A stretch of 64,000 bases of DNA from Squalus acanthias (taxonomy: Eukaryota). The stretch spans positions 75,640,001 to 75,704,000 of the forward strand of contig CM059439.1 of the NCBI GenBank assembly GCA_030390025.1, written 5' to 3'. The notes under the pieces were generated by a model that was not told where the DNA came from, did not search any database, and saw only the letters and a program-made list of their open reading frames with translations. Below, piece after piece: positions 1 through 64,000 of the stretch (within the stretch, counting starts at the first letter, position 1; each line of letters begins with the position of its first letter). The position numbers and the translations under genes are program-made.

Positions 1-24
1 TGTGTCTTTATTGTGTCTAACACT

Positions 25-265
25 TGGCCCATGTGATCTCATGGACTGGTTTTGATCGCCTGAGGGGGTTGGAGAGGAATTTTCCAGACTATTTTTTCCC
101 TTATTGGTCATGGTTTTTTGCCGCTCCTAGGAGATGACATACCTGCGAGGGCAGTGGGGGGAGGGAAGAAGTGTCTAGTCATGATGCTCCGGTTATCATG
201 GTGCGGGGCAAACTTGATGGATGAGCTGGTCTTTTCCTATCCGTTAATTTTGCATGTTCGTATAG
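25..265 (+). mobile_element. 3' UTR/tail fragment of a CR1-type LINE or derived SINE
   Basis: Ends in GGGGCAAACTTGATGGATGAGCTGGTCTTTTCCT...; related sequence recurs at ~31175-31230 (+) and ~46300-46512 (-). Confidence 0.55.
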
Positions 266-1278
266 TTATCCAATCTGGATTATTTGTGGAAATAAATCTG
301 AATTTGTCGTGTATCCCCTATATAGTACCAATATTGTCCTGTACTTTGTTACCAAAGCCATGCAGTATTCAGAAATCCTCTTTACCCGATATTGTGCACC
401 CTCAGGTCCAACACTGCTCTTTGCTTCACTAAATTACATTAACAAGCTACACTCCCAAGTGGTTGAACAATGCCATGCAATAAGCTACAGCCAGCACCAG
501 TAATCAATTCTAAACCAGCTGTCATAAATGATATATCTAGAATATTAACATTTTTGCAAATGGCACACATTTCTTGTAAGCACATCACTTCCTGTCACAC
601 TTTAGCAAATCCTCTGACTCACCATGAGTGACAGGAGATCAGCTGCTATATTCTTAAAACCAAAGCCAAAAGGCCTAGCAGGGAAACAAGGGAGGAATTG
701 AAATCCTGAATTTCCTCGAAATGAAACCCACTCAAACCTTTGTTCTCACTATTTCTCACAAGCCCTTAATTCGATTAGTCCTTCGTAACTGGCAGTCAGC
801 CAGCCATCTATAACATTTAAAAACACACATTATTCAGTCAACTTTGTTGAGTATAATGTAGCATTTGGTTTGCCATTCTAGTTTTGAAATATTCAATGAG
901 TCAAGCATTTGCAGCGCTGTGGTCTTATGACAATGATTATTAATTTATATTTAAAAAAACCTGCCAGAAACAGGGAATACAATGCTGTACGTATGAGGAA
1001 CTGTATCCTAGCACAAAGTCTCAACACCATTGCCATGGAGTCGTTATTCATTCCCTTTGCTTATAAGAAACAAAGCTGCCCCACCCTCACTAACAAAACA
1101 ACGCCCCAGCCAAAGGACAGAGTCACAGTTGAAAGAAAATATGTTCATCAGATCTACTGTAGATTTACACCAACAGAAGACCAGCATTTGGAATAAATTT
1201 CATATTTCAGATGAATCAAGAGAGACAACAATGAGAAGAACCAAGAGCCAAGAAAGAAAATCGCTGAAGCTTAGCTGG

Positions 1279-1300
1279 GTCTCCCAGTAACAGGTAAACA
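1279..1300 (+). promoter_or_regulatory. Candidate RFX X-box plus forkhead site overlapping a splice donor; possible end of the non-coding first exon of APOBEC4
   Basis: GTCTCCCAGTAAC (1279-1291) resembles the 13-bp X-box. GTAAACA (1294-1300) is a forkhead core, and CAG|GTAAAC is a plausible donor. It lies in non-repetitive sequence 5.9 kb upstream of the CDS. Confidence 0.35.
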
Positions 1301-2255
1301 TTTGCAATATACTACACGCTGGAGAATTTAGATTTTCACCTCCAAGTCTTTCATCATTCTAATTCTGTGTCCAACTGTTTTATATTCAGATCAATGAATG
1401 TCACAAGAACTTATTAATACAGACTCCAGCCTTCACAGCTGCACTTTTGAGAGTCAAAATGTTGAGAAATATTTGTGTAGCACAACTTTGCTATAAATTC
1501 TGGAAATGAAGCATTGGATATTTACATTTGTTTTGTGCAAATTTGTTTTTCATATTTTGCATTTCAATGCTACAAAATTGTATTAGAAATTCCAGTTGAT
1601 GAAACTATCTCCTCTTACTACTGCACATAAAACCTATGCATTTGTAGTTGTGAGTCCGCGTTTAAAACTAACGCAGCCACTGACTACTTATTAATTCTCT
1701 CAATGGAGGTGAACAGAGGGTTGCCAACTCTGATTGGATGTGTTCCTGGAAGTTTCATCACATGATCGCCCGCCTCCAACCACCCCACTCGGTCAAACAG
1801 CTTCCCACCCTCTTCAGTGCTCTATGTGCCAGGGAGAGTAAAAATCAGAGTGGGATCAGCCTAAGCTAGGATACCTGAAATGGTTCAATCACCTGCCAAC
1901 ATTGATTGCGAAGGCTCACCGATAAATAAAAGGTCACTTGGGCAATGTACTAGAGTGCCACCGGCACTCGTGAAAGCTAAACCTAGCAAAAGGAACCAAA
2001 ACATTCAAGAGCCAGAGGGAGGGGAACAAATTGCTTCGTAAAGTAAAGTTGCAACCTATCTAAATAGGTAGTCAGATTGAAATCATGGAGATATTTAATG
2101 CTAACATTTGATCCCAATCTAATCATGTGAACTGCAAAGGATAGAATGGATGTATTAGCTTCAGCCATGTCATTTTTCTATTTATATTGCAGCACATTTA
2201 TTAAGTGCTAACAGTCATGTCTCTGGCGAGGTTCCATCCCTGGCCCCCTCCTATT

Positions 2256-5200
2256 ACATAGAATATACAGCATAGAAACAGGCCATTCGGCCCAACTAGC
2301 CTGTGTTTATACGCCACACGAGTCTCCTCCCATTCCATCTACCTCATCTCAGCCTTTCAGTATCTTTCTATTCCCTTTTCTGTCATGTACTCATCTAGTT
2401 TCCTTTTGAAAGCATCTGAAGTATTTGCCTCAAGCACTTCCTGTGGTAGCAAATTCCACATTCTAGCCACTCACTGAATAAAGACATTTCTCCTCATTTC
2501 CCTATTGGATTTAATAGTAAATCTCTTGTATTTATGGCCCCTAGTTTTGGATTCTCCCCACAAGTGGAAACATTCTCTCCACATCTACCCTGTCCAACCC
2601 ATTCATAATTTTAAAGACCTCAATCAAGTCACCTCCAAGTCTCTCTTCTAAAGAAAAAAGCCTCAACTTGTTCAATCTTTCCCTGATAGTTGTAATCTCT
2701 CAGTTCTGGTCCCATTCTTGTAAATCTTTTTGCACTTTCTCCAGTGCTTCAATGTCCTTTTTATAGTATGGAGACCAGAACTGTGCACAGTACGGCCTGA
2801 CCAGGGTCCTATACAAGTTTAACATAACTTCACTACTTTTGAATTCTATACCCCTAGAAATAAATCCCAGTGCTTTGGTAGCATTTTTAATTGCTTTGCT
2901 AACCTGAGATGCTGCTTTTAATGATTTTTCAATTATATCCCTAGATCTCTTTGCTCTTCTACCCCATTCAGGTTTCTGAATTTCTAAGGTGTAGGTGATG
3001 TTTCTGTTTTTCCTACCAAAGTGCGTTGCCTCACATTTATCTATGTTAAAGTTAATTTGCCACTTAACTGCCCAGTCTGGAAGTTTTCTAATGTCTTTTT
3101 ATATTATTATGTTGCATTCTTCCGCAGTGTTAGCTATACACCCCCCAGTTTGGTATCATCTGCAAATTTTGTTCGAGTTACTTGATCCCAAGTCTGAATC
3201 ATTAATGTAAATTATGAACAACAGTGGTCCCAGCACTGATCCTCGTGGAACACTGCTTTCTACCCATCTCCAATCTGAATAACTACCATTTACCCCTACT
3301 CCCTTGCTTTCTATTTTTTTAGCCTATCCATTCAGCTACGAGTCATCCCCTTACTCCACATGCCCTAATCTTTGTCATGAGCCTACCGTGTGGTACCTCA
3401 TCAAAGGCCTTTTGAAAATCCAAGTATATGGCATCTACTGCATTACCCTGGTCTACTTTTTCCGTTACCTTTACAAAGAATTCTATCAGGTTAGTTAAGC
3501 ATGATTTAGCCTTTTGGAATCCATGCTGACTATTTACTATTATTTTCGGTCTCTAGATGCTCTTCTATCCCTTCTTTTAGTATAGATTCCAGTATCTTTC
3601 TGATCACTGACGTTAAGTCTATAGTTTCCAGGTTTTGTTCCATCTCCCTTTTTTATATAGGGACATGATTAGCTGTCCGCTAGTGCTCTGGCAGTATCCT
3701 CTCAGATCGATCGACTATTTATCGATCTATCAATCGACTATCTGACTATCTATCTATAGTGCCTCTGCCAGCTCCTCCCTAGCTTCCTTGAGATGCGTGG
3801 GTGCACACCAGTCAGACCTGGGTTTTATCCTCTTTAGTTTTGTTAGTTTGTCAATTATTTTCTCCCTTTTAATCCCAACTGTATTAATATTCTGTTTAAG
3901 CCCATCCTCTAGTGAAGTGTATTTTATTATATTCTTTAGTAAAAACTGAGGCAAAGTATACTTGTCATTTTTCTGTCATTACTGTTTTTCTGTCTTTTTT
4001 CCCACAAAAAAATGTTCTCCCAGTTTACCTTAGTTAGTTCCACCCTCATTTCCTCATAAATTTGCTCTTTTCCAATCTATTACCTTAGTGTTATAGTCCT
4101 ACTTATGTCACTCTCTATCCTAATCTTAAACCTTACTACCAAGATGCTCTCCTTTCTCCTCTCTGTTCTGGTTCATTAAGCATTACAAGATCCAGCAGCG
4201 ATTTTTTCTTGTTCGACGTCTTATGTACCGAGTGAGAAAGGAGTCCCGTATACACTGTAAAAACTCAATTCCCCTTTCACTACTTACTGTTTATTTGGGG
4301 GTAGTTGAAATTTTCCATGATTATTATTCTATGCCTGTTACTCATCTCAGAGCTGCCTACATATTTCTTCCTCCAATTCCCTTCTATAGCATACCCCTAT
4401 TAGGGTGATGGATTCCTTCTCCTCTTAACTCAATCCATATGGATTCTGTATCTATTTTACTGCTAGTTACATACATTTTTCTCTCCTGCCATTACATTAT
4501 CTTTAACTAGTACAGCTACTCCACCTCCCCTTTCCTTCTTAAAAAGGCATTGTATCTGGCAATATTTAGTGTCAATCCTGTTCTCTATGTAGGGATGTTT
4601 CAGTCATCCCAACATCTGGATCCTCTACAAATTATTGCCTCCAGTTCAACCATTTTGTTTTGAATACTATGTGCATTGCTCTAACAGTTTAAATTGATTT
4701 TATTTCTTATTCCTCTCTTTGTTTTTAGTTATTTTACCTTTATGTTCTATGACCTCATCTGATCTCTGGCCATTCACGTTATCGTTATTCCTTCCTTTAG
4801 TTTGTCCTTTACTCTCTTTTCCTTATTTTATTGTTAGGTTTCTGTCATTTCTAGCCGTTCTCTCTCTTTCCCCCCCAACGTTATTGGTTTAAAGTCTTAT
4901 TTACAGCCCTAGTTATCCTTTTCACTAGGACCTTGGTCCCAGCCCGGTTCAGATGCAGCCCACCCCAATGGTACAGCTCCTTCCTGTCCCAGTACCCCAT
5001 GAAATGGAACCAATCATTCCCACACTATTCTTTTAGCCACATGTTGACTTTCCTAATCTGTTTGTCCCTATGCCAATTTGCACTCCGTCAGGTAACGATA
5101 GAGATTACCAGTGAGGTCCTGCTTTTCAATTTAGCTCCCAACTCCTGATACTCCCTTAGCAGGACCTCTTCCCTAACCTTTCCTATGTTGTTGACACTGA

Positions 5201-5390
5201 CATGGAGCACAACAACTGGATCCTCCCCCTCCCTTTCCAGATTTGTTGCAGCCGTTGAGGTACCTTACTCGGGCAACACACCATTCAGAACTCTCGTTCC
5301 AGACTTCAAAAGAATACTACCTATCCCCCTAATGATAGAATCCCCGGTAACTACAGCCTTTCTACTCTGCACCTCTTCCCCTTGGACTGC
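2256..5390 (-). mobile_element. Old, long, decayed CR1 LINE (ORF1 esterase remnant, ORF2 remnants, 3' tail)
   Basis: CR1 3' end at ~2256-2300. RT-like remnants run through 2400-3950. The minus strand near 5310-5355 reads VVTGDSIIRGI (GDS motif of the SGNH esterase in CR1 ORF1). Many stops and deletions. Confidence 0.8.
3704..3760. repeat. Degenerate (ATCG/ATCT)n microsatellite within the CR1
   Basis: gatcgatcgactatttatcgatctatcaatcgactatctgactatctatctat. Confidence 0.7.
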
Positions 5391-5534
5391 TGGGATAATT
5401 ATTGGACTGTTATTGTGCAGTTATGAATGAGCTAGAACTTACTCCAACTAAACATTTGCAGTATTTAAGCCACCTTATTTAGTTCCCACCACAAAAACAT
5501 TCTTCCCATCACTCCAATTCAGTCTCTGTCCGCA

Positions 5535-6040
5535 GAGGCGGAATCCAACCTTGGTGTCCTTCTTGACTTTGAGCCGAGCTGCGAACTCCACATTTAGTTC
5601 ATCACCAAGACAGTCCATTGCCACCTACGAAGTAAATCACCTACTTCTGTCCCTACCTCACTTCCAACACCACCGAAACACTCATGCTGGTCTTTGTCAC
5701 AGCCAGGGTCTACATCTCCAATGGTTTGCCAGCTGGCCTCCCGAACACCACCTCAAATACCCAGCTCATTTAGCACTGTACTGTCCACATCCTATCCCAC
5801 CACTCGCCACTGGCTTTTCACATGCCAACAGATTATTTGCAGAATCATTTGCAAATCAATCCTTCATCTCCCTCCATCCTACTTCTGCAGTCTCGTGTCC
5901 CAGTTCACACTCTACACCATCTTTGGTGGCAAAGCCTTCAGCCATCATGGCTGCGTATTCTAGAACTCTCTTCCCAAGCCCTTCTCCCTAGGCTCATCTC
6001 TCCTCACCTTCAAAAGTTTCCTCAAAACCTGTATAAGTAA
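5535..6040 (+). mobile_element. L2-type LINE 3' fragment, decayed
   Basis: C/T-rich remnant similar to the 3' part of the L2 at 22795-24175. Confidence 0.6.
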
Positions 6041-7039
6041 TTATTAAGCATTGTGTGCGGCATAAAAAGAAAATGTCAGAACAGAAAAATGCCCATGCTT
6101 TTAGAGGGATACGCCAGATGTTCTGGATTAGAGATTAAACAAACCCTTACCTTGCAATTAGTACAGATAGCAGCAATTTTCCTCAATACTCATTTTAAAA
6201 AATCCAATACAGACAATCGGCAAGCTAAGAGATAAAGTCCAAAAACCTTTTAAAAAGTTTCACTGGATGTACATATTGTGAATTTGGAAACCATTTACAA
6301 CAATCAGAAACTTGGTGAAGGTGACAGAGAAGCTGTGCAAGGCACAGTCATCATTCCAGAGATCCATCGCTTGTGCTGAAGTAACTGAATGACCAATGAT
6401 GCCAGCACCAATCAGGAAAATAGACAAGCGTTACTTTTCAATTCAACATTAACTTGAAAAAAATCTTGCCTTTAGGACACATGCACACACATATCCCTCA
6501 GGCACAATCCTTTAATACCAAAAGATAATTCATATTTAAAATATTTATTTAAAAATTCCTGGAAACATAAGCACTCTACTACAGCAACTTCAGTCTGGTT
6601 ATACTATTCCAGTGAATACAGATTGCATTATTGTTTAAAAGGATGGAGTTAGTAAAGCTAGCTGGAATCAAACATTCTTTTCACCAACAGTGTAGAGACA
6701 AATTAGGAAGTTCTGAAAGCTTGACCTACCTACAACCTTGTAATATTTTGGGATATTTTCCTGTATGGCCTGGAGGGGAGCTTATTTTAATTCAGGTTAT
6801 CAGACTGCTATCAAAGGTTAAATTTTTCTTACAAAGCATCAACTCCCAAATTGACACAAGGGGCTATATTACGATCACAGGTCATGTTACCATTTAAAGT
6901 AGATATTGGACAGTAAAAGATGTAAATCATTGGGGTTAGGGCTCAACTTACAGGAGTGATCAATGATGCGGAGCTGGAGAATATCTACTGTAGACTGATA
7001 ATTGTAACACCCGACTTTTCTCTTTACTGATGTTAATTG

Positions 7040-7092
7040 ACCTGCCATTTTCTGTTTTTATTTCAGATTTCCAACATTTACAGTTTTTCCTT
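7040..7092 (+). mobile_element. Short remnant of the Penelope-like family seen at 9078-9324
   Basis: CATTTTCTGTTTTTATTTCAGATTTCCAACATTTACAGT matches 9272-9310. Confidence 0.6.
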
Positions 7093-7214
7093 CTTCATTG
7101 ATCCCTTTTATCCCACCTTTGTGTTGACTGCAATAGAGTACCCTTAAAGGATTATGATGTTGCATTGAAATTGTTCCTTCCAAATGGACATGGTGAGCTG
7201 AACTAACCAACATC

Positions 7215-8342
7215 ATGACTACTACTTATGAAGAATATATTGCTCCTCAGGGAACACTGGTGAAACCTTACTACTGGTTGTGTTTCACGGAAAGCTGTCC
7301 AAAATGCCCGTATCACATCAAAACTGGGGAAGAAGCACGCGTTTCCTACATCGAATTTTATGAAACTTTTGGGTTTCCCTATGCTCAGCCACAGTCTGGC
7401 AGGCATCTGGTCTTCTATGAACTAAAACTATCATCTGGTAATTTAGTGCAGAAAGGACAAGTAACTAACTGTACTTCATACCACCTTCATCCAGAATCCA
7501 TGTTCTTTGATATAGATGGCTATCTGGATACACTCATGTACTCCTATGAAAACATTGCTTATATTACCATCTACTCCAATTACACCCCATGTAATGAAAG
7601 AGTCCACTACTGCATAAACAAAATTTATGATTTCCTGGTAAATTATCCCAGCACTAGGTTGGATATTTATTTCTCTGCACTCTATCATATTGACGATTAC
7701 TTTTCTGAATCTGGATGGAATAGAGAAGCTCTCCACAACTTGGCAGCACTTTGGCCGAGGGTAACCCTCAATCCCATTAGTAGTGGGACGTGGCTAACTA
7801 TTCTGCACAGGTTTGTGAACGGTGTGCCTCGGACAACACTTTACAACCCAATTTCGCCTGAAAGAGCTTTTGCGGACCTGAGCAATGCCCATCAGATAGT
7901 TGCCATCACCGGAGTTAACCCTTCTTACACAGACGTCGCACCCCATGTAGAGGTCGCACCCCGAGTAAAACAACAACATCAAAAGCAACATTTTAAACCA
8001 GCACATGTGAACTTGTATCCCTTTGCACAAGCACCACTGCCAGTTACGAATAGAATGGCATTAATGGCTCCACACCAACCATACATGAATCTTCCAAACA
8101 TGTTGGCATTGCCATCGTCTATGTACCCATTTCAACCACAGAACATTAAACCGAAGAATGTTGTGAGACACCTGAACATGCCCGACCCGTCCAAATGGAA
8201 AACACCAGCAACCCCATCACCACGCAATGTGCAAATAACTGAATTGGTCGAAATTTTTGAAGTTCCTGTAAAGAAAAGACCAAACAATTCAAAGCAACAG
8301 AGGAAGTCAGGGAAAAAGGGAAAATCTAAAAGAAGGGATTAG
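7215..8342 (+). CDS. APOBEC4: APOBEC4, putative zinc-dependent cytidine deaminase family member (375 aa, single coding exon)
   Basis: Translation matches the vertebrate APOBEC4 pattern throughout: YEEY..GTLVKPYYW, CxxCPYHIKTGEEARVS, HPE zinc ligand, PC-x6-C (TPCNERVHYC), WNREAL..LA.LWPRV, KP.NVVRHLNMP and a Lys-rich C-terminus. There is an in-frame upstream stop (TGA 7194) and an A at -3 of the ATG. Confidence 0.96.
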   Translation: MTTTYEEYIAPQGTLVKPYYWLCFTESCPKCPYHIKTGEEARVSYIEFYETFGFPYAQPQSGRHLVFYELKLSSGNLVQKGQVTNCTSYHLHPESMFFDIDGYLDTLMYSYENIAYITIYSNYTPCNERVHYCINKIYDFLVNYPSTRLDIYFSALYHIDDYFSESGWNREALHNLAALWPRVTLNPISSGTWLTILHRFVNGVPRTTLYNPISPERAFADLSNAHQIVAITGVNPSYTDVAPHVEVAPRVKQQHQKQHFKPAHVNLYPFAQAPLPVTNRMALMAPHQPYMNLPNMLALPSSMYPFQPQNIKPKNVVRHLNMPDPSKWKTPATPSPRNVQITELVEIFEVPVKKRPNNSKQQRKSGKKGKSKRRD

Positions 8343-9141
8343 CTGACAAAAACAGCTCTTTTAAACTGGTAGGAATCTCTGAACCAAAGTAAGACCCCAT
8401 TTAGACAGCACTAAGGATCACTATTTGGCTTAATATATTCCACCATCATAAACTTTGCATAGGAAATACAATAGGAATAAGCCATTCAGCCCATCAACCC
8501 TATTCAATCATTTTGGTTAGCCATGGCAGCTTCAATTTTTAATCCCAGTTCCTTCCCTTTTCGCCCCATCCCATAATACCCTCATTTCCCAAACATTGGT
8601 CTCCAGAACAGATGAACTCATTTTGCACCCGTGGTCTGTCTCCGGGTGCAGTGCATTCCACATTCTGAAGAAGTTTTTCCTGGAATCATTTTTGATGAAC
8701 TTTGCTTGAATTTCCATGAGTATCTCCCCTTGTTTCTGGATTCTCATACCAGAAACAACAGTTATTCCTCCCCATCTCTCCATTAAACCAAATCACTCCT
8801 TAACCTCCTTATCTCCAGGAAATACAATCCAAATCTGTCCAATCCTAATTTAGTCTTCACCCTGATCCCAAGTATCATGCAGGTGAATTGTCTTTCTCGG
8901 AGGCCAGTATATTCTTCGGGTGAGGTGTCCAAAACTGAACACAATATTCCAGGTCTTACAAATACTCTAAAACTGCAGTAGCACTTACTTGTTTTTATAT
9001 TCTATAACCTATTTATGTTGAGTCTATCATCCCATTAGCCTTTTTGATCAATTTTGCACTCCCAAGCTAGCTTATAATGAAATAAAAACAGAAAATGCTG
9101 GAAATACTCCAGGTCAGGCAGCATCTGTGGAGAGAGAAACA

Positions 9142-9180
9142 GAGTTAACGTTTCAGCTCGGTGACCTTTCATCAGAACTC
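9142..9180 (-). ncRNA. Minimal type-I hammerhead ribozyme motif
   Basis: Minus strand reads GAGTT CTGATGA A AGGTC-ACC-GAGCT GAAA CG TT AACTC: stem I GAGTT/AACTC, conserved core, palindromic AACGTT stem III, one mismatch in stem II. Confidence 0.7.
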
Positions 9181-9189
9181 AAAACACCA

Positions 9190-9225
9190 TTCTGACGAAA
9201 GGTCATCGACCTGAAACGTTAACTC
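9190..9225 (+). ncRNA. Minimal hammerhead ribozyme motif with truncated stem I
   Basis: TT CTGACGA A AGGTC-ATC-GACCT GAAA CGTT AACTC; only 2 bp of stem I remain in cis. Confidence 0.55.
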
Positions 9226-11299
9226 TGTTTCTCTCTCCACAGATGCTGCCTGACCTGCTGAGTATTTCCAGCATTTTCTGTTTTTATTTCAGATTTCCAG
9301 CATCTGCAGTATTTTGCTTTTGTACTAGCTTATAACATACCTTGACCCTCAAATCCTTTCCTAACCTACCATCCCAGCACTTCATTTTTATTATACTCCC
9401 ACCTGCCATTCTTGCATATGTGTACCACCTCACACCACATTAAACTGTCTCGGCCATCATTCTGCCCACTTGTTTAGTCTTTAAATGCTCTTTTGCAATT
9501 TTTACTCTTCACAATTCATTATACCGACTAGTCAAGTATCATGAGGTGAGCACTGATCTCTGAGGGACACCACTTGCCCTCCAAGAATGCTCTTTATCCC
9601 AGCTTACTACCTTCTAACTCAGCCTCATGTCATGGGTAGGAAATTGGTCATCACCAATGCCACAGGTTTTAGTTTCAGCTCGCAATCTCTTGGGTGGAAC
9701 CACATCAAATCAGTTCTGAACATCCATGTACATGACATCCATTGATCATCTGTCCACCACCTCAGTGGCTGTTGAGGACCTCTATTAGGTTAGTTAGACA
9801 AGCCCTACTTTTCCTAAAACCATGCCACCTCTCCCTAATCAGCTTATACCTATCCATGCACTTACTTGCGGTCTCTGATGATGGATTCTAGTAATTTCTC
9901 CACTACTGACAAACTCACTGGCCTACAGTAGATTGGGTTGTCCCTCCTCTTGATTAAAAGGTTTAAAATTTCATATCTTCCAATCCTCTGGTCTGATGCA
10001 CAAATCCAGCAACCTTTGGAAGACTGTTAATAAATCACCAAGTATTTTGCTTTTTTAAAGTTGTGATTCAGAATTCATTTTAATATATTCACCAAAAGCC
10101 GATGTCAGCACAACTTGGTTCAAAAGGCCCGACAGTATGAGGGAGAGGAGTTGAAATGGGGGAAAAAAGTCAACGTTGTGCCTGGGTAACTGACCATCTC
10201 CATTGATGTTAATTCACATTCTCCAGTGTCAGGCTTGGCAATTTGCCAATCTATGGTTTAGTTTGGAAAAGGAAGAATTGACAATGTATATCCAGAAAGT
10301 CTATACGGCAGGTGTTGGGACAATTTCAGAAACTTGTCATTTAGTGCAAATAAAACAATGAAAGGCAAGACCCACCTTATGTAAAACAAGATTTCATCGC
10401 ATCTCAAGAGGAGAAAGTTCATAGGAAACAGTTTTAAAATCCCAATTATTACATTTTGTTTCCTTAAGTTTCAAATCGGGGATAGACAGTCACAATTTCA
10501 AACAAGATTAAAAGAGAAGTTGCCAGCCAACTTATTTCAAAAGCTGTAATCCCACCTGAAGCATGTTTTGATTGAAATATTGCCAGTATTAATCAGATTA
10601 GACTTTGATTGTGAAAGTCAATTTAATGAGTGTTACAGGTTAATAAAATCAAAAGTTAATCTTCTTTCATTGTAACAAGTGCAGTTTAATTTTGTTATTT
10701 AAGTTTTCAAGCTGTGGGAAATATATGTAGTCTTAAAAAATAAATGGGAAGGCAAAAGAAATTTAAAAAAAGACCCTGTAACCAATGCTGCAAATTTTCT
10801 TTTGTACTTTAAATAGAGTCAGAGCAAAATGCAATGCAGATTCCAGATACATACAAGATGGAGGAGGGGTTACAAAACAGAATAAAATGTAAAATAAGAA
10901 AAGTACAACTCCATTTAAAAAACTGTTTTATACTTCTGCTAGCTTAGACTACAACCCAGCCTCACACCATAGTTTTGTTTTAAAATGTCATATGATGCTT
11001 GGCCAAAAAAAGTCCACAAACATTAAAATTGCTAAACTCACATTGTACCAACACTTAGTCATCCATCAACCAAACCACCCAGAGCATCAATGATCAATTA
11101 TATAAAGTCATCTGAATCATTGGGGTGATATGCAACACAATTACTCATCCATTATTTTATACATCGTTGCTGGGTATCGCCTGTTGGTATAGAAATCAAT
11201 TGGCTACAACCAACAGTGTGAGGTCATAAATACACATTTAAAAACAAAAAATAAAAATATTCCTGACTGGATATGGAATGCCGCAAATAAAATGTCACA

Positions 11300-11915
11300 A
11301 TGGGGCAGATTTTGCAGGCAGTGGCGAACGCCGTTCATTACACTTACATTTGCCCGCAGACTTTCTATGGGCTTTTGCACTGGAACTTGGTGATTAGAGG
11401 GCCATTTCAGCACAGCGCCCCCGACAGGGGATCTGGGAGCTGTGTGAAGAGGGCAAGCAACCATGCATCTCCTTAACCAATCAAATTGAATGATCGTTAA
11501 TGAGGCACACAGAGTCTGAACCAGGAAGTGTCAGTTAAAACATTGAATTCAACGCCAAATCATATACAGAAAGCAAAAGGGATAGATAGGGAGAGAGAGA
11601 GAAAGAGAAAAAGAGAAAGAGAAAGAGAAAGGAGAGAAAGAGAGAAAGAAGAGAGAGAAGACCAGGAAGTTAAAAACAATGCTATATTTAATTTAAAAAC
11701 AAATCTCCAACAACAATTAAAAACTGAAGGAATGAGACTCCACATTTGTAAAAGTTAATTTTCAGTGTCAGAGAGGTTGTTTGGCAGTAATCAAGACTTA
11801 TCACGGGATTAAAAGTTTACTTACAGTGGAACGTACAGGCGAGTTTTAGTGGGTATCTATCGCAAAAGTACAGCAACTTCAAGTCCTTCATGTATTTCAA
11901 TGCCAAGTCTCTTGG
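11300..11915 (+). mobile_element. Partial MITE-like DNA transposon related to the copies at 54178 and 61518
   Basis: Begins GGGGCAGATTTTGC. Shares the CCAATCA.ATTGAA...AACCAGGAA module and the GCAACTTCA motif. Contains a (GA)-rich tract at 11586-11660. Confidence 0.5.
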
Positions 11916-11954
11916 CTTCATTCTCGGGTCAGGTTCAATGCTGACTCCAGGTCA

Positions 11955-12021
11955 GGGTGCATTTACACAATACCCGGAGCATCAGTCACACCAACACTAC
12001 AACTGGAGTGTAAATGCACCC
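11955..12021. mobile_element. 67-bp mini inverted-repeat element
   Basis: Perfect 14-bp TIR GGGTGCATTTACAC / GTGTAAATGCACCC. Confidence 0.55.
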
Positions 12022-12415
12022 AATGACTGGATGTGTACAGTTTGGGTCTCCTTACCCAAGGAAGGATATACTTGCCATAGAGGGAGTGCAACAAAGGTTC
12101 ACCAGACTGATTCCTGGGATGGGAGGATTGTCCTATGAGGAGAGATTGAGTAGACTAGGCCTATATTCTCGAGTTTAGAAAAATGAGGGGTGATCTCATT
12201 AAAACATACAAAATTCTTACAGGGCTTGACAGGGTAGATGCAGGGAGGATGTTTCCCCTGGCTGGGGAGTCTAGAACCAGGGGTCACAGTCTCAGAATAA
12301 GCGGTCGGCCTTTTAGGACTGAGATGAGAAATTTCTTCACGCAGGGGTGGTGAACCTTTGAAATTCTCTACCCCAGAGGGCTGTGAAGGCTCAGTCGTTG
12401 AGTATATTCAAGACA

Positions 12416-12598
12416 TGATGCGGAGATGCCGGTGTTGGACTGGGGTGGACAAAAGTGAGAAGTCGCACAACACCAGGTTATAGTCCAACAGCTTTATTTG
12501 AAATCACAAGCTTTCGGAGCGGCTGCTCCTTCGTCAGGTGAAGTGAAGATTTAAATAAAACTGTTGGACTATAACCTGGTGTTGTGCGACTTCTCATT
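12416..12598 (-). mobile_element. Non-autonomous Penelope-like insertion (family B) with hammerhead motif and short inverted arm
   Basis: Same sequence as the ends of 46813-47700. Inverted arm at 12553-12596. TSD TATATTCAAGACA at 12403-12415 and 12599-12611. Confidence 0.85.
12504..12542 (-). ncRNA. Minimal type-I hammerhead ribozyme motif
   Basis: Minus strand reads TTCAC CTGACGA A GGAGC-AGCC-GCTCC GAAA GC TT GTGA. Confidence 0.72.
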
Positions 12599-14294
12599 TA
12601 TATTCAAGACAGAAATTGATAGATTTTTGGATATTAAGGGAATCAAGGGATAGGGGATAGTGCAGGAAAGTGGAGATGAGGTAGATGATCAGCCATGATC
12701 TTATTGAATGGCTGAGCAGGCTCGAAGGGCCTACTCCTGCTCCTATTTCTTATGTTATCAGACTTTGCTGATTATTTAACTGTTATACCATGGTTTCATT
12801 TGAGTCCATCTGCTTATAAGATAATTCAGGTATAATATATGCATTTTAGTTTCCAGATCCTAAGTATTTGCATGCAAGCACATTCCTCTGTACATGTGAT
12901 TTATGGGCGACAATGCTAACACTCACTCTTGAAGCTCACGTCAATAACAGTTGCTCGGCGAGAGGTACCAGCTGGCACTCATGGAGCTGTGCCCAAGCAA
13001 GGAAGTTAGAGGAGGAGGGCAGGGTGGGGGGAAGAGAAAGTAGAAAAGTGGCAAGAAATAAAAGATTAATTTGCAGATGTCCAGTCCTTGGTTGATTAAA
13101 CTTCTGTCTTCTCTACACACGCCTCCCTTTGTTAGTAAAAGGGACGTCTTTAAAAATGTCATTGGTGCTTGGTGGAAATGCCTTGCACCACCTCAAAGAA
13201 TACTAGCGAGACATCATCGACAGTGTGTGTTTAGTCTCTAAAAATACCTCAAGATTCAGCTTCAAAAATGTTATTGATAAAACATAATGACAGAATGATA
13301 TTTAAAACAAAAAACTTTATTGCATCCAGTTTATCTTTGCTTAAGCAAATAAAACAAATGAGTCAGTGTTCCATCCCCAGCCTATCACAACACTTGATTT
13401 CCTTTGATTTCTGGAGGCATTGTTAGGTTTTGTTTATACCATACGCTTATTGTCAGTTTACAGCTGTGACACAACAAATCCTCCAAGTGTAAATATTATA
13501 ATGTTCTTCAGCCAAGAGGCCCCAGCAAATGGACTTGATTTGCACTGTGGAGTTAGAGACATTGTATCCATGATAACCTTGTACTGCTTTTGTTTTGTAA
13601 ATAGAAATTCAGTGCCGTGTGGAGCTGGTTGCTACCCAATGAGGGGAGGGATATGAACCAAGGATGAATCAAACTCATCACCTGTTATATCCCTTCCAGC
13701 AACTGGTTGCAATTGGCAGAGCAGCTTGCCTTTGTGCAAGTGGCATGGTGGATCCAAATTTAAAATATTTTGGAGAACAGTATCACGTGTGCCATGAATG
13801 GAATTGAAGCCCAGATAAAAGTTGCTTGATTACATTGATCTGAATTGAATGTGATTTTTGTGCAAACATGGGTATCTATCCCTTGTTAAAATAAAAATCA
13901 ACCCGTCAGATGGGACACACCTTCCTACATACGCGATTATGGCCTCTGTACAAGGAGTATAATTTGCTTGGGGGAAGGGGAGAGGAGCTCTGTAAACAAA
14001 TACACGCACCACAATACCCCACACCAACAGAAAAATGTAACCCCATTATACACGGTTTACAATTACAGTTTGAAGTGCAAGGGACTTAATATTGACATTA
14101 AATTGCTGGCAAGATTTTTTTTTTGGTTTTGCAGAATTTTAAAATGGCGCATGAATGCAAGAAGTTGAATTGAATGCTAATCATAGAATCATACTGCACA
14201 GAAGGAGGCCATTTACCCCATCATGTCTGCTCTTTGAGGGAGCTATCCAATTAGTCCCACTCCCCTACTCTTTCCACAGAGCCCTGCAAATGTT

Positions 14295-16310
14295 TCCTTA
14301 CCTGAACAGGTGATTGTTACAATTCATATCAGCTGTTGAGTTGCTTGGAGTATTTGCCAATGATTGAGAGGAAAGGGAGGTTGGAGATGGTCCAGTAGTT
14401 TAAGGACAGAGGGATGACGTTTTTATTTGAGGAGAGGGTGATGACAGCAGGGAGGGGGAATCATACCTTTAGGAGAGAACATCATTTACAATATGAGCTA
14501 GCATGAGGGCCAAGAAGGGAGGTTGAGTGGTCATTAGTTTAGTGGGAATAGGGTACAGAGAGTAGAAGGTGGGTCTCATGGACAAGATGTGCTGGGAAAG
14601 GGAAGAGGAGGAGATAGAGAGAAACTCGAGAAAGATGTGGGTTGCGGGCTAGAGGAAGGGAAGGGTGCAGCAGAGGCAGCTGAACGGATGGTCTCAATCT
14701 TAGTGACAAAGATGTCAATGGGCTCCTCAAACTTGTTGGAGGAGAGCGAGTGAAGGAGGCAGGGAGAAGGGTTTAAGACGACAGTTGGTCGTGGAGAAAA
14801 GAAACCGGAGGTTATCTTTGCATTGCTGGAGTAGTCAGCAGTTTCTGCAGTGGAGAGCAGATCCCGATGGTGCTTGATGTGGTTCAGCCAGATCTGGCAA
14901 TGAATGGCTAAACCAGGTGTGCATCACATACGTTCAAATCTACACCCCTTGGAATTAACTGAGCGAAGGTGGGGGCCATACCAGGTGGAGTGACCAGGGC
15001 GGGACAGAGCAAGGGCTTTACTGGGAACAAGGGCATTAAAAGATGGAGGAGAGGGTGTGATTGAGCAGATCGATTGCTGCAGAATATCGTGGCAAAGGCT
15101 AGACAGTTAACATAAGAAATAGGAGCAGGAGTAGGCCATTTGGCCCTTCGAGCCTGCTCCGCCATTCAATAAGATCATGGCTGATCTTCTACCTCATCTC
15201 CACTTTCCTGCACTATCCCCATATCCCTTGATTCCATTAATATCCAAAAATCTATCGATCTCTGTCTTGAATATATTCAACGACTGAGCCTCCACAGCCC
15301 TCTGGGGTAGAGAATTCCAAAGGTTCACCACCCTGTGTGTGAAGAAATTTCTCCTCATCTCAGTCCTAAATGGCCAACCCCTTATTCGGAGACTGACCCC
15401 TGGTTCTGGATTCCCCAACCAGGGGAAACATCCTCCCTGCATCTACCCTGTCAAGCCCTGTAAGAATTTTGTATGTTTCAATGAGATCACCTCTCATTCT
15501 TCTAAACTCTAGAGAATATAGGCCTAGTCTACTCAATCTCTCCTCATAGGACAATCCCCCCATCCCAGGAACCAGACTGGTGAACCTTCGTTACACTCCC
15601 TCAAATCTGCACATGACCATGCTTGAAATGATCTAGCAATGCTTGATCACAACACCAACTGAGAGTTTGAAAATGCCCTTCCAAGTGACTCGAGGGAGTT
15701 TTTTTTCCCTTCCAGGGGTGGATGCAGAAAGAAGTGAGGTTGGAAGGAGGATGAGAGTGGTGAGGGATACAAGGAAGTGATCAGAGATGGCCTTGGCTGT
15801 GATCGAGATGATGGGAATAGAGAGGCCACATAAAATGTTAAGGCCAAAGGGGTGGCCTTGAATATGGGTAGCAGGGTTCATATGGGAGGGACAGGTTATA
15901 GGAGGACAGGAGGGCATTGATCTCGAAGGATAGAGGGGCAAGGTGAGTTGAGATGGAGGTTGAAATCACAGAGGATGGGGAGTCGCTCAGTACAGGAGGT
16001 TGATAGTTGGGAGTTTGAAAGTGCCATTATAAGTGACTGGAGGCAGAATGCCGAGAGAGGCACAGAGGGAACCTTTAAGCTTATACAAGAGGGAGCCAAG
16101 CCTTGGATGGCAGCAGGAGAGTCAGAAAGTAGAGGAATAGTGACGGCTTCGGATAGGGATTTGGAGGGTCAAAGTACCTGGGTGGGAAGAAATGAAAGGA
16201 GGCATGACTGGGTAACAGGAGAGAGAGAGAGAGAGAGAGAAGGGGCCCAAGATAGTTAACGAGAAAGGGAGATAGGAGTAATAGTATAGAGCAGCAGCCA
16301 AAATGTGCTT
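14295..16310 (-). mobile_element. Decayed L2-type LINE (endonuclease region), interrupted by a CR1
   Basis: Purine-rich plus strand. Minus-strand remnants ILCDFNLH and AISDHFLVS are APE endonuclease motifs. Confidence 0.75.
15109..15600 (-). mobile_element. CR1 LINE 3' fragment (fairly young)
   Basis: ORFs MGGLSYEERLSRLGLYSLEFRRMRGDLIETYK and FRTEMRRNFFTHRVVNLWNSLP; CR1 tail at 15109. Confidence 0.92.
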
Positions 16311-19165
16311 GCAAATAGACACTAAGGAAATTCAGGTTACTGAATCACAACTTACTTAAGCTCAAACTTCTGTACAATGTTTAGTTGGGAAGAAAGGTTT
16401 TGTTCTCTCCCAGTAGTGGGTTCAAGCAGTTTCAAAGGAGCCTCAACTCTGCACATGACCTTGCTTGAAATGATCTAGCAATGCCGGAGCACAACACCAA
16501 GTGCCCGTAGCAGAATCAGGCTCCGCTTTACAGCAAGACATCCATCACCTTTAATGGACATATAAAGCCATCCAAAGGCTACTGAAATAATTCTGACCTT
16601 CAAGAAAAAAGAGTCTTTAATGACCAACATAATTCACTAAAAATGGATAAGACCAAACAACATTTATTGAAACACTGAAAATTTAAGACTATTATTATAA
16701 ATGTTAATTAATACACATGGAAATGCAGTTAGATCAACATGGCAACTACTGATGAATGTTAAAGCCTATTTTTAAATGCAGCCTAGTTGTCATTACTCTA
16801 GATAGTAGCTCTAACCTGGGCTCTTGCCAAGTCTAACCCTAATCTCTTCATCAAGTCAGCAAACACTCCAGTTGCAAGGTCTCATTTCTTTCTACAGAAA
16901 CACTGCAATCATTTCTTCAGGACAAAGATAGAGGAGAACGAAATTGGCAAATAAACCACCCAGACTGATTAGTTCACCAGACTTGCTACTGGCAATGATT
17001 CAATGTACCAGTACAATCAATTTGTTTCAAGAACATTTAGAATTCAGTTTTTAGTCTTACTTAATATATAGTCTTCATTCTGCACTTATTTCTGTTCAAC
17101 CTCATTCAGTTCTGTACAATTCAACAGATCTTTGGACAATATTGAAAGACAGCAGGACATATCAAAACAAGAGAAAGCTACAGGTGGTGTAAGTCAGATC
17201 TCACTTTACAGGAACCTCCCAGAGCAATGGAAGGCGATGCTCTCGAATTGTTTCAGCATCTTAACACAGGTTGCTACTTGCTCCTTTTTCTATATGCACA
17301 CATCGTCCTTTCACACGCAAATTTCCTTTCACATCACAGACTTCACTTTGCTTGTTCAATGTTTCACGATGTTGGTTGTGTGGGCCTCATATTTTGATTT
17401 TACACCCCTCAGGCACGATGGGCTGAATGGCTGCCTTCTGTGCTGCAAGATTCTATGATTTGAGACCACATTCGGGAGGCCATCTCGCGTTGGTTTGCGC
17501 TCACACCAAGTGCAGTACAAATAATGCTGTATTCAAAGCAAAGCGATCTTTGTCCTGCACTAATGTGCCTCAGCCTCCATCTCAATGTCGTGACATTTTT
17601 CTATTTTCATCAGCCATTATCTTGTAGACTGTCAAGTGAGATAGTCAATCAGTACAAACGCGACTAAACAGGAGGTAGCTGGAAATGATAGTACGCTATA
17701 TAGAGCAGTCCCACTAATCTGAAGATCTGTAGCCAAGTGGTTGCTAAATAGATAGGTCAGAGATTAAAGATTGATCTTTAGGCCAAACGAAAAAGAATTT
17801 GCTTTTAATATATAAACTAATTCTTTACAAGTATGATTGTCATGTCTGTTTTGGAGTTGAATCTTCTCAACTGAAAGCACTTCAACCAACAGACTGCGGT
17901 GAACACGTCAAAATTGACATTAATATACTGTTACCGACATAAAACAGTCTTCAAAGTTTGAGAGCCTTCCAGTTTACATCATCTCAGCTACTCACCCCCT
18001 CTCCTTCCCCTCGCCCATCAAGTCAAACCTCCCTCCAGGCCCCACTGTCCTGCTGGTGAACCCAGTTTGTTTGCTTTTTCTTCCATCTCCCCTATATCCG
18101 CTCCCCCTCTAGGTTTATCCAAATAGCCCCCATTTGAATGAGATTGAGAAAAATAATTGAAAGCTCTTTCTTCGTCCATGCTGACACTGCACTACTTTCC
18201 CGGATAGCAGAGGAAATTTGGCAACAAAAAAACCCAACAGAAACCGTGTCTTAAATACAAAACAATATCATGCCCTTAACTAAATTATCTAAAAGCTGGA
18301 CTGTTGCAGAGATTCTAACAGACAAACATTTGGTACAATAAACACATTTCCACCGCTAGAGAGGGGTTTCAATTTTACTTGCAAACAATTTGATTTTGGA
18401 CTGCATGACAATTTAACTGAAGGACCAGATTTGAGTTATGTGCGCATATAGAATCTTGTGGAAAGCAGTCACGGATTAGCAGGACCACACAGCGCCCAAG
18501 GACTCTATTCCCTTCCATGCAGTTCTTTTGGATGAGGTAAGCACTGCTTGATGCAGAAAACACTGCTGCAGCAAGAAGCTGAATGTAAAAGCGAAGAAAC
18601 TCATCTAACAAATTATAGAAGTATTGCAAAAGTTGCATGTTAAATCTTTTTCAGTCACGGTCCTCTGGTCTTCTATTTCTAGACAGATTAGCTACACTTT
18701 GAAATAGAGCAAAACTGACTCGGTTATCACGTGGATAATTACTGAAGGGGTAGAGCTGGCTAAACTAAGGAACTGCTACCCAATTGCAGTTGTTTTTACT
18801 TCTGTGTTTAAATCCTCCTTCAGGACTGGAATGGCTCACGAAGAGCCAAAGACAATGCTGTGCGACCTCCTGATGTCTCAAAAAAAACAAAATTCCCCAC
18901 TGTCTGTGTTGTTCTTGGCACAGTTTCACAGTCTGGTCGGCATTGTAGGGAATTAAAATATAGAGCTGACTGCTGCAACATTCTAACTAGTACTGTTTGG
19001 GAAAGAAAAATTGTTATCAAAATATAACAGAGGACTGGGGGCGTGCAGAGTGTGGTCAAATGTTAAATCGATGGACTGCTCTGTTTAATTCAAAATAAGG
19101 CTGATTAACTGCAGTTAAAAAAAAATCCTTTTAGATGATGTCGTTTCTGCTGTCATGTTGATTCG

Positions 19166-19594
19166 AAAAAGACTTGCATTTATATAGCGCCTTTCACGAC
19201 CTCAGGTTGTCCCCCAAAGCACTGTTGTAATGTAGGAAACACGGCAGCACATAGCATTTGTGATAATGACCAGATAATTTTTTTTAGTGATGCTGATTGA
19301 GGGATAAATATTGGCCAAATCTCCCCTTCGAAATAGTGCCATGGGATCTTGTATATCCACCCGAGGGGGCAGATTGGTTTAACATCTCATCTGAAAGACG
19401 GCAGCTCCGACAGCGTAGCACTCCCTCAGTACTGCACTGGAGTGCCAGCCTAGATTTTGTGCTCAAGTCTCTGGTGTGGGACTGGAATCTACGGCCTACT
19501 GACTCAGTGGGTGAGAGAGTGAGAGAGTGAGTGAGTGAGTGAGTGAGTGTGAGTGAGTGAGTGGTGAGGAGAGCTGCCCACTGAGCCAGGGCTC
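19166..19594 (-). mobile_element. tRNA-head Deu-domain SINE (SacSINE1-like) with an internal (GAGT)n expansion
   Basis: Reverse complement of the family at 30082-30535; microsatellite at ~19515-19565. Confidence 0.8.
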
Positions 19595-20307
19595 AGAAGG
19601 AAACTGTTTGAGCTGTATAAACAAAGAAGGTTTGTGCTTTCTTCCCCAGTCAATGCGGAGTTAGCTGATAGCAGCAGTTAGTCACAGCACCCTTGGGAAG
19701 AGCGAGAGAGAGAAAAAGAAAAAGAGAGAATACTCACCATCAAAACATTCACTAAGAATGGCCACTGGGGGGAGCTACTAGAAGTATGGAACCATACCCT
19801 GTGAACGAGCCAACACTTTTAGGAAGACAGCTTTATAATCCAAATTGTTGCTATCACCTTCAATCTATATCTTATGAAGCAGAAAGAAACATTTGTGTTT
19901 ACTTTTAGGCTGTACTGTACTCCGCTTAGCAGCAGCTATCATGCATCAGATTAAACATCTGCTCAACATGTAGACGCTCCAAAAAAATTGAACACTAGGA
20001 ACCAGTAACATGCATAAATGAAAAGAAACCAGTCCAGCCTAAAATCTATTCTGAAAGTTCAGATGTAAATGGAGAAATTCATTGCAAGATTACAGATAAG
20101 TGATTTCCAACAGGCATGCTATTTCAAGTTAATATTTCACTTTAGAAGCTTGAAATCAAGTAGTGCTAAGGTATCACAGGCTAATTTTGGAAACACAGAC
20201 TGATGGCGTTCCACCCACCTGTTCAAGTTTTGCCCCACTCAAAGATCAGCCCTTTGACAGCTCAGAAACTGCACCCATCACTACATCTCCAACACCCACC
20301 CACCCAT

Positions 20308-20985
20308 CATTCTGTCTTTCGGATGAGACATTAAACTGAAGCCCCGTCTGCTCTCTCAGGTGGACGTAAAAGATCCTACGACACTGTTTCGAAGAAGAGC
20401 AGGGGAGTTATCCCCGGTGTCCTAGCCAATATTTATCCATCAATCAACATCACTGAAACAGATTATCTGGTCATTATCACATTGCTGTTTGTGGGAGCTT
20501 GCAGTGCGCAAATTGGCTGCTGCGTTTCCCACATTATAACAGTGACTACGCTTCAAAAAGTACTTCATTGGCTGTAAAGTGCTTTGGGACCTCCGGAGAT
20601 CATGAAAGGTGCTACAGAAATGCGAGTCTTTCTTTCCCTACCAACCCACTGTTATTTTCAAACCCATCACAGTTGTGAAAAAAATAAATAAAATTGGTAT
20701 GACCTTAAACTCAGACCCTGCTGCCTGTTCAGGTGGACATAGGATTCCATGGCACTGTTCAAAGAAAAGCAAGGTGCTCTCTCCCACTGTCCTGGCCAAC
20801 ATTCATCCCTCAACCAACAAAAACAAAAAGACTGTTTAAATGGTGATTCATCCCATTTACTTGCTACATGCAAATTGGCTATCATATTGTCTACACAGTA
20901 ACAGTGACGACACTTCAATAAAAGCAATTCACTGCAAAGCATTTTGAGCTGTCCCAATGACATGATAAGACATTACATAAATGTA
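20308..20985 (+). mobile_element. Two tandem headless Deu-SINE copies (20308-20640 and a more decayed one at 20705-20985)
   Basis: Deu core CTTTCGGATGAGAC.TTAAAC...CAGGTGGACGTAAAAGATCC and an L2-like tail. Confidence 0.8.
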
Positions 20986-20989
20986 AGGA

Positions 20990-21360
20990 GGGTATGGTCG
21001 TGTAATGGTTATGTAACTGGACTAGTAATCCGGAGGACCTGGACTAATAACCCAGAGGACAGGGGTTCAAATCCCACCATGGCAGCTTGAGAATTTGAAT
21101 AAAAAAATTTTTAATTTTTTTTTTAAATCTGGAAATAAAAAGCTGCTATCAGTAAAAAAAAAAAGTGACCACGAAGTAGTTGGATGGCTGTAAAAACCCA
21201 ATTGGCTCACTGATTAAGGAAATCTGTTGTTCTTGCCCGGTCTGGCCTATATGTGACACCAATGTGGTTGATTCTTAACTGCCCCCTGACGTGGCCTGGC
21301 AAGTTGCTCAGTTGCATCACCACCTTCTCAAGGGCAATAAATGCCAGCGATGCCCAGAAA
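20990..21360 (+). mobile_element. tRNA-derived SINE of a second family
   Basis: B-box GGTTCAAATCCC. The tail AAGGGCAATAAATGC is shared with the LINE fragments at 29310-29590, 32180-32580 and 39445-39535. Confidence 0.7.
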
Positions 21361-21425
21361 AAACAAATCCAAGTACTTTCTTCTTCCTGTTCAAATTTCA
21401 CCTTGAAGCATAACCAAAAACACAA

Positions 21426-22109
21426 TGGCCCAGATATTCCGATCCCTACGGGTGTGTACCCACCCATAGGGACATCGGAAATGCTGGTTTCAGGCATGCA
21501 CAGCGCATGCGCTGAAAACCGCCATTTCCGATCTGTCAAGAATGGTCTTGACAGATCCTCCGGCTGCCCTGGAGAAGGGCCTCTGCGGGCAGATAGTTCC
21601 GCTTTTTGGAGACCCTCCGCCCGCAGAAAACCCTTACAATTCTTATGCCTGGTAAAAAATAATTTCCCCCCCCCCACTGATTTATCATTTAAAAATACTT
21701 TTAATTAAGTTTATTTTTAGCCCCGTAAAAAATGTTTTTTTTTTCAAAAAATTACATTTTTGTTTAAAATACTAATTTATTGTAATTAAGTCATTTTAAA
21801 AATGTGATTTAAAAAAAAAATATTTAAAGTTTTACTATCTTTTTGGGGTGATCTCCATTCATATTTTTGACAGGTCTTCCTGTCAAGTTTATGAAGGGAG
21901 ATTCCCTTCTTTGATTGGCTCCCCATGGCCCATGTGATCCCAGCGAACTACATGCGCCCCTGGGATATGTGGGCCCTGCGCACTTGGAGTTTGGAGAGGC
22001 CCAGGATCGGAAGCGTGCGTGTCCCGGGAGCCCTCAGGTAAGAGTTTAGATTTTTCCAGATCGCAGGCTTCTGCCCGCGGGAGGCCTGCAATCGGACAAT
22101 ACAGGCCAA
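21426..22109. mobile_element. MITE-like non-autonomous DNA transposon
   Basis: Imperfect TIRs TGGCCCAGATATTCCGAT / ATCGGACAATACAGGCCA; GC-rich ends around an AT-rich centre. Confidence 0.6.
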
Positions 22110-22794
22110 TGTGACTGCACTCGTAATGAAAGTGCAGCCAAGATGCAACTTGAGATTATGGTAACTGGCTGTTGGTTACGCAAATAATAAAAAGTCGCAT
22201 CTTCAGTCTTTCATAAATCAGAACTAATAAAAGCTTCCCATTGTTTCACAATGGGTGGCTCAAAGGTCAGTTTTCCTTTCCTTAATTTAAAAAGGGATTC
22301 GAGAGACTTTTCCCTTTAATTTCAAAAGGCACGCATTGCGTTCTTCAAATAGACTTCCAATTTATATTATGTTCATTTACTTGCCCTGCTGCCATCATCT
22401 CCACCACCATCCCATTTCCCAACCCCAATTCAGATTGCCAATTGTGCATAGTGGGGTGGGTTAAAAAGTACAAGAAAGGGAGAGAGTGGAAAGCATTTGA
22501 AGGGAGCACTGGGAAGAAAACAAATTCAGAGTGTCCTGGATAAATTTAGCTTCACATACTGTTGCTCATGTTTTTCATCTGCACCTCCTGTTTATGACAA
22601 TAACTTATTTATCCAACACTCCCTAGTGTCAAAGGAAATCCTGAAGTAAATGTTTGCAGTTGAAGGACTGAACATACTTTTGATGGTTCATGAAAACAGT
22701 TCTCAGCTAGTAGGAACACTTTTATTTGAGTGCAAGCTGCCAACATTTCAAGGATTCTTCGACAAAGAAAATGTTCTCAATTTCCATGCCCATC

Positions 22795-24175
22795 TTTCCC
22801 GTAACACTCTGAAGCTATGCAATCAGGTTTCCAGTCCCAAGGTGACACTGAAACAGCCCTAAACACAAGTCACAAATGACATCCTCTGACTGTAACCATG
22901 GTGCATTATCCCTCCCCAACCTCTATGCAGCCTTTGACTCAGTCGAGCACACAATCCCCCTCCAACACCTCTCCTCCATTGTCCAGCTTAGTGGGACAGT
23001 CATTGCTTGGGTCCACTCTTACCTACCGAATTGTAGCCAGAGCACCTCCACCAATGGCTTCTCTTTCCACCCCCATACAGTTACCTCCGAAGTCCCCAAG
23101 GGCTCTATTCTTGCCCCCTTCCTCTTCCTCATCCACAGGCTGGCCCCCTTGGTGCCATCATCTGCAGACATGGGGTTAAGCTCCACATTTACAATGATGA
23201 CACCCAGCTCTACCTCTCCATCCAAAGATGTGCGGGTTAGGTTGATTTGGCTATGATAAATTGACCCTTAGTGTTAGGGGGATTAAATACGTGGGGTTAC
23301 GGGGATAGGGTGGGATATGTGTCGGTGCAGGCTCGATGGGCCGAAATGGCCTCTATCTGCATTGTGGGGCTTCTGTGAAATTTCTCCAGCTAAACATTGG
23401 GAAGACCAAAGCCATAGATTTTGGCCCCTGCCACAAACGCCATACCCTTGCCAATGGCTACATCCCCCTCCCCACTCACCGTCTCGGGCTGAACCAGACT
23501 GTTCCCAAACTCAGCATCCTATTTGATCCCATATCCTCTCCATCACAAAGACTTATTTCCAACTTTGTAACATTGCCCATCACTGCCCTATCAGACCATC
23601 TGCTGCTGAAAGTCTCATCCATGCCTTTGTCACCCGCAGACTCGACTATTGCAATGCTCTCCTGATCAGACTTTCATTATCTATAAGCTTCAGCTCAACC
23701 AATACTTTGTTACCCATATCTTAACCTGCACCAAGTGCCACTCACCCAACACTCCTGTGTCCTTGCTGACCTACATTCGCTTCCAGTCACACAATGCCTC
23801 AAATTAAAAATTCTCATCCTTATGTTTAAATCTTTGCATGGCCTCTATTTCTCTCACCTTTTCCAACCCTACAAACCATCCCCCCCCCCCGCCCCCCTAC
23901 AAAGTCTCCATTCCTCAGACTCTGGCCTCTTGTGCAACCCCTTCCCTTCACCCCACCATTGGTGACAATGCCTTCAGCTGCCCGGGTCCCATGCTCTGGA
24001 ATTTCCTTAAACCCCTCCATATCTCTGTCTGCCTTCAAGACCCTCCTTAAAAACCCATCTTTTGCTCAATCCTCTAATATCTATGGCTTTGCTGCAATTT
24101 TTTGGATTACACTTCTGTGAAGTAACTTGGAACATTTTTCTACATTAAAGTTGCTTTCTAAATGCAAGTTGTAAT
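22795..24175 (+). mobile_element. L2-type LINE 3' region (RT remnant), interrupted by a V-SINE
   Basis: Remnants L.AAFDSVEH, VPKGSILAPFLFLI, QLNIGKTKAI; tail TAAATGCAAGTTG. Confidence 0.85.
23220..23382 (+). mobile_element. 5'-truncated V-domain SINE (HE1-like)
   Basis: TCCAAAGATGTGCGGGTTAGGTTGAT..GGCTATGATAAATTG core, with a CR1-type tail GATGGGCCGAAATGGCCTC. Confidence 0.7.
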
Positions 24176-27100
24176 GGATTTTCATAAAAATTCTGCCCCA
24201 TTGAAATTTCCAAATTTGTTTTAGTGCATTAGAGACATTTATTGAGGTGTTCTCTTCTTCGTAACTACTTATAAGCCAGGAATTCCCATTACCAATAATT
24301 TACCTTACCTCAAAGTCAAGAAATTGCCACAATCTCCACTACAGCAATGCTTCTGAAGACATTTATAAAAGATCAACTTTATATAGTAGAAATTAAATTA
24401 ATATTGGATTTTAGAAATTCAAAACTTGAAGATTGGTAACTATCCTCACTATCCTCATTTCTTCCACCATCTTAAGACTCCAATCAATGTTATAACTATA
24501 GTAATGACTTAGCTCACTTCCTTTACAACCAAACACGAAGACTAAATGTCCAGAGACTGTTATTAGCCAAGTGGCCAGATGTCTAGTGTTTGAGCATTGA
24601 CCTCTGACCGAAAGACCTTGGTGAGAATCACAACCTTGACTGAAACCCAAATTCAAGTTCCTTTTGTGACTGGCCTGGGGCAGGATGAGAGGAAGAATGG
24701 CAAGAAAAGAGCCAAAGACGTTACGCCATCTCAACCGTGTTGTATAGTGTGGGAGGTGGGTCTCCTTCAGCTGCATAGGAGTATGTCAACCAAAGATCTG
24801 CACTGGCAGCATTTGGCACACTAGATATACATAAAAGGAAGGTGTATGAGAGCAAGGAAAAACAAGGAGAAAGTATTTAATATCTGCAACTCTTCTAAAG
24901 CATAAAGCCAGGTTTACAACCTGCCAACCAAGGGTCCTATTCAATCCAGGTATTAAATAAATCAAAATGAAGTTGAAAGTCTGTCAGTCAGATCCAGTTA
25001 ACTGAAGGGACCACAGCACCTTTCTGTAAAAGAATGTCATTTTGCATTGTGTGTGTGTATTTTTACTAATCCATGAACCGAGTCACATGATTGGATAGAA
25101 CGCAGCCCTGAAATGGCCCATCAGTCATCTCCTGTATGAAGCTTATGCCTACAGGATGACACACTCGACTGTCATCATCGTTTGGCAGCACATTGGGTTA
25201 TTGTAGACAGTGGGCACCTCTATTTTAAACAACGTTCACTTATCCGAGTCATACCAAGGAAAAGTTAATGCATTTTGGCACTTGTGCATCATCTACTTAT
25301 TCTTAGAACAGCAACCGGACCACAAAGATTTAAAAAAAAGACACTTCTAGAAAAGCAGCTGACCAGCTATTCCACAACACTATGACCAGAAGGCAACTGA
25401 AATCCAGCAGTTTAGTCATCCCCCTCATTCACTTACCCCTGCTTTTAATATGAGTATCTTATCAGCAGTTCTTTATTTCTCTGGTCACAGCACTGTGAGC
25501 TTACTTTGGGTAGCTAGCTGGCACATCTGCTCACACCAATCTTATGGACAGTGGATTAAATCAAACACTTGGACTTCTAGACCTGCCAAATGTAATGCAA
25601 CAATCATTTGTTTTCAGATTTAAAGTGTCAGATGTTTTTGATGCAAGCCGGTCTTAAAATAAACACAGCTCCTGCATCACTCTCGCCCATCATATACGTC
25701 AGTCTTTAGCACTTTGTCAATGCGGAGAGCTCTGCGCTTCCTGTGTTAACATGGTCACATTCAACTCCTTCCCCTCCACCCCCAATGAAAATTGTTTAGT
25801 TGCTTAAGGGATTGTGTTAATGGGCAGGAGTTTACAAAATAAAAGATATATGAGACAGCAGGGGTTCATATCAACAGTTCTTCAAAAAGGGAATAAAATT
25901 GGCCATAGAAGGTCAGGTTATTACAACTGATCCATGAACACTCCAATGGACCAGTATCTTAAACAAGAGGAAAGAAAGCAATGGGGGAGAAACTTCACCA
26001 TGGCTAATAATTTACAGACTATTCATCAAAGAAGACATAGCCAAAGTTCACTTGGCCTCGCACTGATGTGATATTTAGAAAGGATGTGTCACGTCAAATA
26101 AAATGAAGCAGAAAATGATGAAACAAAGACACTTCTACTTGGCCATTTAGACAAAATTGAAAACCACAAATGTGAAGGAAATGGTAGCCAAGAAATTCCC
26201 GAGTATAATATCACAACACTAGAAGCCGCCATTAATACAGAAGAACATATGGCGCTCTGGTGCCAGTGGTAAATGGCGATTCTCAGGACTGGAAAATACT
26301 GGATTTGATTCCAGTCAATATGACTTTAATCTTTCCCTAAAATAGGTGATTTAAAAATATATCAAATTTGGAATACAATTTGACACATGCACTGACAGGT
26401 AAAATAATTTTATAGATCTCAGTCAACACTGCAGAGTTAAATTTAAATCAGTCATTTTTTTTTTAAATATAAAAATTGAACGTTCTTCTGAATTCTAAAT
26501 TGTTGCATACATGCTCTCCACTCCAGCCACAAGCATTGAAAGTCAATAAAATTAAGAACCCATTGACTCAATGATTTACAGGCGCAAAGTACTAGGAGCG
26601 AACATAATGTACAGGACAGGAAGTCCTGTTAATAGAAGGACTGTATTTTCAGTCCAATTGAGTAACGCTTGTTTTCCCCATCTGTTAGGCGGTTTCACTT
26701 AAATAGGGTAAGAGAAATGGGTTGAACTTATCACTGAAGTCTTCTTCAGAGACACACAAGGAGGAACCCAAAGCAGTGATATGCCCATGTGAATCAGCTA
26801 CACTTCTAACTCAAAACAGCAAAAGCCACTTCAAAAAGGGAATCTGGAGAAGGTCCTGGTTCACATTATCAATCAACTTGAAGACTGGCTCTCACATCTG
26901 AAGTTCTATTTACAACACACATCCCTTTTCCTATACTACTAATTTGGCACGATATCTAACATTTTCCAGTCTCAGCCTTTTACCCTACAAGGTTTCCTAT
27001 ATCTTGAAACTGGTGGAATGCACACACAATATAACCTTGTCCAATATCGATGTCTTAGTATCAGCGATAATGTCCCCATCTATGCAGGAACGGATGGATC

Positions 27101-27489
27101 TCCCCCCCACCCCCTAGAGATTTTTACAATTTGGACGTACAACACTTGGGTTAAACAAACATTGTCAAAAAATGTGTCTCAGACAAATTACTTCCCCTTC
27201 CTCAGTCATTTGAAAATTAGGATTTACTTTGCCAGGCATGAACATTACATTTTAGGAAAAAGTTTATGGCAGAGAGAGTTTCTCTCAAGCTACTTCAAAT
27301 TACTGATGTTAAAATACAAGATTTTACTGATAAGCTCAGGATTTAAAACTAAATTTCTATATCATGTAAAATTACCACCAATCATTCCTCTACCTACTTA
27401 TAATTTCGAGAGTGCGAATCAGTAATTCGCTGGGTAGTCCACTTTATGCAGGAATGAATAACACTGCACCTTTAACATAGAAAACATCA

Positions 27490-28012
27490 AGGTAATTGAT
27501 AGAGGCATTTGAAAAAAATGAATGCTGAGCCAAGGAAGAGATATTAGGAGGGGCGAGGAAAAGCTTGGCTTTAACGAAAGGGTCTTGTAGGAGGAGAGTG
27601 AGGAATTCAAGAGTGTGGGGATTGGTGGATGAAGGGATGGGGGAAGCAGAAGAGGCTAGAGTCAGAGGAACAGAGTTTGGGGTGCAGAGCTGTAGGAAGT
27701 TCTGGAGATAGGAAGGGACAAGGCCATGAAGGGAGCCAATGTAGGTCAGCTAGGACAGGGGCGATAGGTAAGTAGGACTTGGTACGGGATAGGATACAGA
27801 TAGCAGAGTTTCGGTTGAGCTGAAGCTTAGAGGGTGAAAGATGGGAGGCCGGCCAGGAGAGCACTGCAATAGTAGAGTTTAGCAGAGGTGACAGAGGCAT
27901 GGATGAAACTATCAGCAGCACCTGGGTTGAGGCAAGGGCTGAGATGGGCAATGTTACGGCGATGGAAGTGGGTAATTTTTTGATGGAGAGAATTATGGGG
28001 TCAGAAACTCAT
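27490..28012 (-). mobile_element. L2-type LINE 3' fragment
   Basis: Minus-strand remnant KLQLNRNSAICILSRTK..PIAPVLADLHWLP. Confidence 0.8.
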
Positions 28013-28014
28013 CC

Positions 28015-28905
28015 TAATCTCTTGTATGCAGATCTATTAAAAATGTCGGCCGCGATCTTACCTGAGGAGGCGCGTTGGAGCGGGACTGCTGGTTTCCGGG
28101 TTCTAGTCCCGCCCCCAGTGACGTCTGACGAATAGATGCTATTTTCCCTTGATTGGCCTCGTTAAGCCCGCCCTGCGGGCTTTCCGGCCAATTAAGGGAA
28201 AGCCGGTGCCAGATGAAGTCAGTGCATGACGCTGCATCTGCCGGCTTTCTTAAAAGGGACAGGCCCCATAACTTTTTGACAGATGAATTGTCAGTGTTTG
28301 ACATCATTGAGGTGCTGACAATCACTGTCCAAAGGTGAGCCTCTTTGCACCCAGGCTCACCAATGACTCTATCCTTAGGAGAAAACAGATGGCAGCTGCA
28401 TGTGAGATTGCAGAAGCCATCTGTCAATTCTCCGATCAGATGAGGCTTCACAGAAACATCAAATCTTGTCACCTGCAGATACATATAAACAGAATAAAAA
28501 TATTTCTCACTACATTCTCTCACCTGTCATACTTACCTGTGCACCAATCACACTACCTCTGCAGCTGTCATTTGCACACTTACACTGCAGCAGACCCACT
28601 GCTCGCCTCGCTGACCCTGGCGGGGTTTCCCGCCGTCAGGAAGGCTGCATCAGCAGACTGAAAATGGGGAAAAGCCTCTTAACTGGCTGTTAACAGGCAG
28701 TTAATTGGCTCTAATCCCCTTCCCGCTGCTAGGAGACGGGTCCCTGTGCGAGTCGGGGACCTGCCTCCTGGGAAGATGGTTCGGAGGTGGGTTGGGACCC
28801 GCTCCCAATTTTTCCCCATTTTCCCAGCAGTCCCGCCTCCAAACTCGCCTCTTCAGGGCTGGTGTCATCCAGCCCCTAATCTCCATTCTGCAGGTGAATT
28901 TTCAG
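28015..28905. mobile_element. GC-rich non-autonomous DNA transposon remnant (possibly PIF/Harbinger-like)
   Basis: CpG-rich ends, terminus GGTGAATTTTCAGCC similar to other MITE ends in the window, no coding capacity. Confidence 0.4.
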
Positions 28906-29309
28906 CCTCTGACAATGGCCAGGGAGGTTGATGGAATCAAGCAAGGGTACACAACTATCTGGAATAATTTATTATTAGATCCAAGCAGGCCCAAGAGGCA
29001 TCACTTTAAGCAGTATCTCCCAAGTTTAATATTTTATTTTAAATAAAGGATTTCCATGGAGTTTGTCCAGTACTATTTTGAAAATCCAAATGCAGCTCCC
29101 ACTCAGTATGGAAGTACTGCAGTTCATCTTTCTCAATAGACACCGGCCATGTTGGTTTTTGCCCATCACTTTGGATTACCACTTTACAAACCAGTTTCCA
29201 CAACAGGAAAATTCACCTGCAGAACGGAGATAGCTTTTTTTTTTAATAAAAAGATCTGCATTTAAAAGATTAAAGGGAAGTAGTTCACATTGCAAGTACT
29301 GTCTAAAGG

Positions 29310-29590
29310 ATGCACTGTAACAAGTCGCCATGGCTTCTTTGGCAGCACCTCCTAAACCCGTGACCACCGCCACTTAGAAGGACAAGGGCAGCAGGTGCAT
29401 GGGAACATCACCTCCAGGTTCCCCTCCAAGTCTCACACCATGCCAACTTGGACACATTCTGCCATTCCTTCATCATAGCGGACTCAAAATCCTGAAACCA
29501 GCTACCTAACAGCACTGTGGGGGTACCTTCACCATACAGACTGCAGTGGTTCAAGGGCAACTAGGGATGAGCAATAAAATGCTGGCCTTC
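29310..29590 (+). mobile_element. Non-LTR retrotransposon 3' fragment
   Basis: Decayed copy of the family at 32180-32580. Confidence 0.7.
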
Positions 29591-30081
29591 AGAGAATTAA
29601 TTTAAAAAAAAACATTGCTTTATTACCCAAACAGACAGGAAAGATTTGTATTTACACAGCACCTTATCGCATCCTCAGAAATATCCCACATCACAAATAA
29701 TTAATTAATTAGTTTGCATTTGTGTGACTTATGTAGGCAAAAGTGGCACCCATTTTCCAACAGTAAGATCCCACAAAGAGCAGTCTGCATTGTGGGTGCT
29801 GGTTGAGGGAGGTATGTTGGCCAGTACATGGAACTTCTTGCTTTCCCTTTCAAGTATTACCACAAGATCTTAAACCTTCATTTAAAGGACTACATCGCCA
29901 ACAATGCAGCATTCCATTCGATCATCTGCCTAGACTATATACTGAAGGCCTACAGTTGAGCAAGAAACTATAATTTTCTTACTTCAATTGAGCCAAGTGG
30001 GCACTGGTTGACTATTTAAATAGAGCAATACAGGATATAGCTGTATATAAAATTGTATTTCACCTGGTTCTGAGCAACAGT

Positions 30082-30535
30082 TAGCTGTGGCTCAGTGGTA
30101 GCACTCTTGCCTCTGGGTCAAAAGGCTGTGGGGTTCAAGACCCAATCGAGACTTGAGCACCAAAAAACTAGGCTGATGACGTATTACGGAGGGAGCGCTG
30201 CATTGTCAGAGGCACTGTCTTTTGGATGAGACGTTAAATCGGGGTCCTGTCTGCTCTTTCAGGTGGCTGCAAAAGATCCCGTGGCACTATTCGAAGAGAG
30301 CAGGGAAGTTCTTCCCGGTGTCCTGGCCAATGTTTATCCCTCAACCAGCACCTAACAACAGATTATCTGGTCATTGTCACATTGCTGTTTGTGGGACCTT
30401 GCTGTGCGCAAATTTGCTGCCACGTTTCCTAAATTACAGCAGTGACCACACTTCAAAAGTACTTCATTGGCTGTAAAGTTCTTTGGGACGTCCTGAGGTT
30501 GTGAAAAGCGCTATATAAATGCAAGTTCTTTCTCT
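30082..30535 (+). mobile_element. Full-length tRNA-head Deu-domain SINE (SacSINE1-like)
   Basis: A-box TGGCTCAGTGG, B-box GGTTCAAGACC, Deu core, L2-type tail GCGCTATATAAATGCAAGTTC. Confidence 0.88.
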
Positions 30536-32179
30536 TTTTTAAAAAAAAAGTCACTTCAGAAGAAAGATCACTTTTTTTTCCCCCAAAGGGTACAGTTTAC
30601 CAAGAGAGGAAGTGTTTAACACAGTTACAGATCACAGATATCAAAACCCAAAATGCTTTAGGAAACTAGGTCGGTATCTCTGTTCAATATGTCTGTTTTC
30701 ACTGTGGGTGGGAATACTAAAAAAAAAATTCCATACGAGGTACAAAGGCTAGAAGACAGATATCACAAAATCTTCAAAAACCAGAGGAAGACTAGAAAAA
30801 TAGAACATGGAGTTAAATTTTTCTACTCAAACAATATAAAAGTAACGTCAAAATGAAGATAACCATGACACACACACACACACATAGGATGAAGTTAGTC
30901 AGCAGTGTTTGTTTGGTGGTGTGTTTCCAGGGACCAATGTACGACACAGCGAAAGCCAAGTGTCCATCGCCATTGTTTATTGCACAACATCGCACATGGG
31001 GAATTTGGTTAAATCGGTTTACTGCTGTTTTTACTCTATGGTTCAGGGCAAGGGTGGGAGGGAAGTGCATTGGCATCGTGTGCAATTGTACAATAAGGGC
31101 ACCGCATGCCCGATCTCTCACTTCCTGTTGGTGGATGGGAACGTTGAAGGTCATGATGCTCAACTGCAACATGACTATGGGGCAGGCTCAATGGACCAAC
31201 TGGTCTTTTCCTGTCGCTCAGTTTTTTATACTCGGATACTCCCAGGGGGTAATTAATATAGTTTAAGTGTTGTATTTGAATGGGCGGTAGGAGGTCATAG
31301 CTTATTGCAGCAATTGACTGGACAAGTATTTTTTTCCCATTAATTCAGGAGGGTTTGTAACATTTGCAGAACTGAAGTCAAATTGTAGAATAATAAGGTT
31401 TTCATCTTCACCTTTCTATTATCAAAAACATGAACATAATAGTTTACAAAATGTCTTTACTCAGCATGTAATGTTTGCTACAATGGCAGATTGATCTCTC
31501 AGCTGGATTTACTTTTCATTTGTGGAAAGATGTGGTGCCAAGAGGAAATTAGTGAACTAGTTTGATGCGCCTTGGAATGTAAACAGAATTTATTACAACC
31601 AGAAAGAAACAGATGATAAAAGTCAGACAAAACCATAGGATCCATAAATCCAATGTACTCACACCTTATCCAATAGATCACATCTTCAATAGAATTCAGC
31701 AGTTATGTCTTCACCTATACAAGGACTAGTAGCCACCCCAATTCTGAAGCATGCAAAAGGATAGAGGACATATCTTGTAGGGTCATCTTCATTCATCAAA
31801 TGATATAGGATTACAACATGGCTTGATGGGTTCTGGGCAAACATTGTGCAGAGTAAACATGTACAATTGTAATCATGACATTACAGATAGGCAGTGCCAC
31901 ATGTCTTTTACTCCAGCACTGTATATAAAGTCCCAGGGCCTTGCACCAGTTTGTTTTGACCTGAAGACAATGTGAAACTAACCAAGCACTTATCATTCTA
32001 GAGATACTACAGAATATAGAGGGCATCACAAGATAGGATGAACTGGTTTAGTACACCACTGGACAAAATCATCTTCATTTTGTTATAAGCTCTGAACAGA
32101 TGCCACAATCACAAGATGGCAAGTTCAGAAAGGCAGCCAGCCTTTTGATTACAGATTTCCAGAATTTAAAAAAAATTAA

Positions 32180-32580
32180 TTCCAGGATGTGGGTGGCGCT
32201 GGCAAGGCCAGCATTTATTGCCCATCCCTAGTTGCCCTCGAGAAGGTGGTGGTGAGCCATCTTCTTGAACCGCTGCAGTCCGTGTGGTGAAGGTACACCC
32301 ACAGTCCTGTTAGGTAGGGAGTCCCAGGATTTTGACCCAGCGACAATGAAGGAACGGTGATATGCTTCCAAGTCAGGATGGTGTGTAACTTGGAGAGGAA
32401 CTTGCAGGTGGTGGTGTTCCCACGCGCCTGCTGCCCTTGTCCTTCTAGGTGGAAGAGGTTGCGGGTTTGGGAGGTGCTGCTGCTGAAGAAGCCTTGGCAA
32501 GTTGCTACAGTGCATCTTATAGATGGTACCTGCTGCAGCCATGGTGTGCCAGTGGTGGAGGGAGTGAATGTTGAAGGTAC
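32180..32580 (-). mobile_element. Non-LTR retrotransposon 3' fragment
   Basis: Minus-strand remnant SFIVAGSKSWDSLPN..QRFKKMAHHHLLEGN* followed by a 3' UTR with AATAAA. Confidence 0.8.
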
Positions 32581-32838
32581 CAGCCCTACTGCCCCCTCCC
32601 ACTAGAACATCTAGTCATTTCTTAAAGAAATGTAGAAAAAAGTGTCTTGTACTGGATGAAAACCACACACAATCTCCTAGCAACAAAAGCATTGTTTCAA
32701 TGAGTAAGTGGCATAAATTCTAATCCACTGCTTTGGGTTGGTTGTCAGCTTTGAAATTTCTGCTCACCATTTAAAGCTGAAGTTAGCACTTGTGTGTCCA
32801 GTTGAGTTTCTTCAGTCCTAACAAAATTAAATATACTC

Positions 32839-33083
32839 GTGGCGGATCGCCACCTATACGGGCATTATCCACTTTTCTGTCCGTGGACAATATATCGAGC
32901 ACCTTGCCTTTGAGGCACCTTGCCTTTAAGGCAGGAGAGAAGAAGTGGGCGGGGCCTCAGGATTTTTCCAGAGAATTCTGGGAGCAGTCTGTTCAGCCAT
33001 TTTGGACCATGTAGTTGTATTAAAAAGTCTGTTTTTCCACACATGGATTCAGTCTTAATTCGTGTTTCGCGGCAGCCTCAACA
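32839..33083 (+). repeat. 5' LTR
   Basis: Matches 36920-37167 with 5 substitutions and 2 small indels by manual count; ends in CA. Confidence 0.95.
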
Positions 33084-33084
33084 T

Positions 33085-33098
33085 TGGTGACCCCGACG
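33085..33098 (+). promoter_or_regulatory. Primer-binding site complementary to tRNA-Trp
   Basis: TGGTGACCCCGACG is the reverse complement of the vertebrate tRNA-Trp 3' end (CGTCGGGGTCACCA). Confidence 0.85.
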
Positions 33099-33123
33099 CT
33101 CAGAACGTATTCCGAGCACTGCA

Positions 33124-33714
33124 ATGGCGGACACGAACGCAGTTTCCGTGAAACTGCCGGAGTTTTGGGAAAACCAGCCCGAAGCCTGGTTTCTCCAAAC
33201 TGAATCCCGCTTCCGGCTGCGAAACATCACCACAGATGGGACGCAGTACGACTACCTCGTCACATCACTCGGTAGCGCCACAGTTTCGAAGGTTTGGACA
33301 GCGCTGCAGAACCCACCAGAGGAAGGCAAGTATGCACATCTCAAGGCAGCGCTCCTTAAAAAATGTACGGCCTCGGCATATCAGCGAAACTGCCACCTCC
33401 TCGACCTTCCAGGCCTCGGTGATGCCTCACCGTCAGACCTCCTCTCCCACATGCTCTCCCTCACCGACGAGAGCCCACGCGGATCCCTCTTCCGCACGCT
33501 ATTCATCCGCCAGCTCCCGCTCAGCATCCGCCCAGCGATCGTGGCCTCCGGCCTCACGAACCTGGAAGCCCTGGCCGATGAGGCCGACATGCTGCTGTCC
33601 GCTCACTCCAGCCGCGACGTCACTCCAGAGCTGGCAGCCAATGCCTGGGCGCGCCCCTCACCGGCCACCACAAGGACCAGCCACCAGGCCCAAGGGGCCT
33701 TCGCGCCCCACTAA
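33124..33714 (+). pseudogene. gag: Gypsy gag (frameshifted before its C-terminal zinc finger)
   Basis: VKLPEFW..QPEAWF.Q.E..F N-terminus typical of this Gypsy group. The CYYH-x9-C-x3-C knuckle follows in another frame (~33724-33780). Confidence 0.85.
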
Positions 33715-36700
33715 CCCGGGCCACTGTTACTACCACGCACGGTTCAGCGCCAGGGCACAACGGTGCACACCTCCCTGCTCTTTCAAGTCCGCCCCCGTAC
33801 CAGCCCCCGCGATGGCCGTGGGCCACGCGGGCTCCCTGCTGTACGTCACGGATGACAAAACCGGCCGCCGGTTCCTGTGCGACACTGGGGCTCAGCACAG
33901 CATCATCCCGGCCTCCTCCCTCGACATCCAAAAGGGCGAACGAGGACCGGCGCTGGCTGCTGCTAACGGCTCGGAAATCTGGACGTATGGCACCCAGACA
34001 GTCACCATCGACCTCGCTGGTCACCGCTACCGATGGGAGTTCATCACTGCCAAGGTGCTCTCCCCTCTCATTGGCGCAGATTTCCTGCGCCCCCACGGCC
34101 TACTGGTAGACATTCCTAGTCACCGCCTCGTGGACATGAACACCATGTCCCCCATCCTGGGCGCCATGGCCCCCCGTCAACATGGCGTCACAGTGCCACG
34201 CCCGGGCCACAGATGACTACTCGGCACTCCTGGCCGAATTCCCGGCCCTTACCAATCCGACCTTCTCCGCGGAGGCCGCCAAACACGGGGTGGAACACTT
34301 CATCCCCACCACAGGCCCCCCCAGTGTACGCCCACGCCCGCAGGCTGGACCCGGCCAAACTGGAGATCGCGCGGACCGAGTTTGCCACCATGGAACAGCT
34401 CGGCATCATCCGCCGCTCCAACAGTCCCTGGGCCTCCCCACTCCACATCACCCCCAAACCAGGCGGAGGTTGGCACCCCTGCGGGGATTACCGCCGCCTC
34501 AACGACGCCACCACCCCTGATCGGTACCCCGTGCTGCACATTCAGGACTTCTCGGCTAGACTGGCCGGCCGCTCAGTCTTTTCCAAGGTCGACCTGGTGT
34601 GCGGATACCACCAAGTCCCCGTCCACCCCGCGGACGTCCCCAAGACGGCCGTAATCACCCCCTTCGGCCTGTTCGAGTTCCTGCGGATGCCCTTCGGCCT
34701 CAAAAACGCGGCCCAGGCATTCCAACGGCTCATGGACTCGGTCCTTCGAGACCTGAAGTTCCTGTTCGTCTACCTGGACAACATCCTGGTAGCCAGTTCC
34801 TCCAAGCAGGAACACCTCGAACACCTTTGCATCCTGTTCGGGCGCCTCAGCGACCACGGGCTCATCCTCAGCCCAGCCAAATGCCAGTTCAGCCTGGACA
34901 AGATCGACTTCCTCGGCCACCACATCACCCATGCTGGGGCCATTCCCCTGCCCACCAAGGTGCAGGACGTCCAACAATTTCCCCGCCCCATCACCAAAGG
35001 CCTCCAGGAGTTCCTCGGGATGGTGAATTTCTATAACCGCTTCATCCCCAAAGCAGCGTCCCTCATGAGGCCCCTGTATGAAACCCTCCGGGGCAGGAGC
35101 GGCAAGATGGCAGTCGAATGGACGGCAGACGCGTCCGCCGCCTTCGACTCCACCAAGACCGCGCTCGCCAACGCCACCCTGCTCGCGCACCCACGGCCCA
35201 ATGCCAGGGTAGCGCTCACCATGGACGCCTCCGACCACGCGGTCGGTGCCGTGTATGAGCAGTGGGTCGACGGCTCCTGGCAACCACTTGCCTTCTTCAG
35301 CCGCCAACTACGCCCCCCGGAGGTCAAGTACAGCACCTTCGACCGCGAGCTCCTCACGCTGTTCCTGGCGGTCTGCCATTTTCGGTTTTTGCTTGAGGGC
35401 CACCCCTTCACTGCGTTTGTCGACCACAAGCCTCTGACATTCGCAATGGCAAAGACAACCGACCCCTGGTCCGCCAGGCAGCAGCGCCAGCTCGCGGCAG
35501 TGTCAGAGTTCACCACAGACATCCAACACGTCTCCGGCCGAGACAATGTGGTAGCCGACTGCCTCTCCCGCCCCGCCATCCACGCCGCACACCTGGCAGT
35601 CGACTACGCTCAACTGGCAGCAGACCAGATCACCGACCCTGATCTGCTCTCCGCACCTACCAACCTACTAGGGCTACGCCTGGCCGACGTCGCCTGTGGC
35701 CCGACCGCAGTCACGGTCAAGTGCGACATATCCCTCTCTCAACCTCGGCCAGTCGTCCTGGCGCCGCCGGGTATTCGACATTCTCCACAACCTCTCCCAC
35801 CCCGGCGCATCCATCAAATTGGTAGCCAACCGCTTTGTCTGGCGCGGCCTTCGCAAGGATGTGCGTACTTGGGCCAACTCCTGCCTAGCCTGCCAACGGG
35901 CCAAGGTACAGCAACACACGAAAGCACCCCTCGAGGAGTTTACCATCCCCTCGCGGAGATTCGACCACATCCACGTGGACATCGTCGGGCCCCTGCCGCA
36001 AGGCGACACGCACTTGCTGACGATCGTTGACCGCACCACGCGCTGGCCCGAGGCAATTCCACTGACCTCTACCACCACCGCCGACATCGCCAGAGCCTTC
36101 GTCAGCACCTGGGTCGCACGGTTCGGCGTCCCCTCCGACATGCCGTCGGACAGAGGTCCGCAATTTACCTCTGAACTCTGGACCGCTATCGCACGCAATC
36201 CCGGGGTGACCATTCACCGCACCACAGCGTACCACCCCCAAGCCAACGGACTGTGTGAGCGGTTCCACAGATCCTTGAAGGCATCTCTTCGAGCCAGCCT
36301 CCAGGACGGCGCCTGGACCGACCGACTTCCGTGGGTCCTCCTCGGCCTGTGCACCGCGGTTAAAGAAGACCTCCACGCATAGGCAGCAGAGCTCGTGTAC
36401 GGTCAGCCACTGCGCGTACCCGGCGAGTTCCTGCCCACCGCCACGACACCCTGGTCAGCCGACCAGCAACGCCACGACTTCGCCTCACCGGCGCTGCAGT
36501 TCGCCCCGGTGCCCATTGCCCGACACGGCGAATCCACCTCACACATCCCACTAAGCCTGCACCAGGCACGGTTCGTTTTCGTCCGGCACGACGCCCACCG
36601 CGGACCCCTTCAACCCCCGTACGACAGGCCCTACAAGGTGCTACAGGCTGGGGACAAATTTTTCACCCTGCAAGTGGGAGACAGGACCGAAAAAGTGTCA

Positions 36701-36898
36701 GTTGACCGACTCAAGCCAGCACACTCGGAGCCCGGTGAGCAGGTCCTTGTAACTCGTCCACCACCACGCGGCCGACCTGCCCTCAAGCCGGTTCACCCAG
36801 CGGCTCCACACCCAGCCGTTCCACGTCCACCGGCATCCTACAAGAGCCGCTCTTGCCGGCCCATCAGACCGCCGCACCGTCTCGTCCACACCTCCTAA
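33715..36898 (+). pseudogene. pol: Gypsy pol (protease, RT, RNase H, integrase) with frameshifts and an internal stop
   Basis: Protease FLCDTGA; RT DYRRLN, MPFGLKNA, YLDN (YxDD mutated); RNase H DAS..DRELL; integrase H-H-CxxC and D-D-E. Frame changes occur near 34180, 34320 and 35755, with an in-frame TAG at 36380. Confidence 0.92.
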
Positions 36899-36918
36899 GC
36901 GGATTCTGGGGGGAGCTG

Positions 36919-37167
36919 TGTGGCGGATCGCCACCTAAACGGGCATTATCCACTTTTCTGTCCGTGGACAATATATCGAGCACCTTGCCTTTAAGGCACC
37001 TTACCTTTAAGGCAGGAGAAGAAGAAGTGGGCGGGGCCTCAGGATTTTTCCAGAGAATTCTGGGAGCAGTCTGTTCAGCCATTTTGGACCATGCAGTTGT
37101 ATTAAAATGTCTCTGTTTTTCCACACATGGATTCAGTCTTAATTCGTGTTTCGCGGCAGCCTCAACA
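36919..37167 (+). repeat. 3' LTR preceded by a polypurine tract
   Basis: GGGGGGAG at 36908-36915, then TG...CA. Confidence 0.95.
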
Positions 37168-37671
37168 CTCTACACTTTCTCTTCAGCAGTTTACATCCCT
37201 TGACTAGACAGCAAGGCCCTTTGAATATGGCTCCCCATACAAACACTTTTTGGTACCTTCAGGTCTTTCAAACTTCATAATTTACATTTTGTTAAGTACA
37301 GCACACCACAGATACAAAGCTGAATCAGCAAGAGTGAGGACTGTGTATTCTGGTGAACTTAATGATCCTAAAGGAGCAGATCCTCTAAAGCAGCAACTGG
37401 ATAACCATGACAGCACTCAATACTAACAAGGTACATCAAACAAGTGATAACAGAGCTCCTGGAACAAGTGACATCAACATAATATTAATAAACCACAAGT
37501 GGAAACTGTGGACATAAACGCAGGGAAAGCAACTGATAACAAATATCACATTAAGGAGAAATCAAAACTAGGGCAATATCCTCACTCCCTGGGGAGCACG
37601 AACAGTGAGGAGGCCAACTTAAATGTGGTTAGAATTTTTCTTTTTTTTTTATAAAAAAAAGCGTGTAACTG

Positions 37672-38063
37672 CAGGTTGAGAGGAGATTTGATAGAGGTGT
37701 TCAAAATCACGAGGGGTTTAGATAGAGTAGATAGAGAGAAGCTGTTCCCATTGGCGGAAGGGTGGAGAGCCAGAGGACACAGATTTAAGGTGATTGGCAG
37801 AAGAACCAAAGGCGACATGAGGAAAAACTTTTTTATGCAGCGAGTGGTTAGGATCTGGAATGCACGGCCTGAGAGGGTGGTGGAGGCAGATTCAATCGTG
37901 GCTTTCAAAAAGGAATTGGATAAGTAACTGAAAGAAAATAAAATTGGAGGGCTATGGAGAAAGGGCGGACGGGGGAGTGGGACTAGCTGAAGTGCTCTTG
38001 CAGAGAGCCGGCACGGGCTCGATAGACCGAATGGCCTCCTTCTGTGCTGTAACCATTCTATGA
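37672..38063 (+). mobile_element. CR1 LINE 3' fragment
   Basis: RGDLIEVFKI..RGHRFKV..FFMQRVVRIWN; tail CATTCTATGA. Confidence 0.9.
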
Positions 38064-40077
38064 AAGCTACTTTAGTTCATTAAATCATTAAAAGGATGGC
38101 AAATTGTCCTGTGCTACAGTATTAAAGTGCACCAATGTCCGCACCCCCCCCCCCCCCCCCCACAAATTGGCTACTGATATCATTCACAGCTATTGCACAA
38201 AGCTATTCACCAGCTACAACAATGAGGGTTCTTTAGCTGCCCAGCACATGGTCACATGGCAGGCGTCCCATGCTGATTCGCTGTACAAATCTTCAGAATG
38301 ACTGGTGGAAGAAGCCAACTGCTGCCCACCACCAACCTTTGTTCAAATAATTGGCACAACTGCAGTCAGATTCCTGAGCAAGCAACTCTGTGCCCGGCTG
38401 CGTCCCTGGAAAAATGCACAGCAAGCAAATTCAACTGAACTGGAGATGATTCACTCCTGGTAATAATAGTAAGCTTCAATACAGCCCTCAGCTCTCACAA
38501 GACAAAGCCAAAAAGCTTATTACATAGTTGCCCTCTATTGAAGCCACGCAACCACATCCTCATTCTTCTTTTGGGAAGTAATCGTATCAAAAACAATGTT
38601 ATTTTGTGCACAACACAATACACAAGAAGTTTCTGAATTGCTGCCAACCCTATTCTAATGAATGGAATTACCATTGCACAAATCAGTTCTAAGTGAGACA
38701 ATTAGTGGTATCTTGGGTACTACTCTAAAGCAAGATTTTATACATATGCACACATGGATTGCCCATGCGGATTCTCATTGCAAATCAGAGTGGTTTAATT
38801 CTATGTAACGCATAATGGCCTGGAGTTTCTGCATGATTTCCACCCAGATAACAAACAGAATCTGGGTGGAATGAAATTCAACAGTGCAAACGATCGCGGA
38901 ATTTAAAGTGCAAGTGTGTTGCGGCCATCACCACTTTACACTGGGGTTTCCGGTGATCTTTTACGCTGTTTTTTCCTCTTCCTAGCAAATGGGCACCAAG
39001 AGCAATTGAAATACCTCACTGCGCTCAGATGATTCTTGCACAGACCAGGAATCAAACAGAGAACCTTCTGCTCCGTTTCGCTTTAGTACAACAACCCACA
39101 GTTCATATACCCACTGAGCCATTTAGGGAGCAGCTGGTGGAGTTTAGGTAGCTTTTAAAAGAAAAGTGAAATCAGGAAGCACATAAAAGGGTTGCAATAT
39201 TAAAGTTGGAGTGTTTTAACCCAAAATGCAGGCTCCTGACTACAGTGCAGGATTGGTGGTCTTTCCCATTGTGAGCATTCTTCCAACATCAGGATGTTGG
39301 AGTGTCACGGGACTTGAAAGCCAGCTTCCTAGAGATCGGTGTCTGTATACACTAAATTGGATCAGTCTTGCTGGCCCCCTAGCCTCCCAACAGAGGAAGT
39401 GGAAAACGGGGGTTGGAGTCGTCGATACAATATCAGTTCAAGGCGGCTCACCACCACCTTCGAGGGCAATTAGGGATGGGCAATAAATGCTGGCCTTGCC
39501 GGCGACGTCCACATCCCGTGAATGAATAAAAAAAAGCGCGCCTGACCCCACAGTGATGCACACTGCTGGCTGAGCGGGATATTAATGCAGAGCCAACATT
39601 GTTAGGCAGCACCGGCTCCTTGGTAGCAGTGAGGAGCCCTAACAAAGTGGATTTCCTACCAACAGAAATCACCGGATTGCAGTCTGTAAACAAAATATAA
39701 ATCACAAAGGATGCTTAAGGAAACAAATGCTTATAATAGGATACAATGAATTACCTCAAGTTAAACAAGCCGTCGACGCACAAAACGTCAAAGGTTATTA
39801 ATTTTTATTACATAAACAGATCATGGTGCATTAAACAACTGCATTCATGTGTAGCCTGTGGCAGAGTTAAAAATTAATGCCTTCCCTCAAAAAAAAATGT
39901 ACGCCTAAAACAATTCTCCTAAAAAAGAGAATATGTGACATTTAGTTTAAATATAAAAGAGAAAATGTTAAGGCCAAAAAAAAGTACCGTAAATTGGAAG
40001 GGGATTGCCCAGCCCTCGCAACGAGAGAGAAATCAGGCAGATGTTGAGATGGGAAAGTGAGCGCATTTGCACGCTAA

Positions 40078-40907
40078 GGGGGAAAAATTCGGTTGCTTAG
40101 CGCCTCCCATTAGCGCCTCCGGGGGGCGCTAATGGAGCGCGAGGAAGTTAGCGCCTGGGCGCGGTGATTTTAACGTCGCTCGCAAAATTGACCAGACGTT
40201 TTGCGGCGGCGCTAAACACTACTGCCACGATCTCCTGCGCCCGCAGATCGCGACGTCAGTCGAGCGTGCAATGCCTCGGTAGCGCCCCGGACCGGATATT
40301 GAGTCGCGTCCCCTGCCTTTCCGCCTGCCGCTAGCAACGACAGGTAGAGGGGAACGTTTTGCAGTCAGGAAGGGGCTGGGGGAGCGCTATTTAAAAGGTG
40401 GCCGCTTCCTGCCTTTTCTTGTCGGCAAAATTTTTGGTACACACAGGTTGAGAAACGTCTGGAAAGATTTAACACTGTCCTAAGAAGTTTTGGCCCTCAG
40501 CACCACTTTTGAGGTTCCTAAGCGCCGAGCTCTTTCCCTGGGCCCATCCATTAGTGCATCCAACACAATTGCTTTTGAGTTCTCCCCAGGCAGAGATTCA
40601 AGGCTGCAATGAGCAGGGTGTGGCTGGCCAGCAAGATGGCCCCTCCCCTTTAAGAACTGGAAGGCGCCAGTCTGTCTGGCTTCCATGGTAACTGACATCG
40701 CCTGAGCTTCGGTAGCGCTCTGAAGTAGCGCCTTGCTCCCCGACATTAGCGCCTAGAGGTGTACAGCGCCTGATTTAGCGCTCAAATCACCTCTAGGGGC
40801 GATAGAGGCAAATTTTGCAGTCGGAGGCGATAGTTAGCGCCAGGCGCTAAACTTTGCGCTCGGCCGATATTAGCGCCCCAAAATGGGCGATACCGAATTT
40901 CTCCACC
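40078..40907. mobile_element. CpG-rich MITE-like element with many subterminal TAGCGCC motifs
   Basis: TIRs GGGGAAAAATTCGGT / ACCGAATTTCTCC; roughly a dozen or more TAGCGCY/GGCGCTA copies concentrated near both ends. Confidence 0.7.
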
Positions 40908-42176
40908 GAAATATTTAGTGCTCGGCTAGTATTCTAACTAGCTTGATTCTGCATATTGGGGCCAAGACTCTAGTGTAACGCGTTCCCCTAATTCCACCAT
41001 TACCGTTGTCAATATTTCACCCTGGTGTTACACAGCTCAAAACCCAATATCCAAACCAACCTAAATCTGGAGCGATACATTTTTTTTTTAAATATAAACT
41101 TTACTGCTGGCTACTCTCCTCCCCTCACCCCACAGGTCAAACAGGCATCGTCAGAAATGATTCATGTTCCACTATTACATTCTGTCGAAATCCTAGTGGA
41201 AAATAACTCGTGCCCACCAACAAGCCTCTCTAAAATTCCACGGTGCATCTGGTGCACTGTAAAACTTTCCAAGTTAATGCTTCAGGGAATAAAAACAGCA
41301 ATCAACCCTACAAGCTGGTATTCACAGGAAGAAAAATTGCATGCCGCACCCTTTGGAAATGTGGGCAGTGATCTGAAGCAAGGCTTTCCTTTCCGTCAGC
41401 CTCACAGGATTTTCCTCATGGTCACTTCCATATCTTTCATTTAGTGGTGTCGCGGTTAGTCAGCAATTTCGACTGGACAAGTGTGGCTACAGTGGCACCA
41501 TTTTAGTCAAAAACACCTCACACACACAATACAGGTAAACGTACTTCACCTGTGTATAATTACTAAACATTTATCACCATTCAGTAACCAAGGAAGCAAA
41601 GCACTCATTCAAAAAACACTTGCACGCACGCACACACTGCTTTTCATCTTACCATTTTACCAATAAATGCACAAAAAATATAAATATTGAGGTCACATAC
41701 CCTGTGACTGCATCGATTACTCATTTTTTATTTACTGATCAGACATGCAGTTGGCCACATCTGGACTCCCAAGTCGCCACATGTGGCCAGTGGCTAATGT
41801 ATTGGACAACACTGATTTAATGTAACTGGAACACACACACACACGTCTGCATTTTGCCGTAGGAAGCAGATGTTTCAGTCTGTCCCATCACAGCTGGCTT
41901 GGCTTGCTGCAGTCAGTCCAGTCAGCAACTGGGCACAATAATTCATCGAGTGCCTTGTGGAAACGAGGCAAACAACTGACCAAAAAAAACCACATTTGAA
42001 TACATGCCTGAGCAAACAGACCAACTAAAATAATTCAGGCCACGTGAAATTAATGACAAACTGTGAAAGAGTGCGCAGCAAGGTTGGAGAAATGTCACCA
42101 TTTTTACATCGCAGGATTCAAAATGAAGCACAAGCACACGTCCCAAGATGAGAAATGGAACTTTCTGGAATGTTTT

Positions 42177-42201
42177 GGGGGGGGGGGGGGGGGGGGGGGG
42201 G
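42177..42201 (+). repeat. Poly-G run (similar runs at ~61357-61378 and a poly-C at ~38144-38161)
   Basis: Directly visible homopolymers. Confidence 0.85.
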
Positions 42202-43104
42202 TGATACAGCACCTCGCTACCGAAACACAAAATCTCTGGAGTGGTTTCCCCACATCGGAGTAGGTGTGGCTGTTGTTGTCAAAACAACAAAGTAGGTTAA
42301 AAGCCGCTTTGCGGATGTTCTAGAAGATTCGATCATCTGTCACGAGCAATGGGACAGATCATGATGGCTCCCTCGCCTCCTAACCCAGGCATTGCTGGCG
42401 AATACAGACATTTCGTACCAGCCTCCCATTACAGCAACAAAAAACCACAGTCAACCACACACATTAACTGGATTGATGAATCAGGAAGCTTCACAACAGC
42501 ACAATAGAATACCTTAGGCAACAGCTTCTTTGATTTGGAACGCCTTTTGAATTTAAGACACATATTGTTCACTTTCAGTACTGGGCTCTGAAAAGAAAAA
42601 CAAAGACTGTAAATCAGGTGCGTGACGGAGTTTGGTCCACGAGGGAATATATTCACTAGAAATAACTAAATATTACTTTTTCTCCCCTGCTGAAGGTATT
42701 TTGACTCCTTGATGTGATACAGCTCCACAGGGACCAGTCTCTACTCTCGGCCAATACGCACAGGTGACCTTGGACTGTGGAGGAGGTCAACGGGCCCCCC
42801 AACAGGGGTCTCTGGACAGAGTGGGTTTCCCTGGCCAACTTTCCTCTCCCTAACCCAGAGATGCCGAGGCCAATTCTAGCACTTGTATTGCCATGCCAGT
42901 GGACAGCAGCGAACTCAGCACAGACATGGGGGCCTTTGCAGTCTGTATAGCTCCTTTCTCCCGCCCTCCCTTACACCTCTGAAGTGCCTTGGGACATTTT
43001 GCTGCATTAATAGGCGCTAAATAAATGCAAGTTGTTGTTGCTCACTGGTAACCCTCCTGAGGCAGAAACACGGCAGCACTTTTTTTTTAAATAAGTAGAG
43101 AAAA

Positions 43105-43372
43105 GAAAGAACTTGCATTTATATCGTTATTTATGACCTCAGGATGTCCCAAAGCACTTTACAGCCAGCTTTATACTTTTTGAAGTGTAGTCACTAAAAT
43201 GTAGGAAACATGGCAGCCAATTTGCGCACAGCAAGGTCCCACAAACAGCAATGAAACAATGGCCAGTTCATCTGATTTTTAGATGTTGGTCGAGAGATAA
43301 ATACTGTCCAGGACACGAGGAGAAACTCCCCTGCTCTTCTTCGAATAGTGCCGTGGGATCTTTCACACCTTC
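43105..43372 (-). mobile_element. Deu-SINE 3' half
   Basis: Reverse complement of 30270-30535. Confidence 0.8.
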
Positions 43373-44929
43373 CTGGGGGGGGCAGTTGAAAGGGAACTGT
43401 AAACTACTGGAGCCTGAAATCAACAGTATAAATGTGAATTCGAGAAACAAAACTTAAAATGATTCCACTCTCCAATTCCTGCCTGAAAAGTGGCAATAGA
43501 TTAGTGTACGATTGGTAGTATGAAAAGTGTCAGTGCATCTCTGGAATGAGTGACTCCAGGAAGGCATCCTGACTGAAAGGCAAGGACAATGTAGGAGTTT
43601 ATGAGTGGGTAGATTCTACAGCAAGCATCAGACTTGCTAAATAGACTGCAGGAGCAAGACATTTGCAACTAATCAGATAGGTGATTCATCTCCCACCGAC
43701 TAGATTCTTTATGGCTCTGTAATTACTGTAATAATGTGCATCAGAGTCTTCAGGTAGGTGTTTTCTCCGCGCGCCCCCCCCCCCAACTAAAATAAATGCA
43801 CGACATAAAAAGGGTCGAGTACTTTATGCTGAACTTACTTCCCTTCTTTCAACTGACGTAGCCCAATAGCCAGCCGTTCAGTGTTTATATGCTGCAATGA
43901 GCATGGCAAATTGCACACAACACATCATTCGTACACCTCAGTGAAGTACTGGCGCCACCTAGGGCTATGAAAGCACACAGTTACTTCTCGGGCATGTTGG
44001 TGTCTGCTGCACTGGGAAACCCAATCTTCAAAACTCAAGTAACCTGGCACTGTGCTAATCATTTGTGTTACTGGAATCATCAAAAATTAAGTATTCAGGC
44101 CTCTCCAATAGCACTTCATTAAATGCAGCTTCTTCATTTTATTGCACTCTACTGCATGTATATGTGGCCAGTTTGATCTTCATTTTTTAAATGACCCAAT
44201 ATCACCCAATGTCCAGTAAAATCACAGCCCCCACACACAACTGACAATTTCTACAATCAATCCCCGGTTTTAAAATTTGTTCTTGGGACGTGGGTGAAGC
44301 TGGCAATGCCGCATTTATTGCCCATTACTGGTTGCCCAGAGTTACAACGAATGTTAGCGGAATTTGCTCATACACAGATTTCCCACCTTTTAATTGTTCC
44401 CCAAAACACACAAGCATCTTTTCTACGGCTGTTGAGAATTTCAACAAATGTGGCATGGAAAAAGGAAGAGTTGTTATCGCAAGTCGCACACATTGGCAAA
44501 CAACCGCCAATACTCTAAGCTAGCGGTTTTCATTTTGTTGAGGGACACAGTCTCAAGTGTTGCCTTGAGTAATATTCCAGCATGGTTCCCGATGGAAAGA
44601 TGGCACATGGGTCTGCACCCAACATTGTGATCCGACACATGCCAGCGAGATAACAGGACGAGAACTTTCCCACAGGAAGTGTCTGTGGGGGTGGGGTGAT
44701 ACTGCAGAGTTGGTACCGGTCCAGGTCCTATAGGGTTTAGCAAGTCTTAGTTTTCTCTAGCGAGTCTTTTAGTTTACTCGATGAACGGTGAGAATATGCC
44801 TCTCAATTCTCCCACCACCTCCATCCCCACCCCCTTTCAAAGCATCACCTTACTTTTTCTTCATCAAACAGCAAGGAGGACGACAGGGGACTACACTCAA
44901 TCTGTTGCAAATGGAAGTTGACAGACTTG

Positions 44930-45303
44930 CAACAACAACTTGCATTTATATAGCACTTTTAACATAGTAACGCATCCCAAGGCGCTGCACAGGAGAGTAA
45001 TTGGGGGAAAAAATGACACCGAGCCAAAGAAAAAGACATTAGGACAGGTGACCAAATGCTTGGTCAAAGAGGTACACGTTATGGACTTTCTTAAAGGAGG
45101 CGAGCGAAGTGGAGAGGTTTAGGGAGGGAATTCCAGAGTTTAGGGCCTAGACAGCTGAAGGCCTGGGCACCAATGGTGAGATGAAGGAAGTGGGGGCATG
45201 GACAAGAAGCCAGAGTTGGAGGAATGCAGAGTTCTCAGAGGGCTGTAAGACTGGAGGGGGTTACAGAAAGAGAGAGGGGGGGCAAGGCCATAGAGGGATT
45301 TTA
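44930..45303 (-). mobile_element. L2-type LINE 3' end
   Basis: Tail AACAACAACTTGCATTTATATAGCAC; remnant KSLYGLAP..LRTLHSSNSG. Confidence 0.8.
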
Positions 45304-45319
45304 CATAGGAACACAAAGA

Positions 45320-45685
45320 AAAAAAGACTTGCATTTATATAGCGCTTTCCACGACCACTGGACATCTCAAAGCGCTTTACAGCCAATGAAATACTTTTGA
45401 AGTGTAGTCACTTGACCAGATAATCTGTTTTTGTTATGTTGGTTGAGGGATAAATATTGGCCAGGACACCAGGGATAACTCCCCTACTGGGATCTTTTAC
45501 GTCCACCCGAGAGCAGACGGGGCCTCGGTTTAACGTCTCATCCGAAAGACGGCACCTCCAACAGTGCAGCACTCCCTCAGCACTGCACTGGAGTGTCAGC
45601 CTAGCTTTATGTGCTCAAGTCCCTGGAGTAGGACTTGAACCCACAATTAGAGGCGAGAGTGCTACCCACTGAGCCACAGCTGACA
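45320..45685 (-). mobile_element. Deu-SINE with internal deletions
   Basis: Head (CACTGAGCCACAGCT), Deu core and tail are all recognisable. Confidence 0.82.
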
Positions 45686-45687
45686 CG

Positions 45688-46012
45688 AACATAGAACAGG
45701 AATATGCCATTCAACAGCTTGTTCCACCATTCGACTAGATCACAGCTGATCTGCACCTCAATTCCATTTACTCGCCTTTTATCCATATCCCTGGATAGCC
45801 TTACCTAACAATAATCTGTCGATCTCAGTTTTAAAATTCCAATTGACGCAGCAGCTAGTGCCTTTTTTCTGGGGGGGGGGGAAGGGGGGGCAAAAAAGAA
45901 TTCCAGATTTCTACTACCCTTTGTGCGAAGAAATGCTTCCTGATTTCACTCCTGAATGGCCTAGCTCATTTTAAGATTGTGGCCCCTTGTACTGGATTCC
46001 ACCACCAGAGGA
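45688..46012 (-). mobile_element. CR1 3' end, decayed
   Basis: Same family as 56485-56563/58057 onward. Confidence 0.7.
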
Positions 46013-46558
46013 AGCAGCAACTCTGCCAACAACCCCAGGTGAACAGGAAGGCCAGATACAAAGAGCGGAGACACAGCTTCTGGGCCTCACTAGGATTACC
46101 ACACCTCAAAATGGCTGCATTCACACTGCGCACAATGTTTCACTTGAGTGGCATTTGAGCCAATGACTGAACCAAGGTAGTTGTTTCCAACATAATTTTT
46201 TTTTTTTTTTTTTTAAATTACAAATGCCTGCACCCCTTTTCCATCTCCTCCACCCAAAAGAAAGTGTTGATGAATTTCATGCTCAAGGTGGTAAAGGATA
46301 GAAACATGAAATCAACAGGCAGGAAAAGACCAGCTGGTCCATCAAGCCTGCCCCACACCCCATGATGGCTGGAGCATCATGACTAGACACTTTTTAACCC
46401 CTCCCCCACAGCCATGTAATCTCCTGGGAGTGGAAAACAAAAAAACCAGAACAGATCCAGGGCTAATAGCAGAAAAAAATACCCTGCAAAAATCCTCTCC
46501 AAATGCCACTTCTGAAAGACTGCAGTTTCAAACAAAACGAGTGTGTTCGTGTTCAGTC

Positions 46559-46638
46559 CCCCTGGAAAGTCAAGTTCACACATGTGGGATGTAGGAACCC
46601 CTGGAAAGTCAAGTTCACACATCTGGGATGTAGGAACC
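46559..46638 (+). repeat. 39-bp tandem duplication
   Basis: CCCCTGGAAAGTCAAGTTCACACAT(G/C)TGGGATGTAGGAA x2, one mismatch. Confidence 0.9.
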
Positions 46639-46865
46639 ATAGTAGAGGTTGGTGGAACCAAGAAATATTTGGTTGAACTTGGTGACAACTTCCGAAGTGT
46701 TCATATAGATCAAATGATCTCTGCTATGAAAATAAGTTTTTGTGACTGGAAGGCGGTTTCCAGTGGGGTTCCGCAGGGCTCAGTACTCGGTCCCTTGCTT
46801 TTTGTGGTATATAAAAGTGAGAAGTCGCACAACACCAGGTTATAGTCCAACAGTTTTATTTGAAA

Positions 46866-46904
46866 TCACAAGCTTTCGGAGCGGTTGCTCCTTCGTCAGG
46901 TGAA
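46866..46904 (-). ncRNA. Minimal type-I hammerhead ribozyme motif
   Basis: Minus strand reads TTCAC CTGACGA A GGAGC-AACC-GCTCC GAAA GC TT GTGA. Confidence 0.72.
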
Positions 46905-47575
46905 GTAAAGGAATACAAATCGACAAAGCATATATCGATAGAGAACAATGCATGTGTAACGGACAATGGCAGACGACTACATTTAATCCTCCTGACTGCC
47001 TTTTGTCACACCTCGGCAGAGAAACAATCAGGTCAGCCAGGAAGGCACCACATCAAAGACATAGCAAGATACAACTGAGACAATGAGGTGGGGTTAGAGG
47101 GGGTCTAATGTGTCAAAAGCTGCAGTCGGTATGGAAAACGATAAACTTTAAAATTTTTACTTATTTTTACTGGAAATCACATCTGAACAAGCCAACGACG
47201 ACTCGAGTCTGGATGACTCTACGTCATGTATCATGACATGAACCCAAGATACATGACGTAGAGTCATCCAGACTCGAGTCGTCGTTGGCTTGTTCAGATG
47301 TGATTTCCAGTAAAAATAAGTAAAAATTTTAAAGTTTATCGTTTTCCATACCGACTGCAGCTTTTGACACATTAGACCCCCTGCAAGCCCACCTCATTGT
47401 CTCAGTTGTATCTTGCTATGTCTTTGATGTGGTGCCTTCCTGGCTGACCTGATTGCCTTTTGTCACACCTCGGCAGATAAACAGTCAGGAGGATTAAATG
47501 TTGTCGTCTGCCATTGTACGCTACACATGCATTGTTCTCTATCTATATATGCTTTGTCGATTTGTATTCCTTTAC

Positions 47576-47614
47576 TTCACCTGACGAAGGAGCAGCCGCT
47601 CCGAAAGCTTGTGA
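47576..47614 (+). ncRNA. Minimal type-I hammerhead ribozyme motif
   Basis: TTCAC CTGACGA A GGAGC-AGCC-GCTCC GAAA GC TT GTGA. Stem I TCAC/GTGA, palindromic AAGCTT stem III, predicted cut after 47610. TATA-like CTATATAT lies ~30 nt upstream. Confidence 0.72.
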
Positions 47615-50473
47615 TTTCAAATAAAACTGTTGGACTATAACCTGGTGTTGTGCGACTTCTCACTTTTGTCCACCCCAGTCCAACACCGTCATCTCCGCAT
47701 TTTGTGGTATATATCAATGATCTTGACTTGAATATATGGGGTATGATTAAGAAGTTTGCAGATGATACTAAAATCGGCTGTGTGGTTGATACTGAAGAAG
47801 GAAGCTGTAGACTGCAGGATATCAAATCAATAAATTGGTCAGGTGGGCAGAACAGTGGCAAATGGAATTCAATCTGGAGAAGTGTGAGGTAATGCATTTG
47901 GGGAGGGCTAACAAGGAAAGGGAATACATATTAAATGGTAGGACACTGAGCAGCGTAGAGGAACAAAGGGACCTTGGAGTGCATGTCCACAGATCCCTGA
48001 AGGGAGCAGGCCAAGTAGATAAGGTGGTTAAGAAGGCATACGGAATGCTTGCCTTTATTAGCCATGGCATAGAATACAAGAGCAGGGAGGTTATGCTTCA
48101 ACTGTATAAAACACTAGTTAGGCCTCAGCTAGAGTACTGCGTGCAGTTCTGGTCACCACATTACAGGAAAGATGTGATTGCTCGAGAGGATACAGAGGAG
48201 ATTTACAAGGATGTTGCTGGGAGTAGAGAATCTTAGCTATGAGGAAAGACTGGATAGGCTGGGTCTGTTTTCCATGGAACAGAGGAGACCTTATTGAGGT
48301 GTATAAAATTATGAGGGGCACAGATAAAGTGGATAGAAAGGACCTATTTCCCTTAGCAGAGGGGTCAAAAACCAGGGGGCACAGATTTAAAGTAATTGGT
48401 GGAAGGTTTAGAGGGGATTTGAGGGGAAATTTCTTCACCCAGAGGGTTGTGGAGGTCTAGAACTCACTGCCTGAAAGGGTGGTAGAGGCAGGAACCCTAA
48501 CCACATTTAAAAAGTACTTGGATGTACACTTGGGATGCTCTAACCTGCAGGGCTACAGACCAAGAGCTGGGTAGTGGGATTAGGCTGGATAGCTCTTTGT
48601 TGGCCGGCGCAGACACGATGGGCTGAAATGGCCTCCTTCCGTGCTGTAACTTCTATGATTCTATGATGAACCAAGACGTGATCTTGAACCACTTGATCAC
48701 AAACTCATACATGAGTTTGACTCAGTTCAGACTTCAGTAACTGAAGTACCAGGTTCAAACAAGTCTCAGATAGAAACAGGATCAGAGTTTGGAACCAAAA
48801 TACAACAGCCTGAAAATTGGTTCAACACCAAAACCTTCTTTAAAAGATCAGGAAGGCTCTGCAAACCGGTTATTAAAATGGATTTGTAGTTCATTTAAAT
48901 GAAAAAATGCCAGGAGTTTTTGTTGTGTGGTACATATAATGCTGGGAAATGTGGGACCATAGTTTTGTTGTATTTGAGGGGAATACATACTTTTTTTTTA
49001 AAAAAGAGGAAAGCAGTGTAATATATTATCACATGGTATGTCACATGGTTTAATATGAGCATGCTCAGTTTGCTCTGGCCCAGTAAAGCAACTCATCCTG
49101 TCTCTGTCCTTCATTTGTTCTATCCACATATATTACAATGGGAAACACTCAAAGTACTAATTAATTTCAAAAGCTAGCAACAACACTATACCAGAGTTCC
49201 TTTACCAAGTTTGTTCCAAGAATAACCTGTTTTCTTAGATATGACATAGCAAGAACCACAAATATTCACGGTCCTTCAAGAGCTGAAATCAAAGACTCTT
49301 TCTCACGTCTTGCATCTTTGAGAAACAGTGTGCATTGTTTTATGAAAATAAATTTTTAAGAGCACTTATTTACAATAGGTAGCTTGAAATATAATGTTTT
49401 AGTAGCTCAGGAAGATTCACTGTAGAATATAGGCCTGAGCCACAAAGATAAGGAAAGTCGCAGGTTTGATCCTGGCCCATGCGAAGTTAGCCTCAAGCTA
49501 GAAAGTGATGGAGAGAATAAAATAAGTGAAGGGTACCCACTCCTGATCAATACCCAGTGACCTCCCCCCTTACCCTCTTAGCAAGTGTGCTTGTGTGAAC
49601 ATGGTCAGTCTTGGCAGTGATCCTTCCCGTGTGTCTCCACCAGCCCTCCACATTGAATAGCCACACACCATCTAGACTGGCACGTGACAAAATGGCCACT
49701 TAGGCAGGGGAACCAGAGGTCGACAGGTGCCCATGCAACCATCCCCCCAGCATGAATTGATGTGAGCAGAGGGCAGCAGAGAAGAGGTTGGGAAAATAAG
49801 TGAAATTTTTTAAGTGCACTTGATGCTTGTCCAGCTACACTTGCTCTGACTACAAAGACTCGCAAGTGCGTGCCTTGGGAGATCGTAGAGATCATAAATA
49901 TTGCAACCGCAAAAAATAATCTCGTCTGAGTAGCTGTAAAACTTTAATAGTGTTGGAAAATGTCATAGACTGTGCCAGTTGGAGTAGTCTGCTGCATTTT
50001 ACTTTGGTTCCATGAGTGTAATACATTAAATAATTGTTATTGAAGATGCAACATTACAGGAAGTCAGCTCACATTAACAAGCAACAATGACCCACTAGTT
50101 TAAAAAGCAAGGGTAGAATTTTATCATAGTCATCAGTGCTACTGAACTTCCAAGTTTGTACGCACCAACGAAAGCATTTAATCCACACTGTACCTCAGGC
50201 AGTATAAATACCATTGGACTATTGGAATCTCAATTAGTGTCCACATACGGTATAGTTATGTGCCACTGCCTAGTTTAGTGCTGGGGAAAAACTGTATAAA
50301 GCAAGGGGCAAGTCTGAGGCCAATCTTTGTATGTGTCCCAACATGCGTTAGCCGTGGCTCACTTGTAGCAATCTCACCCGAGTCAGAAGGTTGCTGATTC
50401 AAGCCCCACTCCAGAGACTTGAAGATAAAATCTAGGCTAACACTCCAGTACAGTACCGAGGGAGTGCTGAATT

Positions 50474-52630
50474 AGATACATAGATACATAGAAGATAGGA
50501 GCAGGAGTAGGCCATCCGGCCCTTCGAGCCTGCTCCGCCATTTAATGAGATCATGGCTGATCCTTCAATTCAGTATCCCGTCCCCGCCTTCTCTCCGTAA
50601 CCCTTAACCCCTTTTGCCTGTAGAAATATATCTAATTCCCTCTTAAATATATTTAATGAGCTGGCGTACACTGCCCTCTGTGGCAATGAGTTCCACAGGT
50701 TCACCACTCTCTGAGTGAAGAAATTCCCCCTCATTTCTGTCCTAAATGGTTTAGCCCTTATCCTTAAATTATGTCCTCTAGTTCTGTTCTCACCCGCCAA
50801 GGGAAACATTCCTTCTGCATCTAATCTGTCTAGACCTGTCAGAATTTTATACACTTCTATGAGGTCCCCTCTCAATCTTCTAAACTCCAGTGTGTACATC
50901 CCTAAACTACATAGTCTCTCCTCATAGGTCAATCCCGCCATTCCTGGTATCAGCCTGGTGAATCGCCGCTGCACCCCCTCCATGGCAAGAACATCTTTCC
51001 TCAGATGAGGCGACCAAAACTGTACACAGTACTCGAGGTGTGGTCTCACCAGTGCCCTGTACAGCTGCAGCAAGGTATCCCTGTTCCTGTATTCCAACCC
51101 TTTTGCTATGAAGGCCAGCATACCGTTTGCCTTCTTGACCGCCTGTTGCACCTGCATGCTCGCCTTCAGTGACTGGTGTACAAGAACACCCAGGTCTCTC
51201 TGTACTTCCCCCTCTCCCAATTTATTGCCATTTAAATAATAATTTGCCCTCCCGTTCCTGCACCCAAGGTGGATAACTTCGCACTTGTCCACATTATAGT
51301 GCATCTGCCATTTATCCGCCCAATCACCCAGTCTGTCCAAATCGCTCTGGAGCTTCCTGGTCTCCTCCTCTGAGCCCACCCCCCCTCCTAGTTTAGTGTC
51401 GTCTGCAAATTTGGAAATGCTGCATTCGACTCCCTGATCCAGGTCATTAATATAAATTGTGAACAGCTGGGGACCCAGGACAGATCCCTGTGGTACCCCA
51501 CTTGTTACTGCCTGCCATTCAGAAAATGAGCCGTTTATTCCAACTCTCTGTTTTCTATCTGACAGCCAGTTCTCTATCCACGTCAATACTTTCCCCTTTA
51601 TCCCATGAGCTTCAATTTTCCATGCTAATCTTTTATGTGGGACCTTATCGAAGGCCTTTTGGAAGTCCAGGTACACCACATCTACTGGCTCTCCCCCATC
51701 TATTTTACCAGTTACTCCCTCAAAAAATTCCAATAGATTAGTCAAGCACGATTTACCCTTTGTAAATCCATGTTGACTCTGTCCTATCCTGTCCCCATTT
51801 GCTAAGTGCTCGGCTATTTCATCCTTAATGATGGACTCCAGCATTTTGCCCACAACTGATGTAAGGCTTACAGGTCTGTAATTACCTGCTTTTTCCCTAC
51901 CCCCCTTTTTGAATAGTGGGGTAACGTTAGCTACCCTCCAATCCATGGGCACTGTTCCCGAGTCTAATGAATTCTGAAAAATCATGCTTAGTGCATCCGC
52001 TATCTCTAGGGCCACCTCCTTCAGTACCCTAGGATGCATGTTATCAGGCCCTGGGGATTTGTCCGCCTTCAATCCCTTTAGCTTCCTTAACACCATATCC
52101 TTAGAGATATTGATTTGCGTCAGTTCCTCCTTTGCCAATGTCCCTATTTTTCCCGATATCCCAGGGAGGTTTTTTGTGTCTTCCTTCGTAAAGACTGACC
52201 CAAAGTATGCATTTAGTTGGTCTGCCATTTCCTTATTTCCCATTATATATTCCCCCGTATCTGACTGCAATGGACCAACTTTGGTTTTCACCAGTCTTTT
52301 CCTCTTGATATACTTATAAAAGCTTTTGGAGTTAGTTTTTATATTTTCCGCCAGCTTGCTTTCGTAAGCTATTTTGCCCTTCTTGATTAAGCCCTTTGCC
52401 CTCCTTTGCTCTATCTTAAACTGTTCCCAATCTTCCGCTCTGGCGCGTTTTTTGGCTATTTTATACGCCCTATCTTTGGATTTTATGCTGTCTCTAATTT
52501 CCCCTGTTATCCACGGTTGAGTCACCTTTTTAGATTTCCTTTTATGCCAGATTGGTATAAACAATTTTTGCAATTTTGTCATTCTATCTTTAAATGCTTG
52601 CCATTGTTTATCTACCTCCAGTCCTCCCAG
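50474..52630 (-). mobile_element. Young 5'-truncated CR1 LINE
   Basis: Uninterrupted ORF2 frame, 3' UTR and an octamer tail (TATGTATC)n. Confidence 0.95.
50570..52582 (-). CDS. CR1 ORF2 reverse transcriptase (partial, lacks the endonuclease)
   Basis: NYRPVSLTS, QHGF, YLDFQKAFDKVPH, GVPQGSVLGP, FADD, VRPHLEYCVQFWSP. The frame stays open to the truncation point, so the Met is internal. Confidence 0.9.
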   Translation of the reverse strand: MTKLQKLFIPIWHKRKSKKVTQPWITGEIRDSIKSKDRAYKIAKKRARAEDWEQFKIEQRRAKGLIKKGKIAYESKLAENIKTNSKSFYKYIKRKRLVKTKVGPLQSDTGEYIMGNKEMADQLNAYFGSVFTKEDTKNLPGISGKIGTLAKEELTQINISKDMVLRKLKGLKADKSPGPDNMHPRVLKEVALEIADALSMIFQNSLDSGTVPMDWRVANVTPLFKKGGREKAGNYRPVSLTSVVGKMLESIIKDEIAEHLANGDRIGQSQHGFTKGKSCLTNLLEFFEGVTGKIDGGEPVDVVYLDFQKAFDKVPHKRLAWKIEAHGIKGKVLTWIENWLSDRKQRVGINGSFSEWQAVTSGVPQGSVLGPQLFTIYINDLDQGVECSISKFADDTKLGGGVGSEEETRKLQSDLDRLGDWADKWQMHYNVDKCEVIHLGCRNGRANYYLNGNKLGEGEVQRDLGVLVHQSLKASMQVQQAVKKANGMLAFIAKGLEYRNRDTLLQLYRALVRPHLEYCVQFWSPHLRKDVLAMEGVQRRFTRLIPGMAGLTYEERLCSLGMYTLEFRRLRGDLIEVYKILTGLDRLDAEGMFPLAGENRTRGHNLRIRAKPFRTEMRGNFFTQRVVNLWNSLPQRAVYASSLNIFKRELDIFLQAKGVKGYGEKAGTGY

Positions 52631-53207
52631 AATTGTCAGAGGTGCTGTCTTTCAGATGAGATGATAAACCGAGGCTGTGTGCCCTCTCAGATGGATGTAA
52701 AAGATCCCATGGCACTATTCAAAGAAGAGCAGGGGAGTTCTCCCCAGTGTCCTGGCTAATACTTATTCCTCAAACAACACCACTAAAACAGATTATCTGG
52801 TCATTATCACATTGCAGTTTGTGGGAGCTTGCTGTTGCAATTGGCTGCTGCGTTTCCTATATTACAACAGTAATGCTGGCTGTGAAGCACTTTGGTATGG
52901 TCGGAGGTACTCTATAAATGCAAGTCTTTTTCTCTAGCAGAAAAGTCATTTGACAATTAAAAAAAAAATTCAATGACCATATTAATGATGCAAAATCAAG
53001 CAGCAGTTTTGTACATTAATGCTGGTAGCATCAATGACTCAAATTAATTTTTATATCCTTGGCCCCTTCATCACCACTGTACAGTGGAATCTCAATTTAC
53101 ACCATAATCCTCAGCTCCAGATGGTCTCCTAGGAGTAAAGCTGAAAATATCTGCCAAATGGATAGTAAATTCTCCAAGATACTGGACAACCAACGATTAC
53201 TTACCTC

Positions 53208-53918
53208 AGGCCTCGATATTTAAAGCCCCCACACCCCACCCCGGGGAAGCGGGGTGCAGGGGCACGGGAGTTGAAGAGTTAAATATGGGGACCACATCCT
53301 CAACATGCCTGCTGACTTTTCTCTTTCCTTCCCCACCCCCCACCTGCGGATATCGGGACGTCAGCGTGTCCAGCCTCCCCACAGCAGGACACCTAATTAA
53401 AATATTTAAATCGAGCGCGATCAGGAGCCCAATTTAAAATTAACTGATGCTGCGCAGGTTCCCACAGGGTCGGGAAACCTGACAGTGAAAGGGATGTGGG
53501 AGCTGCCTGCTCCACAAGGCAAGTGCCCTTTTCAGCACACCTGGTGGGCCAGGAGGAGCAGGAATGCCTTCCGTTTCTCCCAGCCCCGATCAACAGTCAG
53601 CCAATGTCTCTTCTCTCCCTCCCCACCCCTGATGGCTTGCCGGCCTCTCATCCCACTATCCCCCAACCACCCCTCCGATCACGGCCTCTCTTCTCTCTTT
53701 TCCTTCCCCCCACATCGCAGCCTCCTTCTCCTCCTTCCCCCCCCCACCAAGGGCCCCAGTTGCAGCCTCCTCCTGTTGCTGGTGTTGCCTCCCAGGCTGT
53801 CAATTTGGCCGGCTGCCAGGTGCAAAACAGATCCAAAATAAAAATGCCATGAGATCCTGCCATTAAGTTTCAGCAGGACCTTCCCATTCCCAGCCTCCCC
53901 ACCAAGATCGGGGTCTCA
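53208..53918. mobile_element. MITE-like GC-rich element, decayed
   Basis: Imperfect ends AGGCCTCGATATT / AAGATCGGGGTCT; GC-rich body contrasting with the flanks. Confidence 0.45.
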
Positions 53919-54177
53919 GTCTCTGAAATCAATTGAAAATACTCGATTGCACTTTAATTGGCTCATGCAAAAATTAAGCCCGATTATTCTGGTCTCCCAA
54001 CCCCCATGAAAATTCTTGTGGCTAGTCAATCAAGGTGCCAAAACCTAACTTCATAAAGACTGAAAGCAGTGTGCATTGGCTTTAAATTTAGTCGGTGCTG
54101 CATTGTTTTACGAGCTTTAGCAAACAAAAAATTCAATCATTCACTTCCTTGTTTAGACAAAGCACTGGTGGATATAA

Positions 54178-54869
54178 AGGGCCCGGAATTTGCGTCAGCA
54201 GCGAAGCAACAGTGATCGCTGCTGACCTCGAAGAAAGCTGCCCCTAAAGATCTTGCGATCTGTGGCGAAAACGTGAGCTTTCTCTGTTAAATTGATTGTA
54301 GCGCTGTCAAAAGGGTATCCCCAGCGCAGAGCAGCAGTGATGACATCAAGCTGTCCAAGCAGCCAATCACATTGAAGAATTCTCAGACAGTAAACCAGGA
54401 AATAAAAAGCACTGATTATTAAGTCACTTGCTAAATTTTTTATTTTACAGAAGTAAAGATCGTGAAATACATATGGGGTTAAGGCAGAAGCTGAAATATT
54501 AAAAAACCTAATAAATCTAGTAATTTTCCAAGATAGAGAAATTTGACATTCCACAAATATAAAATTAGTTCTTCAAGGCAGAACAGTATACACTGTTAAA
54601 ACCCCCAGATACAATAAGGCTCAACTTTTAATGGGATGTTTAACAGCTATATTACAGTGGAAAAGCTTACAACTGATTTCAGCGATTGCCGGCTCTGGGG
54701 AGTTCCACAGCGCAGCCTGTGGCAGAGCAGGGAATGCAGACCGCAACTTCAGGTTTTCCTCGTTTAGCTGCGCATGGGCCAAATCCTGAAGTTATGGTCA
54801 GGTTCAGAGGGGGTGATGACGGCGAATGCTGACAGTTCGCCATCATTACCGCTGCAAAATCCAGGCCAA
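54178..54869 (+). mobile_element. MITE-like DNA transposon, copy 1
   Basis: TIRs GGCCCGGAATTTGC / GCAAAATCCAGGCC; colinear with 61518-62277. Confidence 0.8.
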
Positions 54870-56484
54870 TGTTTTTGTTGTTTAGAAGTCATCACATTTC
54901 AATCTAGTAAGACAATGAGAATTTAAAAAAAGAATTGTTTGATGTTTTACAGCCACCACTGGCAATCTCAGCAAGAGAAACTATGGAAAGTCTATGCTTA
55001 CAAAATCAACAAAATTATTTAAAAAAGTGTTTCCAATAAATTTCTAAAATAAAGGCTACCAGCTGTCAATATATTGTCTTCGACCTTTACAACACGTATT
55101 TTGTCCTCTCCTGTTCCTTCCTCTCACACACTATTTGTCATTCTTTTCATCTGTTCTGCAATGGAAACACCAGGCTCTCAGCATCTCCTGCTCGGCTTTC
55201 CTCCTTTACAGCCTCCCGTTTAATTACTGGCAACTCATTTATTTTTGTATAACACTTAGCTTTTTCTAGATAACCTAACATCATGGCTTCCTTTTCAAAA
55301 CTGCCCCTCCCGGCTGATCCTAGGCTTTTAAAAGGGACGCCCAGAAACAGAGCAGCATCTGGGGTTCACCAGATAGATACTCTTGGCTTCTTCCCACACC
55401 CCTCGGGCCTCCTCTCACTGCGCCCCCACCCACACTCTGAGCTTCTTCTCACTCCCCCCTACATTCACTGCATGGTGCAACAAAAGAAGAAACATTATAG
55501 AAGGACCTTTCTTCCAGTATCTCTCAAATTCTTTTGAATGCTCATAATAGTGCCAGCCAAAAATATATACATAATCCAGCACAGCAAGTCACTCTCCCCC
55601 GCTCCACAAACACACAGCAATAAATCAAAACTGGCGTGTTTTTACAGCATTTTTAACAGATGGAGCAATTAAGAGATCAACAGGGATTAAGGAAATCCTT
55701 GAAGCATATTAATATTCAAAGTTAAGCCTGATTGGGGTGTTGAAGTTAAATATGTAGTGGAGAAAAATCAATTATACCTTAATATATACCGGTTAAAAAT
55801 TTATAAAGTATACATCCCCAAGAACATTGCTTTCTTTGCTTTAATAGTCACAACACCACAACATGCTGGCAGTGAACAGAAGGATTGCCTAGCAGATGAC
55901 ATGTTATTTTCCTGTATCCTGTCCAGGAACTAGTTTGAAAATCTGATTTGAATTTTGAATTTGTTTACCTAATGTTGGAGAGAACATATGTGGCAGAAGA
56001 GATGGAGGGTGGCCAGCAAATGAAACACTGTCAAAGATGCATCATTAACCCCAATTAAAAAGGTGAAAACATTCCTCAGCGGTTAGTGGTTAAAAAATAA
56101 TTTAACTTAAGTGATCTAATTTTTTTTTTTTAATATATAGGAAAGAAACAAGAACTGGAGCAGTCAGTCATCAGCACTACGCCCACCATTTGACATCATG
56201 TGGTCTAATCCGGTTTTGATGATTGCATATAGAGTCAATGTGTACTGCCTTCATAGAGGATGGACAACCAAGTTTGGAATCTACAGGACATTAGCCCACC
56301 ATCCTCAATGGTTAGTGGTTGTTTAAAAGAGCCTTTAAAAATTTACACCGACTACTTATTTTAACGCAAGCAGCAAATTTAGTACAGATCTCTATTCTAC
56401 CACCCTGGACATCCTTACCCCTCTGCTCCTCTTATATTCTCTGTTTGCTGCAAACCTCAAGACTTAAACTGTTTTACTTGCATT

Positions 56485-59400
56485 CATAGGAATAGGAGGC
56501 CTCTCGAGCCTGCTCCACCATTCATTCAATCAGATCATGGCTGATTTATACCTCATGTCCATTTGTAATGGAATAAGCCATACTCCAAGAAATACATTAT
56601 CCTATAAACAGATTTCTAATATTATTAATACAAGACATACTGAGTTTAAAAGTCTGGAAAGCCTTGGCAACACAGGCTGCAAACACAATACAGGCTTCTG
56701 AGATAAGATGAAGTGTTAACACAAAAGCTGTAAAACACCACAAGCTTTGAAATGGGAGATGGTTGTAAACACAAAAACAATGCCCCTATTGAAGCAAACC
56801 ATTGGCGCTTCCAGAATGTCTAGAGTTTGGAACAAAACAATAGCAATGCCCAAGTAAAGTGTCAAAATCTAACACGTCAAACAGGTGCACAGAAAATTAA
56901 AAAAACCAAGAGCCTTTGAAAAAATGACATCAAGTAAAAGAAATACCTGCCGTAAAATAGTTTTATGTTAAACTTAGAAACAGGAAACACGATTAAATAT
57001 GCAACCAATTGAGATAGCAAGAAAACAAGTAAACACCCCAAGAGAAGGGTTTTCAATTTACAAATTGTAAAAGATACCTACAGAGAGGCTTTGAAAATAT
57101 AATATCAATAGATGACACCAAGCAATTACATTGTGTTTGTATTGAACTTGGAACACCACGGAGTCACGACATCTGGCTTACAAGCAGTTAAGTGATATTA
57201 AGAATTCAATATAAAGACTTCCTAAGAATAGCATCAAATAGATAAATCGACAATAACCATAAAAATGATAAGTTTTTGAAACACCTAAAAGGTAGAGACA
57301 GAATTCTAAAAGTTGGCAGCTGAAATGACAGTAAGAATAGAAAAGAATTCAATCGAGAATGGCTAGAGATAATTAGCTTACATCAGCAGACCACTTCAAA
57401 GGATATACCACAAAAAAAAGGTATAAAAATAGAGCTTTTCAGATAGAGAGTCAGAAGTCGCTGGGAAGGGGCAGAGCGATTCTCACCTTCAGAACCACTC
57501 TGTAGGCCTACAACTCTGAGTCTCGGGTAATCAAGGTATTTGATTTTGGTGGATATTCTAGATTAAGAAATAAGTAGAAGTGTGGAAATGTAACGAAGTT
57601 AAGATTTGAGAATAAGGATCTCTGATAAGAAATGTAAGCCATTTGTATTTTGAACAATTAAAGTTGCGATTGCCATACCAGCTGTTAACTAAATGTCAGT
57701 TCTTTAATAAATCTATATATTTTAAAAATTGTCTCAATGAGTATTTCTGTATCAATCTCGCAAACTCAATTTCTGTACACTCTTCAGTGAGGAGTTGCAG
57801 AATTCTGGGGGGTTTTCCGGACCCTCATAATATCCAAAAGGTTACAGTCTAGTTAAACTTGTTAAAAGTGCTATCCGGAGGACGGTAACATCTTCAGGCC
57901 ATTCCTTTCCTTCAGGGAGAGATATTCTGAACCTTTAGACCCAATTAAGCGTCTCGAGGATTCGGCTACCGCTAACTTCAGTTGAAGGTGAATGTCTGGG
58001 GAATACGCCTGATCTGGGGTAGTCCGAAAGGGCTAGGACTTGTAATTATCCCTTCACATTTACCCACCTTTGATCCATATCCCTGGATACTATTACCCAA
58101 CAAAAATCTACCTCTCCGTCTTGAAATTTTTAATTGACGCAGCAATCTTAGCCTGTTAGGAGCTCCACATTTCCACTACCCTGTGTGAACAATTCCCTCC
58201 TGATTTCACACCTAAAAGACTTGGCTCTAATTTTAAGATTGTGCCACCTTTTTCCTGGCATCCTCCATCAAAGGAAATATACTCTTTTTATCTACTCCAT
58301 CAAATCCCTTTATCATCTTAAACAAATCAATTAGATCACCCTTCAACCTTCTAAACACAAGCCTAGCTTATGCAATCTATTCTTATAATTTAACCCTTTA
58401 AGCCACAGTATCATTCTGTTAAATCTGGGCTGTACCCCCTCCAAGGCCAATATATCCTTCCCGGAGTGCAGTGCCCAAAACTGAATGCAGTCCTCCAGAT
58501 GGAGTCTGACCAATGCTCTGTACAACTGAAGCATTACTTCCTCAATTTTGTATTCCAACCTCCTTGAGCCTTTTTGATTACTTTTTGTACCTGTGCACTA
58601 GCTTTGAGTGATGTGTGTACATGGACACCTAAATTTCCCTGCTCATCCACAGCTCCTAAATCTCTCACCATTAAGAAAATATACCAATTTCTCTCGCTTT
58701 GATCCAAAGTGGTTAACCTCACACTTCCCCACATGGAACTCCATTCTGGCAGTTTTGCCTACTCACCTAATCTGTATGTCCCTTTATAATAGCCATCTGC
58801 ACCACTTACTGTGCCTCGTAAGTTGGTGTCATCTACAAACTTGGATATGCAACTCTATTCCTTCATCCAAGTCATTGATATGTGGTAAAAAGATTAATCC
58901 CAAGTAGAGAGAGCTGGGAAGCACCATTGACACATACCAATCAGAGAACCCTTTATCCATACTCGGTCTCCTAACTCCCAATCAATCAATTACCGATCAA
59001 TGCCACAAGGTTCTCTCTATTTCGGGGTACTTTTACTTTTGCCAATAACCTCTTGTGTGGAACCTTATCAAATGACTTCTGGAAGTCCATATAGATAACA
59101 ATCCATAGCCCTTATCTACCTTATTAGTGATTACCTCAAAAAATTCAACTAGATTAGTCAGATATGACCTATGCTTCATACATCCATGCCGACTCAGCAG
59201 CTCACACTTGTCAGTACGTCCTCAGTCACTGTCTCTGATGATAGTTGCAGGGAAGTTATTGGAATCTAATTGGTTTCCTGGATTCTCCCTCCCATCTTAA
59301 TGATAAATAATAATAATTGCATTTGCAATTTTACAATCCAACTGCACAATTCCAAAATCTAGGGAACTTTGGAAATTATAACCAACACAGCTCCAATTTA

Positions 59401-60350
59401 CACAGCTATTTCTTTGAATTACCTGAAGTGGAAACCATCAGGTCCTGGAGGTTTGTCTAACTGAAGTTCAATTATTTTCTCCATTACATATAGTATTTAC
59501 AGCATAGAAACAGGCCATTCGGCCCAACAGGTCTATGTCGGCGTTTGTGCTCCACACAGACCTCCTCCCACCTTACTTCATCTCACCCCATCAACATATC
59601 CTTCTATCCCTTTCCCCTTCAAGTATTTATCTAGCTTCCCTTCATTATTGATAATAAAATATTTGATCAGAGTATTTTAATTCAGATCAAAGCCACACAC
59701 AGTAATAATGTTCCCTTACCATTTTACTACTTATATTAAATCCAAAAGGTTCCTCCCCATGGTTTTTTTTTAGGTTTCCCTGCTGACATTTTATCCTCTA
59801 CCTCTACTATGAAAATGGATACAAAGTATTCTTTTAACAACAAAGTACAGTATTCCTTTAACAAGTCTGCCATTTCCTTATATTTTCATTATTGTCTCAC
59901 CTGCATCTGTCTTTAATGGGCCCACATTCTCTCCTCACCACTCTCTCAATATATTCATAATTTTGTTTTACTGTTAGCTTTGATATCCCTTTCAAGTTTT
60001 TTTTAAACCCCTACATCCTTTTCGCACAGTTTAACGTCTCATCTGAAAGACGGTGCCTCAGACAGTGCAGCACTCCCCCAGCACTGGACTGAAGTGCTAG
60101 CCTAGATTGCGTGCTCAAATCTCTTGAACCCACGACCTTCGAACTCAGACGAGAGTGCTGCCACTGACCCAAGGTGGACACCTACTTTCTTTGTATCCCT
60201 TCATTTTTAAATTTTAAATAGATTTCCCAGTCTGCTGGATTTCCAATTTTCCTTACATTTGTGCAAGCCTTTTCTTTTAGCTTGATATGGTCTTGTACCA
60301 AATACTTCTTTGAATACTTCCAATTGTTTGTCTGTAGGTTTATGCATTGA
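56485..60350 (-). mobile_element. Old CR1 LINE interrupted by a solo LTR, a CR1 tail fragment (~59490-59642) and a Deu-SINE head (~60028-60182)
   Basis: Minus-strand remnant LQLYRALVRLHLEDCIQFWA. The 3' end (56485-56563) rejoins 58061 onward. Confidence 0.8.
56564..58056 (+). mobile_element. 1493-bp solo LTR (retroviral or Gypsy type)
   Basis: TG...CA termini, TSD CATT (56560-56563, 58057-58060), TATAAAA at ~57423, AATAAA at ~57707; clean interruption of a CR1 3' end. Confidence 0.75.
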
Positions 60351-61517
60351 TAGTTTATTGATCTTGTGTTGTTGGTGCGAGATATTTCACCTGCACAAAT
60401 TTATCAATTGACAGGCAGACACTGGTTATATCAATGTACTGTACTCTTGATTCTCAGTTTGTACTTGTGTAAATTTCCACAGACAGTTTACAGATATTAA
60501 AACTATATAATACAAGCAATAATTACAAAATACAAGAAAACCCAAGTCACTCATTACGCGTGTGTTAAATAACTTGGATTCTGTTTTTAAACCATTTTTA
60601 AAGATTGAAACTCAACACCATAGCCAAACAGCACAATGAGGGAACAGATTAGATTATGCCCCAGCTACTAAAGCTTTCCAGAAGAGGTTGACGCAATCTT
60701 TAGGGCCAGAGGTTCAGACATTTTCACAGCCAAGAAAACCTGATCGCACTAGATAGCCTCCTGACATTTATTAATACAAGCTCCTCTGTAAAGTGCAGAT
60801 GCAACAGGCCCTTCTGCAGCATTCCACAGTTTTAGAAGTGGGAACCTATTACATTCAAGTACTACTAGTTTTCTCCACCATTGCACATATTTGCTGCAAT
60901 ATTGCAATTCTCATTCCTCACCCAAGCAGTTGCAGCAAAGATGCTCAAAATCAGTAAACATTTCAGTCAAGGAGCATTTGGTTTTACTGTCCCTGCAAGG
61001 CAGCAGAAATGTAACACTCCTTGTGATCTGGAAGAATGGGAAGGAACATGTACATAAGTAATCTGGCACAGCTATCATTGTAAAGCGGTAATGGCCAGGG
61101 CTGGAAGCAGAAAAAGCCAGATAACAAGCAAACGCACCATCGCCTTGTCTCCCTGCTGATGCTACACAAAGGCTGGTTTTGTTTTTAAACTAACCATTTT
61201 TGTGCACTTCTGTGCAAGTTGTTATTTACACGTACACACGAGCACAAAATTAGCTGATAAAGAATATCCATGTCGTTGCTACAGTCATCTTGACTTTTAT
61301 TTGATAGTAATAATAAAGGTTTGAATCTAAAAGACTATCCAAGAAAGCCAGGAGTTGGGGGGGGGGGGGGGGGGGGGTGTAGAAAGAGAAAGACAAAGAC
61401 AAAGAGAACCAACCCCCAAAAAACGTAAAACTCAGCAGGAATTTTCCAGTTCTCTTAATAAAGAATCATTTGGAGAATACACTGGAAATCATAGACCTCA
61501 ACAGAATCCAAAATATT

Positions 61518-62277
61518 GGCCCGTAATTTGCGGTCAGCGGCGAAGCGATGACTATCGCCGCTGACCTAAAAGAAAGCTGCCTACAGAGATCTCGTGATCT
61601 GTGGCGAGAAGTTTACCTTCCTCGACGTGTAATTAATTGTAACGCTCTCAATAGGGGATTCTAGCACAGTGCAGCAGTGATGTCATCAATCTGTCTAAGC
61701 AGCCAATCACATTGAAGAATTCTCAGACAGCAAACCAGGAAATAAAAAGCACTGACTATCTACACTTTTCAAAAACATGAGCGCGCAAAATTAAGATTGG
61801 GACATATACATGGGGGATTAAGGTAGAAGCTGAAATATCATGAACAAACTTTAAATTATTTTTTTTTTTTTATAAATCTCGTAATTTTTATCATAATGGA
61901 AAAATTTGACGTTCCACAAATCTAAAATTAGTTTTTCAGGGCCAGAACGGGTTTGGTTAGAAGTTAATACGCTGTTAAAACCCCAGTTACACCTATTCCA
62001 ACAAGGCTCAACATTTAATGGGGTTTTTAAACAGCGATATTAGCACGGTAAAGCTCAAGTTTTCAGCAATTTCACCGATTGCTGGCTATGGGGCTGGGGG
62101 AGGGAGGGGTGGCCACAGCGCAGCCAGTGGCGGAGCAGGGAATGACTGACCGCAACTTCAGGATTTCCACATTTAGGTGCGCATGCACCAAATTCTAAAG
62201 TTACTGTCAGTTTCAGAGAGGTAATGACGGCAAACACTGACAGTTCACCATCATTACCCACCGCAAAATCCAGGCCA
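61518..62277 (+). mobile_element. MITE-like DNA transposon, copy 2
   Basis: TIRs GGCCCGTAATTTGCGG / CCGCAAAATCCAGGCC; colinear with 54178-54869. Confidence 0.8.
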
Positions 62278-64000
62278 TTAGTTATCTATAAAACACAGTA
62301 GAACAGTTGTGGCCAACCCTTTTCAAAGCTAGCGAGCCAGATTAAAAAACTATTTTCTGAGGAACTAAATTTTAAATATATACTATGTTCACTGATTTTC
62401 TTACTGTATTTAATATAGCATGCAAGGTTTGAAACCTCGCGACTTCTTAAATTCTGCATGTCTATTTACTGGATTGTCCCTTCATTCCCTCTTAAACCCT
62501 TCCCATTTCCCCTTGCACCTCTCATTCTTCCCCCCCCCACCCCCCTCCATGTCACTTCTTCCCCTCTCTCATTTCTGTCGCTCCATCTCATTCTGCCAAC
62601 CCCTCAAACTCGAAGACTTGAAACATGCAGTTTGCACATCACAAGAGCTTCCCCACATACATTATTTTTTCCAATCTATTTTTGACCAGTTGGGGGTTTC
62701 AGGTTGACGCTTATCCTGTTCTCATCTCATACTGTACATAGAATGATACTTTCAAGCACATTTGTGTATATATGAGGAAGAGGAAGAAAAAAAACCCAAC
62801 ACTGGCTGGTTGGTGGGGGGGAGGAGAAAAGAGAAAGCAGCCCATAAATGCAGCAAAAAAAGCAAAAAAAAAGCAACCTTTAATGTCAGTGGCAGCATTT
62901 TGGATAACCAAGAGTGTTCAGGACCACAACCAGGAAAGCAGAACCAAATGCCAAACCCATTATTAATACTGAAGTTGAATACCTATAAATCGGACACTAT
63001 AGAAAGTCTTATTAACTCTATTTCAATCAAGGAGCACTTGGATTTATTGTCCCTGCAAGGCAGCAGATAGAAAATAATCGACTTAAAGATAACCTTTACA
63101 CAAAGGCTTCAATTTTGTAAATCTACAGGCAAGGCAATTTATGCTGAAATCAAGTAGATGACTGCAAATACTGGAAATAAAAATATTGCAACTAATGCAT
63201 TATACTCTTTAGTTTAAAAAAAAATCTGCTTAATCTACCATTTGAGAAAGGAAAGCTTTAGAAGTGAATCCTGAGCTTAGGATTCCCACCTTCCTCAGAG
63301 TTTGAGGCATAGCTGGGGACGGCATTAGTTGCACTGCACATCAGAGTGGAGGAGTTACTATATAGGTTAGCCAAGTCTAAATGAGAAGGCGGCTGGCTCT
63401 TTTGCTCTGGTTTATCTTATCCTTCATTATTATGCACCATTCACATTTGTTACTGAGCGAGTTGGCAGGGTAGCTGAAACATATTCAAAGAGCTGCTATT
63501 CCACCTCAGAGGAGTGCATGCAGTTCTCGAGGGCTGGTTGCCTCTCCAGTGGGAGCTCAGCTTTGCTTTTATGATAGTTTCTCTCCACCCCCTACACCAA
63601 TATTCTATTTTAGCCCATCTGTAGGAGAATATATGGGAACAGAAAAGATTACAGTCCAAATAACCAACAACAAAGTTGAAGAACAGAATACTTTATCTCC
63701 TTGGCCCCTCAATTGCTTTTTTTGGCCAAACATATCTATCCAGCCCCTCTAACCCACCCACAGTATTTCCTCTCCACTGCCTTCCCTTCACAGTCATTTC
63801 CACACATTCACCACCCTGTTTACTGACATCCAAACTGTTGGTTCATTCTACCCCTTCGGAGTTCAAGGTTTAGCTTAAAAAGATTTTGTTTTTCAGGGAA
63901 CATGAACAGAAGATCCACCATTTTCTACAATTCCTCTACTATCCCATTGCAACTTGAACAAAAACAAACAATGCAGAATAGAAAAGATAAAAGAGTCAAA

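What the first reader, a model, noticed from the sequence alone, without database searches (positions are those of the whole stretch)
46801..47713. 855-bp fold-back element with hammerhead ribozyme motifs of both polarities
Seen: two 420-bp inverted arms around a 15-nt loop, with the inner ~130 bp perfectly complementary. There is an intact minimal hammerhead in each arm, a TATA-like box ~30 nt before each, a 33-nt unpaired tail, a 13-bp TSD, and no recognisable ORF. Known: Penelope-like elements (PLEs) carry minimal hammerheads in their pseudo-LTRs and often insert with inverted ends. Inference: a transcript from either strand would be a long rod-like dsRNA carrying one ribozyme. It could be a self-standing non-autonomous ribozyme retroelement (retrozyme/viroid-like architecture) and an endo-siRNA source, rather than a one-off truncation product.
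Basis: partly seen in the sequence, partly recalled or inferred. Interest (0 to 1): 0.75.

Follow-up and report, generated by a model that had tools for sequence, protein, structure and literature searches.

The report
Truncated Penelope retroelement fold-back insertion
The hairpin is real but ordinary: two shortened ends of a very common jumping gene, likely a Penelope-like element, sit back to back at one spot, a layout already described for this group, and the join between them is far too rare for the hairpin to be spreading as a unit.

Summary
The anatomy is confirmed: 420-bp arms, a 15-nt loop, a 32-33-nt tail on one arm, a 13-14-bp TSD inside a CR1-type LINE, and one minimal hammerhead motif per strand. 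In contigs of two samples, the loop bin has summed depth 171 and 190, against at least 110,000 in every arm bin (not a copy number). Other copies run on past the fold point, so the loop is 15 extra bases of the left arm, joined at a 3-nt microhomology. A same-family copy at 12.4 kb folds elsewhere and has its own TSD. A second family does the same at 9.1 kb. In a read-through RNA the hammerhead is predicted to be buried in the duplex. Opposite-strand minimal hammerheads 100-700 bp apart, and inverted pLTR plus tail plus TSD, are in print (PMC4209133, PMC3846280, PMC8557442). This scan also noted such fold-backs before, in this and other genomes. One lead remains: the arms may come from two different RNA templates. 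The parent RT/GIY-YIG gene was not recovered; cleavage and expression are untested.

The parts
46800..46813 (+). Left target-site duplication (14 bp), within a CR1-type LINE RT fragment
   Evidence: Identical to 47700-47713. The flanks read ...GVPQGSVLGPLLFVVY on the left and FVVYINDL... on the right, matching the window's long RT frame GVPQGSVLGPQLFTIYINDL. Other copies join the left-flank sequence directly to the TSD (loose ends before 47700).
46813..47250 (-). Left arm: tail-less, 5'-truncated copy of the element's 3' end, including the 15-nt 'loop' and the 3-nt junction microhomology
   Evidence: Family loose ends before 47250 match the reverse complement of the loop (12 contigs in X1).
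46866..46903 (-). Minimal type I hammerhead motif of the left arm (one change in loop II)
   Evidence: cleavage untested
46999..47024 (.). 26-nt micro-inversion between the arms, bounded by an 8-bp imperfect inverted repeat; leaves a large internal loop in the hairpin
   Evidence: Same orientation as 47456-47481, 25 of 26 identical
47233..47247 (.). 15-nt loop = extra element sequence of the left arm; rare junction
   Evidence: tables 2 and 7
47248..47667 (+). Right arm: 5'-truncated copy of the element's 3' end (likely 3' UTR plus pseudo-LTR)
   Evidence: Depth rises towards the 3' end.
47253..47284 (+). Decayed hammerhead-like motif (5-bp stem kept, four core positions changed), mirrored in the left arm
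   Evidence: Relaxed scan, (mean 0.47 such sites in 60 shuffles, so weak alone). Local depth spike and loose ends behind 47295 resembling the 9.1-kb family.
47544..47549 (+). TATA-like hexamer, intact in the right arm only; function untested
47577..47614 (+). Minimal type I hammerhead motif: stem I 47577-80/47611-14, core 47581-87, extra A 47588, stem II 47589-93/47598-602, GAAA 47603-06, palindromic G-C 47607-08, predicted cut after 47610
   Evidence: descriptor features from PMC4209133
47668..47699 (+). Unpaired 32-nt tail (33 with the shared T), on one arm only
   Evidence: the same tail is on the 12.4-kb copy
47700..47713 (+). Right target-site duplication
12403..12611 (-). Same-family fold-back with a different fold point (12548): 131-nt tailed arm, 53-nt tail-less arm, one hammerhead, own 13-bp TSD
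9067..9335 (+). Fold-back of a second hammerhead-bearing family: about 100-nt arms, 12-nt loop, 33-nt tail, 11-bp TSD, cores on both strands (left stem II mismatched)

Best explanation
This is a single, likely dead-on-arrival insertion: two 5'-truncated copies of the 3' end of a very abundant element, likely Penelope-like, joined head to head between a 13-14-bp target duplication, with a join that is far rarer than the arms. Inferred mechanism: the element's protein (supplied by a full-length copy elsewhere) made staggered nicks 13-14 bp apart. Each nick primed reverse transcription at one of two neighbouring internal start sites, one with the tail and one without. Both cDNAs stopped early, after about 450 and about 435 nt. 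Their 3' ends annealed through 3 complementary bases, and repair filled the gaps. The two hammerheads are passengers: each arm carries the pseudo-LTR motif, so inversion puts one on each strand. Shown: the anatomy, the rare loop, family continuation past the fold point, variable fold points. Inferred: the Penelope identity of the parent, twin priming, and inactivity.
For: Loop bin summed depth 171 (X1) and 190 (X3) vs 110,088-5,930,675 and 112,903-7,835,073 in arm bins; ratios 643-1113 and 594-653 for the adjacent and the lowest arm bin. 12 contigs in X1 continue upstream of 47250 through the loop's reverse complement into non-hairpin sequence. Depth peaks over the last ~110 nt, as expected from 5' truncation. 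The same family folds at another point at 12.4 kb, and one X3 contig joins opposite strands at 47574/47666. All 3 of 3 hammerhead-bearing inserts found in the window are fold-backs with a one-sided tail and an 11-14-bp TSD. The longer arm is the tail-less one at 47 kb and the tailed one at 12.4 kb, which fits two independently truncated cDNAs. In vitro, an anole PLE protein cuts and extends both strands and starts at two sites that bracket the tail (PMC11167929). The architecture is described in PMC3846280, PMC8557442 and PMC4209133.
Against: No whole genome was held, so copies could not be counted. Summed contig depth over-counts fragmented repeats, and the tool says it is no copy number; a handful of loop copies is not excluded. 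The loop bin lies at the edge of the stretch laid, and no listed contig spans the whole stretch. The parent RT/GIY-YIG frame was not recovered; that the loop holds the last codons of the ORF rests on a recalled motif, and my checks for it were blank. Only one opposite-strand joint was listed, and 445 loose ends were not shown. The perfect inner 135 bp (p about 0.02-0.10 if 6-10 events were spread evenly) suggests copying or conversion between the arms, which plain twin priming does not predict. The published explanation of head-to-head junctions is different: self-priming on an antisense template (PMC3846280).
Confidence: 0.9

Rival explanations
1. The 855-bp hairpin is a self-standing non-autonomous ribozyme retroelement (retrozyme or viroid-like) that moves as a unit.
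For: Intact motifs on both strands, clean TSD, very stable rod fold. pLTR sequence alone can be mobilised in trans (PMC3846280 passage), and animal retrozymes are argued to derive from pLTRs (bioRxiv 2026.07.22.740005).
Against: The loop is about 600-1100 times shallower than nearby arm bins. Fold points vary. There is one motif per strand and no direct tandem repeat, whereas non-LTR retrozymes are tandem arrays. Stem I and II pairing probability is 0.0 in the full + strand transcript, vs stem II 0.94-1.0 in the right arm alone. On either strand the sense motif lies in the second arm, behind its own antisense.
Confidence: 0.03
2. Same ordinary insertion, but the inversion arose by snap-back or self-priming: one cDNA, or an antisense RNA, folded on itself and copied its own arm.
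For: Proposed for head-to-head palindromic junctions in rotifer PLEs (PMC3846280). The inner 135 bp are perfect. The micro-inversion and a perfected 5-bp quasi-palindrome at 47094-47108 look like template switching.
Against: The loop is in family-sense orientation on the bottom strand, so it cannot come from a snap-back of the tailed arm's cDNA. A snap-back of the tail-less arm could not supply the tail without another template. The longer arm differs between the 47-kb and 12.4-kb copies. The two 12.4-kb arms carry different common family alleles at the site matching 47626.
Confidence: 0.25
3. The locus has been co-opted as a source of long dsRNA (endo-siRNA or an editing substrate).
For: Any read-through RNA would fold into a duplex of about 400 bp. 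Rotifer PLEs yield antisense small RNAs (PMC3846280).
Against: There is no sign of conservation or expression here. It sits in a decayed LINE. No host exon was detected nearby: the 135 frames scanned beyond 37.2 kb gave one RT hit only. Such hairpins are common (3 in 64 kb).
Confidence: 0.07
4. Assembly artefact (a chimeric fold-back read).
For: Long palindromes are prone to misassembly (PMC8557442 passage). No listed contig spans the stretch laid.
Against: The arms differ at 8 sites plus a micro-inversion, only one arm has the tail, and a 14-bp TSD restores a LINE frame. The loop bin has depth in both samples laid.
Confidence: 0.02

Closest known systems
Inverted-pLTR insertion units of endonuclease-positive Penelope-like elements (Pen2a_Av in PMC3846280; Fig. 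2 legend of PMC8557442)
   Same: Head-to-head inverted 5'-truncated copy, 30-40-bp tail on one end only, TSD, TATA-like box in the pLTR, insertion into another retroelement
   Different: No ORF or direct pLTR pair here; both copies are cut back to about 430-450 nt. The TSD is 13-14 bp vs 8-10 bp in the rotifer examples.
Minimal hammerheads (min-HHR) of metazoan PLEs (Cervera and De la Pena 2014, PMC4209133)
   Same: CUGANGA/GAAA core, extra base between 9 and 10.1, G10.1-C11.1 pair, palindromic 15.2-16.2, short helix I. The paper reports dual min-HHRs about 100-700 bp apart on opposite strands (682 bp between core starts here).
   Different: Helix II is 5 bp vs 7-8 bp in Schistosoma. The predicted triplet is CUU. 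This family's motif was not found in the one supplementary hit file searched (file 1 could not be searched).
Poseidon element PAc of Anolis (Frangieh et al. 2024, PMC11167929)
   Same: Tail defined by two internal RT start sites; both strands cut and extended; hammerhead about 100 nt before the 3' end; AT-rich target
   Different: In PAc the ORF starts inside the hammerhead. Here no frame does; loose ends behind 47700 begin CATG, so the start codon may follow the tail (agreement only 0.42-0.44, weak).
Non-LTR retrozymes of animals (PMC7229834; bioRxiv 2026.07.22.740005)
   Same: Non-coding, type I hammerhead, pLTR-related
   Different: Those are direct tandem arrays with same-strand ribozymes that release circles. 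This is an inverted pair with one minimal motif per strand.

Membership tests
EN+ Penelope-like element insertion | Parent ORF with RT and C-terminal GIY-YIG endonuclease | tested here: inconclusive
   No genome held. No PLE protein among 280 window frames scanned. The minus strand reads LGFMS*YMT* across the loop, which resembles PLE C-termini from recall only. Motif searches were blank or chance.
EN+ Penelope-like element insertion | Hammerhead motif near the 3' end (pLTR) | tested here: met
EN+ Penelope-like element insertion | 30-40-bp tail on one end only | tested here: met
   32-33 nt here, the same tail at 12.4 kb, 33 nt at 9.1 kb
EN+ Penelope-like element insertion | 5' truncation with an adjacent inverted truncated copy | tested here: met
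   Depth gradient and upstream loose ends; three fold-backs
EN+ Penelope-like element insertion | Target-site duplication | tested here: met
   14, 13 and 11 bp; empty site seen in other LINE copies
Minimal type I hammerhead | Core boxes, extra base 9/10.1, G10.1-C11.1, palindromic 15.2-16.2 | tested here: met
   Read; stems; features from PMC4209133
Minimal type I hammerhead | Match to a curated covariance model | tested here: not met
   No Rfam hammerhead hit at gathering score or at E up to 10; the 8 weak hits were hairpin-shaped miRNA/sRNA models below threshold
Minimal type I hammerhead | Self-cleavage as a dimer | not testable with these tools
   Needs an in vitro assay. Unconstrained co-folding of two copies paired stem II and flanking bases between the copies rather than clearly giving the active fold.
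Non-LTR retrozyme | Direct tandem repeats with two or more same-strand hammerheads | tested here: not met
Non-LTR retrozyme | Unit amplified as such in the genome | tested here: not met
   Loop bin 171/190 vs at least 110,000; a handful of copies is not excluded
Non-LTR retrozyme | Expressed as circular RNA | not tested
   No RNA run was laid
Viroid-like RNA with hammerheads of both polarities | Ribozyme able to fold in each polarity within a multimer (feature recalled) | tested here: not met
   Stem pairing probability 0.0 in the full + strand RNA; no multimer. The - strand was argued by symmetry, not computed.

The most novel reading that the evidence does not exclude
The two arms of Penelope fold-backs are copied from two different RNA molecules by twin target-primed reverse transcription (an RT dimer, one subunit per nick), not by self-priming. 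Hints: all 8 arm differences fall on the tail-less arm while the tailed arm keeps the family allele (p about 0.008 by site, 0.016-0.03 by cluster). The two arms at 12.4 kb carry different common alleles (G is 22% and 33% of depth). Either arm can be the longer. A genome full of such fold-backs would let arm haplotypes settle how PLE inverted ends form.
Probability: 0.35. Interest if true: 0.45.

Novelty: new member of a known kind. Interest (0 to 1): 0.13.

Why it matters
As a locus it matters little: it is one of very many truncated insertions of a described layout. It is a clean example, with an empty site that can be read from the host LINE, a defined 3-nt junction and sibling copies in the same window. 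How PLE inverted ends form is still open in the papers I read (self-priming proposed in 2013; both-strand extension shown in vitro in 2024), and comparing arm haplotypes across many fold-backs would test that cheaply. Had the hairpin been a mobile unit with working ribozymes of both polarities, it would have linked retroelements to viroid-like RNAs; the evidence here is against that.

Tried and rejected
Raw reads of two other organisms were nearly blank: X21 laid 8 reads, all on the 3' end; X22 laid 0, which is no test. Rfam: no hit at gathering score in the window; the 8 sub-threshold hits over the element reflect hairpin shape and were rejected. A 22-nt family motif found 0 matches in metagenome and in viral contigs. 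A 19-nt motif for the upstream sequence found 3 metagenome loci; none had further similarity to the element or an open frame there, so they were rejected as chance. Search of one supplementary file of PMC8557442 for C-terminal peptide motifs: 0 hits. Pfam scan of 280 of 562 stop-to-stop frames (cut at 58 aa beyond 37.2 kb and 62 aa below 33 kb; 33-37.2 kb and short overlaps of the long RT frame left out): APOBEC4-type and RT hits plus four sub-cutoff hits; no host exon near the element and no PLE protein. Sequence look-up in earlier scan notes: nothing. Paper searches listed no paper holding both 'pLTR' and 'twin priming'. The library lacks most subscription papers, and bioRxiv supplements are closed, so a two-template model may be in print unseen. 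MITE or foldback DNA transposon rejected: one-sided tail, rare centre, variable arm length.
Full report
Observation. The described structure is in the sequence. The arms are 46813-47232 and 47248-47667, 420 nt each, around a 15-nt loop; the inner 135 bp are perfect. The insert folds at -738.9 kcal/mol, z -63. The flanks continue one motif that also stands in the window's 693-aa RT frame, and other LINE copies join left-flank sequence straight to the TSD. The genome looks like a shark or ray; that is my recall plus earlier scan notes, not a tool result.

Hammerheads. Each arm has CUGACGA, one extra A, a 5-bp stem II closed by G-C, GAAA, a palindromic G-C, and a 4-bp stem I. These are the marks of the minimal hammerheads of PLEs in PMC4209133 (parts 1-2 of 4 of the main text read). 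A strict scan finds 4 such sites in 64 kb, against 0.07 on average in 60 shuffles. Rfam has no matching model. The TATA-like hexamer is intact only in the right arm. In a + strand read-through RNA, stems I and II have pairing probability 0.0; in the right arm alone stem II has 0.94-1.0 and stem I about 0.13. Because the arms are head to head, the sense motif on either strand comes after its own antisense. With one motif per strand there are no two cuts to release a monomer or circle.

Does the hairpin move as a unit? No genome was held, so I laid public contigs on 47226-47790: X1 and X3, two samples of organism A, the best holder (X1 may be the source sample). Summed depth in the loop bin was 171 and 190. 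In arm bins it was 110,088-5,930,675 and 112,903-7,835,073, peaking over the last ~110 nt as 5' truncation predicts. The ratios to the adjacent and the lowest arm bin are 1113 and 643 (X1), 653 and 594 (X3). This is not a copy number: fragmented repeats are over-counted, and the bin lies at the edge of the stretch. It still leaves room for only a handful of junction copies. Twelve X1 contigs continue before 47250 through the reverse complement of the loop and then into sequence that is not the opposite arm. The loop is therefore 15 extra bases of the left arm, the family is longer than either arm, and the join uses a 3-nt microhomology at 47248-47250. One X3 contig joins opposite strands at 47574/47666, a different fold point. 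Only one such joint was listed, and 445 loose ends were not shown. Raw reads of two other organisms added almost nothing (8 and 0 reads).

Siblings in the window. At 12403-12611 the same family (97.7% over 131 nt) forms a fold-back with a 131-nt tailed arm, a 53-nt tail-less arm, one hammerhead and its own 13-bp TSD. At 9067-9335 a second family does the same, with about 100-nt arms, a 33-nt tail, an 11-bp TSD and cores on both strands. All 3 of 3 hammerhead-bearing inserts found are fold-backs with different centres. Whether an insert has one or two ribozyme motifs depends only on where each arm was cut short.

Mechanism. The most likely route is twin priming (inferred; about 0.55 among mechanisms). 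Staggered nicks give the TSD. Each nick primes reverse transcription at one of two neighbouring internal starts, which explains a tail on one arm only. Both cDNAs stop early and anneal at a few bases. In vitro, the anole PLE protein cuts and extends both strands, starts at two sites that bracket the tail, is modelled as a dimer, and does not need hammerhead cleavage for insertion (PMC11167929, parts 1-2 of 4 read). A plain snap-back fits poorly: the loop belongs to the tail-less arm here, while at 12.4 kb the tailed arm is the longer. The published alternative is self-priming on an antisense template (PMC3846280, passages). The perfect inner 135 bp (p 0.02-0.10), the micro-inversion and a perfected quasi-palindrome at 47094-47108 point to some copying between arms or template switching, which I cannot place in time.

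Arm asymmetry. At the 8 sites where the arms differ, one search lists no left-arm allele at 2% or more and no majority allele differing from the right arm. All 8 changes therefore map to the tail-less arm (two-sided p 0.008 by site, 0.016-0.03 if clusters count once). The tool warns that no row does not prove identity; for example, a difference from the 12.4-kb copy at 47690, near the end of the element, is not listed. At 12.4 kb the arms carry A and G at the site matching 47626, where G holds 22% (X1) and 33% (X3) of depth. Both fit arms copied from different RNAs, but chance, later mutation or error-prone repair of one arm are not excluded.

Parent element. It was not recovered. The window's minus strand reads LGFMS*YMT* across the loop, which from recall resembles the end of vertebrate PLE ORFs; if so, the arms are 3' UTR plus pseudo-LTR. 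My checks were blank: 0 hits in one supplementary file of PMC8557442, and 3 chance metagenome loci. PLE membership thus rests on hammerhead, tail, inverted truncation and TSD.

What is known. PMC4209133 states that dual minimal hammerheads occur about 100-700 bp apart on opposite strands and relates such motifs to truncated PLEs; its supplement notes an opposite-strand copy at the 5' end of a truncated element (file 2; file 1 could not be searched). PMC3846280 describes inverted pLTR, 31-bp tail, 9-10-bp TSD and a TATA box (passages). PMC8557442 and PMC8969392 describe the adjacent inverted 5'-truncated copy and one-sided tail as typical (passages). Non-LTR retrozymes are direct tandem arrays (PMC7229834 passages; bioRxiv 2026.07.22.740005 part 1 of 5 and passages; its supplements are closed). 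So this works like a PLE truncation product, meets four of five PLE insertion marks with the fifth inconclusive, and fails the two retrozyme marks tested. Earlier notes of this scan reached the same reading for other fold-backs in this and other genomes; they are unchecked, and I do not count them as support.

Verdict. A real, ordinary insertion of a described layout; interest 0.13. The lead worth keeping is the two-template reading of the arms, which a genome-wide haplotype comparison could test. Expression, small RNAs and cleavage were not tested.

Noticed in passing
window 12403-12611: Same-family fold-back with a different fold point, one hammerhead, 13-bp TSD; its two arms carry different common family alleles at one site.
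   Followed up: yes
window 9067-9335: Fold-back of a second hammerhead-bearing family with an 11-bp TSD and a 33-nt tail; the arms differ at 3 sites and a 2-nt indel in about 100 nt, which is a lot for one template.
   Followed up: partly
window 46999-47024 vs 47456-47481; 47094-47108: 26-nt micro-inversion between 8-bp imperfect inverted repeats, and a perfected 5-bp quasi-palindrome in the left arm; both look like template-switch scars.
   Followed up: partly
window 47253-47295 (mirrored at 47185-47227): Decayed hammerhead-like motif at the inner end of both arms. Contigs pile up here and continue into sequence resembling the 9.1-kb family's pseudo-LTR, so the family may be a chimera or carry an old second ribozyme.
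   Followed up: partly
window 47667-47700 (loose ends): Many contigs leave the element at 47667, 47672 and 47700, i.e. at both ends of the tail and at one more site; earlier scan notes report a Tx1 LINE targeting such tails, not checked here.
   Followed up: no
window 7197-8342 (+): 381-aa frame with APOBEC4/NAD1 Pfam hits (E 1.7e-20, 5.9e-25), likely the APOBEC4 gene. From recall it is nested in another gene's intron; no such exons were detected.
   Followed up: no
window about 33090-36900 (+): GC-rich retroelement with gag-, protease-, RT/RNase H- and integrase-like frames broken by frameshifts (read by eye; Gypsy-like label recalled; not scanned).
   Followed up: no
window 50570-52651 (-): 693-aa uninterrupted LINE RT frame (RVT_1, E 8e-32), a young CR1-type copy.
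   Followed up: no
window 46559-46636: 39-nt tandem duplication (97% identical) in the host LINE, 160 nt left of the insertion.
   Followed up: no
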